Shown here piece after piece: positions 1 through 58,644 of a stretch of DNA of 58,644 nt. The translations under genes and the position numbers were made by a program. The first letter of the stretch is position 1, and every line of letters starts with the position of its first letter. Source of the stretch: a virus (lineage: Duplodnaviria > Caudoviricetes); IMG/VR virus record IMGVR_UViG_3300022895_000130, positions 1 to 58,644 of that record. One strand, 5' to 3'. Under the pieces are notes generated by a model. That model made no database searches. It was not told where the DNA came from and was given only the letters and a program-made list of their open reading frames with translations.

Positions 1-240
1 GCTGTCGTCGAAGCCACGGTGCAACGTGCGCGACCGGTACTGTTGACAGCCCTGGCGGCGATCCTGGCGTTCATTCCCCTGACACACTCGGTGTTCTGGG
101 GGACGTTGGCCTATACCCTGATTGGCGGTACGCTCGTCGGCACCGTCATGACGCTGGTGTTCCTGCCCGCGATGTACTCGATCTGGTTCAAGATCGGTCC
201 CGACGCCAGGGCGCGGGCTGCAATAGTCAAACCGATGTAG
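1..240 (+). CDS. RND efflux permease (AcrB/AcrD/AcrF family), C-terminal part; gene begins before the window
   Basis: Open from base 1; RARPVLLTALAAILAFIPL...GG...T..TL.FLPA.Y is the typical last-two-TM signature of RND permeases. Confidence 0.85.
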   Translation, partial: AVVEATVQRARPVLLTALAAILAFIPLTHSVFWGTLAYTLIGGTLVGTVMTLVFLPAMYSIWFKIGPDARARAAIVKPM

Positions 241-367
241 CGATAAATGCAGGAAATCGAGGCCCGTTCTGGCGGGCCTCTTTGTCCGCGCACGTGAACA
301 GCCTGGCGCTATTGGCTCGTCATTTCCAAACCCCGGAAACGTCCGCGTGAGCCCTTGGTGCCAGAGC

Positions 368-835
368 TTATGAAATCGTGTACCAGTGGAAATGGATGTA
401 CTCGTCTTCATACTCCGCGAACAGTGAAACGATGAAATCCGTCTTCATTGAGTACATCAACAACGCTCCGACAAAACCTGTCGGCTCATGCAGCGGTTGC
501 TTGAGCGGAGCAATCAAATCAATCGTCCGATCCACAATCATCTGATTGAAAACAGCTTCCGGGATTTTCTCAAACTTGGCGTCGGATACGTGTTGCGGGA
601 AACGGCTGTCACTTTCAGGTCGCCAATCCAGGTACTCCGCCTGGAGCCAGAATTTCAGTCCGTCTTCACCATGCCGTTTGGGTGCGCGAGTTATTCTGAT
701 GGTCTCCTGCGACTCAGAATATCGAAAGGCGTCGTTTGGATAGGTGACGTAGTAGAGACCGCGATATTCACTTCGTGCAGCACTACAAATCTGCTGGTCA
801 CTCGATAGTTGATCGAAATCGCTTCTGTCGAACAT
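368..835 (-). CDS. hypothetical protein
   Basis: 155 aa ATG ORF between recognisable genes; no motif recognised. Confidence 0.6.
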   Translation of the reverse strand: MFDRSDFDQLSSDQQICSAARSEYRGLYYVTYPNDAFRYSESQETIRITRAPKRHGEDGLKFWLQAEYLDWRPESDSRFPQHVSDAKFEKIPEAVFNQMIVDRTIDLIAPLKQPLHEPTGFVGALLMYSMKTDFIVSLFAEYEDEYIHFHWYTIS

Positions 836-942
836 GTAAATACCTGCGGTTTACTTCGTGCAATTGGGCTGGAGCGCGCGATGTTAGCAAAATAGTCTTG
901 CCGATTTTTCCAGGAGGCGTCTTCACCCCGTTTTGGCCAGAC

Positions 943-1944
943 TCAAAGCAAGTCTTCAGGCTGCATCGTCAGAATGATTTTCCCGACGTTCTCGGAAGAC
1001 TCCATTCGGCGGTGAGCATCGGCAGCCCGTGATAACGCAAACGTGCTATCGACGACAGGCTCAAGGCTTCCGGCCCCTTCAAAGCGATCAAGCCAGTGCT
1101 CGCGGAAGCGCTTGATCATGTCGTGCTTCTCCGGCTGCGTACGCGACTTCATCACCGTACCGATGATTTGCAAATGGCGGTAAAGAATGTCCTCCAGCGC
1201 TACGGTCACGTTGCCGCCTGCGCCGAGGATGCCCACCTGAACCAGGCGACCGCCCTTTGCAAGGGATGCGATGTTGCGTGCGAAATAGGGCGCCCCGATA
1301 AAGTCGATGATGACATCGACGCCGCGACCCTGGGTTTTGGCGGCGATTACGTCAGCGAAATCCTGCGTCTTGTAGTCGATCGCCACGTCAGCGCCCAAAT
1401 GCTCGACACGCGCCAACTTGCTGCCTTCGGCCGTCGCATACACCGTGGCACCCGTGGCATAAGCCAGCTGCACCGCGGCAGACCCGACGCCGCCGGCGGC
1501 CGCATGAATCAACACTGAATCGCCGGCCTTGAGCCGAGCCAGATGCATCATCGCTTCATGGGCCGTGACGAAGACCTCTGGAATAGCCGCCGCGTGTACA
1601 TAGTCAAGCTGCGCCGGGATGTGCATGGCCATGCGGTAATCGATGCGTGCCAGTTCGGCGTAGGCACCGCCTCCGACCACGCCCATGATTCGATCACCTG
1701 CTTCGAACCCCGTCACCGCGCTACCTTTCCCGATCACTTCGCCGGCGATTTCCAGGCCGATGATCAGCGAGTCGCCGAAATTCGGATGGCCGTACCCACC
1801 GGTTCGATGCGTCAGATCCGCACGGTTCACCCCGGCGGCATAGACACGTACCAGCAGGTCGTCAGGCCGCACTTCAGGATTGGCGACTTCGACGAGTTCA
1901 AGGACGTCTGGCGCACCGAATTGTCTGATGTTGATGGCTTTCAT
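943..1944 (-). CDS. NAD(P)H-quinone oxidoreductase (MDR/PIG3-like)
   Basis: GVNRAD, GLEIAGEV, HAAAGGVGSAAVQLA, C-terminal GKIIL motifs. Confidence 0.9.
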   Translation of the reverse strand: MKAINIRQFGAPDVLELVEVANPEVRPDDLLVRVYAAGVNRADLTHRTGGYGHPNFGDSLIIGLEIAGEVIGKGSAVTGFEAGDRIMGVVGGGAYAELARIDYRMAMHIPAQLDYVHAAAIPEVFVTAHEAMMHLARLKAGDSVLIHAAAGGVGSAAVQLAYATGATVYATAEGSKLARVEHLGADVAIDYKTQDFADVIAAKTQGRGVDVIIDFIGAPYFARNIASLAKGGRLVQVGILGAGGNVTVALEDILYRHLQIIGTVMKSRTQPEKHDMIKRFREHWLDRFEGAGSLEPVVDSTFALSRAADAHRRMESSENVGKIILTMQPEDLL

Positions 1945-2277
1945 TCAGTTGTTCTCCGTTTCGCTGAACGTGGCGTTGGCAATAGCAGAAGCAGTGATGG
2001 CGCCAGGGAAGCCCACATAGAAAGCCAGGTGCGTGATCGCTGCCGCCAGTTCGCCTTGGGTTACACCGTTGCCAGCCGCGCGGCGTAAGTGGGCAGGCAA
2101 CTCTTCCGAGTGACCAGCGGCAATCAATGCCGCCACGGTGATCAGGCTACGGTCGCGCGGGGACAGCGCGGGATCGCTCCAGATTTGCGGATAAAGCGTC
2201 GAGTCGACGAATTGCGCCAGCTTTGGCGTGAACGCGCGCGCGGCTTCGCGAGGACTGCTGAAATTGAGCTTGGACAT
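1945..2277 (-). CDS. carboxymuconolactone decarboxylase family protein
   Basis: LSPRDRSLITVAALIA...HL..A..NGVT..EL...ITHLAFYVGFP motif. Confidence 0.9.
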   Translation of the reverse strand: MSKLNFSSPREAARAFTPKLAQFVDSTLYPQIWSDPALSPRDRSLITVAALIAAGHSEELPAHLRRAAGNGVTQGELAAAITHLAFYVGFPGAITASAIANATFSETENN

Positions 2278-2288
2278 GGGCGAACTCC

Positions 2289-3725
2289 TTAAACCTGGCT
2301 GATGAATTTGTGGGTGAGATAGTGCTCGATACCTTCAATGCCACCTTCGGAGCCGTGACCGCTTTCTTTCATCCCGCCGAAGGGGAGCTCGGTAGCGACG
2401 ATGCGGTATTGGTTGATCCCGATCATCCCGGCCTCCAATCCGTCCGCGACGTCAATGGCCGTGCGAGCGCTGGTGGTGAACGCATAGGCAGAGAGGCCGT
2501 AGGGCAGGCGGTTGGCTTCTTTCAAACCATCTGCCAGTTCATCGAACGGCATCAGCACGGCGATAGGGCCGAAAGGCTCTTCGTGCATCACGCGGGCATC
2601 CATCGGCACATCCGCCAGAACCGTGGGTTGGAAGAAGTAGCCTTCGCCTGACAAGGCTTCACCACCGACCAATACCCGCGCACCTTTTTCGACGGCATCG
2701 GCGACCAGTTCTTCCATTTTTGCCAATTGCCTTGGGTTGGCCAGGGGGCCGACCTGCGTGTCTGGATGCAGGCCGTCACCTATTCTCAGCGCTTGGGTCG
2801 CTGCGACAAAGTGATCGACGAAGGCTTGATAGGCACCACGCTGGATCAGAAACCGAGTGGATGAAATGCACACTTGCCCGGTCCCGCGAAACCGATTGGC
2901 GACACCTTCGATGGCGGCTTTTTCAATGTCGGCATCTTCGAACACCAGCACCGGTCCGTGCCCACCCAGTTCAAGGGTGATGGGCTTCACGCCTTCGGCA
3001 GCTCGTGCAGACAGCAGGCGCCCGATCGGCACTGAACCGGTGAAGGTCACTTTGCGAATGATCGGCGAGGCGATTAGATGGCTGGACACTTGATCCGGTA
3101 CGCCAAAGACCACTTGCAGTACACCTTTGGGCAATCCAGCATCATCGAGTGCACGCGCAAGGGCCAGCGCTGTGGAGGGGCTTTCTTCACCTGGCTTGAG
3201 AATGACGCTGCAACCCGCAGCCAGCGCTGCCGCGAGTTTGCGTGCCGGGGTGATGGCCGGGAAATTCCAGGGCGTGAATGCGGCCACCGGGCCGATGGCC
3301 TGGCGTTTGACCAGTTGCAGCACGCCTGGTCGATTGGCCGGGACCACACGGCCATCGATTCGCCGGGCACTTTCGGCGAACCATTCGAAATACTCCGCCG
3401 CGCGGGTCACTTCATCCAGGCTTTCACCCAGCGGTTTGCCTTCCTCCAGGGTCATCTGCGCAGCAATCTGCGGTGCACGTTCGAGGATCAGGTCGGCGGC
3501 ACGTTTTAGAATTTTTGCGCGTTTGTCGGGTACGGTCTGGCGCCACTGCTCGAAGCTCAGTCGAGTCACTGCCAGGGCGTGATCAAGATCGTCTGCGGTG
3601 GAGAGTGGGACGCGTCCGATTTCCCGGCCGGTTGCCGGGTTAACGACGGCGACAGTCTCGCGCCCTTCGGCGTTGAGCCATTCACCACCGATGAAAAGAT
3701 AAAGCGGATCGTAGGAAGTCTTCAT
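2289..3725 (-). CDS. NAD-dependent aldehyde dehydrogenase (succinate-semialdehyde dehydrogenase-like)
   Basis: TPWNFP, FTGS, LELGG, GQVC catalytic Cys, EEPFGP, PFGGMKESG. Confidence 0.92.
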   Translation of the reverse strand: MKTSYDPLYLFIGGEWLNAEGRETVAVVNPATGREIGRVPLSTADDLDHALAVTRLSFEQWRQTVPDKRAKILKRAADLILERAPQIAAQMTLEEGKPLGESLDEVTRAAEYFEWFAESARRIDGRVVPANRPGVLQLVKRQAIGPVAAFTPWNFPAITPARKLAAALAAGCSVILKPGEESPSTALALARALDDAGLPKGVLQVVFGVPDQVSSHLIASPIIRKVTFTGSVPIGRLLSARAAEGVKPITLELGGHGPVLVFEDADIEKAAIEGVANRFRGTGQVCISSTRFLIQRGAYQAFVDHFVAATQALRIGDGLHPDTQVGPLANPRQLAKMEELVADAVEKGARVLVGGEALSGEGYFFQPTVLADVPMDARVMHEEPFGPIAVLMPFDELADGLKEANRLPYGLSAYAFTTSARTAIDVADGLEAGMIGINQYRIVATELPFGGMKESGHGSEGGIEGIEHYLTHKFISQV

Positions 3726-3960
3726 GATGTGGCCTTCAGTTGGTTGTGAGATTCGTATGAAGCTCGGTGCCTGATTGGCTGTGCTGCAAAGCCAGATCAG
3801 GAAGCTTGTGCAAACAAGTCTATGGAAGGAGGGCCCGTTGATTTAGTCGGGCCAAAGGGAATCATTGTTGTCCGCAGAGGTAATATCGGGCTGCGGGCCG
3901 ACCGTGTAGCATCCTGAAAAAAGCGGTATCACGGGTGAGCGCCAGATCTACAGGAAGGTC

Positions 3961-4890
3961 GTGATGGATAAGCTTTCGAACATGTCGGTGTACATAAAGG
4001 TTGTCGAGATGGGCAGTTTCACGGCCGTGGCCAATCATCTGGACTCCACGGTCGGTAACGTATCGCGTGCTGTATCTGCGCTTGAAAACGTGCTCGACGC
4101 ACGACTGTTGCAGCGCTCGACGCGGCGCCTGTCGGTCACCGATGCGGGGCGACGGTTCTATGAGCGCTGCACGAAAATTCTGGCTGATCTGGAAAGTGCC
4201 GAAGCCGAAGCCAGCAATGCGGCGCTGGAGCCTCGGGGAACACTGCGGGTGCATTGCGTTCCCGGGCTGGCTCGGCATCTGGTCACGCGGGCCGTGCTGG
4301 AGTACCGCCAGCAATTCCCGGAGGTGTCCGTGGATTTACTGCTTTCGCAACGAATGCCAAACCTGCTGGAAGACCAACTGGATGTCTCGATTCTGATCGC
4401 CCGAGCGCTGCCCGATTCCGCGTACGTCAGCCAAAAGATCGGTGTCAGCCACTGTGTTCTGGTGGCGTCGCCAGACTACCTTGCCCGGCATGCGCCTCTT
4501 GAGACGCCTGAAGATCTGCGTGATCACCAGTGTTTGCTGCTGGGTACGGTGGACTATGCGCGGGATGAGTGGCAGCTCAAAAGCAAGGCGGGGGACGCGA
4601 CATTTATCCCGACAGGGCCGAGTTTCAGCGTCAACGATATGGATGCGATGGCGCTTGCCATTCGAGAGGGTGCCGGGATTGGCTTGCTGGCCGGGTTCAC
4701 GGCCATCGACGACCTGCGCTCCGGCAAGCTGGTGCGGGTTTTGCCTGACTACCATACCTACGAGCGTAACGTGTATGCCGTCTATACCTCGCGACAGTTC
4801 GTCGATGCAAAAATCACGCGTTTCATCGAAACGTTGAAAGATCAGGTTGGCAGTCAGCTGGCAGCCACGGCCAAAGCACTTATCGGTTGA
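3961..4890 (+). CDS. LysR family transcriptional regulator, divergent from the 943-3725 operon
   Basis: N-terminal GSFTAVA...VSRAVSALE..L..RLLQRSTRRLSVTDAG HTH; 309 aa. Confidence 0.93.
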   Translation: MMDKLSNMSVYIKVVEMGSFTAVANHLDSTVGNVSRAVSALENVLDARLLQRSTRRLSVTDAGRRFYERCTKILADLESAEAEASNAALEPRGTLRVHCVPGLARHLVTRAVLEYRQQFPEVSVDLLLSQRMPNLLEDQLDVSILIARALPDSAYVSQKIGVSHCVLVASPDYLARHAPLETPEDLRDHQCLLLGTVDYARDEWQLKSKAGDATFIPTGPSFSVNDMDAMALAIREGAGIGLLAGFTAIDDLRSGKLVRVLPDYHTYERNVYAVYTSRQFVDAKITRFIETLKDQVGSQLAATAKALIG

Positions 4891-4966
4891 AACACTGCGG
4901 GGCAGAAAGGTATTTGCGCCTCGATGAAGCAACTTCCCGAGGCGCAATGATCGGCGAACAGGTTAC

Positions 4967-5218
4967 TTAGCCCTGGCTGCAGCGGCCCATGACGTTATAG
5001 GCCAGTACGTGTTGTTTGCCTTGCGAATCCTGGTAGGTCATGTGTGTCGGTACGACTGCACAAATATCCGGCACCGGGTCTTCAGAGATGACCTTGGCGA
5101 CATCAAGGTGGGTGCCGTAGCCATATTGCTCGACCTGTTGATTCTTGGCAGTACCGTCCTGTGCCGCTACCACAGAGCTGAAGCCCAAGAGTGCGACGAT
5201 GATCATTGCAGTTTTCAT
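4967..5218 (-). CDS. DUF2790 family small secreted protein
   Basis: Signal peptide; YGYGTHLDVAKVIS...C.VVP..MTY.DSQG motif. Confidence 0.8.
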   Translation of the reverse strand: MKTAMIIVALLGFSSVVAAQDGTAKNQQVEQYGYGTHLDVAKVISEDPVPDICAVVPTHMTYQDSQGKQHVLAYNVMGRCSQG

Positions 5219-5551
5219 GATGAGATTTCCTGAAGTAAGTTTGATCTTGCTGGCAGGACGAACTTTAGGCTTGAGGGTTTTGTGGAAACAGGAGTGAATC
5301 AGGGAAAGACTTTTCTACATTCCGAACACAATCGTCAGGTTTCGGACGTCAGAACGCTTGATTTTGGGACTGTCGGCTTTTGACTGAAAACTGCATGTTG
5401 AAGACAGCTGCCTCCCTCAGTTGCGAGGTGGAGACAACTAATTTTTTTTGGGGGGGGCGCCGCCTTGTCGGAAGAGCAGGGGGTGCGGAAGTGACCGAAA
5501 AGATGCGCAAACCATCCTGAGGGAGAGGAGTAAAATTCCTGGAAGCCAGAA

Positions 5552-5585
5552 ACGACAAAGCCCTGAATAATCAGGGCTTTGTCGT
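5552..5585 (-). terminator. hairpin downstream of the tRNA 3' remnant (host-side tRNA terminator)
   Basis: ACGACAAAGCCCTGA-ATAA-TCAGGGCTTTGTCGT perfect inverted repeat. Confidence 0.7.
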
Positions 5586-5592
5586 ACATAAG

Positions 5593-5653
5593 ATGGCGGA
5601 GGCGATGGGATTCGAACTCATGGACCTGTTACAGTCGACGGTTTTCAAGACCG
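5593..5653. repeat. prophage attachment core, left junction (3' part of tRNA-Ser)
   Basis: 61 bp identical to 58519-58579; adjacent to the integrase. Confidence 0.95.
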
Positions 5654-5693
5654 CTAAATAGATTCAATCGGGCTGCGCGTTATAGCTGTTTTT

Positions 5694-5768
5694 CGTTCCA
5701 TTACTTTCACTTTTCAGCACCCCTACAGACCGCATTCTACAAGGGGTGCGCTTCGAGTTATGGAACGC
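5694..5768. promoter_or_regulatory. putative integrase arm-type sites, left junction
   Basis: AGTTATGGAACGC at 5756-5768 and inverted variant CGTTCCATTACT at 5694-5705; same motif twice at the right junction. Confidence 0.7.
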
Positions 5769-5777
5769 ATTTTTTCA

Positions 5778-6827
5778 CTATTTCGACGGCTTCGCGATGG
5801 CCCCGACGCGCCGATAAACTCGCTCGGTGATATCGCCTTTCGTGTGACCCAGAAGCAGACTTGCATCGCCGATATCGCTGATTTCCGACGCGGCTTTCGG
5901 ACGGATATCACGGAACTGGAACTCACCGATCCGGCTGGCCAACAGTTCATCACCCTGTTCAAGGGCGTCCTGTTTTGCCTTTTCCCGCGAAGCGTCCCAG
6001 CGCTTCCTCAGCATTGTGGCCGTCATCCGTTTACCGCTCCGGTTGATGATCAGGTAACTCGAAACGTGCTGGGCATTTCGCTCTGTGATTGCTGCGATCA
6101 GCTTGCCCAGGCTGTTTGATTCCCCGCCGGTCGTGATCTGGATGCGAAGCTTCTTCTGCGTCTTGTTTTGCTGAACGGTCAGATACCCGCCTTCAACATC
6201 ATCCTTCCTCATGACCAGCACGTCTGCCGGCCGCTGGCCGGTCAGGTATGCCAGGTCCATCGCTTCTTTCAGCTCCTGAGCTGCCTTCTTGTACACTGCC
6301 TCCCAAACCACATCATTCGCGTAATAGTCCCTCGGCGTTTCCTTGTTCTTGCGCACGCCCTGACAGGGGTTTTCCTTTGTCGTCAGGCCCCACTCCCGGG
6401 CAATGTTGAAAATGTGGGAGAGGGTAGCGATCTCGCGGTTGGCCCTGACCTTTGCCGATCGGGCATCACGATAGCCGGCAATCGTTGCCGGCGTGATCGA
6501 GTCAATCGGCGCGCTGTCGAACATCGGTCGCAGCTGTTTGATTTCCGCCAGGTTGTCCTTCTGCGTGCGCGGCGCCTTCTTGGGCACCACGTCGCGGATG
6601 TACCGATCGAAGATGCCTTTCATGGTGCGCAGGTCGAGCGGCTTTTCCTTGGCTTCCAGCTCGGCCCACTTCAATCTGGCTTTATCGAGATCCTTGCCCA
6701 GTGGTATGTCTTTGCCGAGCAGGTCACGGTAGTAGTAGGCCGTCCAGATGGTACCGTTCTTGCGTTTTCGGGATCGTTTGTACATCCGTGGGGGAAGATG
6801 ATGGTGCTCGGTCTTGCGGGGGCGCAT
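5778..6827 (-). CDS. int: tyrosine recombinase (phage integrase)
   Basis: LTGQR, FRDIRPK, LLGH, T..VY catalytic motifs; next to att. Confidence 0.95.
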   Translation of the reverse strand: MRPRKTEHHHLPPRMYKRSRKRKNGTIWTAYYYRDLLGKDIPLGKDLDKARLKWAELEAKEKPLDLRTMKGIFDRYIRDVVPKKAPRTQKDNLAEIKQLRPMFDSAPIDSITPATIAGYRDARSAKVRANREIATLSHIFNIAREWGLTTKENPCQGVRKNKETPRDYYANDVVWEAVYKKAAQELKEAMDLAYLTGQRPADVLVMRKDDVEGGYLTVQQNKTQKKLRIQITTGGESNSLGKLIAAITERNAQHVSSYLIINRSGKRMTATMLRKRWDASREKAKQDALEQGDELLASRIGEFQFRDIRPKAASEISDIGDASLLLGHTKGDITERVYRRVGAIAKPSK

Positions 6828-6828
6828 A

Positions 6829-7071
6829 TCAGTTCACTCGCGAATAGTCTGGCGTCCATGCCGGCGCGGCCGGTGGCGGGTTGGGGTCGGCAATCGTAGG
6901 GCTGATCATGCCCAGCTTCATGCGGGCGTACATGCGGCCCACCAGCGGGCGCTTGCCTCTGCTTTCGACGAACACCCACTGGCGATCAATCAGCCAGCGG
7001 CGTTGGTAGGCCCTGGCCTTGTAGCCGGTGAGCTCGGCCAATTCCTCGTCGGAGAGGATTTCGGTTTCCAT
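6829..7071 (-). CDS. DUF4224 family protein, putative excisionase
   Basis: LSDEELAELTGYK....Q.RWL motif; directly upstream of int; start chosen at METEIL after GGAG. Confidence 0.75.
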   Translation of the reverse strand: METEILSDEELAELTGYKARAYQRRWLIDRQWVFVESRGKRPLVGRMYARMKLGMISPTIADPNPPPAAPAWTPDYSRVN

Positions 7072-7106
7072 GGGATTCTCCACGCCGCCGGCGGCGGCAG
7101 AAGGTT

Positions 7107-7262
7107 TTAATGAAGGGTCACGCTGTCCTGCCCTGGGGCGATGGCGCGAGCCTGTTGTTCGGTGCGGAAGGACATGTGCTGTTTGGTGCCGTTGCAGTCA
7201 GCGATCACCCACCAATAACCGCCGAAGCGGTGCGGGCCCTTGATGATCTTCGTGATGGTCAT
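7107..7262 (-). CDS. small hypothetical protein (51 aa, MTITKIIKGPHRFGGYWW...)
   Basis: Manually translated; AAGGAAG RBS; fills gap in left operon. Confidence 0.6.
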   Translation of the reverse strand: MTITKIIKGPHRFGGYWWVIADCNGTKQHMSFRTEQQARAIAPGQDSVTLH

Positions 7263-7292
7263 GGCGCACTTCCTTGCCCGAGTGGGCGGAGG

Positions 7293-7904
7293 TTACTGAG
7301 TGGCTTTCGCGATGGTTTGTTCGAAGCGCGCGGCGAGACCAGCATTTACCTCGGCCTTCGCCGTGCTCTCGTCAGTGCCTTTGTCACGGTGCAGCCGCTC
7401 GTACCGACGCAGGGTGGCGGCTGCCTCCCGTAGGTCGACCAGCAACTCGTCGCGCTCGGAAGTCAGCTTGAGGGCGTGCTGGCGCAGGTGGTCAGCGTCA
7501 TCCATCCACTCCTGAGCCAGGATCTCGAAGTGCTCGGCTGGCTTCCAAGGTGACGGGATCACGTTCGATATCCAGTCGGTCCACATCTCGACGCTTTCGC
7601 CACGCGCAATACGCTCGGCTTTCATCTGGTCACCGCAGTCGCGGATTTCTTTTGCCCGCCGCTCTGCATCTTCCCTGTCCATGCAGGGGTATTCTTCTCC
7701 CGGGCCTGGGCTGTGAATTGCCCAGAGCTGCAGCGCTGGCTCGGCAAGAATGCCGCGCAGCTCGAGGATGTCGCTGGCGCTCGCGCCCGTTTGTTCAAGG
7801 GCTTTCAGGCCTTGCTCCGCTAAGGCACGTGGCAAGGTGACAACCTCGATCGCAGGAGCGGACGGAGCGGTGAGGATCGCGATTTGTTGTTCAATCGTGA
7901 GCAC
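7293..7904 (-). CDS. phage hypothetical protein
   Basis: ORF track; GTG start after GAGG chosen. Confidence 0.7.
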   Translation of the reverse strand: MLTIEQQIAILTAPSAPAIEVVTLPRALAEQGLKALEQTGASASDILELRGILAEPALQLWAIHSPGPGEEYPCMDREDAERRAKEIRDCGDQMKAERIARGESVEMWTDWISNVIPSPWKPAEHFEILAQEWMDDADHLRQHALKLTSERDELLVDLREAAATLRRYERLHRDKGTDESTAKAEVNAGLAARFEQTIAKATQ

Positions 7905-7955
7905 GGGAATTCCTCGCCCGCCGTACACCGGCAGGCTGTTGAGTAGGGGGAGGGG

Positions 7956-8681
7956 TTATAAAGCGAGTTCGACTTGTGCTTCGCGCTGCCAGATCGGGGA
8001 ACTGTTGTGTGCTTCGATTCGATCCGCGATGACGTTGGCGCGCTGGCCGGCAGTGGGCGGGGCGTACATCCCGAAACGGCTGATGCTTCCGCCGTTCACT
8101 GCGGCGTTCGTGGAATCGGCTGAAGCGAAGGGAAGGTGCTGGAAAATCGCAGGATCAAGCATGCGCAGACCGTGTAGCCGGCACACCGGTCGGCCCTGAT
8201 CGTCACAGATCGCGTCCATCGCAGCACCCATCCGCTTCCACCATGATCCTGTGCCCGGCGCAGCCCATTGCCCAGAACTTCCGAGGGCAACCGTCCGCCA
8301 GCACCTCGCCAGCCGCTGCAGCCGCTCAAGCGATTCGTGCAAGTGCCATACAGGCACGCCGCGAAGATCCTCTGGCCATTGCCGTACAAGTTCGTCGTTG
8401 GCCTCTTCATCACCATCAATGACGTCCGGAATAAGCGCCCAAGTGAATCCAGGGTGTCGGTGCCAGTCTTCGACCCAGCGCGTGTAGCCGTCGACGTCCA
8501 CCTGGCCGCCTTTCTTCCACACAGTGAATGCGCCGTTATCGAAAACAAACGATTTGCAAACATCGGCGACGATGCCGAGATCGTCCTTGCGTGGGAACGG
8601 CACCAGCGCGTGCCGCCCGGCCAGGAACTTAGCGGCATCCTCGCGCTTACCGCCGACAGGCGTGCCGTGGTAATGAATCAT
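7956..8681 (-). CDS. TGT-fold transglycosylase-like protein (DpdA-like)
   Basis: FVFDNGAF, IPDVI, PVWH, ALGS, LHGL, SADST motifs in TGT/DpdA order. Confidence 0.75.
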   Translation of the reverse strand: MIHYHGTPVGGKREDAAKFLAGRHALVPFPRKDDLGIVADVCKSFVFDNGAFTVWKKGGQVDVDGYTRWVEDWHRHPGFTWALIPDVIDGDEEANDELVRQWPEDLRGVPVWHLHESLERLQRLARCWRTVALGSSGQWAAPGTGSWWKRMGAAMDAICDDQGRPVCRLHGLRMLDPAIFQHLPFASADSTNAAVNGGSISRFGMYAPPTAGQRANVIADRIEAHNSSPIWQREAQVELAL

Positions 8682-8923
8682 CCGCTGAGCCTCACCGTTT
8701 CGATTTCCACGCCCTGGTGTGTGGCGATGATGGTCTGATCGCCGCCGAGCGTTTCGGACAAGCTGTCGGCGATTTGCTCGTGCCAGCCATGCTTGATCAG
8801 TGCCGTCGCCGTTTTGATGTGTTCAACATGGATCATCGATGTCGATCGCAATTCAAGGCGGTAGATGATCGTTTCGCCGTCGGCTGGACAGACTGCTGCG
8901 AAGGTGTGCCGGTAGATGTTCAT
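8678..8923 (-). CDS. small T-fold, QueF/QueF-L-like protein
   Basis: F.AVCP, VE, WHEQIAD, terminal H.GVEIETV strand; ATGA overlap with the TGT-like gene. Confidence 0.65.
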   Translation of the reverse strand: MNIYRHTFAAVCPADGETIIYRLELRSTSMIHVEHIKTATALIKHGWHEQIADSLSETLGGDQTIIATHQGVEIETVRLSG

Positions 8924-9012
8924 CGCCACGGCCCCTTGTAGATGAGGTAGGCCATGTAGAGCGGGGAGCCAGCCGTGAGAACGGGGAGCAGAGCGGGGAT
9001 CAGGAAGAACAT
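8920..9012 (-). CDS. 30-aa hydrophobic peptide (MFFLIPALLPVLTAGSPLYMAYLIYKGPWR)
   Basis: Manually translated; GGAGG RBS; stop overlaps next ATG. Confidence 0.5.
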   Translation of the reverse strand: MFFLIPALLPVLTAGSPLYMAYLIYKGPWR

Positions 9013-9500
9013 GGCTTCACCTCCTTTGCAGCGCGCTGCTCTTCGTGGAATTTCAGCACCTCTCCCATGCCGGCGTTGACCCCAACAATCTCCCGATCGA
9101 AGTAGGCCTGGGCGTCAGTCTCGCCCTCCGGCGGGAGCTGACCCGGCCCAACCAGTGAGTTGTAAATCCACTCCATGGCTGCGACAGGGCCTTTCCCGTG
9201 CTCCTCCTCGATGAGCGCCGAACGCATGGCCAAGATGTAGCGGCCGAACATCAAATCCATTTCCTTGATCATGATGCGGCGTGTTTCGCTTTCGGCGATC
9301 AGTGTCAGCACTGCGGCAGGGTTGGCGGCGGCAATGAATGCCGCGTTCTTCAAGTTGTCCGGCCCCTGGCAATCGACAATCACAAAGCCACTGTTCAGCT
9401 GGTCGCTCTCTGCCGACATGACCTGTCGCTCGCCATCGGTGCACCACTTACCTTTTGTGGCCGCCTCGGCCAGTTGTTTCAGTTTTGAATGGACGCTCAT
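9000..9500 (-). CDS. Ead/Ea22-like family protein
   Basis: LKQLAEAATKGKW...NAAFIAAANPAAVL.LI.E motif. Confidence 0.85.
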   Translation of the reverse strand: MSVHSKLKQLAEAATKGKWCTDGERQVMSAESDQLNSGFVIVDCQGPDNLKNAAFIAAANPAAVLTLIAESETRRIMIKEMDLMFGRYILAMRSALIEEEHGKGPVAAMEWIYNSLVGPGQLPPEGETDAQAYFDREIVGVNAGMGEVLKFHEEQRAAKEVKPCSS

Positions 9501-9577
9501 CCGATCACCGCCTTTATGGTCAGGGCCAATGGAAGCCAGAAGAAGAGGGTGCAGCCGGCCATGCAGGAAAGGATCAT
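9497..9577 (-). CDS. 26-aa hydrophobic peptide (MILSCMAGCTLFFWLPLALTIKAVIG)
   Basis: Manually translated; ATGA overlaps at both ends. Confidence 0.5.
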   Translation of the reverse strand: MILSCMAGCTLFFWLPLALTIKAVIG

Positions 9578-10356
9578 GGCGATAACTCCAGCTCGGCTGG
9601 CGCGGTAGCGGCCAGGGTTTCGACGGCCAGGGCGTACACGTCCGGGTGCTGCTTGTCGAAGGCAGGCATGTGTTCAGTCTCGATCCAGGTGCCGCGCACG
9701 GTTCCCTTGGCTAGCCATGCCGGCTTGATTCCCGGCGCCTGCGTCCACGCGGTGACGCCGATGCCGTGGCTGGCGATCTGTTTGGCGGTGATGAAGCCCT
9801 GACGGCGCAGTTGGGCCAACACCTTCAATGCCGACTCTTTCCACGGTGTCAGGCGCACAGGAGCCGGCACCCCGGCAGGCAGTTTCGTCGCCAGCACTGG
9901 CACCTGGCAGCGTTCGGGCGGGTTCCAGTCGAACATGTACCAGTCATAAAACGGTTGGTGATCGCTGACCTCCAGCAGGGAATGATCAAGGCTGAAGGTG
10001 AAGGCGTCACCGTGGCGCGTCCAGCTCGACCTCGGCACGAGGACCCTCACGCCGAGGTGTTCCAGCATCTTCACGATGCCTTTGCTGGCATCGGTGATCT
10101 TGCTCACGATCACCAACCGGTAATCCGGCCCGGCACGACCGTACAGCTCGTCGCCGCGACACGGCAGGATCTGGTCAGCCACCTTGGCGTTGAGCTGCAT
10201 CTTTGCCTCGACGCCGATCTGCCGGCCGTCCTCGTGCACAACCAGCACATCGAAGCCCGCGGCCTCGGGGTAGCACGTCCAGCCGGGCAATTCGTTGAAC
10301 TCCTGGATGAACAGCGCGCAGAGGTCAGCCTCCTTTTCGATTTTCTCGATAGGCAT
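9574..10356 (-). CDS. putative PD-(D/E)XK nuclease-fold protein
   Basis: E(ADL)...E...FDVLVV...IGVEAK...Q pattern. Confidence 0.6.
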   Translation of the reverse strand: MPIEKIEKEADLCALFIQEFNELPGWTCYPEAAGFDVLVVHEDGRQIGVEAKMQLNAKVADQILPCRGDELYGRAGPDYRLVIVSKITDASKGIVKMLEHLGVRVLVPRSSWTRHGDAFTFSLDHSLLEVSDHQPFYDWYMFDWNPPERCQVPVLATKLPAGVPAPVRLTPWKESALKVLAQLRRQGFITAKQIASHGIGVTAWTQAPGIKPAWLAKGTVRGTWIETEHMPAFDKQHPDVYALAVETLAATAPAELELSP

Positions 10357-10402
10357 TTTTCGTCCTTGCCGCTATAGCGGCTGACTTTGAAGGGGGAGGG
10401 AG

Positions 10403-10588
10403 TTACGGGTAGTTGGTGCTGATGCGCTGGGCGATTTCTTCGAGCTCACCGGCAATTTCAAACATTTGATTGTTGTCGCGTCGGGACACAACCGGGGATC
10501 GCTGCACGTTGCGGCCGCTCAGGATCTTCGCGGCCAGCAGGATCAGCCAGGCTTCGAACTTGCGGCGGATGAAGCGCTTCATGGTCAT
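10403..10588 (-). CDS. phage hypothetical protein
   Basis: ATGA-coupled to the upstream gene. Confidence 0.6.
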   Translation of the reverse strand: MTMKRFIRRKFEAWLILLAAKILSGRNVQRSPVVSRRDNNQMFEIAGELEEIAQRISTNYP

Positions 10589-11094
10589 TCGCCCTGGTTG
10601 GCCAGCATGTTCAGGCGCATGCCTGATGTACCGGGGATCTGATGATCTCGCTCTACGAACCCGTTTCCTTTGCATTCACATGTAACGTCACCGCAGAGAA
10701 TTCCATTCTTGCAGCCGACCATCAGCGGCCTGATGCAGAGATCGCGGAGTGCACGGAACTGGCCGAGAGCAAGGCGCAGGTCATCGTGCATGCCAAAGTC
10801 GCGAGCTGGCACATGTGAGTTGTCCTCTTCGCCGGCATACAAGTCGGCCACCTTCGCGAAGGGCTCGGCAGCGGCGGCCAAGTCATCAATCCGCTGATCC
10901 GCTGCGTTCAGGCGCTGCTGCAGGGCGGCATTCTCGGCGGTGACCCGGTCGAAGTCGGAGGCCAGAACATACCGCACTGACTCATGCCCGCATTCGCACG
11001 CATCCCACACATCGTCCTGACACCATTCACGGCCGCGGAGCTGGCCCTGCTCCTGGCAGGCCGGCCCGAGGTAAATCACTTTTGGCTCGCTCAC
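10585..11094 (-). CDS. phage hypothetical protein (coiled coil, Cys clusters)
   Basis: ORF track; GTG start after GAAGGGG. Confidence 0.65.
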   Translation of the reverse strand: MSEPKVIYLGPACQEQGQLRGREWCQDDVWDACECGHESVRYVLASDFDRVTAENAALQQRLNAADQRIDDLAAAAEPFAKVADLYAGEEDNSHVPARDFGMHDDLRLALGQFRALRDLCIRPLMVGCKNGILCGDVTCECKGNGFVERDHQIPGTSGMRLNMLANQGE

Positions 11095-11105
11095 AATGAA
11101 CCCCT

Positions 11106-11716
11106 TCAATTGTCTGTCCCTGTGTAGGTGCGCCAAGGCACCTTCACGCCGTTTACGAGGAATCCCCAGTCACCGCGCCACTTGCTGGTGATGAAGAGAG
11201 TGAAGACGCCGCCGGGGGATACCTGGTCGATGCGGTGGTATTCGCCGTGGTTGAGGCGGGCGGTGTCGCCCTCGGAGCGCTGAATCCATTCGCAGGCATC
11301 GCGCATGAGCCAATCAACCCACTTCTGATTAGGCGGCGAGACCATCCCGTCCATAACTGCCTGCTTCCACTCCTCGCCGGCAGGCCGCTGCTCCGTGTAC
11401 CAGCCGCGCAGGATGATCGTTCGGGCGTTCCATGGGTGATCGTTCGGGCGTTCCATGGGTGATCGTGCAGATCCCGGTCGTTGTCCTCGCGCAGGATGTG
11501 GTGGATCCTGAACGACCACGGGCACCACCAGAACGTCGCCTTGTGCGTCTCCCGGCTGTACGGGTTGAACAGCCACCAGCGGCCCATGTACATCTCGGTG
11601 CCGTCGGCGGACATGATGTGCTGGTACGGGGTGAGCTTGGCGCGGGCGATGAGCCAGTCGGCGATTGCCGGGCGCGCGATTACCTTGGCGAGGATTCGCC
11701 AGAAGATGTTCAGCAT
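11106..11716 (-). pseudogene. cupin-fold (dioxygenase-like) gene frameshifted by a 23-bp tandem duplication
   Basis: N-half ends LHDHPWNARTI, C-half begins DHPWNARTIILRGWYTE in another frame; removing one copy gives a 588-nt ORF. Confidence 0.8.
11414..11466. repeat. 23-bp tandem duplication TGATCGTTCGGGCGTTCCATGGG x2 plus TGATCGT
   Basis: Copies at 11414-11436 and 11437-11459, 7-bp microhomology at 11460-11466. Confidence 0.95.
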
Positions 11717-11884
11717 GGATGGCGTCCTATGCCGGGGCATGCCCGGTGCAATAAATTGATGTTTAATCGCATTTACAGAAAATTTCGATGCTCTTAGCCA
11801 GAATTTTGGTTGATAAGTGGATTGACGGGCGTGTGCTATGATAGGTGCAGGTGTCCAGTGTCTTATAGTTAGTACGAGGTCTTA

Positions 11885-12274
11885 ATGTTTGAAGTTACAT
11901 GTAAGGGGCCGTATCCAGCATTTCGCACAATCGCCCAAGGAATCAGCTTTGGAACTATTAATAAGCCGATAGTTTTCGAAGTAAAAACAGAGACGATTGC
12001 TGTTCCTTTGCTTGTAAATTTTTATGTTAGGCACGATCCTGAGAAGGCAAAAGCTTTATTTGTTGTTAATGACATGACAGAAGGAAACTCAATCGACTTG
12101 GAGTTTTATAATATTGTGCAAGGATCTTCTGGGTTGACGTCGCCAGCAAGTATTGCGTCTCTTAAAGATGTGGAACTGCAATTTTTCTTTCAAGTAGATA
12201 AGCCTTTTGAAGGTGATAACTACAGGCTTAGTTACCAGTTTTTTGAGACTGAAGTTGTCGGTAATCGCTCATGA
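11885..12274 (+). CDS. AT-rich moron protein, beta-rich, DUF6864-like
   Basis: Opposite orientation to the arm; GAGG RBS; LEFYN...G...P..IA...LQFFF pattern. Confidence 0.7.
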   Translation: MFEVTCKGPYPAFRTIAQGISFGTINKPIVFEVKTETIAVPLLVNFYVRHDPEKAKALFVVNDMTEGNSIDLEFYNIVQGSSGLTSPASIASLKDVELQFFFQVDKPFEGDNYRLSYQFFETEVVGNRS

Positions 12275-12531
12275 AGGAATGGCAGACTTATACGAAATCC
12301 TCTCAGGGCGCGAGTCAAGGTTCTGGTCAGCCATCTGTGAAAGAGTATCTTTTAATCAAGCTCTCCGACAACTGGATTGCTGTCGCGGTGCTGGTAGTAT
12401 TTTTATTTTGCGCTGTAGCAGGTTTGATATGCAGTAATTCACAAGGCACAGAGATGGCAGAGGCCAGTAAATGGTTCTTTGATAGCGCGAAGCTTTGTCT
12501 TGGCGTATTTTTGGGACTTCTCAAAAAATAA
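12271..12531 (+). CDS. small membrane protein (two hydrophobic segments)
   Basis: ATGA-coupled to 11885-12274; WIAVAVLVVFLFCAVAGLIC and LCLGVFLGLL. Confidence 0.7.
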   Translation: MKEWQTYTKSSQGASQGSGQPSVKEYLLIKLSDNWIAVAVLVVFLFCAVAGLICSNSQGTEMAEASKWFFDSAKLCLGVFLGLLKK

Positions 12532-12587
12532 CCGATCGGATTTTATATTCGATGTAACTATTTGCGTTCAGCGCGGCATGGGTCGAA

Positions 12588-12989
12588 TCAGGCGCGCCGG
12601 ACTTTAAAATGCAACATCGCCTTGATGCTGTGGCAGTAATCCTGAAGCCGCTCATAGGCCTTGTATTTGGCCTGGCCTCGAGTAGCAGCCCAGACCCTGA
12701 CCAGGTCTTCGCGGGCTTCCCGGTTCCAGTCGAGATCATCCCAATCGTGTTTGAACGGTAGGACCAACCACTCTTTGAGTGGCAGCGATTCCGCCATCTC
12801 GCCGTACTGCATTTCATGGGTTGGGTGATAGTTGCTGATCCGCTTCTTCGGGTCTTCGTCCAGCACCACGCCGATGTAGTGGCCTCGATCGGCCAGGATG
12901 ACGCCGGGCTTTCCGTAGGCGATTACGCGGCGGCCTACTTCGGCGGGCACCTGATAGTGCTGCCGGACATATGCGCAGTTGTGGCTCAT
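12588..12989 (-). CDS. phage hypothetical protein
   Basis: GGAG RBS; left-arm orientation. Confidence 0.75.
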   Translation of the reverse strand: MSHNCAYVRQHYQVPAEVGRRVIAYGKPGVILADRGHYIGVVLDEDPKKRISNYHPTHEMQYGEMAESLPLKEWLVLPFKHDWDDLDWNREAREDLVRVWAATRGQAKYKAYERLQDYCHSIKAMLHFKVRRA

Positions 12990-13084
12990 GGATTTCTCCA
13001 GTCAGGCGCCGCCCTCCGTGACCGGTGGTGGCAATTTTGTTAGGGATGGGGTCTGATGCTCCTCACGGGTTGAGGAGGATAAAA

Positions 13085-13636
13085 ATGAGCACAGTACCAG
13101 TATGGGTATCTTTAGTTACGGCAGTTTTGGGCGGAGGGATAATTTCGGGAAGCATTACGTTCATCCTCGAAACTAAGCGCTCAGAGAAAAACTTGCTCAG
13201 AACCAAGCTTGAAGAGCTGCACACCGCTTTTGATAGGTCCTCGCGAAATCTAACCGTAATTCACGAGCTGTTAAGTCAATATGCGAAAGGTGACACCGAT
13301 ATACATGGTTTTCTCGCTGAGTCATCGAGTTATGTAGAAAAGTTTTCGGAGCCTACGACTGAGCGCGTATCCGCCCTTTCCGCTATTTACTTTCCTGACC
13401 TGATTATTTGTGACAAATCATTCAATAGAGCGAGAGAGCGATTCATCGAATTAATGAACGATCGTATTCGACTTGTGTCGCGTCCAGAGGGCTTTGAATC
13501 TTTGGTGGAGGAATCATACGAATTTCTCAAAGAGATGGACAAAGCGATGCGTCAAGCTATCTACAGATCTGCTAATAAACTGAATTTGTCAGCGGCTACG
13601 CGCTTGTTCCAAAGAACTGGCCTTTCGGGCAGATAA
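13085..13636 (+). CDS. moron protein with N-terminal TM helix and helical body
   Basis: GAGGAGG RBS before ATG 13085; lower GC; counter-oriented. Confidence 0.75.
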   Translation: MSTVPVWVSLVTAVLGGGIISGSITFILETKRSEKNLLRTKLEELHTAFDRSSRNLTVIHELLSQYAKGDTDIHGFLAESSSYVEKFSEPTTERVSALSAIYFPDLIICDKSFNRARERFIELMNDRIRLVSRPEGFESLVEESYEFLKEMDKAMRQAIYRSANKLNLSAATRLFQRTGLSGR

Positions 13637-13994
13637 CCTCGTCACCCGGGTCAGCGGCGAGTTCGCCCATGCTCTTCTCGTAAAATGCTCGCGACACCTT
13701 TTCGCTTGGCTCATAAGGTGTCGTGACATTCCGCAGCATCTTGGCCTGAGTTTCGAAGTCAGCCGCGATCAGGTTCCGCAGCAGGTTCTGATACACCTCC
13801 TGCTGGTTGTTGAAGCCGTGGGCGGCCATGACCCGCTTGAGGTCTGGCTTGAACACGCCGGCGACCTCAACCGTAAACTTCTCGACGCCCAATGCAGCGT
13901 CCTTCGCTGCTGCCTTTTCGCGCTTCTTGCGCTGCTTGATGGCTTCCGCTGTCAGCGGCGGCTCGACCGGCGCAAGTTCCTGTTCTTCGGCCAT
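13596..13994 (-). CDS. phage hypothetical protein
   Basis: GAGG RBS; left-arm orientation. Confidence 0.75.
   Translation of the reverse strand: MAEEQELAPVEPPLTAEAIKQRKKREKAAAKDAALGVEKFTVEVAGVFKPDLKRVMAAHGFNNQQEVYQNLLRNLIAADFETQAKMLRNVTTPYEPSEKVSRAFYEKSMGELAADPGDEVICPKGQFFGTSA
13689..13726. repeat. TCGCGACAC-N20-GTGTCGTGA element, copy 1 of 3
   Basis: Same arms and spacer length at 24280 and 29139. Confidence 0.85.
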
Positions 13995-14075
13995 GGCCTA
14001 CCTCTTCAATTCCGCTGGCCGGCAAGTCCAGCCAGGTCTGGCGGCGGCGCGTGGCCGCCCGCTTAGTGGTTCGTT

Positions 14076-14597
14076 TCATCGAAATGCGGACTTCAGCTTC
14101 GGATAGTCGATCTTGTGATCCCGGACAATCCGATCCAGCATGTTGTAACTGATCGCCAGAGCCTTGCAGCACTGGCTTCGGTTCATGCCGCCGGCGATGC
14201 AGTCCCTGATTTGACCGACCAATCGTGCTTCCAGGTCGGGCGGCGCTTTGTTTGGCGCCGTACCGGTCTTCTGTCGCACGTGGAACTTGATGCCATGCTT
14301 CGAGGCGATCGCCTTGAGCGTGGCCAGGGCGATTCCCTCCCGCTCGCAGATCTCGTTCCGGGTCATCGTTTTGGCCATTTCGCGGATCCGCGAAACCCGC
14401 TGAGTTGTTTCGTCTCTCACCTTCGGCCGTTGGAAGGTTGGCGGATGCTTCCGATCGGAGGTGCTGGTGAACTTGATCGGGGCAGGTTTTGGCACATCGA
14501 TCTTTCCGCCGGCAGCCAGGAACTGGGCGATTTGCTCGGAGAGCTCGCTGGAATCCTGACGCCGCTGTTCGACGTCGTTGAGGTGGTTGCTGATCAT
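14076..14597 (-). CDS. phage protein with two HTH-like segments
   Basis: MTRNEICEREGIALATLK and MNRSQCCKALAISYNML. Confidence 0.7.
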   Translation of the reverse strand: MISNHLNDVEQRRQDSSELSEQIAQFLAAGGKIDVPKPAPIKFTSTSDRKHPPTFQRPKVRDETTQRVSRIREMAKTMTRNEICEREGIALATLKAIASKHGIKFHVRQKTGTAPNKAPPDLEARLVGQIRDCIAGGMNRSQCCKALAISYNMLDRIVRDHKIDYPKLKSAFR

Positions 14598-14599
14598 TC

Positions 14600-15268
14600 T
14601 TAAGCTCCCAATCTGTGGGCCTGTGCCCGTGCTCTGTCGGCGACTTCATCAACCATCCTGCCGAGTTCCAGATTGAACTGGACCAGCTCTTGATGAAGTA
14701 TCGCGATGTACTCGTCATCGCGTTTGATGGTCTCGATGTACAGCCGGCAGTCTTCGTCTTGCCGTGGATCGAATGACAGAAAATCCCACCATTCCCGGCC
14801 GGTGACGAACATGCAGCCTTGAACCTGCGGCTTGTGTTCTTCGGGCATTCCTTCGAGCCAGGTGCGGACGTGAACGGCTTCATTGAATGGGCACTTCGAC
14901 TCAATGCCGCCGTCCTCGCCAATCAAGCCGTCCGGCGAGCAGCCCAGCCAGTCGTATTTTGGGTGAACCACAAAGCCCGATTTGATGACGGTATTTCCGG
15001 TGAGAATTTCGTAAAAATCGTGGCTCGACTGCTCGACTTCTGTGCCCCAGGCCATCGACTTGCTGCTGACCGAATGCTTCGATCGGTTCGCCAAGCGTTC
15101 AAAGGCCAGCTCACGCATGTAGGTAGTTCGGGCAGCAAGTGGCTTGCGTTTGCCATGCTTATCACGATCTCCCCAAGCGATCACATCCTTGAACCTGCTG
15201 GCTGTCAGGCGCCCGCTGCGGTCCTGGTGCCACTGCTCGGTGCGCTGAAGATCTACAGCGGTGTTCAT
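14600..15268 (-). CDS. lambda-exonuclease / YqaJ family
   Basis: W...R.GRLTAS, M.WG..E, GCSPDGL, ESKCP, QVQG.M motifs. Confidence 0.92.
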   Translation of the reverse strand: MNTAVDLQRTEQWHQDRSGRLTASRFKDVIAWGDRDKHGKRKPLAARTTYMRELAFERLANRSKHSVSSKSMAWGTEVEQSSHDFYEILTGNTVIKSGFVVHPKYDWLGCSPDGLIGEDGGIESKCPFNEAVHVRTWLEGMPEEHKPQVQGCMFVTGREWWDFLSFDPRQDEDCRLYIETIKRDDEYIAILHQELVQFNLELGRMVDEVADRARAQAHRLGA

Positions 15269-16245
15269 TGGCTGCCTCCTTGCTGATCGCTTTCAGCATG
15301 AGTGTCGGCGCTTTCGTTGACGGTCGTGAACTCCGCATCTATGGTCTGCGCAATCGTCTTAAGTTCGCCGTGACGGGTTACGCCAATGGCGCCGCGCTGC
15401 TGAGGTTTCAGCGCCTTCCAGGCTTTTTCGTAGCCGTCAATTCCTTGCTCCTGAGCGACCTTTTTCAACTGCTCGAACAGGTCTGCGGTTGCGTCGGTGG
15501 TGTCACCTTGAGGAACTGACGCGGCACCTACGTCTGACGGCTTTTCGTTGGTAGATCTCGGGGTGACGTCTGTTTCCGGAAGCGTATAGCCGTCGTCCAG
15601 CTCGTCGCGGGTGTACACGCCCAAGATTACGTCAGGGCAATACAGGCGAGCCCACTTTTTGAGGGCTAGGTACGCGATCTGCTGCTTCGGATCGTCCGCC
15701 CATAGCGTAGAGTTTCGGGTTCGTGCCTGAGTCATCAAGGTTGTCAGTTCGCGGGGAGCGTCTTCGCCAACGAAGGTAGCCCAGACGCGGACGCCAAGGC
15801 CTTTCTCGTCGTTTATGTTCCAGTTTGGAACGCGGTATTTCTTCGGCTGTCCGTGATCATCCGTTTGCTTTTTGCTTTCGATTTCACGGAAGTTGCCAAT
15901 GATCTTGTCCCAGTCGCCAAACCACTCGTAATGGATTCGATCAAGGGTCGGTGCTCGGGTGGTGATTACCGCATTGACTAGCTGCGCTTCGTAGCTCAGT
16001 TGGCCACCGTTGACGATGAACGTCTTCTGCGCCACCTGGAAGGGGTTCATACCCCATTGCATGGACTGCATGATCACCGCCATGCAGTCGGCGGTGTTTC
16101 CGTGGAAGTGTTTCGGCAGGGTGGTTTTGCCACCTGCCATGATGCCTGCGAGCTCAGTCATCGATTGCATGCTGTCGCGATTGAGGATCAGGCCCGTCGG
16201 GCTGGTGTCCATTGGTACGGTAGCAATCTGGGTTTGTGCGTTCAT
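15265..16245 (-). CDS. recT: RecT family single-strand annealing protein
   Basis: LP.HF.GN.ADCMAV.MQ..QWGMNPF.VAQKT, W..DPKQQIAYLA.K.WARLYCPDVILGVY. Confidence 0.88.
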   Translation of the reverse strand: MNAQTQIATVPMDTSPTGLILNRDSMQSMTELAGIMAGGKTTLPKHFHGNTADCMAVIMQSMQWGMNPFQVAQKTFIVNGGQLSYEAQLVNAVITTRAPTLDRIHYEWFGDWDKIIGNFREIESKKQTDDHGQPKKYRVPNWNINDEKGLGVRVWATFVGEDAPRELTTLMTQARTRNSTLWADDPKQQIAYLALKKWARLYCPDVILGVYTRDELDDGYTLPETDVTPRSTNEKPSDVGAASVPQGDTTDATADLFEQLKKVAQEQGIDGYEKAWKALKPQQRGAIGVTRHGELKTIAQTIDAEFTTVNESADTHAESDQQGGSQ

Positions 16246-16299
16246 CGTTAACTCCATAGCCGACGACTTTGGTCGGCCTCCGGGGTGAATTCGGGTTCG

Positions 16300-17463
16300 T
16301 CAGAACGACAGGGCGCGCAGCCAGGTCGATGCCTCGTCATTGGTCACGCAGAAGGCCATGGCCACGACCTCGACCACTTCGCTGGCGCTCGGCATGTTCG
16401 AGTCAGCGGCAACTTCTTCCTGGCGTGCGGAATCAGCTTCTGTCACAACCGCTGGTGCTGCTTGGGTTGCTACTGGAGTCGCGACGACTTCTGCGACTGA
16501 TGCAGGTGCAGCAGCCTGCGCGCGCAGGCGAGCCAGTTCTTCTTGATCTCGCTGATGCTGAGCTTCCCGTTCGCGCTGTTGGCGCTGCTGTTCTTCCTGC
16601 TGCTCACGTTGCTGGCGTTGCTGCGCTTCCAAGTCGCGGCGCTGCTGATCCAGTTCGTCTTGCTGTTTCTTCAGTCGCAGGCGGTCTTCCTCGGCGCGCT
16701 GCTTGCGCAGTTCCTCGGCCTCCGCGTCGGCGATGCGCTGTTTCTCGCGCAGCTCTTCGAGTTCTTTCTGTTGAGCCGCCAGCTTGGCCGCGGCTTCCTC
16801 GCGGTCAACAGCAGCCCTGTGCAGGGTTTCGAGCTGCTCAATAGCGTTGTTGCGGGCGATGGTGCCTTCTGCTTCGAACTCGGCATATTCCTCGGGCAGG
16901 ATTACCGACTCTTTGACGTTCTGCAGGACGTTTGCAACATCGGCAGCGCTGCGAGTTGCGTAGGCGGCAGCGACCGAGCTGAACCGCGTGATTTTTGTCC
17001 GGATGCCTTCGACACGCTCAGCTTCAAGACGCTCACGTTCGGCCTTGGCATCAGCCGCGCGCTTTTCCTCGGCCTTGATTGCTTCGTCGACAGGCGCTTC
17101 GATCGCCAGCACGCGCTCCTTCAGCGTTTCACCAAATTCCTTCACTTGGTTGACGCGAGCCTGGGCGTCTTTAACCGCTTGCTGATAGGGAACGAGTGCC
17201 GTTTTGGTTGTGTTGGCCAGGGCATAGCGGACATCGCGAATATCCACGCGAACTTCCTTCGCATTCGCCAAACCTTCACTGGTAGAGCAGTCGACAACCA
17301 GGTTTGCGTAGGTCGTTTCCAGGCGGACGATTTGTTCTTCATGCGGCCGGTATTCGGCGATGTCGGTGACAGCAACCGCTGGCGGTAAAGCGCTCTTTTC
17401 TGCTTCGGCCGGGTTCATTTCGAAGGATTCCTGCGACGGTGCTTGTTGGGCTTTTGCGGACAT
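16300..17463 (-). CDS. coiled-coil phage protein of the recombination module
   Basis: E/Q/R/A-rich 387 aa ORF upstream of recT. Confidence 0.75.
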   Translation of the reverse strand: MSAKAQQAPSQESFEMNPAEAEKSALPPAVAVTDIAEYRPHEEQIVRLETTYANLVVDCSTSEGLANAKEVRVDIRDVRYALANTTKTALVPYQQAVKDAQARVNQVKEFGETLKERVLAIEAPVDEAIKAEEKRAADAKAERERLEAERVEGIRTKITRFSSVAAAYATRSAADVANVLQNVKESVILPEEYAEFEAEGTIARNNAIEQLETLHRAAVDREEAAAKLAAQQKELEELREKQRIADAEAEELRKQRAEEDRLRLKKQQDELDQQRRDLEAQQRQQREQQEEQQRQQREREAQHQRDQEELARLRAQAAAPASVAEVVATPVATQAAPAVVTEADSARQEEVAADSNMPSASEVVEVVAMAFCVTNDEASTWLRALSF

Positions 17464-17505
17464 GACGGTTCCTTGCCGCGCCGAGCGCGGCGTTCAATGC
17501 TTTGT

Positions 17506-17887
17506 TTATTGGGTGATTGGTGCGACGCGATCAGCGAGGGCGCTGAGCAGCATCAGGAAGGTGAAAACGCCGATGGCGGAGAACGAGCCGCGCTGGATCA
17601 ATATGCGGCGGGCCAGTTGCCGGGAGGTCACCGGAACACCCGGTAGGTGGTCGACTGCGGAGGCTGGCAGGTGCTGGAGGAGTCACGCGCCACGTTGTAG
17701 CCGGCCATGATCAGCAGGAGGCCGCCGGCGAAGACCCAGAACATGATCTTCATCAGGAGAGCCTCGCGATAAGCATTCCCCGGCGCGTCCGGATAGTGAT
17801 GCGGGTTGGCAGATCAGCGACCAGAAAAAAGCCCTGACGCTGCAGGGCTTCGGTCATTGCTTTGGCATTGCGGGCGATGATGGTCAT
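17506..17887 (-). CDS. three coupled small ORFs (17753-17887, 17628-17753, 17506-17631), two of them hydrophobic
   Basis: Manually translated; start/stop overlaps at each junction. Confidence 0.55.
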
Positions 17888-18117
17888 GCGGCAACTCCCT
17901 GCTTAAGTTTTGCGTTGAACGAGGCGTAGATCTGGTCAATGCGCGCCCGGTAATGCCGATGCTCAGCGTCGTCGATAGCGCGAAGCATGTAGGCCAGGGT
18001 GATGCAGGACGTGGCGGCCGCGCTTGCGTTGGGCTTCCCGAGGTCGCGGATCATGTTGTCGATCTCACCCTCGATCCAGGTGATCGCCGTTCGATGGTCA
18101 CGCTGCTGGACGTTCAT
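17884..18117 (-). CDS. phage hypothetical protein
   Basis: ATGA overlaps on both sides. Confidence 0.7.
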   Translation of the reverse strand: MNVQQRDHRTAITWIEGEIDNMIRDLGKPNASAAATSCITLAYMLRAIDDAEHRHYRARIDQIYASFNAKLKQGVAA

Positions 18118-18350
18118 TTCAGCCCCCAGAACTTGCCGTACGCGACGACAGCGGCGGCAACGCGCTTCGCCCGCGCCTGCAGGTCGAGCTTTTCTTGCGC
18201 ATCCCGCTCGGCCTGCAATTGCGTGCGCTTCAGCGCTGCCGCTTCGTAATCGTGGAAGTCCTCAGCCTTCGGCGCCCGTGGTCGCCCCCAATCGTCGTAG
18301 CGCCTGTCCCACTCTCGGGCCTGCGCACTGTCTGCATAGCTGGTTGCCAT
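18114..18350 (-). CDS. phage hypothetical protein
   Basis: GGAGG RBS before MATSYAD. Confidence 0.7.
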   Translation of the reverse strand: MATSYADSAQAREWDRRYDDWGRPRAPKAEDFHDYEAAALKRTQLQAERDAQEKLDLQARAKRVAAAVVAYGKFWGLK

Positions 18351-18503
18351 GTTCGCCTCCGTGGTGGCGGGGTGTTGATCCAACAAAACTCGGATGCACT
18401 CATCCGCTCCGCTGGTTGCCGTTGGGCGCGGAGGGGAGTGCATTTGGGATTGGTCGGGGTATTGATGACTAGCTGCGCGGGATCATTGCGATGCGACGTG
18501 CAG

Positions 18504-18530
18504 AAAAAAGCCCGCGTGACAGGCGGGCTT
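18504..18530 (-). terminator. rho-independent terminator after 18544-18972
   Basis: AAGCCCGC...GCGGGCTTTTTT on the minus strand. Confidence 0.7.
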
Positions 18531-18543
18531 CAGGGGGCAGACT

Positions 18544-18972
18544 TCAGAGGCAGTCGGATTTGCCTATCTGAAACTCGGCTACCGGTGAACTGGTTGAATC
18601 TTTGTACAGGAGGTCAACGGAAAGACCCGATTTCACGAATTGCCCTAACCCTTTTTCGTTACAGAATGCAGTAGCTGCAAGCGCTTTTGCGTCCTTGGTG
18701 AATTCATCAGAATCGATTTCGTCTTTCGTGACTTTTGTGAGTGTGTAAGAGATACGCATGACCTCATCGCTGTAGGTCACAGAATCGACGCGAGTTGACT
18801 CGTCAGATACTTTTCCGGACTGGGCGCCCATGATGAGTGCGAGTCCTTTGAGCTGGCGTTCCCGCTCCTCCTTTTTCTCTTCGGGGGCAGACTGTGTGTG
18901 CCATACCTGAGCCAAGATAAAGAGCAACGTCGTTGCCGAAAAAAAGATTATCAATCCGCGATATTGCTTCAA
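18544..18972 (-). CDS. membrane-anchored exported protein (moron)
   Basis: N-terminal TM; two Cys (FC...DC); own terminator. Confidence 0.7.
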   Translation of the reverse strand: MKQYRGLIIFFSATTLLFILAQVWHTQSAPEEKKEERERQLKGLALIMGAQSGKVSDESTRVDSVTYSDEVMRISYTLTKVTKDEIDSDEFTKDAKALAATAFCNEKGLGQFVKSGLSVDLLYKDSTSSPVAEFQIGKSDCL

Positions 18973-19105
18973 CTGAGATCACCGTAGCGAAAGGCCATCA
19001 TCTATTGGACCATGCCGATTGCACCATCTCAAGTTGGAAAACGTCATAGCGAAGCGGTGGGGCCGGCGGTGGAGTCTTATTCCAAGCCACCGGCAACGGG
19101 CATGG

Positions 19106-19240
19106 TCACTCTACGGTGCAGATCCAGAGATGGTTATGCCGGTATGGCGCGCGAGTAAAGTGAACATCTGAAACCAGATTCATGCCTCGCTCTTGCAGCG
19201 CTTCGGTCAGTTGTACGAGTGTCTCTGCTTGGATAGTCAT
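19106..19240 (-). CDS. small hypothetical protein (44 aa, MTIQAETLVQ...)
   Basis: Manually translated; GAGG RBS. Confidence 0.55.
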   Translation of the reverse strand: MTIQAETLVQLTEALQERGMNLVSDVHFTRAPYRHNHLWICTVE

Positions 19241-19656
19241 TGCTGTCACCTCGTCAGATTTACTGCGTTCATAATTCTTGACCGAGCGGGCAAGTTGCTA
19301 ATTCATTTTTTCTACTTCTGCGATTGTTCAATCCATACCGCAGAGCGCTCCCTGACTGTCCCCTTCATCTGAGATTTAGGGCAAGGAGTGCTCTGCGCTA
19401 TGGATTGATGCCGCTTAAAAAAAGCGGCATCAGTAACTCTTTGGGAATTGCTCGCGCCTCCTACCGGGTCATTCGCCAGTTCGGTCAACACCTCGTCCGC
19501 CGTCGCAGTTCTGCGCGTTGGTAGCCTTTCGGGGCTATCGGATCGCTGGTCGCCAGTAGTGGCAGCGCGATTTTGTTCACCTGACTTCATCTCGCCCCAC
19601 AGGTGTGGCCGGGGCTGACCTCCCAGCGTGAGCCGGGTAATCGTTTATGGCGCGGG

Positions 19657-19669
19657 TTGTTAAAGAGCG
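19657..19669 (-). promoter_or_regulatory. boxA antitermination element (nutL-like)
   Basis: CGCTCTTTAACAA on the minus strand just downstream of pL. Confidence 0.75.
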
Positions 19670-19714
19670 GCGCGGCTTTCGCTGCTGGGCCGTTGCTGTC
19701 TTGGCTTGCGAATA

Positions 19715-19754
19715 AAAGTAGCAGTGCTGCTATTTAAAGTAAATAGCGCTGCTA
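19715..19754 (-). promoter_or_regulatory. pL promoter with two OL operators
   Basis: TTTACT-N17-TACTTT; TAGCAGTGCTGCTA (19719-19732) and AAATAGCGCTGCTA (19741-19754). Confidence 0.75.
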
Positions 19755-19909
19755 ATAATAATTTTCTCGCACACGGAAGGAGCCCGCGTTTGGCGGGCGT
19801 CATAGGGGAGGGGCGCAGCGAAACTTTTTATTGCACCGTCAGTCGCCGACATCGAACCGCCACCTAACGTGCGGCCTCTACCGACTCACAGATCATTAGG
19901 TGAATCGCC

Positions 19910-20131
19910 ATGAGAGTCGAAGAGAAACAAAAAGCACTGTCTGCTTGGCGCAAGCTGTTCGAGGAGCCCGAGCTCAGGATGGATGCCGAAGAGCAGTACG
20001 ATGAGTTGCTCAAAATGGCAGACGCCATGGAGCAAGATGGCTTGATCACTGCAGGTGAGTGGCGTCAGCTGGTCAGAGAGGCTGGTACGAGGTTCGCTCA
20101 AGCAACTGAAGGGCTCGGAGGCGGAACGTAG
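19910..20131 (+). CDS. hypothetical protein
   Basis: 73 aa helical ORF, AGGTG RBS. Confidence 0.7.
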   Translation: MRVEEKQKALSAWRKLFEEPELRMDAEEQYDELLKMADAMEQDGLITAGEWRQLVREAGTRFAQATEGLGGGT

Positions 20132-20198
20132 GAGGGGGGCAGGAAGCTCGGCCTTGAACGGAAGTATTGCGCTTGATCGGAAAGGCTGGGGTGCCGAC

Positions 20199-20226
20199 TT
20201 GCTGCAAATCTAGGGCGTGCTATTAT
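20199..20226 (+). promoter_or_regulatory. putative sigma70 promoter of the two-gene cassette
   Basis: TTGCTG-N16-TATTAT with TGn extension. Confidence 0.45.
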
Positions 20227-20279
20227 CGGTTAACGGTGAAAAAACAAAGAAAATCCAGATTGCGGGAATCGATCAAAAT

Positions 20280-20975
20280 ATGACCAAGGTAGATATTCAA
20301 GAAGAAGTTGAAAGCTTACTGGTAGCTCATTTCCCAAGAGATTTTTGGGTCAGAGCGTTGGATGACCTGCATGCGGCATATGGTATGGCGTACGACACCA
20401 TGACCGTTCGTTTGCAGCTTCATAAACATGAACTTTTGCGGGCTTTGCCGCAGGCTCGTCACTACAAACTGAGCTCAACCATGCGGAGCATCGCTGAGTC
20501 GTCTGGGCTTGAAGTGCTAGATTTGAAGGCAGATAACTCGGGAGAGAATTACGTTGTATTACGATCTGGACCTCTTCAGCTTGGTCGAATTGGCGTGAAT
20601 CAAGGTAGCTCGCTGCCTCGGGGGGCGAAGCATCGAGCGCTGATTGCAGCATTGAACGCAAGGCTTGAGGGTGTCACACATGATTTGTTTTCGCCGACTG
20701 TTCACATGATTCCCTCAAGCACGCTTGGATTACTCTTGGTTAACGTAAATCCTAAGCAGAACCTCGATCAGGACCGGATGATTGATCTTCAAGTCGGCGT
20801 TCCATACAGCGATCTTTCAGGATGGCACTATCTTCAGCCATGTTCGAAAGTTTTGACAAAGTATTCAGACCTGCCTGCGGTAGAAGAGCCGATGGTACTG
20901 ACAGATAAAGCGGTTATTCGATTGAAAGAAGTAATTAGCGAAATCGAAGCATTGGAATCCAGAGATAAGTCATGA
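20280..20975 (+). CDS. hypothetical protein, candidate toxin partner of the XRE-ImmA/IrrE gene
   Basis: Lower GC; ATGA overlap with the peptidase gene; start could be GTG 20217. Confidence 0.7.
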   Translation: MTKVDIQEEVESLLVAHFPRDFWVRALDDLHAAYGMAYDTMTVRLQLHKHELLRALPQARHYKLSSTMRSIAESSGLEVLDLKADNSGENYVVLRSGPLQLGRIGVNQGSSLPRGAKHRALIAALNARLEGVTHDLFSPTVHMIPSSTLGLLLVNVNPKQNLDQDRMIDLQVGVPYSDLSGWHYLQPCSKVLTKYSDLPAVEEPMVLTDKAVIRLKEVISEIEALESRDKS

Positions 20976-22159
20976 GAGTCGGCGTTTCAGGTTTTGTCCC
21001 TGCTCGCCTCACTCAGGCGCGAGTATTGGCTTCATTGACCAGGCTTGAGTTGAGCGAGCGCATCGGTAAATCCTCTTCTTCTATTTCGCGATGGGAGAAA
21101 GGAGAGAGCGCTCCCGAGTCAGAGGCTCTTGAAAGTATTTCTTTTGTACTTGGTTTTCCGGTTGCCTGGTTTACTCGTCCAATCTCCAGCAAACCACTAT
21201 CGCCCGTTTTTTATAGAACACTAGCGAGCACTAGTAGCGATCTGCGTGGGAAAGCTGGAACAAAGATGGACTGGCTGCAGGAGATTGCTGGCTATTTTTC
21301 TACTTGGCTCGACTGGCCAGAATTGAATTTACCTAGTTGCGAGGTTACCGATCACCGAGAGTTAGATTTTCCCGAAATAGCGAGAACTGCTTTAAAGTGT
21401 AGGGAGATGTGGGGTCTTGGACTCGGTCCGATAGCTGACTTGTCCATGGCAGCAGAGGGTGCTGGGATAATCTGTGCTCACGTCCATCAAGGCAACACCA
21501 AAATGGACGGTCTGTCTCAGTGGGACGAGTCTCAGAAAAGACCTTTTATTTTGCTTTCTAACGATAAGGGTAATTATTACCGCTCTAGATTCGACCTCGC
21601 ACATGAGATCGGTCATGTAGTTCTTCACAAAAATATTAAGACATTTGACATTTTGCATCTCAAAGAGATTGAAAAGCAGGCAAATTATTTTGCAAGTTGT
21701 CTGTTGCTGCCTGAGGAACTTCTGTCTGTAGAGCTTCCTAGATACCCATCTCTAGAGAATTTGCTTTCGCTGAAGCGGAGATGGAATGTCTCTGTAGCTG
21801 CAATCATTTACCGAGCTGAGAAATTGCTACTAATAAGTGAGCAGGAGGCGTTAAGGCTTAGGAAAAGCTACTCCGCTCGCGGGTGGATGAAGGGCGAACC
21901 ACTCGATACTGATTATGCTCTAGAGAGCGTTCGGTTAATGCCGAGAGCAATAAACGCCATTTTGGATGCGAATATAAAAACAAAGGTCACGATAGTTCGA
22001 GACTTGATGATGCCTGTGAAGGATGTTGAGCAGCTTTGCGGACTCGCTGACGGTTTTCTAGCATTTCAGCCTAAGATACTTAGTAATCCACTTCCGAAGC
22101 TTAAGAGCCCCCAAAATGAATCAGGCTCTAATGTGATCGAGTTTAAAAAGAAAGGTTAA
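20972..22159 (+). CDS. XRE-HTH plus ImmA/IrrE (M78) Zn-metallopeptidase fusion
   Basis: ISRWEKGESAP HTH; RSRFDLAHEIGHVVLH; E.QANYFASCLLLP; LKRRWNVSVAAI. Confidence 0.92.
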   Translation: MRVGVSGFVPARLTQARVLASLTRLELSERIGKSSSSISRWEKGESAPESEALESISFVLGFPVAWFTRPISSKPLSPVFYRTLASTSSDLRGKAGTKMDWLQEIAGYFSTWLDWPELNLPSCEVTDHRELDFPEIARTALKCREMWGLGLGPIADLSMAAEGAGIICAHVHQGNTKMDGLSQWDESQKRPFILLSNDKGNYYRSRFDLAHEIGHVVLHKNIKTFDILHLKEIEKQANYFASCLLLPEELLSVELPRYPSLENLLSLKRRWNVSVAAIIYRAEKLLLISEQEALRLRKSYSARGWMKGEPLDTDYALESVRLMPRAINAILDANIKTKVTIVRDLMMPVKDVEQLCGLADGFLAFQPKILSNPLPKLKSPQNESGSNVIEFKKKG

Positions 22160-22258
22160 ATTCATGCTTAGGGCTGGGGTGCGAACTGCCCGCAGCTTTT
22201 TGTAAGGTGGGAAGAAATCAGCGCTAGGTCTAAAGTCTTCGCTCAATCTTTCCCGCTT

Positions 22259-22480
22259 TCACCTCTTGTCCGTACCGTATAAATGGTTGAGCAGCATCAA
22301 CTCAACCACAGCCACGAAAACGCACAACACGAGGAATCCAGCGCTGAAAACGCGCTTGCGATCGGTCGAGCCTCCGCCATCCCAGCTAACGCCCGATTCG
22401 CTTGCAGTCAGCATCAGGAAGACCAGCCAAACTAGGGCCCATACCTTGCCCCAGAAGCTCAGATTTCTGAATGAGGTCAT
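22259..22480 (-). CDS. small two-TM membrane protein downstream of cI
   Basis: Two hydrophobic stretches; same strand as cI. Confidence 0.55.
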   Translation of the reverse strand: MTSFRNLSFWGKVWALVWLVFLMLTASESGVSWDGGGSTDRKRVFSAGFLVLCVFVAVVELMLLNHLYGTDKR

Positions 22481-22562
22481 TCTAGTTTTCCGTGTCCTGC
22501 TCAATTCGGCCGATCATTATTGCTTCTGCATAATCCGCCATCTTGTCCTGAGGTCCCGGACG

Positions 22563-23351
22563 TCAGCGCGAATACATCGCCCACCAGAACACATGCCCCA
22601 GGATCGAGATCTGCTGTTCCTGGATCTGTTGGAACGTGTAGTCCTCGTCCGGATGCTCGTCGCGATTGAAGCTCCGTAGGCGAACGCCGGTAGGGGTGCG
22701 GTACACCTGCTTCACGCGAAGCTGACCGTTGTGGTTGATGGCGTACATCTCGCCGTCGACGATATCACTCAGTGAGTTTTTCCCGACGTTCACGCCAACC
22801 GTGGCGCCGTCACGCAGCACGGGCATCATGCTGTTCCCGCCGACCTTCACACACCTCGCGTTGCTGAACTGAACGCCGTTGTGGCGCAGATCCTTCTTGT
22901 TGAAGCGTAGTCGCGAGTTCGCGCTTTCCTCAATCGCAAACTTGCCAGATCCGGCTGCCAGTTCGACTTCATGAAGGAAGGGGACGTAGACCTCATCGTC
23001 ATCGAGCGGGGTTTCATCGTCCCAAGTCTCGATATTCCCTAATTTGACACTAGGTTGGATGCGCTCTTGCTGCACATTGGCTACGGTGGAGACCAGTCGA
23101 GAGCTGACCTCACTCGCGTCGAAATTTAAAGCCTTCGCGAGTTTCAGCAGTGCTTCTACGTTCAGCGGCACCTTGCCGGTTGCGTATTGACTGAAAGCAC
23201 TTTGGCCAGACCAGCCACAAGCCTCGGCCACATCCGCCTGCGTCAGGCTACGCCCGGCAGCTTTTGCAGCTGATTTCCGCTGTTCGTAGATGGCCTTGAG
23301 CCTGGCGCTCTCGGCGATTTCTTCGGGGGTAAGGGGGCGGCGTATTTTCAT
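22563..23351 (-). CDS. cI: CI-like repressor (HTH plus S24 peptidase)
   Basis: LTQADVAEACGWSGQSAFSQY HTH; AAG cleavage site, GNSM.P Ser, LRVK Lys. Confidence 0.93.
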   Translation of the reverse strand: MKIRRPLTPEEIAESARLKAIYEQRKSAAKAAGRSLTQADVAEACGWSGQSAFSQYATGKVPLNVEALLKLAKALNFDASEVSSRLVSTVANVQQERIQPSVKLGNIETWDDETPLDDDEVYVPFLHEVELAAGSGKFAIEESANSRLRFNKKDLRHNGVQFSNARCVKVGGNSMMPVLRDGATVGVNVGKNSLSDIVDGEMYAINHNGQLRVKQVYRTPTGVRLRSFNRDEHPDEDYTFQQIQEQQISILGHVFWWAMYSR

Positions 23352-23358
23352 ACGAACA

Positions 23359-23437
23359 AGAGTATTAGCAGAGCTGATATCCAAGCAAACAGCGCTGCTA
23401 GTATTTTGTTGCTGATAAAAAGCAGCACTGCTACTAT
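23359..23437. promoter_or_regulatory. OR region with three operators, pR and pRM
   Basis: TAGCAGnnCTGCTA-like sites at 23366-23379, 23387-23400, 23420-23433; pR TTGCTG-N17-TACTAT; pRM TTGCTT-N18-TACTCT on the minus strand. Confidence 0.75.
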
Positions 23438-23467
23438 CCATGGCAGATATCAAGCCGTGGAAATTCC

Positions 23468-23671
23468 ATGAAAAAGATCCCTTTGAGCAAATACCTAGAT
23501 GAGCACGGCACTCAAGCCGCGCTCGCTGCTGCTCTCGGCGTGAACCAGAGCGCGATCTCGCAAATGGTTCGAGCCGGCAGAAGCATCGAAATCACCATTT
23601 ATGACGATGGGCGCATTGAGGCGAATGAGATCCGCCCGATCCCAGCGCGCCCCAAGCGCACAGCAGCCTGA
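23468..23671 (+). CDS. cro: Cro-like repressor
   Basis: GTQAALAAALGVNQSAISQMVR HTH; divergent from cI. Confidence 0.9.
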   Translation: MKKIPLSKYLDEHGTQAALAAALGVNQSAISQMVRAGRSIEITIYDDGRIEANEIRPIPARPKRTAA

Positions 23672-23752
23672 GGCATTCACCGCTAGCTGCCTGAACAAAT
23701 AATCGCCCAGGCAATGGCAGGGCGCCACGGAAACAAATTTGAGGTTTTACGA

Positions 23753-24175
23753 ATGGAAGATTTTCTGCGGGCCTGCCAGAGCGCTGTGCTGGATAACGAA
23801 GCCAAGACCCTCGCTGCAAAGATGGGCGTTCCGCACGTTGGCCTGCTTCAGCGCGCAAATCCGGACAACGACGCACACCGCCTGACGGTGGAGCACTTGT
23901 TCGGGATCTTGCTACATACCGGAGACATGCGCCCTCTGGCGACACTGGCGAGTGAATTTGGTTTCGACCTCGTAGCGAAAGCTGCGCCGGAGCCACAAGC
24001 GCTGACCAAATCACTGATTAACGTCGGCAAAGAGGTCGCCGATCTGACTATCGCGGTGCACCAAGCGCTGGATGACAACCACGTCAGTTCTTTCGAGAAA
24101 AACTTGATCCGTCAGGAGATCAACCACGTTCGGCAGAGCCTGGACGTGATGGATGCCTCGGTGAAGGCTGCCTGA
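23753..24175 (+). CDS. phage CII-family regulator
   Basis: LAAKMG....L...ANP....H.LT motif; position after cro; GAGG RBS. Confidence 0.75.
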   Translation: MEDFLRACQSAVLDNEAKTLAAKMGVPHVGLLQRANPDNDAHRLTVEHLFGILLHTGDMRPLATLASEFGFDLVAKAAPEPQALTKSLINVGKEVADLTIAVHQALDDNHVSSFEKNLIRQEINHVRQSLDVMDASVKAA

Positions 24176-24239
24176 ATCCAGGGCACAAAAAAGCCGACGG
24201 AGAAGGTCGGCTGATTCGCAAAACTAGAGAGGCCCGATT

Positions 24240-24353
24240 ATGCAGAGCCAACCCAATTCCAGCAATACCACGAACAGTGTCGCGACACGTTTTCAGAATT
24301 CTCAAAACGTGTCGCGAGCTTTTGTCTTTTCCGTTCTCGTCAGGAACACCTGA
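24240..24353 (+). CDS. 37-aa mini-ORF, possible remnant of an accessory regulator gene
   Basis: MQSQPNSSNTTNSVATRFQNSQNVSRAFVFSVLVRNT; GAGAGG RBS; ends 1 nt before the replication gene. Confidence 0.4.
   Translation: MQSQPNSSNTTNSVATRFQNSQNVSRAFVFSVLVRNT
24280..24317. repeat. TCGCGACAC-N20-GTGTCGCGA element, copy 2 of 3
   Basis: 14-bp perfect inverted arms here. Confidence 0.85.
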
Positions 24354-24354
24354 C

Positions 24355-25326
24355 ATGCAGTTCACCGTCACGATCAATCAGGTGAAGGCACTGGAATGGG
24401 GGCTGAATTCTCAGCAGGCCCTGCTGTTCGCCTTCGTCTACGGCTGCCCGAGCTGGACCAAGCCAATCAAGACTGACGACGGGATCTTCTTCGCGTTGAG
24501 CAAGGCCAAGATCATCGAAGAGCTGCCGTTGCTCACCGATAAGCCAGACACCGCGTACCGCATGCTGAAGGCCTTGGAAGAGGCCGGTCTGATTGAGCTT
24601 TCCAGTACTTCGAACATCACGCTGTTCCGACTGACTGAGAAGGCGATCGAGTGGAACCAGAAGCTGGACGGGTCGGAAAAATATCCGACCCCACCGAAGA
24701 ACGAAGGTCGGAAAAAAATCCGATCTACCTCGGAAAAAAATCCGAGCAAGGTCGGAGAAAAATCCGAGCCAGGGTCGGAAAAATCTCCGACAAATCAGGA
24801 TACCAATCATCAGGATACCAATCAGGAAACCAGTCAGGACTTGCAGAGCGGCTCCGGCAAGCCGGCCCGCAACCTGGTGCTGGTGGTTGATCGCGTCGAT
24901 GCTCCACGGGTTGAGATCCCCGCTGACATGCCGGGCCCCAAAGACCAGTCCTGCAAAACCTTCAAAGTCTGGGCGAACTACGCCATGGCCTACCGCAAGC
25001 GCTACAGCACCTGGCCGGTGTGGAACGCCAAAGTCGGCGGGCAGCTCGGTCGACTCGTCGACCGGCTCGGTGCCGATGTTGCCCACCACGTTGCCGCTCA
25101 CTACCTGAAGACCAGCGACGCCGGCGTCCTGCGCAAGTGCCACAGCCTCAACGAGCTGCTGGTCAACGCCGAGAGCTACCACACCCAGTGGGTAACTGGT
25201 CAGCGTATCAACGGGACGACCGCCCGCCAGATGGAGCGCACCGAGGCAAACGTCTCCGCTGCCGAGCAAGCCGCGCAAATGGTCTTGGCCAAGCGCCAAG
25301 GAGGAGAGCGCAATGAATACCTCTGA
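24355..25326 (+). CDS. phage replication initiator (O-like)
   Basis: N-terminal winged-HTH-like region; internal iterons; position. Confidence 0.8.
   Translation: MQFTVTINQVKALEWGLNSQQALLFAFVYGCPSWTKPIKTDDGIFFALSKAKIIEELPLLTDKPDTAYRMLKALEEAGLIELSSTSNITLFRLTEKAIEWNQKLDGSEKYPTPPKNEGRKKIRSTSEKNPSKVGEKSEPGSEKSPTNQDTNHQDTNQETSQDLQSGSGKPARNLVLVVDRVDAPRVEIPADMPGPKDQSCKTFKVWANYAMAYRKRYSTWPVWNAKVGGQLGRLVDRLGADVAHHVAAHYLKTSDAGVLRKCHSLNELLVNAESYHTQWVTGQRINGTTARQMERTEANVSAAEQAAQMVLAKRQGGERNEYL
24673..24840. repeat. probable replication origin: five TCGGA-N6-TCCGA iterons plus TCAGGA(T/A)ACCA repeats
   Basis: Iterons start at 24673, 24708, 24730, 24752, 24775. Confidence 0.85.
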
Positions 25327-26110
25327 AATGAACGATCAGCAGGTCGCCGGGCTCGCCGCTGCGATCTGCGCCACCGCCGAGGCAATGGGTCAGGAAATGA
25401 ACCCAGGCACTGCCGCGATGATGGCCGAAGACCTCTGCGCTTACTCGGTGCCCGTCGTGAAGGCCGCGCTGAAGGCCTGCCGGTTCGAAGTGAAAGGCAA
25501 GCTGGCGATGGCCGACATTCTCCAGCGGGTGCAGGCCGCCGACGGTCGCCCGGGCAAGGATGAAGCATGGGCGATCGCTATGACCACGAATGACGAGTTC
25601 GAAACCGTGGTGCTGACCGACGAAATCCAACTCGCGCTGGCTGCCGCAAAACCAGTCCTCGATGCCGGCGACAAGGTCGGTGCGCGCATGGCGTTCAACA
25701 GCGCTTACGAGCGACTGGTGGGACAGGCCCGGGAGGACAACAAACAGGTGAACTGGCATGTCTCTGTCGGCTTTGATGCCGACCGCCGCACGCAGGCAAT
25801 CACCAAGGCTGTACAGATGCAACGGATTCCGCAGGAGCGCGCCCAGCAATACCTGGCCGACTTGAGTGTCGCGCCAGTCACCGAAGACGGCCGGGCGGTC
25901 GTTGCGCTGCTCACCGGCGATGTCGCGCGTCCATCTTCGAAGCTTCGGGAAAGACTCGCTGCGGTGAAGGACTCGATGCTCGCCATGCGTAAAGCATCAG
26001 CAGAGGAACAAACAGAACTGCGAATTCTGGCAGCCAACGAGCTGGCGGATCGCCGGGCGCTGCTCATTCAGCAGGCCGAACAATTGAAAGCAAGGAGCGC
26101 GGCTCAATGA
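25313..26110 (+). CDS. putative helicase loader (P-position replication protein)
   Basis: Overlaps initiator; L..ADI...DGRP..DEAWA motif; positional call. Confidence 0.55.
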   Translation: MNTSEMNDQQVAGLAAAICATAEAMGQEMNPGTAAMMAEDLCAYSVPVVKAALKACRFEVKGKLAMADILQRVQAADGRPGKDEAWAIAMTTNDEFETVVLTDEIQLALAAAKPVLDAGDKVGARMAFNSAYERLVGQAREDNKQVNWHVSVGFDADRRTQAITKAVQMQRIPQERAQQYLADLSVAPVTEDGRAVVALLTGDVARPSSKLRERLAAVKDSMLAMRKASAEEQTELRILAANELADRRALLIQQAEQLKARSAAQ

Positions 26111-26370
26111 CCGATATCACTGACCAGAAAAAGCAGGCTGAGGCCGGCTTCAAAAACTTCCACCGCAGGCTTTGCGAGCGCTTCGGTTACTGCCACGACG
26201 AGATCGACTGGCAGCGTGACCAGGTTTCGCTGGAGGAACACATCGCCGCGCAGTTCAGCCATGTCAGCGCTGAGAATGCTGCGCTACGCGGGCAGGTTGG
26301 GGCATTGCAGCGCGCTGCTGGCCAGCTCCAGGAGCAGGTCGAGGCTCTGGGCGTGAAGGTGATGCCATGA
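26107..26370 (+). CDS. phage hypothetical protein
   Basis: ATGA overlaps on both sides. Confidence 0.7.
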   Translation: MTDITDQKKQAEAGFKNFHRRLCERFGYCHDEIDWQRDQVSLEEHIAAQFSHVSAENAALRGQVGALQRAAGQLQEQVEALGVKVMP

Positions 26371-26768
26371 ATCCCGAATACACGATCCGTGACCAACGCG
26401 ACATCAACCGCCTGGCGGGTGTCCTGCACGCCATCGACCTCAGCAAGCCGAAGGTGGTGGTGATCCGCGATGAGAAGCGACCGGACGTATGCAACCGCAA
26501 GATGTGGGCAATGCTCAAGGACGTGTCCGAGCAGGTGGTCTGGCACGGCAAGAAGCTGACCAGTGAAGACTGGAAGTGCCTCTTCAGTGCCTCGCTGGAG
26601 AAGCAGCGCGCAGAGCCTGGCCTCGACGGTGGCTTCGTGGTGATGGCCGTATCGACCCGCAAGCAGTCGCAGAGGTGGTTCAGCGATCTGTTCGAGCTGA
26701 TGCATGCCTTCGGCGCCGAGCATGGTGTGCGGTGGACTGAGCAGGACAAGTGGGGAGGGCGGTACTGA
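26367..26768 (+). CDS. ninB: NinB/Orf recombination protein
   Basis: N.KMWAML.DVS.QV.WHG..L..EDWK.LF motif. Confidence 0.9.
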   Translation: MNPEYTIRDQRDINRLAGVLHAIDLSKPKVVVIRDEKRPDVCNRKMWAMLKDVSEQVVWHGKKLTSEDWKCLFSASLEKQRAEPGLDGGFVVMAVSTRKQSQRWFSDLFELMHAFGAEHGVRWTEQDKWGGRY

Positions 26769-27373
26769 TGCGGACTGCCATCAAGGAAGTGAAGCAGAAG
26801 AGCTGCAAGGCCTGCGGCGACAAGTTCCGGCCGTCACTCTCGACGCAGAAGGCCTGCAGCGTGAAGTGTGCGCTGGACCTGGCCAAACAGCCGGCGAACC
26901 AGCAGGTTGCACGGAAGGCGATCGATCAGCGTGACCGCCGAGAGATCAAGGTCCGCAAGGAGAAGCTGAAGAGCAGGGCAGATCACCTGCGCGAAGCCCA
27001 GGCAGCGGTGAACGAATACGTCCGTCTGCGTGACGCGCACCTGCCGTGCATCAGCTGCGACTCGATGCCGAACGACAGCGACCTCATGACCGGCAGCCGC
27101 TGGGACGCCGGCCATTACCGATCCGTCGGCGCCTGCCCGGAGCTGCGCTTCGAGCCGCTGAACATTCACCGCCAGTGCGTGAAGTGCAACCGCAACCTGT
27201 CCGGTAACGCGGTCGAGTACCGCATCCGGCTGGTGCTGCGCATCGGCGCCGAAACCGTGGCATGGCTCGAAGGGCCTCATCAGCCCCGCAAGTACACCGT
27301 CGAAGAAATCAAAACCATTAAGGCCGAGTACCGGGCCAAGACCCGCGAACTGAAGAAGGGGCAGGCAGCATGA
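26768..27373 (+). CDS. ninG: NinG/Rap endonuclease
   Basis: RLRD...PCISC, DAGHYRS.GA.PELRF...NIH.QC..CN. Confidence 0.92.
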   Translation: MRTAIKEVKQKSCKACGDKFRPSLSTQKACSVKCALDLAKQPANQQVARKAIDQRDRREIKVRKEKLKSRADHLREAQAAVNEYVRLRDAHLPCISCDSMPNDSDLMTGSRWDAGHYRSVGACPELRFEPLNIHRQCVKCNRNLSGNAVEYRIRLVLRIGAETVAWLEGPHQPRKYTVEEIKTIKAEYRAKTRELKKGQAA

Positions 27374-28047
27374 AATTGATCAACGCACGTCAAGCGTGGA
27401 CTGACGCACAGCATGAGTCGAACGCCTCAATCAGTGCAGCGGCGGCCGAGCGGGCAAAATCCGCGACCGTCGTCCGGAAGGAAAAGGCCGCACTTCGAGA
27501 GGTCATATTTGCCGCCCAGGGCGAGGACAAGGAAGAGCGCATCATGGCTGTGCGCCAGAAGATCCACATTGCCGAGACGCGCCGCACGCCTATTGGTCGT
27601 TCGACACATCGGGCCGCTCACCTGGTGACCATGGGGAAGGTGCAGAAGGCAATCGAGTCGCTGCCGTTCCAGGTGCAGCAGTTGGGGCACTACCTCTACC
27701 ACCCGAGCATGACCGTAGTGCACATGCTCAACGCCGAGAAGCTGATCTGGTCGGACACTGACTTTAGTGCGCTCACTGATGCCAAGGCCGCGAAGGTGCA
27801 CTGCCTGATCACCTGCGCCCTGCAGTCCTACAAGGCCGAGGCGAACGGGGGTGTTGCATGGGGCCCAGCTCGGGTGTCTGACGCCATGATGAAGCTGTAC
27901 GGAGTCGCCATCCAGCCCAAGCACTGGGATCGCGATTGGCTCGACATCTGGAATTTCCTGCGAAAGGCTATTGAGGAAGTAGATATTCAGGCTCAACAAC
28001 CTGTGTGGCAGGTCATTCATGCAGAAAACTCAGAGAATGCGGCATAA
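27370..28047 (+). CDS. putative late-gene regulator / antiterminator (Q position)
   Basis: Between ninG and a promoter-terminator pair; positional call. Confidence 0.55.
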   Translation: MKLINARQAWTDAQHESNASISAAAAERAKSATVVRKEKAALREVIFAAQGEDKEERIMAVRQKIHIAETRRTPIGRSTHRAAHLVTMGKVQKAIESLPFQVQQLGHYLYHPSMTVVHMLNAEKLIWSDTDFSALTDAKAAKVHCLITCALQSYKAEANGGVAWGPARVSDAMMKLYGVAIQPKHWDRDWLDIWNFLRKAIEEVDIQAQQPVWQVIHAENSENAA

Positions 28048-28052
28048 AGGTG

Positions 28053-28081
28053 TTGCCATGGTGGGGGATTTGATGTACTTT
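28053..28081 (+). promoter_or_regulatory. late promoter (pR'-like)
   Basis: TTGCCA-N17-TACTTT. Confidence 0.65.
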
Positions 28082-28122
28082 TCCCACACTGCGCAACTTA
28101 CCTCCAGCGCACGACAACTTCG

Positions 28123-28149
28123 AAACCCGGCCACCGCGCCGGGTTTTTT
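28123..28149 (+). terminator. tR'-like terminator
   Basis: AAACCCGGC-loop-GCCGGGTTTTTT. Confidence 0.8.
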
Positions 28150-28171
28150 ATTGCCTCGAATTTACCTGTAG

Positions 28172-28397
28172 CCAGGACAGCCTTCGGGAAGGCCTGGACG
28201 CCGTTGGCCGGTAGTGCGGTGCATCTGAAAAACACCGGCAGCCCGCGCACCCTGACCTCACCATTTGCTTCAGGGTGCGCGAGACTGGATCAGCGAGATC
28301 GATGCATTGGGGCGTCGACGTTGAGAAGGCCTTTGGCGGACAGCGCGGAAAGACGCGCGCACCTATTCAGGGCCTCTGCACTCGCAGGAGCTTTTTC
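28172..28397 (+). ncRNA. candidate structured RNA in the late leader
   Basis: Several nested stems folded by eye; no convincing ORF. Confidence 0.4.
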
Positions 28398-28448
28398 GTT
28401 TTTGGGCAATGCCCAGGCCACGCAGGCCATTTTTATTTCGGAGTGGCG

Positions 28449-28820
28449 ATGGATCCTACTGACCTCGGCCCAGGCACAGTTACCTGGCTGGGCGGTAGTG
28501 CCACGGTGATCTTTGGCGGGCTGCTGTGGTTGCGGAGATTCCTATCGAAGGATGCCGCTGACCGGGCGATGGACAATGCCGATATCGGCACCGTCCGCCG
28601 CCTCAATGAACTGCTCGACTCGGAGCGATCCGCCCGGAAGGAAGCGGAGGCCCGCGCCGATCAGTTCGCGAAAGAGCGCAACGACCTGGCCGCCTCAGTT
28701 GGCCGCATGGAAGGGAAGATTGAAGCGCTGACCAGTCAGGTCGCCCAACTCACGGAGCGAGTAACCCTGCAGAGCGACGAAATAACCCGCCTGCGGAACA
28801 AGCTCGGAGGTGTCGCGTGA
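28449..28820 (+). CDS. holin-position membrane protein (one TM plus coiled coil)
   Basis: GGAG RBS before MDPTDL; first late gene. Confidence 0.6.
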   Translation: MDPTDLGPGTVTWLGGSATVIFGGLLWLRRFLSKDAADRAMDNADIGTVRRLNELLDSERSARKEAEARADQFAKERNDLAASVGRMEGKIEALTSQVAQLTERVTLQSDEITRLRNKLGGVA

Positions 28821-29137
28821 TGGACAGATGCGCAATGGAATTCATTGCTCGCCGCTGGTGGCGTCGGGCAGAGGTATGGGCGATCGCCATTGTGTTGGTC
28901 GCCGGCGGTTCAGTGCTGGGGTATCAGGCCTGCTACTGGTCACTTGCCGAGAAGCAGGCGAACCAGGTCGAGGAGATCCGCAGTGCGTACGCCACGGCGA
29001 TGAATGAGCGAGACCAGCGCCTGGACGAATTGACCCGGAAGACTGGAACGGCTGCCGAGAAGGCCTCGAAGGCTGCAACCACCGCCACCCAGGCAGCGGA
29101 CAAGGCGCTCGAAGCGGTTGACCGGGTAAGCCAGTAA
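28817..29137 (+). CDS. membrane protein, holin-cassette partner
   Basis: One TM; GTGA overlap. Confidence 0.6.
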   Translation: MMDRCAMEFIARRWWRRAEVWAIAIVLVAGGSVLGYQACYWSLAEKQANQVEEIRSAYATAMNERDQRLDELTRKTGTAAEKASKAATTATQAADKALEAVDRVSQ

Positions 29138-29138
29138 G

Positions 29139-29176
29139 TCGCGACACGTTTCGCGAATCAGCAAATTGTGTCGCGA
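29139..29176. repeat. TCGCGACAC-N20-GTGTCGCGA element, copy 3 of 3
   Basis: Intergenic; same spacer length as the other two. Confidence 0.85.
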
Positions 29177-29189
29177 CACTGGAGTCGAA

Positions 29190-29381
29190 ATGACCAACGT
29201 AACCCGCCTGCGCCACGCGCTCCCGATGAGCCAGGACATCAACGAAGCGCTCACCGATCTGGATAGCGCGATCGCCAAGGCCATCGACGCTGCCAAGGCT
29301 GCCGGCCTGCCTCAGGGCCTGATCGTCGCCGGGCTGCACGGGCACGCCCACGCACAGACCCACAACATGGTGAAGGTATGA
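29190..29381 (+). CDS. phage hypothetical protein
   Basis: GGAG RBS. Confidence 0.7.
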   Translation: MTNVTRLRHALPMSQDINEALTDLDSAIAKAIDAAKAAGLPQGLIVAGLHGHAHAQTHNMVKV

Positions 29382-29566
29382 CCGCAGACATCCATGACAT
29401 CGCTGAGCAGCGCCCGCAGCTGACGGTAGCGGCGGCTGAAGGTGTCCACGTGATTCCCTGCGACTTGGTGCGCTCAGTGATCGCCGGCGACAAGCCACCG
29501 GCAATCCTGACCGAACCGGTTCTGCGCCGGATTATTGAAGAGTGGTTTCAGAAGGTGACGGCATGA
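29378..29566 (+). CDS. phage hypothetical protein
   Basis: ATGA overlaps. Confidence 0.65.
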   Translation: MTADIHDIAEQRPQLTVAAAEGVHVIPCDLVRSVIAGDKPPAILTEPVLRRIIEEWFQKVTA

Positions 29567-29817
29567 CTGCGAAGCTCGTTGAGTTCAAGCGTGAGGACTG
29601 GCGCGACGCTGCCAAGACCCTGCGCAAGATCGCTGACGACCTCGATGCCGGTGTGCATCCGGAATGTACGGTAGGCGCGCTCACCCTCATGGGACCGAAA
29701 GGCGAGGTGACTGTTTTCGGTCTGGGGCCCAAGTGCGACGATCTGCAGTGCCTGGGTGCCATGCGCCTGGGTGAGCAGAAGCTGATTGATGTGCTGCTCG
29801 ATGGCGGGGAAGGGTAG
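29563..29817 (+). CDS. phage hypothetical protein
   Basis: ATGA overlap. Confidence 0.7.
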   Translation: MTAKLVEFKREDWRDAAKTLRKIADDLDAGVHPECTVGALTLMGPKGEVTVFGLGPKCDDLQCLGAMRLGEQKLIDVLLDGGEG

Positions 29818-29848
29818 GTGTGCCGCAGGTGAGTGCGGCACCCGTCTA

Positions 29849-30055
29849 TCACTTAACTTTCAGAGCTTCTTGGATCTGGTCAGCGTAGCTGCTCAGATTG
29901 TTCATCTCGTCCGTCAAAATATTGCAATCGGCCGGAGTGCAAGAAGCCTTTGCATGGATGAGCGATAAGGCCGCCGCTACGGCCATGGCGCGTCTGTCTT
30001 GGGCGTCTTTCACACGATTGTTGTAGAGATTCAGATCTGTAAAGGTTTGAGTCAC
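29849..30055 (-). CDS. small counter-oriented moron protein
   Basis: GAAGGAG RBS; hairpin GTGCCGCA...TGCGGCAC at 29820-29841 between the convergent genes. Confidence 0.65.
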   Translation of the reverse strand: MTQTFTDLNLYNNRVKDAQDRRAMAVAAALSLIHAKASCTPADCNILTDEMNNLSSYADQIQEALKVK

Positions 30056-30125
30056 GTTGCTACTCCTTCGATTGGATCCATATCAATACCGGCAACACGC
30101 CACTATTTCAAGCTGGAGGTGACCC

Positions 30126-30749
30126 ATGGACAGGCCATATCCTCCAGTGTCATTGCTTGAATTGTCTGATCTGTCCAGCGTCGGTATCCGTCTGGCCCCA
30201 GCTCCCGAAGTTTGGGAGTGGGTACAGAGCGAAATCCTCGCCGACACCGGCAGCATCTACAACGAAGACCATGCCCATCTGATCGATGCGGACATCCATT
30301 TGATGTGGGCATCTGCTGCCTTCACGAAGAAGGGACGCACCGTGGTGGGTCAGGCCGAGCAGGTTGCATTCCGCGCCGGTGGCTGGCAGAAGGCCCGGAT
30401 GGAGCAGCAGATGCGTGATTGGTTCGGCGATGTGCCGGCCTACATCATCACGCTGGCTGCCGACTACTGCGCCGACTGTTCCGACGCAGACTTCTGCGCA
30501 CTGGTCGAGCATGAGCTGTATCACATCGCCCAGGCGAAGGATCAGCACGGCGCACCGAAGTTCACCCAAGAAGGTTTGCCCAAGCTTGAGATGCGCGGAC
30601 ACGACGTTGAAGAGTTCGTCGGTGTTGTCCGCCGCTACGGGGCGAGCCCAGCAGTTCAAGAGCTGGTGGACGCTGCAAACAAGCCTGCCGAGGTAGGAAA
30701 AATGAACATTGCGAGGGCCTGCGGAACCTGTCTGCTCAAGTCGGCCTGA
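30126..30749 (+). CDS. phage putative metallopeptidase
   Basis: LVEHELYH and HDVEEF.GVV.RYG. Confidence 0.85.
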   Translation: MDRPYPPVSLLELSDLSSVGIRLAPAPEVWEWVQSEILADTGSIYNEDHAHLIDADIHLMWASAAFTKKGRTVVGQAEQVAFRAGGWQKARMEQQMRDWFGDVPAYIITLAADYCADCSDADFCALVEHELYHIAQAKDQHGAPKFTQEGLPKLEMRGHDVEEFVGVVRRYGASPAVQELVDAANKPAEVGKMNIARACGTCLLKSA

Positions 30750-30781
30750 TCCTTGACAGGACCTTGACGGAATAAACCCAT

Positions 30782-31243
30782 ATGGCAGCCCTGAAAGATG
30801 AGGTGAAGCGCTTCATTGTGCAGGCGTTGGCCTGCTTTGATACGCCGACGCAGGTAGTGCAGGCGGTCAAGGAAACATTTGGTGTCGAGGTGTCTCGCCA
30901 GCAGTGCGAGCAGTACGACCCAACGAAACACGCTGGCCGTGACCTTGGCGTGAAGTGGAAAGCGGTGTTTGAAGATACCCGCAAGCGCTTCCGCGAAGAA
31001 ACCGCCGAGATCCCCATCGCCAACCGCGCCTATCGCCTGCGCGCCATGAACCGGTTCGTGGAGAAGGCCGAGACGATGAAGAACATTGGCCTTGCCATGC
31101 AGATCCTGGAGCAGGCCGCGAAGGAAGTTGGCGATGTCTACGTCAATCGCCACCGCAAGGATGAGCCAGACGATGAGCCAGCAATCCCGACGCGCATTCA
31201 GGTCGACGTAGTGGATGCGAGGAAGCCGAATGCCGAGCCTTAA
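30782..31243 (+). CDS. DUF2280 family protein, terminase small subunit
   Basis: FIVQALACFDTP.QV...VKE.FG, YDPTK, IPIANRAYRL; upstream of TerL. Confidence 0.85.
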   Translation: MAALKDEVKRFIVQALACFDTPTQVVQAVKETFGVEVSRQQCEQYDPTKHAGRDLGVKWKAVFEDTRKRFREETAEIPIANRAYRLRAMNRFVEKAETMKNIGLAMQILEQAAKEVGDVYVNRHRKDEPDDEPAIPTRIQVDVVDARKPNAEP

Positions 31244-32531
31244 CGTTCCGCAGTCGCAGTTCCTCCTGTTACCCCACAAGTTTCGCGCATTCGTTGCTGG
31301 ATTCGGCTCCGGGAAGACCTGGGTCGGGTGCTCAGCGCTCAGCAAGCATTTCATGGAGTGGCCCGGCGTCAACGCTGGCTACTTCGCACCGACTTACCCC
31401 CAGATCCGCGACATCTTCTATCCCACGATGGAGGAGGTGGCCTACGACTGGGGGCTGAAGACCAAGATCAACCAGGCGAACCATGAGGTTCACATCTACA
31501 GCGGCCGGCAGTATCGCGGCACTGTGATTTGCCGATCGATGGAGAAGCCGCAAACCATCGTCGGCTTCAAGATCGGTCACGCGCTGGTCGACGAGTTGGA
31601 CGTGCTGACGTCGATCAAGGCGCAGCAGGCCTGGCGCAAGATCATTGCCCGGATGCGTTACAACATCCTCGGGCTGAAGAACGGCGTGGACGTAACTACG
31701 ACGCCGGAAGGCTTCAAGTTCGTCTTTCTCCAGTTCGTGAAGCAGCTTCGCGACAAGCCGGCGCTGAAGGAGATGTATGGACTGATTCAGGCCAGCACCT
31801 TCGACAACGAGTTGAACCTGCCTGACGACTACATCGAATCGTTGATGGAGTCGTACCCCGAACAGCTGATCCGGGCATACCTGAACGGCCAGTTCGTCAA
31901 CCTGACGTCCGGATCGATCTACCACGCCTATGACCGCAAGCTGAACCAGTGCTTCGACACTGTGCAGCCCGGTGAGCCGCTTTTCATCGGCATGGACTTC
32001 AACGTCGGCAAGATGGCGGCGATCACGCACGTCAAACGTGATCAGGGCCTGCCGCGCGCCGTGGACGAGTTGATGGATGGCTACGACACGCCGGACATGA
32101 TCCGCCGCATCAAAGAGCGCTACTGGGAACACACCGGCAACGACTTCCGGAAAACCTGCGAGATCCGGATCTACCCGGACGCCTCCGGCGATTCGCGCAA
32201 GTCGGTCAACGCCAGCCTCACCGATATCGCCATGCTGAAACAGGCGGGCTTCACGGTCATCGCGCCGGCGGCCAACCCGCCGGTGAAGGATCGGATCAAT
32301 GCCATGAACGCAATGTTCTGCAATGCGCAGGGCGAGCGGCGTTACCTGGTCAATCCGTTTACCTGCCCGACTTACGCCGATGGCCTGGAGCAGCAGATCT
32401 GGGCGCCAAATGGCGAGCCAGACAAGAGCCAAGGCAATGACCACGCCAACGACGGCGGTGGTTACTTCATTCACCGCGAGTACCCGATCGTTAAACCGGT
32501 CACCTCAATGAAAATGGGAGTCGCCCGATGA
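31230..32531 (+). CDS. terL: terminase large subunit
   Basis: AGFGSGKT Walker A, LVDE Walker B, TTTPEG, GMDFN nuclease Asp, DH..D. Confidence 0.95.
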   Translation: MPSLNVPQSQFLLLPHKFRAFVAGFGSGKTWVGCSALSKHFMEWPGVNAGYFAPTYPQIRDIFYPTMEEVAYDWGLKTKINQANHEVHIYSGRQYRGTVICRSMEKPQTIVGFKIGHALVDELDVLTSIKAQQAWRKIIARMRYNILGLKNGVDVTTTPEGFKFVFLQFVKQLRDKPALKEMYGLIQASTFDNELNLPDDYIESLMESYPEQLIRAYLNGQFVNLTSGSIYHAYDRKLNQCFDTVQPGEPLFIGMDFNVGKMAAITHVKRDQGLPRAVDELMDGYDTPDMIRRIKERYWEHTGNDFRKTCEIRIYPDASGDSRKSVNASLTDIAMLKQAGFTVIAPAANPPVKDRINAMNAMFCNAQGERRYLVNPFTCPTYADGLEQQIWAPNGEPDKSQGNDHANDGGGYFIHREYPIVKPVTSMKMGVAR

Positions 32532-33988
32532 CGGACGTCACTTTTACCCGTCCCGAGTACACGGCGGCACAGTACCGCTGGCGTTTGGTGCGCGACGTCT
32601 GCAAAGGATCGGAAACCATCAAGGCTGCCGGTGACCGATACCTGCCAAGGCCGAATGCAGCCGACACCAGCGAGGACAATAAAGCGCGCTACGAGGCGTA
32701 CAAGAAGCGGGCGGTGTTCTACAACGCTACCGGCCGTACGAAGCACAGCCTTGTCGGTGCAGTATTCCGCACATGGCCAACGCTGACCGTTCCTGGCGCG
32801 CTCGATTACGTGACCAAGGACGTCGACGGTCAGGGTGTGAGCGTCTACCAACAATCCCAATCGGTGATTGGTCACCTGCTCGAGGTGGGCCGCCATGGGC
32901 TGCTGGTGGACTACGCCTCAGTCGAGGCTGGAACGGTCAGCAAGGCCGACGAGCTTTCCGGACGCGCCCGGGCAAACATCGCCAGCTACACCGCAGAGTC
33001 GATCATCAACTGGAAGACTCGTCAGGTCGGCGGCCAGCACCTGCTGAGCCTTGTCGTGCTGCGCGAGACGGTGGATGTCGATACGGATGATGGCTTCGGC
33101 AGTGAGCAGGTCATTCAATACCGCGTGCTGCGCCTGGATCTTGCAGGGCAGTACACGCAAGAGGTGTGGGAAGAGGGATCGGGTAAGACTTCGCAGGTTG
33201 TCGCGCCGTTCACGCCACTGAATGGCATGGGGCGGCCGTGGCAGGTGATCCCGTTCCAGTTCGTTGGCAGCGAGAACAACGACACAACTATCGACGATGC
33301 GCCGCTATACGACATGGCAGAAGTGAACATCGGCCATTACCGGAACAGCGCAGACTATGAGGAGGCGGCTTACCTGGTGGGCCAGCCTCAGCCGTGGATG
33401 GCCGGTCTCGATGAGCAGTGGCGCGATCACATGGAGAAGAACGGGATATTCCTCGGCTCCCGCGCACCCTGGCTGCTTCCGGTAAGCGGCACCTGCGGAG
33501 TTTGGCAGGCTCAGCCGAACACCGTGGCTAAGGAGGCTATGGAGTCCAAGAAACAGGACATGGTTTCGCTCGGCGCTCGGCTGATTGAGCGTGGTAGCGC
33601 GGTGAAGACCGCCACCCAAGCCGACAACGATAGCGCCGCCGAACACAGCGTTCTGTCGCTGGTGGTCAGCAACGTCAGCGAGGCTTACAGCCAGTGCCTG
33701 GCGTGGATGGCCGAGTTCGTGAATGCCTCCGGTGAGGTGGTCTACAAGCTCAATCAGGACTTCAGCCAGATCACCCTTGATCCTACGGTTTTGGTTGCGC
33801 TGTTCAACGCGGTGCAGGGCGGCAAGCTGCCGGAAGGTGACTTCTGGCAGTACCTGCGCGATCGCGGCGTGATCAACCCGGAGAAGACGGACGATGAAAT
33901 CCGGGATGAACTGGAGGCGCAAAGCACCGGGCCGGCCCTGGATGATGACGAGGTGATCACGAATGGCCGCAAACCAAGCAATCCTTGA
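32528..33988 (+). CDS. portal protein (DUF4055 family)
   Basis: YLP....Y..Y..RAVFYN.T.RT; NIGHYRNSADYE; position. Confidence 0.88.
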   Translation: MTDVTFTRPEYTAAQYRWRLVRDVCKGSETIKAAGDRYLPRPNAADTSEDNKARYEAYKKRAVFYNATGRTKHSLVGAVFRTWPTLTVPGALDYVTKDVDGQGVSVYQQSQSVIGHLLEVGRHGLLVDYASVEAGTVSKADELSGRARANIASYTAESIINWKTRQVGGQHLLSLVVLRETVDVDTDDGFGSEQVIQYRVLRLDLAGQYTQEVWEEGSGKTSQVVAPFTPLNGMGRPWQVIPFQFVGSENNDTTIDDAPLYDMAEVNIGHYRNSADYEEAAYLVGQPQPWMAGLDEQWRDHMEKNGIFLGSRAPWLLPVSGTCGVWQAQPNTVAKEAMESKKQDMVSLGARLIERGSAVKTATQADNDSAAEHSVLSLVVSNVSEAYSQCLAWMAEFVNASGEVVYKLNQDFSQITLDPTVLVALFNAVQGGKLPEGDFWQYLRDRGVINPEKTDDEIRDELEAQSTGPALDDDEVITNGRKPSNP

Positions 33989-35048
33989 CGCCACGATCCG
34001 GCACGCCGTCTTCCTCGAGCAATTGAAGTCGGGGGAGGTGGCGAAGTTCGCGCCGTTCCTCAAGGAGATCGACCGCTCGATTCGCGAGCGGCTGACCAGG
34101 GCCGACCTGACGGATTACACCGTCGCTCGGCTTGAGCGGTTGCTGAGCGAGGTCGACAGCCTGCTGCTGGGCATCTTCGACCGGTACAGCGAGAAGCTAA
34201 ACCTCGACCTGGTGGATATCGCCAACTACGAGGCCGAGTTCGAAGCGACCAGCCTGACCCGTGCGGCACCGGTTGGCGTTTCGTTCGACGCGGCGGTGCC
34301 TGGTGCTGCTGCGATCCGCGCTGCAATCCTCACCAACCCGCTAAGCGTGCGCGGTGCGGATGGCGGCAAGCTGCTCAAGTCGTTCATTGATGGCTTCACC
34401 ACCACTGAGCGGCAACGCCTCACTGGCGCGATCCGCCAGGGCTTCTTCGAAGGCCAGACCAACTTCCAGATCATCAAGAACATCCGTGGCACCAAGGCGC
34501 TCAAGTACAACGACGGCATCCTGGCCACCACCAATCGCAACGCCGGATCGATCGTGCGGACGGCGGTGCAGCACGTCGCTACCCAGGCGCGCATGGAGAC
34601 GCTGAAGGCGAACTCCGATGTCGTGTCGTCGGTGGAGTGGGTCAGCACGCTGGATTCGAAGACGACTAGCCAGTGCCGGACGCTCGACAAGCGCCGGTTC
34701 AAGCTGACCGAGGGGCCGAGGCCGCCAATCCACATCAACTGCCGTTCGACGGTGGTGGCGGTGACGCGCTTCAGCGCACTGTTCGCCGAGGGCGCCACGC
34801 GGGCATCCGTTGGCGATAGTGGTGCGCAGCAGGTAAGGGCTGACCTCAGCTACTACGACTGGCTCAAGCAGCAACCTGCGGCATTTCAGGACAAGGCCAT
34901 TGGCCCGATGCGGGCGAAACTGTTTCGCGAAGGCGGCCTGAGCGTCGAGCGTTTCGCCGAGCTCCAGCTTGATCGCAACTTTTCACCTCTAACCCTTGTG
35001 CAGATGAAGGCTCTTGAGCCTTTGGCGTTTGAGCGGGCTGGCATTTGA
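33963..35048 (+). CDS. minor head morphogenesis protein (SPP1 gp7 / Mu gpF-like)
   Basis: STLD.KT...C..LD, PP.H.NCRS. Confidence 0.9.
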   Translation: MAANQAILDATIRHAVFLEQLKSGEVAKFAPFLKEIDRSIRERLTRADLTDYTVARLERLLSEVDSLLLGIFDRYSEKLNLDLVDIANYEAEFEATSLTRAAPVGVSFDAAVPGAAAIRAAILTNPLSVRGADGGKLLKSFIDGFTTTERQRLTGAIRQGFFEGQTNFQIIKNIRGTKALKYNDGILATTNRNAGSIVRTAVQHVATQARMETLKANSDVVSSVEWVSTLDSKTTSQCRTLDKRRFKLTEGPRPPIHINCRSTVVAVTRFSALFAEGATRASVGDSGAQQVRADLSYYDWLKQQPAAFQDKAIGPMRAKLFREGGLSVERFAELQLDRNFSPLTLVQMKALEPLAFERAGI

Positions 35049-35105
35049 CGAGGCGTTTCAAACCATGTAGTCAGTGCATTTCAACTGATAAATGGATGAA
35101 TCACG

Positions 35106-35468
35106 ATGAGATACCAAACCGTTGAGCTGAATGATCTGGAGGGGTGGTGGCTCGACTATGTTATTGCCGGAGAGGTTTGCGAATATCGCACGAACGTCAG
35201 CTGGCGTCCGGGTGGTTATGGTGCCGATTTAACGATCAGTATTCGTAAAGGGCCGTGGAAAAAATTTTCGCCAAGTACGCTGTGGGCGGATGCGGGTCCG
35301 CTGATCGAGGAGTTTAGGATATCTCTTAAACATCTCGACCAAGGTGGGTGGGAGGCAAGCTTAGAAAGTGGTGAGAGTTTCAACCATCACTTCCCTTTGA
35401 TCGCCGCCATGAAAGCCTTGGCCATGTCCAAGGACAAAAATGGTTTTCAGATCCAAATGTACAGCTGA
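35106..35468 (+). CDS. NinX/DUF2591-like protein inserted in the head module
   Basis: L.G..LDY..A, FSPST.W..AGPLIE...ISL, PLIAAM motifs. Confidence 0.75.
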   Translation: MRYQTVELNDLEGWWLDYVIAGEVCEYRTNVSWRPGGYGADLTISIRKGPWKKFSPSTLWADAGPLIEEFRISLKHLDQGGWEASLESGESFNHHFPLIAAMKALAMSKDKNGFQIQMYS

Positions 35469-35483
35469 TTGATCAGTCCTCAT

Positions 35484-35512
35484 AAGCCCTGCCTAGTGCG
35501 GGGCTTTTTTTT
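35484..35512 (+). terminator. rho-independent terminator
   Basis: AAGCCCTGC-loop-GCGGGGCTTTTTTTT. Confidence 0.8.
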
Positions 35513-35555
35513 GCCCGCAGGCAGGGCCTGCACCTAAGTCTCTGGGAGACAACCA

Positions 35556-36263
35556 ATGCTGAAATTCCAACTGGATACCCTGGATGGGGTAGATGAAGCC
35601 GTGCGCGCTCTTTACACCGAGAAGGACGGCAAGTTCGTACTCGGCATTGAAGGTCTGCCGCAGCAAGAAGATGTATCTGGCCTGAAGGCCAAGGTTGATG
35701 AGCTGCTCGGCGAGAAAAAAGCCGCCGAGAAGAAGGCGCGCGAAGCTGAAGAGGCAGCACGCCTGGAGCGGGAAGAACTCGCTCGCAAGTCCGGCAACGT
35801 CGAAGAGCTCGAACGTTCCTGGACTGAGAAATTCACCCGCCGTGAAGCTGAGCTGACCGGCACGCTGGAACAGGAGCGCGCAACGCTGAGCGGGCAGATC
35901 CGGGATCTGACTGTCGGCCGTACCGCTACTGACATCGCGTCTGCCTTGGCTGTTCAGGGCAGCGCCAAAGCCTTGTTGCCGCACATCGAGCGCCGCCTGA
36001 GCGTCGAACAGCGCGACGGGAAGCCTGTTGTGGTCGTCCTCGACGCACAGGGCAAGCTCTCGGCGGCAACGCTGGACGAGTTGAAAGCAGAAATCGCGAA
36101 TGACGCGGCGTTCGCGCCGCTGATCGCGGGTAGCAAGGCATCTGGCGGCGGGGCCGGCGGTGCAGGTGGTGGGGGCGGGGCCCCGAAAGGAAAAATCGGC
36201 GGTACCAAAGAGGAACGTACGGCTGCGATTGCAAGCCGGTTCCCAGATCTCCCTCAATCGTAA
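35556..36263 (+). CDS. capsid scaffolding protein
   Basis: Charged coiled coil, Gly-rich tail; directly before the capsid gene. Confidence 0.75.
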   Translation: MLKFQLDTLDGVDEAVRALYTEKDGKFVLGIEGLPQQEDVSGLKAKVDELLGEKKAAEKKAREAEEAARLEREELARKSGNVEELERSWTEKFTRREAELTGTLEQERATLSGQIRDLTVGRTATDIASALAVQGSAKALLPHIERRLSVEQRDGKPVVVVLDAQGKLSAATLDELKAEIANDAAFAPLIAGSKASGGGAGGAGGGGGAPKGKIGGTKEERTAAIASRFPDLPQS

Positions 36264-36274
36264 GGAAATAACTC

Positions 36275-37243
36275 ATGTCCCTGTCGCAAATGCAGGTCTT
36301 CAACCAGTACATCATGCCAGCGACTCTCGAGACACTGGACCAGTACCTGGCCGCTTTCAACGCCGCAAGCCGTGGCGCTATCGTGCTGTCTCCGGACGGT
36401 TTCACTGGCGACTTCCTCCAAGAGTCGTTTTTCCAGACCTTGGCTGCTGCCCAGCGCCGCGTAGATCGCTACAGTGCCAACGCCACCGTTGCTGCCACCG
36501 ACCTGACCGAGCTGAAGAACACTTCAGTTAAAGTCGCCGGCGGCTTCGGCCCGATCCGCTACGAGCCATCGCAGATGACCTGGCTGGAACGCCCGACTGC
36601 GCAAGGCATAGAGGTAGCGAGCCGCGCGTTCGCTGAGATCCTGCTGAAGGATCAACTGAACACCGCAATCGCCGCCCTTGTTGCTGCGATCACTGCCCAG
36701 CCTGCTGCCGTCAACGATGTTTCGGCTACTGCCGGCATTACCTATGCCGGCTTGAACAACGCGCATGCCAAGTTCGGCGACGCAAGCCAGAACCTGGTCA
36801 CCCAAGTGATGCAGGGCACCAGCTATCACAAGTTGGTGGGCCAGAACCTGGCGAACCAGCAACAGCTGTTCCAGGCAGGTAACGTCCGGGTTGTGGACAT
36901 CCTCGGCAAGATCTCTGTCGTGACGGATGCTCCGGCTCTGATGCAGGCCGGTACTCCAAACAAGGAAATCATCTTGTCCTTGGTACAAGGCGCCGCGCTT
37001 GTCCATGACGGCCGCGATATCATCAGCAACGTCCAGACCACCAACGGAAAGGAACGCATCGAGACCACGCTGCAGACCGACTATACCTTCGGCCTGGGTC
37101 TGAAGGGTTACACCTGGGATGTCACCGCCGGCGGCAAGTCTCCGACCGACGCCGAGCTGTCCACCGGCACCAACTGGGACAAGACCGCCACCAGCATCAA
37201 GCACACCGCCGGTGTTGCTCTGATCGGTGACGCCTCCAAGTAA
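36275..37243 (+). CDS. major capsid protein
   Basis: 322 aa; FNAAS.GAI.L, GLKGYTWD, NW.K.ATS.K.TAGV; TAAGGA RBS. Confidence 0.88.
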   Translation: MSLSQMQVFNQYIMPATLETLDQYLAAFNAASRGAIVLSPDGFTGDFLQESFFQTLAAAQRRVDRYSANATVAATDLTELKNTSVKVAGGFGPIRYEPSQMTWLERPTAQGIEVASRAFAEILLKDQLNTAIAALVAAITAQPAAVNDVSATAGITYAGLNNAHAKFGDASQNLVTQVMQGTSYHKLVGQNLANQQQLFQAGNVRVVDILGKISVVTDAPALMQAGTPNKEIILSLVQGAALVHDGRDIISNVQTTNGKERIETTLQTDYTFGLGLKGYTWDVTAGGKSPTDAELSTGTNWDKTATSIKHTAGVALIGDASK

Positions 37244-37294
37244 CCCCGTGATGTCCAAGCCGGGACGTGTGCCCGGCTTGGTGGAGATGCAATC

Positions 37295-37855
37295 ATGAAC
37301 AACAAAATTTGGTATCTGCCCGGTCCGTTCCACCAGTATCTGGAGGACGTGAAGGCGCTGGCGAAGGAGCGCGGTCTCCGAATCATCGACGCGAACGTCA
37401 CCGAAAGCCGCGAAGGTGAGGCACACGATGTGCCGGAAGTGACGTTGCGACAGGCCGACTCGGCGCCGGTGCTGCTGGTCGCCGGCAGCGGTGGCGTTGA
37501 CGGCGTTGCGCTGCAAGAGCTGATCGACAAGTTGAACGCGGAGCGCGACGGCATCGTGTCGCTGATTGAGGCTGCCGAAGGTTTGTCGGACCTCGAGCAC
37601 CCGGGCGCCGGCGAACTGCCGATCCGCTTGTTCGGTGCGCTGAAAGCCCTTCATGAAGGATTTGAAGCGCTCACAGGCGAGGTTGAAACTTTACGCGCCG
37701 AAGTCGAACGCCTCAAAGTGGCCGCTGAGCCGGTCGACAATGCCGAGAAGATCGCCGGACTCAAAGCGCAACTCGACGCGGCCAATGTGCCGTACCGGGC
37801 GAATGCTTCGGTTGAGTCGCTGGAGAAGGCAGTTTCGGAACTGCCGAAGGCCTAA
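37295..37855 (+). CDS. head-associated hypothetical protein
   Basis: Follows capsid; HeH-like C-terminus LKAQLDA..V.Y..NA. Confidence 0.7.
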   Translation: MNNKIWYLPGPFHQYLEDVKALAKERGLRIIDANVTESREGEAHDVPEVTLRQADSAPVLLVAGSGGVDGVALQELIDKLNAERDGIVSLIEAAEGLSDLEHPGAGELPIRLFGALKALHEGFEALTGEVETLRAEVERLKVAAEPVDNAEKIAGLKAQLDAANVPYRANASVESLEKAVSELPKA

Positions 37856-37912
37856 CAACTCGGGCAGCCGGTCACCGGCCGCCCGATACCAACCCACACA
37901 GCGAGCTGATTC

Positions 37913-38416
37913 ATGACTCTCATCATCGAGGACGGCACCGGCAAGCCTGACGCCGAAAGCTACGCATCTGCCGAAGACCTGGCCATGTACGCCGTGAAGT
38001 TCGGCGTGGTTATCCCGGCGGAAGTACCAGCACAGGAAGCGCTGCTGCGCCGTGCCGCACTGGCGATGGATGGCATGACGTGGAAAGGTCGGAAGACCAA
38101 CAGCGAGCAGGCCCTGTCCTGGCCGCGTCGGGGCGTCGAGTTGGATCGCGAGATCAAGCCAGGCAACTACCTACCGGCGCGGATCCAGTACGGCCAGATG
38201 GCGCTGGCCGCCGAGATCCATGCTGACGATATCGACCCGATCGAGAAGCGCAAAGGCGCGGTAACGCTGGAACGAGTCGAGGGCGCGGTAACTCGCGAGT
38301 ACGCGACGATCCCGAACACCAGTGGACGACTTTTGCCGGCGGCGCCGGATCGGCCGAGCGCCACTCAGTTTGCTGATTACCTCCAGAAAAGGGGGCTGTT
38401 TGCTGTGCGGGCATAA
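37913..38416 (+). CDS. head-tail adaptor (DnaT-like annotated family)
   Basis: LIIEDGTG..DAESYAS, WKG......QALSWPR. Confidence 0.8.
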   Translation: MTLIIEDGTGKPDAESYASAEDLAMYAVKFGVVIPAEVPAQEALLRRAALAMDGMTWKGRKTNSEQALSWPRRGVELDREIKPGNYLPARIQYGQMALAAEIHADDIDPIEKRKGAVTLERVEGAVTREYATIPNTSGRLLPAAPDRPSATQFADYLQKRGLFAVRA

Positions 38417-38456
38417 TCGGGCGTAGGCTTGCGACTCCATCAAAAAGGAAGTCGAT

Positions 38457-38681
38457 ATGGCAGAGCATCAGATAGTTAGAAAACACCCGACTCAGGATGA
38501 AAAAGACGCTTGGGATGCTTATGCCAGCGCTGCTCTTTCCTCGCTTGTTGCTATAGGGAGCGAGCCAAATAAACTGGCGGCTTCAAAGGCCGCACAGTTC
38601 GCTACCTTGCTACTCAACGAGCGTAGAGAGTTGTTTCCTGAGAAAAAGGCGACGGCTCGAAGCGTGCCTCTCAAGCTTTAA
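38457..38681 (+). CDS. small moron protein
   Basis: AAGGAAG RBS; lower GC; own terminator at 38690-38713. Confidence 0.7.
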   Translation: MAEHQIVRKHPTQDEKDAWDAYASAALSSLVAIGSEPNKLAASKAAQFATLLLNERRELFPEKKATARSVPLKL

Positions 38682-38729
38682 CTCAAACTGCCCAGCCATC
38701 GCGCTGGGCTTTTCACATCTGGAGCCAAC

Positions 38730-39098
38730 ATGGCCTTCTACGACGAAATGGCCGTGATGGCTCTGGAGATGATCACAGAGTTCGGCCAGCCGGTGACCAT
38801 CCGCGCAACAACTGTCGGAGAGTACGACCCGGAAGCCGGATCGGCACCACCAGACAGCACCAAAGAGCAGACCGCCCAAGGCATCCTGCTCGACTTCACC
38901 GGTCAGGAATTCCAGAACAACAGCCTCATCAAGCAGGGCGACAAGAAGCTCAAAATCGCCGCGCAGGGGCTGGAGTGGGTTCCGGATCTGCTGAACAAGG
39001 TGATCATTCAGGGCCGCAACTGGTCCATAGTGCCGCCGCTGAAAGAGGTGAATCCGGCCGGCACACCGATCCTGTATGAATTGCAGGTGCGGTCATGA
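38730..39098 (+). CDS. head-closure/stopper protein
   Basis: FGQ.VT, YDP, I.QGDKK, PAG...LY.LQVR. Confidence 0.75.
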   Translation: MAFYDEMAVMALEMITEFGQPVTIRATTVGEYDPEAGSAPPDSTKEQTAQGILLDFTGQEFQNNSLIKQGDKKLKIAAQGLEWVPDLLNKVIIQGRNWSIVPPLKEVNPAGTPILYELQVRS

Positions 39099-39751
39099 GC
39101 AGGGCGGGCGCTGGCCAATCTGGCAGTTTCGCCCTGAGCCTGGCTGAGTTTGCAGCCCAGACCAGTGAAGCCATCGACGCCAGTGTGCGCGAGATCATCA
39201 TCGAGCTGGGTAGCAGCCTGATCCGCACGTCCCCCGTGGGTAACCCCGAGATCTGGGCGGCGAACGTCGCTCACCGGCAGGCGAACATCCGGGCGGCCGA
39301 CGACTACGACTTCAAGTTGGCCGTCCGGAACACGCTTATAAACCTGGATGAAAGCAATTTCACCAAGGCGGGGAAGCTGAAGCGCGGCGTGAAGTACGCC
39401 AAGCCCCTGACCAAAACCGAGCGCGATCAGAACTTCAATGTGAACGGCTTGGTCGCGGGCAAGGACTACGTCGGCGGCCGTTTCCGGGCGAACTGGCATC
39501 TGTCCATCGGTGTTGTCGAGAACGTCACATTCGACGATGTGGACCCGAGCGGCGCCGAGACCATCGCGGCCTTGGTCGCTGCTATCAGCGACTTCACCGC
39601 AGGCCAGATGGTCTACCTCATCAACAACTTGCCCTATGCGATCCCGCTGGAGTTCGGACACTCGACCCAGGCCCCGAGCGGCATGGTCAGGGTAACCGTG
39701 GCTCGCTTCCAGCAGATCGTGCAGGAGGCCATCAGGAACAATCATGTATGA
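39095..39751 (+). CDS. HK97 gp10-like neck protein
   Basis: SPVG, GRFRANW, NNLPYA..LEFGHS.QAP.GMV. Confidence 0.85.
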   Translation: MSRAGAGQSGSFALSLAEFAAQTSEAIDASVREIIIELGSSLIRTSPVGNPEIWAANVAHRQANIRAADDYDFKLAVRNTLINLDESNFTKAGKLKRGVKYAKPLTKTERDQNFNVNGLVAGKDYVGGRFRANWHLSIGVVENVTFDDVDPSGAETIAALVAAISDFTAGQMVYLINNLPYAIPLEFGHSTQAPSGMVRVTVARFQQIVQEAIRNNHV

Positions 39752-40164
39752 GCCACAACATCATCGCTTCGATCTACGAGGCCAAACTTATCGCGTGGGC
39801 GAGGGCGCTACCGACACCATTGAAGGTGGTCGTTGAGAATGAGGCCTACAGCCCGGGCGACAATGACACGTACCTCAAGGCTTTCACGCTGCCAGGAGAT
39901 ACCGCGAGCAACACTCTCGGAGGTGATCATCGTCTGTACACCGGCGTTTTTCAGGTGAGTATCGTGTCTCCATCAGGGAAATATCGAGGCCCCGCAGGAG
40001 CCATTGCCGATCAGATCGCTGCACTGTTTCCCGTGAATGAGCGAAACACAAAGGGGACTCTGACTGTGGTGACAATGACACCGGTCGAGCAGGGCCCCGG
40101 CATTACCGGCGACTCAACCTACACCGTCCCAGCCTCGTTCACCTATCGGGCCGACACCAACTAA
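39748..40164 (+). CDS. tail terminator-like protein
   Basis: EN, YTGVFQVSIV.P.G; precedes the tail tube gene. Confidence 0.75.
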   Translation: MSHNIIASIYEAKLIAWARALPTPLKVVVENEAYSPGDNDTYLKAFTLPGDTASNTLGGDHRLYTGVFQVSIVSPSGKYRGPAGAIADQIAALFPVNERNTKGTLTVVTMTPVEQGPGITGDSTYTVPASFTYRADTN

Positions 40165-40186
40165 TCCGCCCATTGGGCAAACCCAG

Positions 40187-40208
40187 AACCCGCCATTGAG
40201 CGGGTTTT
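40187..40208 (+). terminator. terminator-like hairpin; 19 bp identical to 55212-55230
   Basis: AACCCGCCATTGAGCGGGT followed by T-tract. Confidence 0.65.
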
Positions 40209-40233
40209 GTCATTTCTGCAAAGAGGAAACCCC

Positions 40234-40881
40234 ATGAGCGTCAAAATTCCCAACGGCACTACCTTCGAGATTGCGGCGACGTTGAGCCTTGCGAAGCCGT
40301 TCACCGCCATCAGCAACGCCAAGCCGGCAGTGCTCACCGCAGCCGCGCACGGTCTGACAGATGGCGACGTGATCGTCATCGAATCCGCCTGGGCGAAGTT
40401 GAACGGTCGCCCGGCGCGCGTCATCGACTCCGACACCGGCGAGTTCGCGGCGGAAGGAATCGATACCACCAGCGTGAAAAATTACCCGGCCGGTTCCGGC
40501 GCCGGCAAGGTTCGCGAGGCTTCGGGCTGGACGCAGATCTCGCAAATCACTGAGCCGGCGGCGAACGGTGGCGAGCAACAGTTCCTCACCTACGGCTTCC
40601 TCGAAGACGACGATGACCGTCAGCTTCCGACCACGAAATCGGCCAGCAGCATGACCCTGCCGGTGGCGGATGATCCAGCCCAGGCATACGTCGCACTCGT
40701 TGAAGCGGCTGACGAAGACAAAGAGCCGCGCCTGATCCGCGCAAATCTCCCAGGCGGCGCAACGATCTACTACTACGCCTATGTTTCGATCACCGCGACC
40801 CCGACGTTGAGCCGCAACAACATCATGACGCGGACCATCACTCTTTCGTTCGCCTCCCGCCCAACCCGCTACAACACCTAA
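40234..40881 (+). CDS. major tail tube protein
   Basis: PNG, AISNA.PAV, W.QI.QI, GGEQQF...FLEDD...QLPT.KS. Confidence 0.85.
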   Translation: MSVKIPNGTTFEIAATLSLAKPFTAISNAKPAVLTAAAHGLTDGDVIVIESAWAKLNGRPARVIDSDTGEFAAEGIDTTSVKNYPAGSGAGKVREASGWTQISQITEPAANGGEQQFLTYGFLEDDDDRQLPTTKSASSMTLPVADDPAQAYVALVEAADEDKEPRLIRANLPGGATIYYYAYVSITATPTLSRNNIMTRTITLSFASRPTRYNT

Positions 40882-40890
40882 GGGGTTCTT

Positions 40891-41274
40891 ATGCCGAAGT
40901 TTTCCATCGCGCCGAAGCCGACGTTCACTGTCGATGTGGCGATCCCCCAGGTCGGCGGCAAGCCGGCGATGGTGCCGTTCACGTTCAAATACCGTGACCG
41001 CACTGCACTGGCTGAATTGTTCGACACCTGGAAAGAAAGAGCAGAGGCGATCGGCGAGCGCTTCAAGGGGACTGAGCCGACGCTTTCTGAAATTACCGCC
41101 GCAGAGGTTGAGCAGGGTGTCGACCAGATCAAGGAACTGGTCGTGTCCTGGGGCTTCACCGACAAGCTCAGCGATGAATCCATCACAGCACTGGTGAAGA
41201 GCTGCGTCGGTGTATCGGATGCCGTGGTGAAGGCCTACAGCGAAGCTTTCGGCAAGGCTCGCTTGGGAAACTGA
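40891..41274 (+). CDS. tail assembly chaperone (G-like)
   Basis: Position; ends RLGN on the slippery site GGGAAAC. Confidence 0.85.
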   Translation: MPKFSIAPKPTFTVDVAIPQVGGKPAMVPFTFKYRDRTALAELFDTWKERAEAIGERFKGTEPTLSEITAAEVEQGVDQIKELVVSWGFTDKLSDESITALVKSCVGVSDAVVKAYSEAFGKARLGN

Positions 41275-41594
41275 CCGCCGCCGCCCGTGCGCTCTACGAG
41301 CCCGAAGGATCGGCGGAGCAGATGGCCTTGTTCGGCTTCTCGCCGGAGGACTACAACGAAACCATCGAAGTCTGGCCAGACAACTGGCCGTCCTTTCTCG
41401 TCATGGATGCGATGGGAACCCAGTGGCGCACTGGCGCATGCGGCGCAACCGGGCTCGATTATGGCGTGCTACCCAACGTGATGAGGTTTGTCGGCATCCC
41501 GGCGAAGGAGCGCCCGAGTGTTTTCCAGGATATCCGCGTCATGGAATCGGAAGCCATCGCGGTTATGGCGGAAGGCCGCGACAACAGCCCGTAA
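41265..41594 (+). CDS. tail assembly chaperone T-like frame (DUF1799), reached by -1 frameshift
   Basis: G GGA AAC at 41265-41271; -1 frame open into VWPDNW...TQWR...GLDY. Confidence 0.8.
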   Translation, partial: GKLTAAARALYEPEGSAEQMALFGFSPEDYNETIEVWPDNWPSFLVMDAMGTQWRTGACGATGLDYGVLPNVMRFVGIPAKERPSVFQDIRVMESEAIAVMAEGRDNSP

Positions 41595-41621
41595 ACACGG
41601 GCACTTATTCAAGGTGAGTCG

Positions 41622-44600
41622 ATGAACATTTCCGAACTCGGCATCAAGATCGACTCGGCCGATGCAATCGAGGCAAAAACCAGCCTGGATGATATGGCGA
41701 AAGCTGGCGGCCGGGCCGAGCAGTCCGCCGTTTCGCTGATGAACGAAATGCAGGCCCTGGAAAAATCGCTTTCGACCAGTGCCAAGACCACGCAGGATCT
41801 CGCGAAACAGCGTGATGCGCTCGCGAAACTGACCAAAACCGGCGCATATGGCGAGGCTGAGGCCGCGAAGATCTCGGCACAGCTCGATAAGCAGCAGGTG
41901 GCCCTGGCCAAGTCGGCCATGGACGAGCAGAAGGCGTTGAACAGCCTGCTGGGTGCCATTGACCCGGCCCGCGCCGCACTGGCGAAACTGGATACTCAGG
42001 TCGAGCAACTGGGCAAACACCTGGATGCCGGCCGGATCAGCCAGGACGAGTACAACTCCGCCCTGAGCAAGATCGACAAGGACTACGACAAGCTCAACAA
42101 AACAACCACCGGCTTCGACAAGCTGCGTCTTGGCACCCGCCAGGCTCAGGAAAACGTCGTTCAGCTGGGAAATGCGCTGTCGTCTGGCGACTGGGGCAGT
42201 GGCGTTCGTGCGGTTGCTCAGTTGGGCGCCGGTGCAGGCGCCGGTGCTGCTGGGTTGCTCGCGATGCTTGCGCCAATCGCGCTCGCCACTGCGGCGGTTG
42301 GTGGGCTGGCATACGCTTTCTACAAGGGCAGCGAGGAGCAGGACAGCTACAACAAATCACTGATCCTGACCGGCAATTATGCCGGCGTGAGCGCCGGGCA
42401 GCTGGGCGATATGGCTCGCCAAGTCAGCGCAACCGTCGGCACCACCGGTCAAGCCGCAGCCGTGCTGGCGCTGCTGGCTGAAAACGGAAAGATCGCCGGC
42501 GAGAGCTTCACCGGCATCACCCAAGCTGCCGTGTCGATGCAGGAAGCAACTGGCAAGGCCGTCAGCGAGACGGTGGCTGAGTTCGCCAAGCTCGCCGAGG
42601 ACCCAGTCAAGGCGTCCGCCGCGCTGAATGAGCAGTACCACTACCTGACCGCCTCGGTTTACTCGCAGATTGCCGCACTGGAGAAGCAGGGTGACCATGC
42701 CGGCGCCGTGAAACTGGCGACCGAGCAGTACGCCGATGCGATCAACGAGCGTACGCCGCGCATTCTGGAAAATCTGAGTTTTTGGGAGAAGGGCTACAAC
42801 GCCGTCGCACGGGCCGCTGACGGGCTCAAGAACATCGGTCGACCGGATATCAACGCCGATATCGAGCAGGCCCGGCGCAACCTAGAGTATGCCCAGTCAG
42901 GCAATGTCGGCCTGTTCCAGAACAAGCAGGAGATGATTGATCTCTACCAAAATCGTCTCAACATGCTGGAGGATCAAAAGGCAGCAGAAGCCGACATCGC
43001 CAAGTGGCAGGGAGAGCAGGCAAAGGCCCAAGGCGATGCCGTTTCGTCGATGGCGAAAATCGACGCCCTTACCAAATCGGCATGGACGAACGAGCAAAAA
43101 CGCACCGATGCGATCAAGGAGTACAAGCGGCAGCTCGAAGACATTCGCAAGGTGGCGCCGAACGATCCGCGATTGAATCAGGCGGCGATCGACAAGAACC
43201 TGGCGAACATAAACGACCAGTTCAAGGATCCGAAAGCCGCTGGCACCCAGGTCGATCTGACCGGTTTCAACAACGCCAAAAACAATCTGGCGGCCATCAG
43301 CGAGGAGTACAAAAACGCCCAGAAGGAACTGGATGCGGCGCAGAAGGCCGGGCTCGTTTCTCAGGCTGACTATGCCCTGAAACGCGAAGCGCTGATCGGC
43401 AACGAGCGAGACGAAGTGACCGCAGCCTACGAGGCAGAAATCACCGCGCTGGAAGCCGCCAAGGCGAAGAAAACCACTTCTGCTGCGCAAAGCATTCAGC
43501 TCGATCAGAAGATCGCCGATGCGCGAGCCGGGATGGTCAAGGCGCAGAAGGAGGCGGACAGCCAACTTGAGGTTCTGGCCACGAACGAGACCGGTCGCCT
43601 TGCTCGACAAGAGCGGTCGATCACGACGTACGTGCAGGCCTTGGCCCAGCAGCAGAGGGCTCTGGAATTGGCGGGACAGCGCGCCGTTCTCGGCGTCGGC
43701 CAGGGCGATCGTCAGAACGCGCTCAACAACGAGCTGAACAGCCAGCAAGACCGGTTCGCTCAGCAGTCGCTGGAGCTCGCAAACCAGAAGTCCGATCCAT
43801 CGCGGAATATGTCGGAAGAGGAGTTCACCCGTAAGTCGCAGGCGCTCGCCGACGCGAACAAGGCGGCTACGGACCAGATCCGGCAGAACTACACGGACGT
43901 GGAAAAGGCACAGGGCGATTGGACCAAGGGCGCGACGTCGGCCTGGGCCAATTATCTGGATTCGGCCAGCAACATTGCCGGCCAGACGAAAACCTTGTTC
44001 GGCAACGCCTTCAGTTCGATGGAAGACGCGATCGTCAACTTCGCCATGACTGGGAAGCTGTCGTTTGCTGACTTCACCAAGTCGATTCTGGCGGACATGG
44101 CGCGGATCGCGACTCGGCAAGCCAGCTCGACATTGCTGAGCAGCTTGGTCGGTGCCGCAACCAGCTATTTCACTGGCAGTGGTGGCGGTAACGGGCTGGC
44201 GGCTGGATCCGCTGGCGCAACGTCGTCGAATCTCGGTGCGTCTTCGGCTGGCTACTCCGGCAGCTACTTTCCTCAGGCGCTCGGCGGCGCCTGGTCATCC
44301 GGCGTGCAGATGTTCGCCAACGGCGGCGCCTTCACCAACAGTATCGTCAGCACGCCGACCGCCTTCGGGATGGCCGGCGGCCAGTCTGGCGTCATGGGTG
44401 AGGCCGGGCCGGAGGCAATCATGCCTTTGACCAGAACTTCCAGTGGAAAGTTGGGCGTCATCGCGGCCGGCGGCGGTTCCGGCACTGCAATCAGCATCAG
44501 CGCACCGGTGACGGTGGTCACTGAGGATCGTAGCTCCGAAGGGATGCAGATCGACCAGCAGGCACTGTCGAGAAACCTGCAGTCGCAGATGCAGGCCGTG

Positions 44601-44672
44601 GCCGAAAAAGCTGTTGCTGATTCTTGGCGGGCTGGCGGTACGAGTTTTCGAAATGCAAACGGGAGGGCCTGA
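41622..44672 (+). CDS. tail tape measure protein
   Basis: 1016 aa Ala-rich helical; lambda-like LTGNYAG, GKLSF.DF..SILAD, MGEAGPEAIMPL. Confidence 0.93.
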   Translation: MNISELGIKIDSADAIEAKTSLDDMAKAGGRAEQSAVSLMNEMQALEKSLSTSAKTTQDLAKQRDALAKLTKTGAYGEAEAAKISAQLDKQQVALAKSAMDEQKALNSLLGAIDPARAALAKLDTQVEQLGKHLDAGRISQDEYNSALSKIDKDYDKLNKTTTGFDKLRLGTRQAQENVVQLGNALSSGDWGSGVRAVAQLGAGAGAGAAGLLAMLAPIALATAAVGGLAYAFYKGSEEQDSYNKSLILTGNYAGVSAGQLGDMARQVSATVGTTGQAAAVLALLAENGKIAGESFTGITQAAVSMQEATGKAVSETVAEFAKLAEDPVKASAALNEQYHYLTASVYSQIAALEKQGDHAGAVKLATEQYADAINERTPRILENLSFWEKGYNAVARAADGLKNIGRPDINADIEQARRNLEYAQSGNVGLFQNKQEMIDLYQNRLNMLEDQKAAEADIAKWQGEQAKAQGDAVSSMAKIDALTKSAWTNEQKRTDAIKEYKRQLEDIRKVAPNDPRLNQAAIDKNLANINDQFKDPKAAGTQVDLTGFNNAKNNLAAISEEYKNAQKELDAAQKAGLVSQADYALKREALIGNERDEVTAAYEAEITALEAAKAKKTTSAAQSIQLDQKIADARAGMVKAQKEADSQLEVLATNETGRLARQERSITTYVQALAQQQRALELAGQRAVLGVGQGDRQNALNNELNSQQDRFAQQSLELANQKSDPSRNMSEEEFTRKSQALADANKAATDQIRQNYTDVEKAQGDWTKGATSAWANYLDSASNIAGQTKTLFGNAFSSMEDAIVNFAMTGKLSFADFTKSILADMARIATRQASSTLLSSLVGAATSYFTGSGGGNGLAAGSAGATSSNLGASSAGYSGSYFPQALGGAWSSGVQMFANGGAFTNSIVSTPTAFGMAGGQSGVMGEAGPEAIMPLTRTSSGKLGVIAAGGGSGTAISISAPVTVVTEDRSSEGMQIDQQALSRNLQSQMQAVAEKAVADSWRAGGTSFRNANGRA

Positions 44673-45010
44673 TGGCGATTGAGAAATTCACTTGGCCAAC
44701 CGAGCGCGGAGAAACACCCGATATCAATTATCGGGTACGCACTTCGAAGTTCGGCAATGGCTACGCACAGAACGTCGGCGACGGCCCGAACAACAAAGAA
44801 GACTCCTACCCGATCACCTACGCCGGCCAGAAGGCCAAGGTGCTGGAGATCATGGCGTTCCTAGATCGGCACGCCGGGGCGAAAGCGTTTCTCTGGACAA
44901 CACCGATCGGAGAGCTCGGCCTGTTCACCTGCAAAAATCCTGCTCCCACACCAATGGGCGGCGGCGTCTTCAAACTCACCGCCACGTTTGTGCGGGCATT
45001 CCAACCATAA
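44672..45010 (+). CDS. minor tail protein (lambda gpM-like)
   Basis: F.W, FG.GY.Q, FLDRH.G.KAFLWT.P. Confidence 0.88.
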   Translation: MAIEKFTWPTERGETPDINYRVRTSKFGNGYAQNVGDGPNNKEDSYPITYAGQKAKVLEIMAFLDRHAGAKAFLWTTPIGELGLFTCKNPAPTPMGGGVFKLTATFVRAFQP

Positions 45011-45019
45011 GGGGCAATC

Positions 45020-45769
45020 ATGCCGCTGATCAGTGACATCCAGGTGCTTGAACCTGGCAGCGAAGTGCTGCTCTTTGAATTGGACGGCACGGACTACGGC
45101 GCGGATGTTTTGCGCTTCCACGGGCACGCGATACCGCACACGGCTGCCGAGTTGATCGCCGCCGGCGACGACGCGGACCAGCTGCCGGCGAAAGCGATTT
45201 ACTGGCAGGGCAACGAGTACAGCGCCTGGCCGATGCAGATCGAAGGCATCGAGGCGAACGGCGACGGCACGGCGGTTCGGCCCACGTTGTCGGTCGGCAA
45301 CGTCAATGGGCGCATTACTGCGCTCTGTCTGGCGTTCGAGGATCTGCTCGAGTTCAAGCTTACCATGCGCCATACGCTGGGCACGTACCTGGACGCGGCG
45401 AACTTCCCGGCCGGCAACCCAACGGCAGATCCAACCCAGGAGACGATCGAGGTCTGGTACATCGACCAGAAGACGAACGAGGACGGGGAAACGGTCAGCT
45501 GGGAGCTGGCCAGCCCGGGCGACGTCGGTAACGAGTCAATCGGCCGGCAGGCTACGACGCTTTGCCACTGGTGCCTCACCGGCGGATACCGTGGGCCGAA
45601 CTGTGGCTACACGGGCCCGTACGTGACCAAGGACGGCGTCGTCACTGACAACCCTGAGCTGGACGAGTGCGACGCCACGCTGGGCAAGGGATGCATTCCA
45701 CGCTTCGGCGAGGGCAACCCGCTGCCGTTCGGTGGCTTCCCGGCCGTTTCGTTGATTGCACGGAGCTGA
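45020..45769 (+). CDS. minor tail protein L
   Basis: WQG.EY..WP, C.W...YRG..CGY, C..RFG...LPFGGFP. Confidence 0.92.
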   Translation: MPLISDIQVLEPGSEVLLFELDGTDYGADVLRFHGHAIPHTAAELIAAGDDADQLPAKAIYWQGNEYSAWPMQIEGIEANGDGTAVRPTLSVGNVNGRITALCLAFEDLLEFKLTMRHTLGTYLDAANFPAGNPTADPTQETIEVWYIDQKTNEDGETVSWELASPGDVGNESIGRQATTLCHWCLTGGYRGPNCGYTGPYVTKDGVVTDNPELDECDATLGKGCIPRFGEGNPLPFGGFPAVSLIARS

Positions 45770-45770
45770 C

Positions 45771-46535
45771 ATGCGCAAGCACATTTTGAATGCGATCCAG
45801 GCGCACGCGGCAGCCGAGTACCCGAAAGAGTGCTGCGGGCTGCTGCTGGGCGTCGGTCGCAAGCAGCAGTACTACCCGTGCCGCAACGTCTCGACCGAGC
45901 CGAACGAAGAGTTCCGGATCGATCCCGAGGAATACGCGGCGGCCGAGGACATCGGCGAAGTGATCGGCGTGGTGCATTCGCATCCGGACGCCACCAGCCG
46001 CCCGTCCCCGCGCGACCTGGCCATGTGCGAGGCAACGGCCATGCCGTGGCACATCATCAGCTGGCCCGAGGGCGACTTGCGTACCGTCATGCCTTCCGGG
46101 GAGGTGCCGCTGCTCAAGCGGCCATTCGTCCATGGTGCCTGGGACTGCTGGCAAGTCTGTGCTGACTGGTACAAGCGCGAGTGGGGGCTGGAGTTCGAAG
46201 CCTTCAAGCGCGCAGACGGTTGGTGGGAGAGCAAGGACAACACCAGCCTGTACGAGGCGAACTACGAAGCCGCCGGCTTCTACCGGGTCGACCAGCCGCA
46301 GCGCGGCGACATGATCGTGATGGAGGTGGGGCGGACGGTTTATCCAAACCACGCCGGGATCTTCCTCGGCGCCGATCCGACACTGCCAGGTGAGGATGCC
46401 GCGACGTTCGGCTCCGGCCCGTTCCTGCTGCACCACCTGTACGGAAGGCCGTCAGAGGTCATTGTCTTCGGCGGGCCTTGGTTGGATCGAACTCGCCTGA
46501 TTCTCAGGCACAAAGATGCACAATCGAACACATAA
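45771..46535 (+). CDS. tail tip assembly protein K (JAB plus NlpC/P60)
   Basis: ECCGL, HSHPD...PS..D, DC, NHAGI. Confidence 0.92.
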   Translation: MRKHILNAIQAHAAAEYPKECCGLLLGVGRKQQYYPCRNVSTEPNEEFRIDPEEYAAAEDIGEVIGVVHSHPDATSRPSPRDLAMCEATAMPWHIISWPEGDLRTVMPSGEVPLLKRPFVHGAWDCWQVCADWYKREWGLEFEAFKRADGWWESKDNTSLYEANYEAAGFYRVDQPQRGDMIVMEVGRTVYPNHAGIFLGADPTLPGEDAATFGSGPFLLHHLYGRPSEVIVFGGPWLDRTRLILRHKDAQSNT

Positions 46536-46560
46536 CGCGGATTCCCCGAAGGAGTTGAAT

Positions 46561-46779
46561 ATGCATTTGAAAACTGAAGTAGCTGCCAATGGCAAAACAA
46601 TTGTTGCCGGCATCGGTGTTGGGTTGGCCTCCAGCCAGATGCTGGTCTCAGCTGAGAAATTTGGTATCGCGCTGCCGAAAGATTTCGGTAAAGAGTCGCA
46701 GGAAAAAGCCGACCTGCTTGAGCGTCGGCTTTCAAGGCTGGAACAGGCGTTGGGGCTAGAGCCTATTTGTGGCCGTTGA
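46561..46779 (+). CDS. 72-aa protein resembling the gpJ C-terminal (DUF1983-region) segment
   Basis: AAGGAG RBS; VAANGKTIVAGIGVG...SQMLVSAEKFGI matches J VTANGQYVAAGIGLG...SQFLVAADRFAI. Confidence 0.65.
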   Translation: MHLKTEVAANGKTIVAGIGVGLASSQMLVSAEKFGIALPKDFGKESQEKADLLERRLSRLEQALGLEPICGR

Positions 46780-46987
46780 AGAATTGGGTTATGGCCTTCA
46801 CGTCCGGTGCCACGCCAGGTGCCGACGGATAAACTTTGGCCACCTCCAGGGCGTAGTCTTGAGCAGCCTCAATTGCCTCTGTTCCTTGAGCGGCTTTGAG
46901 CTGGCTTGCCAGTCCCGAAACGATGCAGCTAAGGGTAATGATTGAGGATCCAGCGTAATCAAGGGCGTCTTGTAACTGCTTGCTCAT
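46763..46987 (-). CDS. small counter-oriented moron protein
   Basis: AAGGA RBS; 74 aa. Confidence 0.65.
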   Translation of the reverse strand: MSKQLQDALDYAGSSIITLSCIVSGLASQLKAAQGTEAIEAAQDYALEVAKVYPSAPGVAPDVKAITQFFNGHK

Positions 46988-47215
46988 TTTCACTTTCCTT
47001 GCGTTATCCGCGCCGAAATTGGCGCAATCCCAGTCCTTGGGCTTGCAGGCAAAGGACTGGGGAATCCGTTGCGTGAGGGCAAGAGGCTACTATTGGAGGC
47101 AGGAATGGCGTTACTGGGGTTGCATCCACGCTGGATACCTGGACAGCGATTGCGATTGGAGTGGATGGCATGACACGATCAGTGACATAGACATGGTGCC
47201 AGGAGGGTTCAAGAT

Positions 47216-47818
47216 GTGATCAGCGCAGAAGAGAAAAGGAATCTTTGCATTCAAGATATGGGGCCTGTGCTCGGCGCAATGTATTGCGACCTCAACGATC
47301 ATCTTCTAGAAATTCTTTTGGTATGGAGACAATACGAGCAATTGTTTGCAGTAGACCAACAGACGGTTCAACTACTTAACAATTCAGCACCAGCGTTTTT
47401 TGGCGTGGTACAAGCACAGCTATGGGACAGCGTTATGCTTGGAATCTCAAGGTTGACCGATCGCCCCGTTAGCTTCGGAAATAAAACGTTATCGATCCAA
47501 GCTCTTCCAGACTTGATCAACGACGTACAAGTCAAGGCCGCGGTCGAAAATGCCATAAGGCAAGCAATCAGCGATGCTGAATTTGCAAGAGCTCACCGGA
47601 ACAAGCGAATAGCACACAATGATCTGGTCCACGTACAGGACTCCGCGGGCAATGCATTACCGGGCGCAAGCCGGGCGAAAATTGAAGCGGGCCTAAAATC
47701 GATCATCACTGTGCTGGAGATTTTAAATGGGCATTATCGGGAATCGACGATGCTTTACGACGATATGATCTCTGATGGCGGTGCCGCACGACTGGTTTAT
47801 TTATTGCGGAAGGCGTGA
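47216..47818 (+). CDS. HEPN domain protein (AbiU2-like)
   Basis: LLN..AP.FF..VQ, ISRLTD, RNKRIAH HEPN motif; GGAGG RBS. Confidence 0.8.
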   Translation: MISAEEKRNLCIQDMGPVLGAMYCDLNDHLLEILLVWRQYEQLFAVDQQTVQLLNNSAPAFFGVVQAQLWDSVMLGISRLTDRPVSFGNKTLSIQALPDLINDVQVKAAVENAIRQAISDAEFARAHRNKRIAHNDLVHVQDSAGNALPGASRAKIEAGLKSIITVLEILNGHYRESTMLYDDMISDGGAARLVYLLRKA

Positions 47819-47835
47819 GATGCAGTATGTAAAAT

Positions 47836-47858
47836 CCCGGCCCAGTGCCGGGCTTTTT
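47836..47858 (+). terminator. rho-independent terminator after the HEPN gene
   Basis: CCCGGC-CCAGT-GCCGGGCTTTTT. Confidence 0.8.
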
Positions 47859-47912
47859 CATTTCCGTCCAGCCCAGTGATATCGTTCACCCTTTCCCACA
47901 GGAGTGACCTGC

Positions 47913-48311
47913 ATGAAATTGATCGTAGGAGCGCTGGCGGTAGCGCTGTTGGCTGGGTGTGCGACTTCGCCGGTGCCGTCTGGAGAGGCTGACCCTGTGC
48001 CGAGCTCGCGCCTGTATGCGTATCAGAAGCCGGCCTCCGGTGACGCAGTCTTGATCGTTACCCGTGATTCCGGCTTTGTCGGTAGCGGCTGCAACACATC
48101 CGTGAGCATCAACGGGCGAAAAGCTGCCGAGATTGGTTCTGGTGAAACTGCAACGTTCTACGTCGCCGCCGGTGAGCACATCGTCGGCGCATCATCATGC
48201 GGTAGCGGGCTTAAAGAGCGAGAAGCCAACATAAAGACTGGTGCCACCAAGAAATTCAGGATATCCATCGACTCATCAATGAGCATGGATTTATCACCCA
48301 CAATGCAATGA
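47913..48311 (+). CDS. lipoprotein (moron)
   Basis: MKLIVGALAVALLAG-C lipobox; AGGAG RBS; terminator at 48315-48337. Confidence 0.85.
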   Translation: MKLIVGALAVALLAGCATSPVPSGEADPVPSSRLYAYQKPASGDAVLIVTRDSGFVGSGCNTSVSINGRKAAEIGSGETATFYVAAGEHIVGASSCGSGLKEREANIKTGATKKFRISIDSSMSMDLSPTMQ

Positions 48312-48353
48312 CAAAGCCGCCCACGGGCGGTTTTTTTATGACCGGAGAGAGCT

Positions 48354-48944
48354 GTGGCAGCGACGGCAAGCAACAATTCAGCCATGACAACCATTCTTCT
48401 ATCAGGCCCCCTTATCAAGCTGTTTGGTCGAGTCCATCATCGCGAGCTTGGCAGCAAGTCTGTGGGCGAGGCATTCAAAGCGCTGAAGTGTACGATCGAA
48501 GGATTCGAAGGTGCCATTAAGGATCTTGAACGGAAAGGAATGCGCTTTGCGATTTTCAGAAACCGGAAAAACGTGGCTGAAAAAGACTTCGGTCTCGGCG
48601 GTACCCATGAGATTCGTATCGTCCCCGTCATTTCCGGTAGCAAGCGAGCAGGCCTTCTCCAAACGATCATTGGCGCAGTTCTGGTCGTGGCCGGCTCGTA
48701 CTTCGGCCAGCCCTGGGCTGTGCAGTTGGGTGCTGGACTGGTGGCTGGTGGTGTGATTCAGATGCTCAGCCCTCAAGCGAAGGGACTCAAGCAAAGCGCA
48801 TCCCCCGAGAACGCACCGTCCTACGCCTTCGGCAGCGCCAAGAACACCACGGCCAGCGGCAACCCTGCGCCGATCTGCATCGGCGATCGCCGGTGGGGCG
48901 GGATGATCATCTCGGCCTCGATCCTGGCCGAAGACAAAGTGTAA
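48354..48944 (+). CDS. tail assembly protein I
   Basis: IRIVPVI.GSK..G..QTI.G, PSYAF...NTTA.GNP.P. Confidence 0.9.
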   Translation: MAATASNNSAMTTILLSGPLIKLFGRVHHRELGSKSVGEAFKALKCTIEGFEGAIKDLERKGMRFAIFRNRKNVAEKDFGLGGTHEIRIVPVISGSKRAGLLQTIIGAVLVVAGSYFGQPWAVQLGAGLVAGGVIQMLSPQAKGLKQSASPENAPSYAFGSAKNTTASGNPAPICIGDRRWGGMIISASILAEDKV

Positions 48945-49002
48945 GCAGGACAGCAGAACACCAACCGCCCGTGAGGCGGTTTTTTTATGCCTGGAGGAAA
49001 GC

Positions 49003-52000
49003 ATGGGCGCAGCGGAACAGATGGAAATCCACGGCGAAAAGGGCGGCAGCAGTAAGCCGAAGTCGCCGGTCGAAGCCAGCGACAGCCTGCGCTCGACCAA
49101 CCTCGCCAAGCTGCTGATCGCCGTGGGCGAGGGCGAGTTTGACGGCGTACCGACCGAATACGACATCTACCTGGACAACACGCCGATTCGTGATGCTAGC
49201 GGCAATTACAACTTCCCGGGTGTGAAGTGGGACTGGCGCCCGGGTTCGGTGAACCAGTCGTACATCCCGGGCATTCCAGCCGTTGAAAACGAGACTTCGC
49301 TGAACGTCGAGCTGCGCAGTGATGCACTGTGGGTGCGCTCGATCACCAACACCCAACTTTCAGCCGTGCGGATGCGTCTGGCCTGGCCGGCGCTGCAGCG
49401 GGCAGACGACCAGGGCAATGTCGGCGGCTACCGGATCGAATACGCCATCGACGTGGCCACCGACGGCGGCGCCTACCAGCAGGTGTTGGTGGACGCGGTC
49501 GACGGCAAGACCACCACGCGCTACGAGCGCTCGCGTCGCATCGATCTGCCGGACGCCACCACCGGCTGGCAGATCCGCGTGCGCCGCCTGACGCCTAACC
49601 AGAACAGCAACAAGATCGCCGACACCATGCTGGTGGCCGGTTACACCGAGGTGATCGACGCCAAACTGCGCTACCCGAACACCGCTTTGCTCTACATCGA
49701 ATTCGACGCCGAGCAGTTCACCAACATCCCGGCCGTGACCGTGAAGTGCAAGGCCCGGCGCTGGATGGTGCCGAGCAACTACGACCCGATCCTGCGCAGC
49801 TACACCGGGACGTGGGATGGCTCGATGAAGTCAGCCTGGACCAACAACCCGGCGTGGATCACCTACGGCATCTGCACCAACGAAATGTTCGGTCTGGGCA
49901 AGCGCATCAAGCCGTTCATGGTCGACAAGTGGGAGCTGTACCGGATTGCCCAGTACTGCGACCAGATGGTGCCGAACGGCCTGGGCGGATTGGAGCCTCG
50001 CTTCCTGTGTGACATGAATCTTCAGGGCAAGGCCGATGCCTGGTCGTTGCTGCGCGACATCTCCGCGATTTACCGAGGCATGACCTACTGGGCTCAAGGC
50101 CAGCTGGTGATGCAGGCCGACATGCCGCGCGCGCAGGACTTCGACTACGTCTTCACCCGGGCCAACGTCATCGACGGGAAGTTCTCGTACGGCAGCGCGT
50201 CGGCGAAAACTCGGTACACGCGAGCGCTGGTCAGCTACGACAACCCGGCGAACAACTACGACACTGACGTCATTCCGTTTGCCGACCTCGAGCTGCAGCG
50301 TCGCTACGGCGATCGGCCGACCGAGCTAAGCGCGATTGGCTGCACCCGCGCGTCCGAGGCCCAGCGCCGGGGCAAGTGGGCGATCCTCAGCAACAACCAA
50401 GACCGCACCGTGTCGTTCAAGACAGGCATGGAAGGCGTGATCCCGTTGCCAGGTCACATCATCCCGGTGGCGGACTCGCTGCTGGCTGGGCGGGAGGTTG
50501 GTGGACGGATCTCGACGGCGTCCGGCCGCGTGGTGACGCTCGACCGTGACACCCTGGCCAAGGCCGGTGATCGGTTGATCATCAACCTGCCCGGCGGTCG
50601 TGCCGAAGGCCGGACCGTGCAAAGCGTAAACGGCCGCGCCGTGACGGTCACCACGAACTACAGCGAGCCACCGATCGCGCAGCTGCAATGGGCACTGGAT
50701 GCCAACGACCTGGCGATTCCGCTGTACCGCGTGTTGCGCACTAAGCGCACCACCGAGGGCGACTTTGAAATCAGCGCGCTCCAGTACGACCCGAGCAAGT
50801 TCGCCTACATCGACACCGGTGCCCGCCTGGAGGAGCGGCCAATCAGCGTAATCCCGATCACGGTGGTTCCGGCTCCGGCTAGCGTGACACTGGTATCGAC
50901 CTCGTCGGTCGTTCAAGGCCTGGCGGTAGCCACCATGACCATCAGTTGGCCAGCCGTTCCGCGCGCTGTCGGCTATGACGTGGAATGGCGCAAGGACAGT
51001 GGCAACTGGATCAAGCTCCAGCGCACCGGCATGACCAACGTGGACGTGGTCGGGATTTACGCCGGTGCCTACGTGGCCCGTGTCCGAGCGGTCAGCGCGT
51101 TCGATATCACATCGATCTGGCGCAACTCGATCCTGACCAACCTCAGTGGCAAGCAGGGTCTGCCGCCGGCGCTCAGTTACCTGACGGCGACGCCGCTGCT
51201 GTTCGGGATCTACTTGAAATGGGGTTTCCCTGCCGGCGCCGAGGATAGCCAAAGGACGGAAATCTGGTACAGCCAGACCACAGACCTTGAGGCCGCGACA
51301 AAACTGACCGACCTGGCGTACCCACAGAGCGATTTTTCCATGCTCGGCCTGCGCGCTGGCGTGACGTTCTACTTCTGGGGGCGGATCGTCGACAAGATCG
51401 GCAACATCGGGCCGTGGTATCCGATTGGCATCGGCGTGCAAGGCCAGTCGAGCTCTGACGCGGCGGCGATTCTGGAAATGATCGCCGGCGAAATCGGTCG
51501 CACCGAACTGGGTCAGGACATCCTTGACGAAATCGACAAGATCCCGGGGTTGCAGGCGCAGATCGATGCGCTGGATGCGCTCAAGGGTTACGACCCGCAG
51601 GAGACCTACGAGGAATATGACCTGGTTGTGGTGGGCAAGCGGATCTATCAGGCGATCGGCCCTGTGCCGCTCGACACACCACCGCCGAACCCGACGTACT
51701 GGCTTGATGTCGGGCAAACCGTGCAGGCGGCGAACGGACTTGCTCAGCAGGTCGCTACCAACACCTCCGATATCACCGAGCTCGACGGCGTGGTCACCGC
51801 GCAGGCGACTTCGTTTCAGGCGCTGCGCGCATCCTACCGCGATGACAGTGGCGAGGGTGACGCGCAGGATGCTCTACGCGGCTGGAATGCTACGACCAGC
51901 TTTGCCGAAGAGGTGAAGGTCCGGGCCACGCAAAACAGTGCCCTGACCCAGCGCGTGACCACGCTCGATGCCGAAGTGGGTGAAAACGCCGCAAACCTCA

Positions 52001-52566
52001 CCGAGCTAGAACAAACAGTCGCCACCAACGAAGAAGCCACGGCCACCAAGATCACGCAGTTGACCGCGACGGTTGGCGAAAACACCTCAGCCATTCAGGA
52101 AACGGCCGAGGCATTCGCGGATCTGGACGGCAACCTCAAGACGATGTGGTCGGTGAAGATGTCGGTCACTGCGAATGGTCAGTACGTGGCGGCCGGCATC
52201 GGCTTGGGCATCGAGAACGTGAACGGTGTTTTCCAGAGCCAGTTCCTGGTGGCTGCTGATCGGTTCGCCATCGTCAACACGATTGCCGGCGGCGCGATCT
52301 CGGTTCCGTTCGCGGTTCAGGGTGGCCAGGTGTTCATGAATTCGGCCTTCATCGCCGACGGCACGATCACCAATGCGAAGATCGGCAGCTACATCAGCTC
52401 GACCAACTACATCGCCGGCGTGCAAGGCTGGATTCTCAACAAAGACGGAACGCTGGAGATCAACGGCATCGTCCCAGGCCAGGGGCGGCTGGTGATCAAC
52501 TCGCTCAACGTCTCGGTCTACGACGCCAATAACGTGCTGCGTGTCCGTCTCGGCTACTTGGGGTGA
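49003..52566 (+). CDS. central tail fibre / host specificity protein J
   Basis: 1187 aa; GEGE, YPNTAL, WTNNPAW, FN3-like region, AGIGLG...QSQFLV.ADRFA, G.ITNAKIG. Confidence 0.93.
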   Translation: MGAAEQMEIHGEKGGSSKPKSPVEASDSLRSTNLAKLLIAVGEGEFDGVPTEYDIYLDNTPIRDASGNYNFPGVKWDWRPGSVNQSYIPGIPAVENETSLNVELRSDALWVRSITNTQLSAVRMRLAWPALQRADDQGNVGGYRIEYAIDVATDGGAYQQVLVDAVDGKTTTRYERSRRIDLPDATTGWQIRVRRLTPNQNSNKIADTMLVAGYTEVIDAKLRYPNTALLYIEFDAEQFTNIPAVTVKCKARRWMVPSNYDPILRSYTGTWDGSMKSAWTNNPAWITYGICTNEMFGLGKRIKPFMVDKWELYRIAQYCDQMVPNGLGGLEPRFLCDMNLQGKADAWSLLRDISAIYRGMTYWAQGQLVMQADMPRAQDFDYVFTRANVIDGKFSYGSASAKTRYTRALVSYDNPANNYDTDVIPFADLELQRRYGDRPTELSAIGCTRASEAQRRGKWAILSNNQDRTVSFKTGMEGVIPLPGHIIPVADSLLAGREVGGRISTASGRVVTLDRDTLAKAGDRLIINLPGGRAEGRTVQSVNGRAVTVTTNYSEPPIAQLQWALDANDLAIPLYRVLRTKRTTEGDFEISALQYDPSKFAYIDTGARLEERPISVIPITVVPAPASVTLVSTSSVVQGLAVATMTISWPAVPRAVGYDVEWRKDSGNWIKLQRTGMTNVDVVGIYAGAYVARVRAVSAFDITSIWRNSILTNLSGKQGLPPALSYLTATPLLFGIYLKWGFPAGAEDSQRTEIWYSQTTDLEAATKLTDLAYPQSDFSMLGLRAGVTFYFWGRIVDKIGNIGPWYPIGIGVQGQSSSDAAAILEMIAGEIGRTELGQDILDEIDKIPGLQAQIDALDALKGYDPQETYEEYDLVVVGKRIYQAIGPVPLDTPPPNPTYWLDVGQTVQAANGLAQQVATNTSDITELDGVVTAQATSFQALRASYRDDSGEGDAQDALRGWNATTSFAEEVKVRATQNSALTQRVTTLDAEVGENAANLTELEQTVATNEEATATKITQLTATVGENTSAIQETAEAFADLDGNLKTMWSVKMSVTANGQYVAAGIGLGIENVNGVFQSQFLVAADRFAIVNTIAGGAISVPFAVQGGQVFMNSAFIADGTITNAKIGSYISSTNYIAGVQGWILNKDGTLEINGIVPGQGRLVINSLNVSVYDANNVLRVRLGYLG

Positions 52567-52569
52567 ACT

Positions 52570-52893
52570 ATGGCTCATGGAATGAGGGTCTGGGGCGCGG
52601 ATGGCGCGCTCCAGGTCGATGAGAACTCTTTCACCATCAGGGTGTTGTTCTCGACGCTCGTTACCTTTGCTCTTGGGGCGAACAAAGGGAATCAGGATTT
52701 CTCGGTTCCCGGCGTTAGTCCGAGCAACGGAACGGCAATCGTGGTTCCCATCGGCGCATACACCGACTCGCAAATGCAATTTGAAACCGAAGTCCTCGAC
52801 GGCTTGGTGCGTGTGTACAACCACACGCGCACCTACGCAGCGAGCTTCACGTCGGCCGGCACTATGCGCTTAATCGTAATGAGGTGGGGTTGA
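52570..52893 (+). CDS. tail tip accessory protein
   Basis: M.HG.RVW...G.LQ.D start typical of post-J genes. Confidence 0.65.
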   Translation: MAHGMRVWGADGALQVDENSFTIRVLFSTLVTFALGANKGNQDFSVPGVSPSNGTAIVVPIGAYTDSQMQFETEVLDGLVRVYNHTRTYAASFTSAGTMRLIVMRWG

Positions 52894-53576
52894 TGGCTTC
52901 TTTTGGGCTCCAATACACCAACAACACCAACACAGTGGTCATCGATTCCGAGTTCGCCAGGCTGATGGTGATTTCCACTGGACGTTTCGCGCCGACGGAA
53001 GAGGGCGGGCTTGGGTCGACAACCTATTTCGTCCGGCCCGTGACGTCTCAGGAACCGCCGCTGGTCTTTGTTCGGCCCGATACCGTCGGTGGGGTTGCCG
53101 GCCTGTGCCGGATGCGCCTGATCGGATCGGCGGGTAACTGGGTTGGGTTTTATGTCCGGGCGTACGACGCCAACACCGCGCAGCCGAACGGGCGCTACTT
53201 CGTTGCAGCGTTCGCGGCGCAGCCAGTCGCGCAGTACGGCATGCGGCTTTGGGACGGCGCGGGGCAGCTGTTGTTCGATTCTGGAACACCGAACGCAACA
53301 TTCACGCGAGCATTCCAAAACTGGTCATATGTGAAGTCGGATATGACCGCGCAAGGCCTGTACCGAAACTATTACTCGGTGCCGTTCAACTTTCCACAAA
53401 ACGAATACCTGCTGATCAACAACTTTGGAATGGCAATGACCGCAGGTAGTGCTGTTCCTCGTGATCTGAGTTGCTGGTGGGACTTTCCCAACGCCACGCT
53501 ATACGCGGTTACGGTGGCTGTTTCGAATCCTTTTGCCTTCTTCCTGCCTGCAGTCTTCGCAAAAATTGCCGCTTAA
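52893..53576 (+). CDS. tail tip accessory protein
   Basis: FGL..N....VIDS, YGMRLWD..G.LLFDS. Confidence 0.65.
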   Translation: MASFGLQYTNNTNTVVIDSEFARLMVISTGRFAPTEEGGLGSTTYFVRPVTSQEPPLVFVRPDTVGGVAGLCRMRLIGSAGNWVGFYVRAYDANTAQPNGRYFVAAFAAQPVAQYGMRLWDGAGQLLFDSGTPNATFTRAFQNWSYVKSDMTAQGLYRNYYSVPFNFPQNEYLLINNFGMAMTAGSAVPRDLSCWWDFPNATLYAVTVAVSNPFAFFLPAVFAKIAA

Positions 53577-53597
53577 CCCTTAAACAAGGAAATATCC

Positions 53598-54860
53598 ATG
53601 TCCTGGTACAAATCGGGAACGGTTTCTGTCGCCCAAAATTCCAATGCGGTACTCGGCGTCGGCACGGCCTTCATCGCGAATGGTCGGGTCGGTGATGCGT
53701 GGATCGGCCCAGACAGTGGGCTGTATGAGGTCACCAACATTGCGAGCGACACCGCGCTATCGATTTCGCCGCCGTACAAAGGTGTCACCGTCACCGAAGG
53801 CAATTACGCCTTGGCGCCGATGCAGGGTTACTTGAAAGACACCGCTGACGCGCTCCGACAGGCTTCTCTTGAGGTTGGGGGTGCGCTTGATGGGCTGGAA
53901 GAAAGTGTGCAGTCGGCATCTGAATCGGCCGCTGCTGCGCTTTCATCCAAAAATGCTGCCGCGCTTTCAGCAGCCAGTGCAGTGGATTCGGCGGCCGGGG
54001 CCCTAGCTTCGAAAAATTCTTCTGCTGCATCCGAGGGGAATGCAGCCAGTTCAGCCGGTGCAGCACTAAGCTCGAAGAATGCTGCCGGCATATCTGAAAT
54101 TAACGCAGGTCAGTCGGCCGGGGCTGCCCTTGCATCGAAGAACGCGGCAGCGGTCTCTGAAACGAATGCCGCCGCTTCTGCCGCGACGGCGGCCGCATTG
54201 GGCGTCGGCCGGGGCTACATCGACGGGCTGACACTCAGCTGGGTTTCTGCGACGTCCATCAGCGTGGGAGCGGGCAGCGCTTACATTCCCTCGGTTAGCA
54301 AGGTTGTCAGTTATGCAGGCGGCACGTTCACGCCGTCTGGCGCCGCCAATAGCTTCATTCACATCTACCTGACTGCTGCCGGAGATATCGAGCAGGCCGC
54401 CACGGTGCCGTTGCGCTACTACAACCAGGCACACCAGAAAACTGGAGACAACTCACGCCGTTACATTGGCTCTCTGCTGGTTGGTGCGGCGAACAACGTT
54501 TACAAGTTTCACCATCACCCGCTCGATTCATCGATGAGCTACACATTCGGCAACCCATCGATTGCACCATTCCGGATTCTCAACGGGGTAACGGGGATTG
54601 GCAGCGTCAGCGCCTCGGCGAGCTGCCCACCGACTGCCCACACCCTGATTGGCTCTTTCCAGACAAACGCAGGCGGGATCGCGCAGTTCACGCCGTCCGA
54701 CGCACTCACCTCTGTAAGCACTGGCTGGCAGGTTTTTGTGTCCGCAGGCACGGTTCAGACCGGGAGCTGCCGAATCGCCGATGACCGGACGATTTCCTAT
54801 TACACCTCTTCGTCAAACCTGGCCTACATCTACACGCTTGGCTACTACTTCGACAGGTAA
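53598..54860 (+). CDS. side tail fibre protein
   Basis: MSWYK.GTVSV..NS..V.G.GT.F N-terminus; Ala/Ser 21-aa repeats; variable C-terminus. Confidence 0.85.
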   Translation: MSWYKSGTVSVAQNSNAVLGVGTAFIANGRVGDAWIGPDSGLYEVTNIASDTALSISPPYKGVTVTEGNYALAPMQGYLKDTADALRQASLEVGGALDGLEESVQSASESAAAALSSKNAAALSAASAVDSAAGALASKNSSAASEGNAASSAGAALSSKNAAGISEINAGQSAGAALASKNAAAVSETNAAASAATAAALGVGRGYIDGLTLSWVSATSISVGAGSAYIPSVSKVVSYAGGTFTPSGAANSFIHIYLTAAGDIEQAATVPLRYYNQAHQKTGDNSRRYIGSLLVGAANNVYKFHHHPLDSSMSYTFGNPSIAPFRILNGVTGIGSVSASASCPPTAHTLIGSFQTNAGGIAQFTPSDALTSVSTGWQVFVSAGTVQTGSCRIADDRTISYYTSSSNLAYIYTLGYYFDR

Positions 54861-54865
54861 CGAAA

Positions 54866-55201
54866 ATGCCATATGCAATTACAGTCACCGGCTGGAGAGC
54901 GATCAACCCGGACATGGAATTGTTGGAGGGGGAGACATTCGCCGACGAGATCCCGCAGTGGCTTGCTGATGCAAGCGCTGCGGCGGATGCCCAGCGCGAA
55001 GACGCGCGCATCGAGGATGGATGGCGAGCTGCTGAGATTTTGGAGATCAACGATCAGTTGATGGCTCTGGAGGAGGGCGCAGTGGCTCTTCCTGGTACGC
55101 GTGAACAGTGGCTGGCCTACCGAACTCGGGTCAGGAACTGGAAGGAAGGGGCCGAGGGATTTCCTGAGCCAGCCAACAGGCCGCGGCGACCATTCGCTTA
55201 A
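54866..55201 (+). CDS. tail fibre assembly chaperone
   Basis: WR..E, W.AYR..VR.W.....FP....RP.RP. Confidence 0.8.
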   Translation: MPYAITVTGWRAINPDMELLEGETFADEIPQWLADASAAADAQREDARIEDGWRAAEILEINDQLMALEEGAVALPGTREQWLAYRTRVRNWKEGAEGFPEPANRPRRPFA

Positions 55202-55211
55202 ACCACCCCGT

Positions 55212-55238
55212 AACCCGCCATTGAGCGGGTATTTTTTT
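55212..55238 (+). terminator. terminator-like hairpin
   Basis: ACCCGC-CATTGA-GCGGGT followed by ATTTTTTT. Confidence 0.7.
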
Positions 55239-55252
55239 GTCTGGAGAACTGT

Positions 55253-55678
55253 ATGCCTGTTACTGAAAAAGACCGAGATGTCCTTGCGCGCACTCTGTGG
55301 GGGGAGGCCCGCGGTGAGAGCCTGGCTGGCCAGATCGCCGTGGCCTGGACAATTCGCAACCGTGTAAACGATGGCAAGGCCTATTCGTGGTGGGGCGAAG
55401 GGTACGCCGGCGTTTGCCAGAAGCCGTACCAGTTCAGTTGCTGGAACAAGAACGACCCGAACTTCCCATTCTTGAGCGGTGCGCGACAGATCCCTTTCCG
55501 CGAGTTGGCCCAGGCGCGGATTGCCGCTGACCAGGTGATCGACGGCAAGGTTTCAGATCCCACCGGCGGAGCCACGCACTACTACGCGCTCAGCATGAAG
55601 ACTCCGCCAGCCTGGGCGGCGAAGGCAAAGCAGACTCTGAGGTTGGGCGGACACGTGTTCTTCCGGGACGTGCCGTGA
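55253..55678 (+). CDS. endolysin, SleB-like cell wall hydrolase (Hydrolase_2)
   Basis: LARTLWGEARGE...GQIAVA..I.NR, QFSCWN, DPT.GATHY. Confidence 0.92.
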   Translation: MPVTEKDRDVLARTLWGEARGESLAGQIAVAWTIRNRVNDGKAYSWWGEGYAGVCQKPYQFSCWNKNDPNFPFLSGARQIPFRELAQARIAADQVIDGKVSDPTGGATHYYALSMKTPPAWAAKAKQTLRLGGHVFFRDVP

Positions 55679-56214
55679 TGGTCGTTCCGTGGAAGATGGT
55701 CGGCGCAGTGCTGCTGGTGCTGGTTGGAGCGGCCGGCGCCTGGCAGTTCCAGGGCTGGCGCTACGGCAAGCAGTTGGCGGAGCAGGCCAAGCTGCACACC
55801 GAAACCCTGAATCAGCTGACCATGGCGGCGGCCACCGCGCAACAGGCCGAGCAGGACAAGCGCCTGGCGCTCGAGCAACGGCTGGCGGCCAGTGACAAAA
55901 CCCACTCCGAGAAAATGACCAATGCTAAAAAAGACCAGGCTCTGCTGCGCGATCGCCTTGCCACTTCTGATCTGCGGCTGTCAGTCCTCATCGATGCGGG
56001 TTCAGCCGGTGGCTGTTCAGTGCCTGCCACCACCAGCGCCGGCGGCGTGGATCATGCAACCGTACGCGCCCGACTTGACCCAGCGCATGCTCAACGAATT
56101 GTCGCCATCACCGACGAAGGTGACCGGGGGCTGATTGCTCTCCAGGCGTGCCAAGCCTACATCCGGGCTCTGAGTGATGGCTCGGCGCTATTGTTGCGGG
56201 GTGAGCATCCGTGA
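55675..56214 (+). CDS. i-spanin (Rz-like)
   Basis: N-terminal TM, coiled coil, L.ACQAYIR. Confidence 0.9.
   Translation: MMVVPWKMVGAVLLVLVGAAGAWQFQGWRYGKQLAEQAKLHTETLNQLTMAAATAQQAEQDKRLALEQRLAASDKTHSEKMTNAKKDQALLRDRLATSDLRLSVLIDAGSAGGCSVPATTSAGGVDHATVRARLDPAHAQRIVAITDEGDRGLIALQACQAYIRALSDGSALLLRGEHP
55922..56134 (+). CDS. o-spanin (Rz1-like) embedded in Rz
   Basis: Lipobox LLICG-C, Pro-rich CLPPPAPAAW; alternative frame inside Rz. Confidence 0.8.
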   Translation: MLKKTRLCCAIALPLLICGCQSSSMRVQPVAVQCLPPPAPAAWIMQPYAPDLTQRMLNELSPSPTKVTGG

Positions 56215-56348
56215 CCCATCATTTGGGTTCATGCTGATGAAGCGGTGCCATGGACAAGCAACTGGCTGGATATTCGATTGTACTGACGATCGTCTGGGTT
56301 TCAGCGGTTCTCGCTGTCATGTATTGGATGTCGAACTGAAGGTAATGG

Positions 56349-56588
56349 GTGGTCGATGTGGAAGGCGTGGTGCTGGGCGAGAAGGCACGAAAAGAAGCGG
56401 ATCGGCTGCTGGCGCAAATTGTCCGCGCAGATTCGATGATCATCGCTGTGAAGGCGGGGGCACGGGCGGATGGCTTCGTGCTTGGGCTGGAAACCAGCGG
56501 AGCTTTGCGCGCCGGCGATGCTGAAAGGCTGTACATCATTTTTGAAGCAGCTCTGGTGGAGCGTTTGAAAACTCTATCGCGAGGTTGA
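56349..56588 (+). CDS. hypothetical protein
   Basis: Small helical ORF converging on the SRAP gene. Confidence 0.6.
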   Translation: MVDVEGVVLGEKARKEADRLLAQIVRADSMIIAVKAGARADGFVLGLETSGALRAGDAERLYIIFEAALVERLKTLSRG

Positions 56589-57269
56589 TCAGTCGAGTGG
56601 TTTGATCAGCTGTGGTCCCTGATTTCGAACGTTCCCCACCGCCCGGTCAACCTTGAACCACTCGAAAACCTCAGTCGGCTCACCCTGGTGCAACACCATC
56701 TGCTCGGCACGCTCTTTCGGTGTTGCAGGGTCTAACCATTCTCTGGACAGTTCCGGCGACAGGGCTACCGGCCGCCGGTCATGAATGTCGACCATGCCGC
56801 CAGCACTGTCGGCGGTGATGATCACAAAACCGTCATGCTCGCTGGGGCCATGCTCTTCATTTGGGTACTGGCCGATCGCGGCGCAGAGGATTGGTGATTG
56901 ATCCCGGTGCCTGATCAGGTAGGGCTGCTTCTTCGGGCCACCTTCATCCACCCATTCAAACCAGTTGTTTATCGCGATGATCGCCCGGTGTGGCCAGATG
57001 GCGCGGAAGAAAGGGCCGTGGGCGACTTTTTCGACTCTTGCGTTGATCGGCGCGGCGCGATCCTTGGCCCAGTGCGGGCGCCATCCCCAGCGGACCATGT
57101 CGGCATGGAGGGACTGACCTTCCTGATGGAAGAGGGCAAGCTGGGCGGTTGGCGCGGCGTTATACCGCTCGAACGATTGCTCGCCGGTTGAGTTGATCAA
57201 AGCGTTCGGTATGCTGAGCGCCGCGACGAAGTCGTGAATTCCGCTGTACTGGGAGAGTCGTCCGCACAT
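56589..57269 (-). CDS. SOS response-associated peptidase (SRAP/HMCES family)
   Basis: MCGR start, YN.AP, INAR.E, FEW, IHDRRP. Confidence 0.93.
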   Translation of the reverse strand: MCGRLSQYSGIHDFVAALSIPNALINSTGEQSFERYNAAPTAQLALFHQEGQSLHADMVRWGWRPHWAKDRAAPINARVEKVAHGPFFRAIWPHRAIIAINNWFEWVDEGGPKKQPYLIRHRDQSPILCAAIGQYPNEEHGPSEHDGFVIITADSAGGMVDIHDRRPVALSPELSREWLDPATPKERAEQMVLHQGEPTEVFEWFKVDRAVGNVRNQGPQLIKPLD

Positions 57270-57291
57270 TGCCAAATCCTCGCATGAGCTT

Positions 57292-58017
57292 TCAGCGTAG
57301 ACCCGCTGGTGCCGGCTTTGTCACAAAACCTTTTCCGCCGCAGGTCTGGCAGTCATCGCGCGCGCCAAATCGATCCAGGCACACAGGGCAGATGCAGAAC
57401 GCTGCGGATTCGATATGTGGCCGCACCTTTTCAAACGCCTGCAGATCGCGTTCTTCCTGTGCGACTTGAGCAGCATCCACCAGCGCACGGTAGGTGTCAG
57501 GGTCATCAAGGGGCCGGAAGTCGATGCCTCCGATTACCCGTTCTGTCTCGATCAATTGGTAGCGCTGCCCCCGCATTTCCAGAGTCAACCCTGAAATCGT
57601 GCCGACATTCCGGGAGATTCCCAAGTTCAGGTGTATTCCTTCCGGGCCTGAATACACTTTTCCGTCATAGGCGAAGGATGTGCCGCGCGGCGTTTCAGTC
57701 GCGAAGTTGAAGATTGAGCGGCTGATCGTCCCCAGTAACTTCCCGTTTTCGAGTTGCACGACGTCATAGGTCGAAGCTCCGCGGTAGTGGCCTGTCGAGT
57801 TTTGAAGTTCCTCGACCGCGTGCCAGTAAGCAGCGTCTGCCATCTCGTTCATGTCGAACTGTTCAAGCTGGTCGATCAGACCCTCTGCATGCAGCGCCTC
57901 GGCCATATCACGGAGATTCTCCCGGTGGCCTTCCGGGTTTTGCATGCGGAAGTCGTGGTCGCCGAGAGTGGCGCGCCATCGCTGTAGTCGGAGGGATTTG
58001 GCTTGGTCGAAATTCAT
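57292..58017 (-). CDS. hypothetical protein with C-terminal zinc finger
   Basis: CPVC...CQTCGGKG; directly upstream of SRAP. Confidence 0.75.
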   Translation of the reverse strand: MNFDQAKSLRLQRWRATLGDHDFRMQNPEGHRENLRDMAEALHAEGLIDQLEQFDMNEMADAAYWHAVEELQNSTGHYRGASTYDVVQLENGKLLGTISRSIFNFATETPRGTSFAYDGKVYSGPEGIHLNLGISRNVGTISGLTLEMRGQRYQLIETERVIGGIDFRPLDDPDTYRALVDAAQVAQEERDLQAFEKVRPHIESAAFCICPVCLDRFGARDDCQTCGGKGFVTKPAPAGLR

Positions 58018-58041
58018 TGAGACAAGGTCGCTGTACAATTG

Positions 58042-58057
58042 CTGTATGCATGTACAG
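58042..58057. promoter_or_regulatory. LexA (SOS) box
   Basis: CTGTATGCATGTACAG = CTGT-N8-ACAG, about 25 bp upstream of 58017. Confidence 0.85.
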
Positions 58058-58100
58058 TAATCGAGTCGCTGAAGGTGGGCGAGTGTGAAGCGACGAGCTG

Positions 58101-58310
58101 TCAGTCAGGCGTCATCAACACGGCCAGGGTCATCTTGATGAATTCCTCATTTCGATCGATCGCGCGCAAAGATTCGCGAACGTTTTCCGCGACGTCGGCG
58201 GACCCGCGCTGTTCCACCCAGAGGGTAAGCTCCATGATGGCGGCCTCGAGGGCGAGCTGGTTTTCGTTGATTTTGAAGAGCAGGGAAGGGAGCAGATCAG
58301 AATTGGACAT
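58101..58310 (-). CDS. hypothetical protein
   Basis: GGAGG RBS before MSNSDLL. Confidence 0.7.
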   Translation of the reverse strand: MSNSDLLPSLLFKINENQLALEAAIMELTLWVEQRGSADVAENVRESLRAIDRNEEFIKMTLAVLMTPD

Positions 58311-58407
58311 CGCGGTTTCCTCCATGAAAGAGCCCAGCGTAGCACCGTGTTACATGAAGAGTGATTTATGTTCGGCAGAACGCCGTAGAAGGGATTGAAA
58401 AGCTGCT

Positions 58408-58442
58408 AGTTATGGAACGCGTCCAGAATAGTTATGGAACGC
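58408..58442. promoter_or_regulatory. putative integrase arm-type sites, right junction
   Basis: AGTTATGGAACGC at 58408-58420 and 58430-58442. Confidence 0.7.
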
Positions 58443-58470
58443 TTCCTGAGTTGCGCGGAATTTTTAGAAC

Positions 58471-58507
58471 GCCAGAAACGACAAAGCCCTGAATAATCAG
58501 GGCTTTG
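58471..58507 (-). terminator. phage-carried copy of the tRNA terminator region
   Basis: 37 bp identical to 5545-5581. Confidence 0.75.
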
Positions 58508-58518
58508 AAGTACTAAAT

Positions 58519-58579
58519 ATGGCGGAGGCGATGGGATTCGAACTCATGGACCTGTTACAGTCGACGGTTTTCAAGACCG
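58519..58579. repeat. prophage attachment core, right junction
   Basis: Identical to 5593-5653. Confidence 0.95.
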
Positions 58580-58607
58580 TTGCCTTAAACCACTCGGCCA
58601 CACCTCC
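58520..58607 (-). tRNA. tRNA-Ser (anticodon UGA)
   Basis: GGAGGTG acceptor stem, ACGGT-CTTGAAA-ACCGT anticodon arm, long variable arm, GTTCGAATC, encoded CCA. Confidence 0.95.
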
Positions 58608-58644
58608 GTTTGCGTTGCGGGCGCCATAATACCTGAATGAAACA

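What the first reader, a model, noticed from the sequence alone, without database searches (positions are those of the whole stretch)
7956..8923. Minimal two-gene TGT/DpdA-like plus QueF-like T-fold cassette: candidate 7-deazaguanine modification system in a temperate phage
Seen: the 241-aa protein has DNGAF, IPDVI, PVWH, ALGS, LHGL and SADST in the order of the TGT barrel motifs and lacks the CxCxxC zinc site. It is ATGA-coupled to an 81-aa protein with F.AVCP...VE...HEQ. Known: these match TGT catalytic and base-binding positions (Asp102, Asp156, Asp280 in Zymomonas numbering). Phage DpdA inserts 7-deazaguanines into DNA to block restriction, and QueF/QueF-L T-folds use a CP cysteine and an HE glutamate to act on preQ0. 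I see no folE, queD, queE or queC in the prophage. Inference: the phage takes host preQ0 from the queuosine pathway and makes a derivative with only two genes. The T-fold lacks the NADPH-binding QueF motif and the Asp normally 7 residues after the Cys, so the chemistry may be new, or it may be a non-catalytic partner. A tRNA target is not excluded.
Basis: partly seen in the sequence, partly recalled or inferred. Interest (0 to 1): 0.88.

Follow-up and report, generated by a model that had tools for sequence, protein, structure and literature searches.

The report
Phage DpdA with QueF-L-like partner
A temperate Pseudomonas phage carries a DNA guanine-swapping enzyme (DpdA) welded to a tiny, undescribed relative of the archaeal enzyme QueF-L, a pair that probably steals the host's preQ0 to disguise phage DNA from restriction.

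Summary
Both ORFs, every quoted motif and the ATGA overlap are present.

**The 241-aa protein is a phage DpdA.**
- It matches phrog_887 at E 2e-68.
- Its family profile hits the validated DpdA genes of phages 9g, CAjan and 7-11.
- Its four best fold matches among 48,161 chains are arcTGT, Cap10, DpdA and bTGT.

**The 81-aa protein is a high-confidence single T-fold.**
- Model pLDDT is 97.7.
- The best structural match is archaeosine synthase QueF-L: Z 12.9, rmsd 1.1 Å, 81 of 81 residues aligned.
- The Cys-Pro and His-Glu positions are conserved. The QueF Asp and the NADPH motif are missing.

**The two genes travel together.**
- All 179 of 179 loci holding a T-fold homologue have a DpdA gene beside it, in either order.
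- Sometimes a YhhQ-like transporter, a QueD-like gene or a deoxyribosyltransferase-like gene sits between them.
- No preQ0-synthesis genes are in the window.
- QueC is absent from 31 of 31 related viral records, while 5 of 5 host genomes have QueC and QueF.

**Verdict.** This is a host-preQ0-dependent DNA 7-deazaguanine module with an undescribed partner family. The partner's chemistry is inferred, not shown.

The parts
7956..8681 (-). dpdA: 241-aa phage DpdA-family DNA guanine transglycosylase (TGT superfamily, no zinc subdomain). Stop codon at 7956-7958.
   Evidence: ORF. phrog_887 E 2.3e-68. AF2 model pLDDT 89.9. VIA-align top four are arcTGT Z 16.1, Cap10 15.3, DpdA 7ui4 14.5 and bTGT 13.8. 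The family profile hits the DpdA genes of 9g at 6e-15, CAjan at 1e-17 and 7-11 at 6e-54.
8678..8923 (-). 81-aa single-domain T-fold protein, QueF-L-like, of an undescribed family (phrog_37496, 'unknown function'). Stop codon at 8678-8680.
   Evidence: ORF. phrog_37496 E 3e-43. No Pfam or NCBIfam hit. AF2 pLDDT 97.7 with beta-beta-alpha-alpha-beta-beta topology. Foldseek top hits are 5k0p/5jyx. VIA-align gives 5jyx_A Z 12.9, rmsd 1.1, 81/81 aligned.
8678..8681 (-). ATGA overlap: stop of the T-fold gene and start of dpdA, implying translational coupling.
   Evidence: Read. The same 4-nt overlap geometry (DpdA begins at the last base of the T-fold match) recurs in most of the 80 close viral loci.
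8932..8937 (-). Shine-Dalgarno-like AAGGGG, 8 nt upstream of the T-fold ATG.
   Evidence: Read. This is inference only.
5778..7083 (-). Integrase (5778-6827) and excisionase (6829-7083). They lie at the promoter-distal end of the same leftward gene string, which marks the element as temperate.
   Evidence: ORFs. Excisionase is phrog_4764, E 8e-33. The integrase is named from its sequence features only and was not scanned.

Best explanation
This is a two-gene, translationally coupled DNA-hypermodification module in the int/xis-proximal early operon of a temperate Pseudomonas phage.

Step 1 (family shown, activity inferred). The 241-aa DpdA exchanges guanines in phage DNA for a 7-deazaguanine base by the TGT double-displacement mechanism. 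D48 acts as general acid/base and D189 as nucleophile.

Step 2 (inferred from gene content). The base is host preQ0, because the phage has no folE, queD, queE or queC, while Pseudomonas hosts make preQ0 on the way to queuosine.

Step 3 (fold and residues shown, chemistry inferred). The 81-aa partner is a stripped-down QueF-L-like T-fold, probably a homo-oligomer. Glu49 anchors the 2-amino-4-oxo edge of preQ0. Cys12 attacks the nitrile to give a covalent thioimide, as in QueF and QueF-L. With no NADPH motif it cannot reduce the nitrile. I think it most likely converts it without a cofactor, to the amidine (dG+) or by hydrolysis to the amide or acid (dADG/dCDG). This would happen either on dPreQ0 already in DNA, as QueF-L does on tRNA, or on the free base before DpdA inserts it.

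The likely result is phage DNA that resists host restriction.
For: DpdA identity:
- phrog_887 at 2e-68.
- The family profile finds exactly the annotated DpdA genes of 9g (6e-15), CAjan (1e-17) and 7-11 (6e-54).
- 9g DpdA alone puts dPreQ0 into E. coli plasmid DNA, CAjan delta-dpdA loses dPreQ0, and DpdA-only phage 7-11 carries dADG (PMC6884629, passages).
- D48/G50/A51/F52, H113, G134, H170 and D189/S190 are invariant in an alignment that includes 9g and CAjan.
- The four best of 48,161 chains are all TGT-superfamily.

T-fold identity:
- QueF-L is the best match by Foldseek (E 3e-4, TMq 0.73-0.75).
- It is also best by VIA-align (Z 12.9, versus 10.1 for the next; rmsd 1.1 Å; 81/81 aligned; 22% identity; model 1..81 = chain 10..102).
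- That range places Cys12 on QueF-L Cys21, the thioimide cysteine (PMC5485725), if the first strand is ungapped.
- hhalign against a QueF C-domain profile pairs Cys-Cys, HE-HE and G..R in one register (P 1.3e-3).
- The protein-atlas lead is a QueF cluster (0.87).
- Conservation: Cys12 77/78, Glu49 78/78.

Linkage:
- 83/83 and 96/96 loci have DpdA adjacent on the same strand. DpdA is upstream in about 17 of the 96.
- Genes inserted between the pair include Vut_1/YhhQ-like (L148), PTPS/QueD-like (L109, L158) and Nuc_deoxyrib_tr-like (L113).
- Fusions of a PTPS-like domain with the T-fold exist: P0237 and P0256.

Precursor supply:
- The window has no QueC, PTPS, FolE or radical-SAM.
- 0 of 31 related viral records have QueC.
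- 5 of 5 host genomes have QueC and QueF.
Against: - The general acid/base Asp of QueF and QueF-L is absent. The homologous position is Ile/Val/Thr in 78/78 members, so thioimide chemistry may be impaired or different.
- Sequence-level homology to QueF is weak. Pfam QueF gives no hit at E<=1 for the protein, nor at E<=10 for any of 78 members. A PDB profile search found nothing. hhalign probability is only 18.7%.
- I have no residue-level superposition on QueF-L.
- The family is mostly acidic (59 of 78 with net negative charge). That is not what one expects of a DNA-binding enzyme, although DpdA itself is also acidic.
- The T-fold is dispensable for some DpdAs. Only 4 of 121 phage records with a DpdA homologue have it. 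Six T-less DpdAs nest inside the T-fold-linked ones on the tree.
- T-less phage 7-11 still makes dADG, but at only about 0.02% of Gs.
- No host genome is available for this window, and the record is 90% complete. No modification data exist for any phage carrying the pair.
Confidence: 0.55

Rival explanations
1. The T-fold is a preQ0 trap or carrier rather than a converting enzyme. It binds free host preQ0, possibly as a reversible Cys12 thioimide, keeps it away from host QueF (which would reduce it to preQ1), and feeds it to DpdA. DNA then carries plain dPreQ0, at a higher level than DpdA alone achieves.
For: - QueF-L forms a stable thioimide with free preQ0 that does not turn over (KD 8 uM; PMC5485725).
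- Host QueF has a sub-micromolar KM for preQ0 (0.237 uM; PMC5372742), and 5/5 hosts encode QueF, so free preQ0 should be scarce.
- DpdA-only systems reach only 0.02-0.3% of Gs.
- The catalytic Asp is missing, and the family is mostly acidic.
- The genes found between the pair act on free bases or precursors: YhhQ-like, QueD-like and deoxyribosyltransferase-like.
Against: - Near-invariant Cys12, Glu34, His69 and Arg78 look more like a catalytic set than a mere binding site.
- A covalent trap must release its cargo, and no mechanism for that is evident.
- No evidence that the two proteins touch.
Confidence: 0.2
2. The T-fold binds another purine or pterin, or nothing, and serves as a structural or regulatory subunit of DpdA (for example for target choice or stability). 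The Cys would have no role in nitrile chemistry.
For: - T-folds in general bind purines and pterins. GTP cyclohydrolase I, FolX, PTPS and DHNA all score Z 8-10 against the model.
- The Asp is missing.
- The ATGA coupling suggests stoichiometric co-production.
Against: - QueF-L stands about 3 Z units above every other T-fold, at rmsd 1.1 Å.
- The Cys-Pro and His-Glu pairs sit in the QueF register.
- In this pathway only QueF-type T-folds carry that cysteine.
- The pair is often separated by other genes or reversed in order. This argues against an obligate co-translational complex.
Confidence: 0.12
3. The pair acts on tRNA, not DNA. The transglycosylase inserts preQ0 into host or phage tRNA and the QueF-L-like protein makes archaeosine there, retuning translation.
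For: - QueF-L's known substrate is preQ0-tRNA.
- Databases name the large protein 'queuine tRNA-ribosyltransferase'.
- arcTGT is the top structural match.
Against: - The protein belongs, by profile, to the phage DpdA family, whose tested members act on DNA.
- It lacks the zinc subdomain and the C-terminal tRNA-binding domains of TGT and arcTGT: 241 aa against 577 for the arcTGT chain 1iq8_A.
- The window has only one tRNA gene, at its far end.
Confidence: 0.05

Closest known systems
QueF-L (archaeosine synthase, Pyrobaculum calidifontis; PDB 5k0p/5jyx)
   Same: Single T-fold domain and best structural match (Z 12.9, rmsd 1.1 Å, 81/81, 22% identity). The cysteine sits at the position of the thioimide Cys21. 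There is no NADPH-binding QueF motif. It works downstream of a TGT-family transglycosylase.
   Different: About 20 residues shorter (81 aa against chains of 99-109). The position that holds Asp62 in QueF is Ile/Val/Thr in 78/78 members. Not detectable by HMMER against PDB. Viral and bacterial rather than crenarchaeal. Its partner is a DNA enzyme, not a tRNA enzyme. Cui/Hutinet 2023 state that no phage QueF aligned with QueF-L (PMC10516641, passage).
QueF (NADPH-dependent preQ0 reductase, unimodular and bimodular)
   Same: T-fold (Z 9.6 to 4f8b). The Cys-Pro, (F/Y/W)-His-Glu and G-x-x-I-x-x-x-R blocks are collinear. A Glu (E34) sits 22 residues after the Cys, where the QueF motif's Glu78 lies 23 after Cys55.
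   Different: Fails two of the four features used to define QueF: Asp62 and the E(S/L)K(S/A)hK(L/Y)(Y/F/W) motif (PMC5372742). No Pfam PF14489 hit. It therefore cannot be an NADPH reductase of the known type.
Phage DpdA (9g, CAjan; 'DpdA-only' group such as Salmonella phage 7-11)
   Same: Same protein family by profile. Same invariant Asp, His and Asp positions. Like group 3 of Hutinet 2019, no preQ0 genes are present in the phage.
   Different: About 70 residues shorter than 9g and CAjan DpdA (241 against 317 and 306 aa). Always paired with the T-fold in the lineages sampled here, whereas 9g, CAjan and 7-11 have none.
Bacterial Dpd system (DpdA/DpdB insert preQ0, DpdC makes ADG)
   Same: A TGT-fold DNA transglycosylase uses host-made preQ0. 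A second protein may process the nitrile after insertion. The fold match to DpdA 7ui4 is Z 14.5.
   Different: No DpdB ATPase or DpdC here, and no restriction half. The candidate nitrile-processing protein is a T-fold and is unrelated to DpdC.
Gat-QueC / ArcS / DpdL routes in phages
   Same: Accessory enzymes that diversify the 7-deazaguanine inserted by DpdA. DpdL is also a T-fold (QueD-like).
   Different: Those phages also carry preQ0 or CDG synthesis genes. This module has none, and its T-fold is of the QueF type, not the QueD type.

Membership tests
Phage DpdA (DNA 7-deazaguanine transglycosylase) | Sequence homology to experimentally validated phage DpdAs | tested here: met
   Profile A5 hits one place each in 9g (6e-15), CAjan (1e-17) and 7-11 (6e-54). 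In 9g and CAjan these places are the genes annotated as tRNA-ribosyltransferase next to folE/queD/queC. phrog_887 at 2e-68.
Phage DpdA (DNA 7-deazaguanine transglycosylase) | TGT-type TIM barrel | tested here: met
   VIA-align over 48,161 chains: arcTGT Z 16.1, Cap10 15.3, DpdA 7ui4 14.5, bTGT 13.8. Generic TIM barrels start at 13.3, so the margin is modest. Foldseek top hits are TGT.
Phage DpdA (DNA 7-deazaguanine transglycosylase) | General acid/base Asp with a stacking Phe four residues on (Asp95/Phe99 in S. Montevideo DpdA), and a nucleophile Asp (Asp256) | tested here: met
   D48...F52 and D189 are invariant in 26 subfamily members and in the alignment with 9g and CAjan. Residue roles are taken from PMC10164549. 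The equivalence rests on motif order and alignment, not on 3D superposition.
Phage DpdA (DNA 7-deazaguanine transglycosylase) | Base-recognising Asp (Asp130 in bDpdA, Asp156 in TGT) | tested here: inconclusive
   D86 is invariant in the subfamily. In the MAFFT alignment, however, the Asp of 9g and CAjan falls under D89, not D86.
Phage DpdA (DNA 7-deazaguanine transglycosylase) | Inserts a 7-deazaguanine into DNA | not testable with these tools
   Needs LC-MS/MS of DNA.
Bacterial/archaeal tRNA-guanine transglycosylase (Pfam PF01702) | Pfam TGT match and the CxCxxC...H zinc site | tested here: not met
   No Pfam hit at E<=1. No PF01702 match in the window. Four cysteines, none in a CxCxxC.
QueF (NADPH-dependent nitrile reductase) | Catalytic Cys (Cys55) and substrate-anchoring Glu (Glu97) | tested here: met
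   Cys12 (77/78) and Glu49 (78/78). They align with the Cys and the HE of a QueF C-domain profile.
QueF (NADPH-dependent nitrile reductase) | Asp62, seven residues after the Cys | tested here: not met
   Position 19 is Ile in 61, Val in 16 and Thr in 1 of 78. It aligns without a gap to the QueF Asp.
QueF (NADPH-dependent nitrile reductase) | QueF motif E(S/L)K(S/A)hK(L/Y)(Y/F/W) for NADPH binding, and a Pfam PF14489 match | tested here: not met
   Here the segment reads E34-H-I-K-T-A-T-A, and the family consensus has no lysines in register. No PF14489 hit for the protein or any of 78 members.
QueF-L (archaeosine synthase) | QueF-like T-fold lacking the NADPH motif, with the thioimide Cys | tested here: met
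   5jyx_A Z 12.9, rmsd 1.1, 81/81. Model residue 1 maps to chain residue 10, so Cys12 corresponds to Cys21 if the first strand is ungapped.
QueF-L (archaeosine synthase) | Conserved Asp general acid/base | tested here: inconclusive
   Absent at the position homologous to QueF Asp62. I had no QueF-L sequence or coordinates for a residue-level check. D/N15 is not a conserved acid (D in 40, N in 32 of 78).
QueF-L (archaeosine synthase) | Converts the preQ0 nucleoside in a nucleic acid to G+ using free ammonium; decameric tunnel | not testable with these tools
   Needs enzymology and an oligomer structure.

The most novel reading that the evidence does not exclude
The 81-aa protein founds a new branch of QueF-type T-folds. 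It would be an Asp-less, cofactor-free nitrile-processing enzyme, obligately wedded to DpdA. With only two genes it would let temperate phages parasitise the host queuosine pathway and write a 7-deazaguanine other than plain dPreQ0 into their DNA. Candidates are dG+ by a new route, dADG/dCDG by hydratase- or nitrilase-type chemistry on the thioimide, or an unknown base. If true, a share of the 'DpdA-only' phages of Hutinet 2019 would in fact be two-component systems.
Probability: 0.35. Interest if true: 0.85.

Novelty: new variant of a known kind. Interest (0 to 1): 0.7.

Why it matters
7-Deazaguanine DNA modifications are a major phage counter-defence. The largest group of DpdA phages, those with no precursor genes, has had an unknown modification status since 2019 (PMC6884629, section 8).

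This module shows that a sizeable subset of such phages carries a second dedicated gene. The family has at least 294 clusters at 50% identity and occurs in phages of Pseudomonas, Dyella, Rhizobium and Microcystis.

The gene offers three things:
- a concrete candidate for the missing step that supplies or converts the base;
- a minimal T-fold (81 aa) for studying nitrile chemistry without NADPH or the canonical Asp;
- a two-gene cassette that can be tested directly in E. coli.

A cultured phage, Pseudomonas phage Epa33, carries the pair, so experiments are feasible now.

Tried and rejected
- **Single-sequence searches.** Neither protein found a relevant match in the PDB. Pfam and NCBIfam found nothing for either.
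- **Profile searches against PDB sequences.** The T-fold profile and the DpdA profile gave only chance-level hits. The link to QueF-L, TGT and DpdA structures therefore rests on fold comparison, PHROGs and profile hits in phage genomes.
- **First hhalign run.** Against five host QueFs it gave the right register but E 0.063. A broader QueF C-domain profile improved this to P 1.3e-3.
- **Complex prediction of DpdA with the T-fold.** It returned no verdict: score 0.00, controls not run. It says nothing either way.
- **The search for related loci.** Three single-protein scans with distant members (P0225, P0188, P0256) found nothing. Sub-alignment A4 then worked.
- **The search of earlier findings.** Searches by place and by sequence returned nothing.
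- **UniRef label.** One relative (P0061) is labelled 'DUF3509'. Pfam does not support this.
- **Papers not held.** The QueF-L structure paper (PMC5167649) and Phillips 2012 (PMC3289047) are not held. QueF-L residue roles come from PMC5485725 and PMC5372742 only.
- **Literature searches for a described T-fold partner of DpdA.**, plus passages of 10.64898/2026.04.15.718813, found none. Supplementary tables of Hutinet 2019 and Cui 2023, which list per-phage gene content, could not be seen and might mention this gene.
- **Rejected idea: the T-fold explains dADG in phage 7-11.** That phage has no homologue.
- **Rejected idea: a conserved 30-aa membrane peptide upstream.** It is only weakly conserved.
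Full report
**What is there.**

On the minus strand, one search gives a 241-aa ORF (7956..8681) and, overlapping it by ATGA (8678-8681), a small ORF. Read from the ATG at 8923 the small ORF is 81 aa. The family alignment begins at that Met. An AAGGGG box lies 8 nt upstream.

- DNGAF 48-52
- IPDVI 84-88
- PVWH 110-113
- ALGS 132-135
- LHGL 169-172
- SADST 187-191

There is no CxCxxC. In the small protein, Cys12-Pro13, Glu34 and His48-Glu49 are present.

The pair lies in a leftward gene string that runs integrase (5778-6827), excisionase (6829-7083; phrog_4764), a 211-aa unknown, dpdA, the T-fold, several unknowns, and a RecT-like gene (15265-16257). This is the accessory stretch of the early-left operon of a lambdoid temperate phage.

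The window is a complete IMG/VR record of 58,644 bp, rated 90% complete. No host genome is attached.

**The large protein.**

Pfam and NCBIfam are silent. PHROGs places it in phrog_887, 'queuine tRNA-ribosyltransferase', at E 2.3e-68.

tblastn finds homologues in 121 phage records. They are mostly temperate phages of Vibrio, Salmonella, Escherichia and Klebsiella, plus Pseudomonas phage Epa33 at 78% identity.

A profile of 26 diverse homologues (A5) hits a single place in each of three reference phages:
- 9g, E 6e-15
- CAjan, E 1e-17
- Salmonella phage 7-11, E 6e-54

In 9g and CAjan these places are the annotated transglycosylase genes next to folE/queD/queC.

Those are the experimentally anchored DpdAs (PMC6884629, passages):
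- 9g DpdA alone installs dPreQ0 in E. coli plasmid DNA.
- CAjan delta-dpdA loses its 32% dPreQ0.
- 7-11, which has only DpdA, carries dADG at about 0.02% of Gs.

In an alignment with 9g and CAjan, the invariant residues are D48, G50, A51, F52, H113, G134, H170, D189 and S190. By motif order these match the general acid/base Asp95 with Phe99 and the nucleophile Asp256 of the solved bacterial DpdA (PMC10164549). The base-binding Asp is ambiguous between D86 and D89.

The AF2 model has pLDDT 89.9. Its four best matches among 48,161 chains are arcTGT (Z 16.1), Cap10 (15.3), DpdA 7ui4 (14.5) and bTGT (13.8). Ordinary TIM barrels start at 13.3.

I conclude that it is a short, zinc-less member of the phage DpdA family. 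That much is already known biology.

**The small protein.**

It falls in phrog_37496, 'unknown function'. It has no Pfam hit, nor do any of 78 relatives at E<=10.

An exhaustive HMMER scan finds 294 clusters at 50% identity.

The AF2 model is very confident (pLDDT 97.7) and has the beta-beta-alpha-alpha-beta-beta order of a T-fold.

Foldseek ranks the archaeosine synthase QueF-L first (5k0p/5jyx; E 3e-4; TMq 0.73-0.75), ahead of GTP cyclohydrolase I, QueF and dihydroneopterin aldolase.

The Foldseek-independent VIA-align scan agrees:

| Match | Z | Notes |
|---|---|---|
| QueF-L 5jyx_A | 12.9 | rmsd 1.1 Å, 81/81 residues, 22% identity |
| GTP cyclohydrolase I | 10.1 | |
| QueF 4f8b | 9.6 | |
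| FolX, PTPS | about 9.4 | |

The aligned ranges (model 1..81, chain 10..102) put Cys12 on residue 21 if the first strand is ungapped. Cys21 is the thioimide cysteine of QueF-L and equals Cys55 of B. subtilis QueF (PMC5485725).

Profile-profile alignment to a QueF C-domain profile is weak (P 1.3e-3, probability 18.7%). Even so, it sets Cys on Cys, His-Glu on His-Glu, and the C-terminal G-x-x-I-x-x-x-R on RGGLDINPYR. A protein-language-model look-up also points to a QueF cluster, as a lead only (score 0.87).

Conservation across 78 members:

| Residue | Kept in |
|---|---|
| Cys12 | 77 |
| Pro13 | 77 |
| Glu34 | 76 |
| His48 | 64 (Gln in 14) |
| Glu49 | 78 |
| Asp53 | 72 |
| His69 | 77 |
| Arg78 | 74 |

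Of the four features used to define QueF (Cys55, Asp62, Glu97 and the QueF motif; PMC5372742), two are met and two are not. Position Cys+7 is Ile, Val or Thr in all 78. The NADPH motif is absent apart from its leading Glu.

So it works like a QueF/QueF-L active site in outline. It is not a QueF, and I cannot file it as a QueF-L.

**Linkage.**

Every locus I could examine that encodes a T-fold homologue has a DpdA homologue beside it on the same strand:
- 83 of 83: 80 viral contigs plus phages Epa33, Microcystis Mae-JY30 and Rhizobium RHph_X2_30.
- 96 of 96: 16 bacterial genome loci, all prophage-like, from Pseudomonas, Phytopseudomonas and Dyella, plus 80 viral contigs of a distant 'HHGV' branch.

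The order is usually T-fold then DpdA. It is reversed in about 17 of the 96 and in Mae-JY30.

In several loci another gene is inserted between the two:
- a Vut_1/YhhQ-type queuosine-precursor transporter (L148; also two genes upstream in the Rhizobium phage);
- a PTPS/QueD-like protein (L109, L158);
- a nucleoside 2-deoxyribosyltransferase-like protein (L113, L139, L150);
- an HTH regulator.

Two database proteins fuse a PTPS-like domain to the T-fold (P0237, P0256; E about 2e-4, just under Pfam's cut-off).

Conversely the partner is not universal. Only 4 of 121 phage records with a DpdA homologue have it. Six sampled T-less loci have no HMM hit within 2 kb.

On a maximum-likelihood tree of 35 DpdAs, those six fall in two places inside the T-fold-linked diversity. 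This needs at least two changes. The sample is biased, because the T-fold-linked rows were chosen through the T-fold.

**Precursor supply.**

The window has no QueC, PTPS, FolE, radical-SAM, QueF, TGT or Vut_1 by six-frame Pfam search.

Among 31 longer viral records carrying the pair, 0 have QueC; 23 of those records are at least 90% complete. With the window added, 1 of 32 has PTPS and none has a Vut_1 match above the cut-off.

I checked five bacterial genomes that carry related prophages. All five have QueC and a bimodular QueF. The hosts therefore make preQ0 and normally reduce it at once.

**Mechanism.**

Shown:
- family membership of DpdA;
- the T-fold with a QueF-type Cys and Glu;
- strict linkage of the two genes;
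- lack of precursor genes.

Inferred:
- DpdA replaces G in phage DNA with a host-derived 7-deazaguanine.
- The T-fold binds preQ0 through Glu49 and attacks its nitrile with Cys12.

Because it cannot use NADPH, I favour a cofactor-free conversion, to the amidine as in QueF-L or to the amide or acid by hydrolysis of the thioimide. This could happen on DNA or on the free base.

The main rival is a trap or carrier that shields scarce preQ0 from host QueF. Four points support it:
- QueF-L's thioimide with free preQ0 is a stable dead end.
- The catalytic Asp is missing.
- The family is mostly acidic (59/78).
- The neighbouring genes act at the free-base level.

A tRNA target, or a purely structural role, is less likely.

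**Novelty.**

The DpdA half and the idea of host-supplied preQ0 are in print (PMC6884629, section 8 read in full).

I found no description of this T-fold family or of its pairing with DpdA in five full-text searches. Cui/Hutinet 2023 report that no phage QueF aligned with QueF-L (passage). Supplementary gene tables of those papers were not available to me.

I rate this a new variant of a known kind: a known modification system with an undescribed, widespread and tightly linked component of uncertain chemistry.

Noticed in passing
window 8920-9012 (-): A 30-aa hydrophobic ORF (MFFLIPALLPVLTAGSPLYMAYLIYKGPWR). Its TGA overlaps the T-fold ATG (a second ATGA), and its ATG lies inside the end of the 166-aa ORF upstream. 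Among the stored loci only one shows a full-length match at 73% identity; most matches cover just the last 15 codons. It may not be a gene.
   Followed up: partly
L109:5245-5646 and L158:5249-5656; proteins P0237, P0256: PTPS/QueD-like proteins sit between the T-fold and DpdA, or are fused N-terminally to the T-fold. In place of QueD's CxxxHGH they read SxxxHGH (RxxxHGH in P0256). They are therefore neither canonical QueD nor DpdL (LxxxHRHxF). Function unknown.
   Followed up: partly
L113:1515-1883, also L139 and L150: A nucleoside 2-deoxyribosyltransferase-like gene (PF05014, E 2e-10) is inserted between the T-fold and DpdA. This hints at base or nucleoside salvage linked to the module.
   Followed up: partly
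L148:1711-2181; L002:3221-3751: Vut_1/YhhQ-family (queuosine-precursor transporter) genes lie inside or next to the pair, in a viral contig and in Rhizobium phage RHph_X2_30 (E 8e-11 and 3e-13).
   Followed up: yes
L113, L134, L139, L149, L150 (T-fold ORFs): Some T-fold genes carry a conserved C-terminal extension of about 45 aa (…GRLTQRV.VG..V.EKGVEAIHAIKA…) of unknown function.
   Followed up: no
proteins P0181, P0254, P0143, P0132: Longer database proteins (179-443 aa) end in the T-fold. Their N-terminal regions have no Pfam match. They may be gene-call run-ons or real fusions.
   Followed up: partly
G001, G002, G005 (host genomes of L084, L090, L099): Three of the five host genomes have two full-length QueC matches. 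Whether the second copy belongs to a dpd island or to another prophage was not examined.
   Followed up: no
model m37e15b611cdc: The second-best structural match of the DpdA model is Cap10 (Z 15.3). The PDB entry title describes it as a Cap10-CdnD complex containing an NDG modification.
   Followed up: no
window 11153-11740 (-) and 58520-58607 (-): A 195-aa protein has a partial match to phrog_4786, 'cysteine dioxygenase' (E 1e-17). A tRNA-Ser(TGA) gene lies at the far end of the record from the integrase.
   Followed up: no
L003 (Pseudomonas phage Epa33) 5985-8075: In Epa33 the pair is followed directly by a 696-aa C-5 cytosine DNA methylase. The window instead has a 211-aa unknown protein with no PHROG match.
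   Followed up: no
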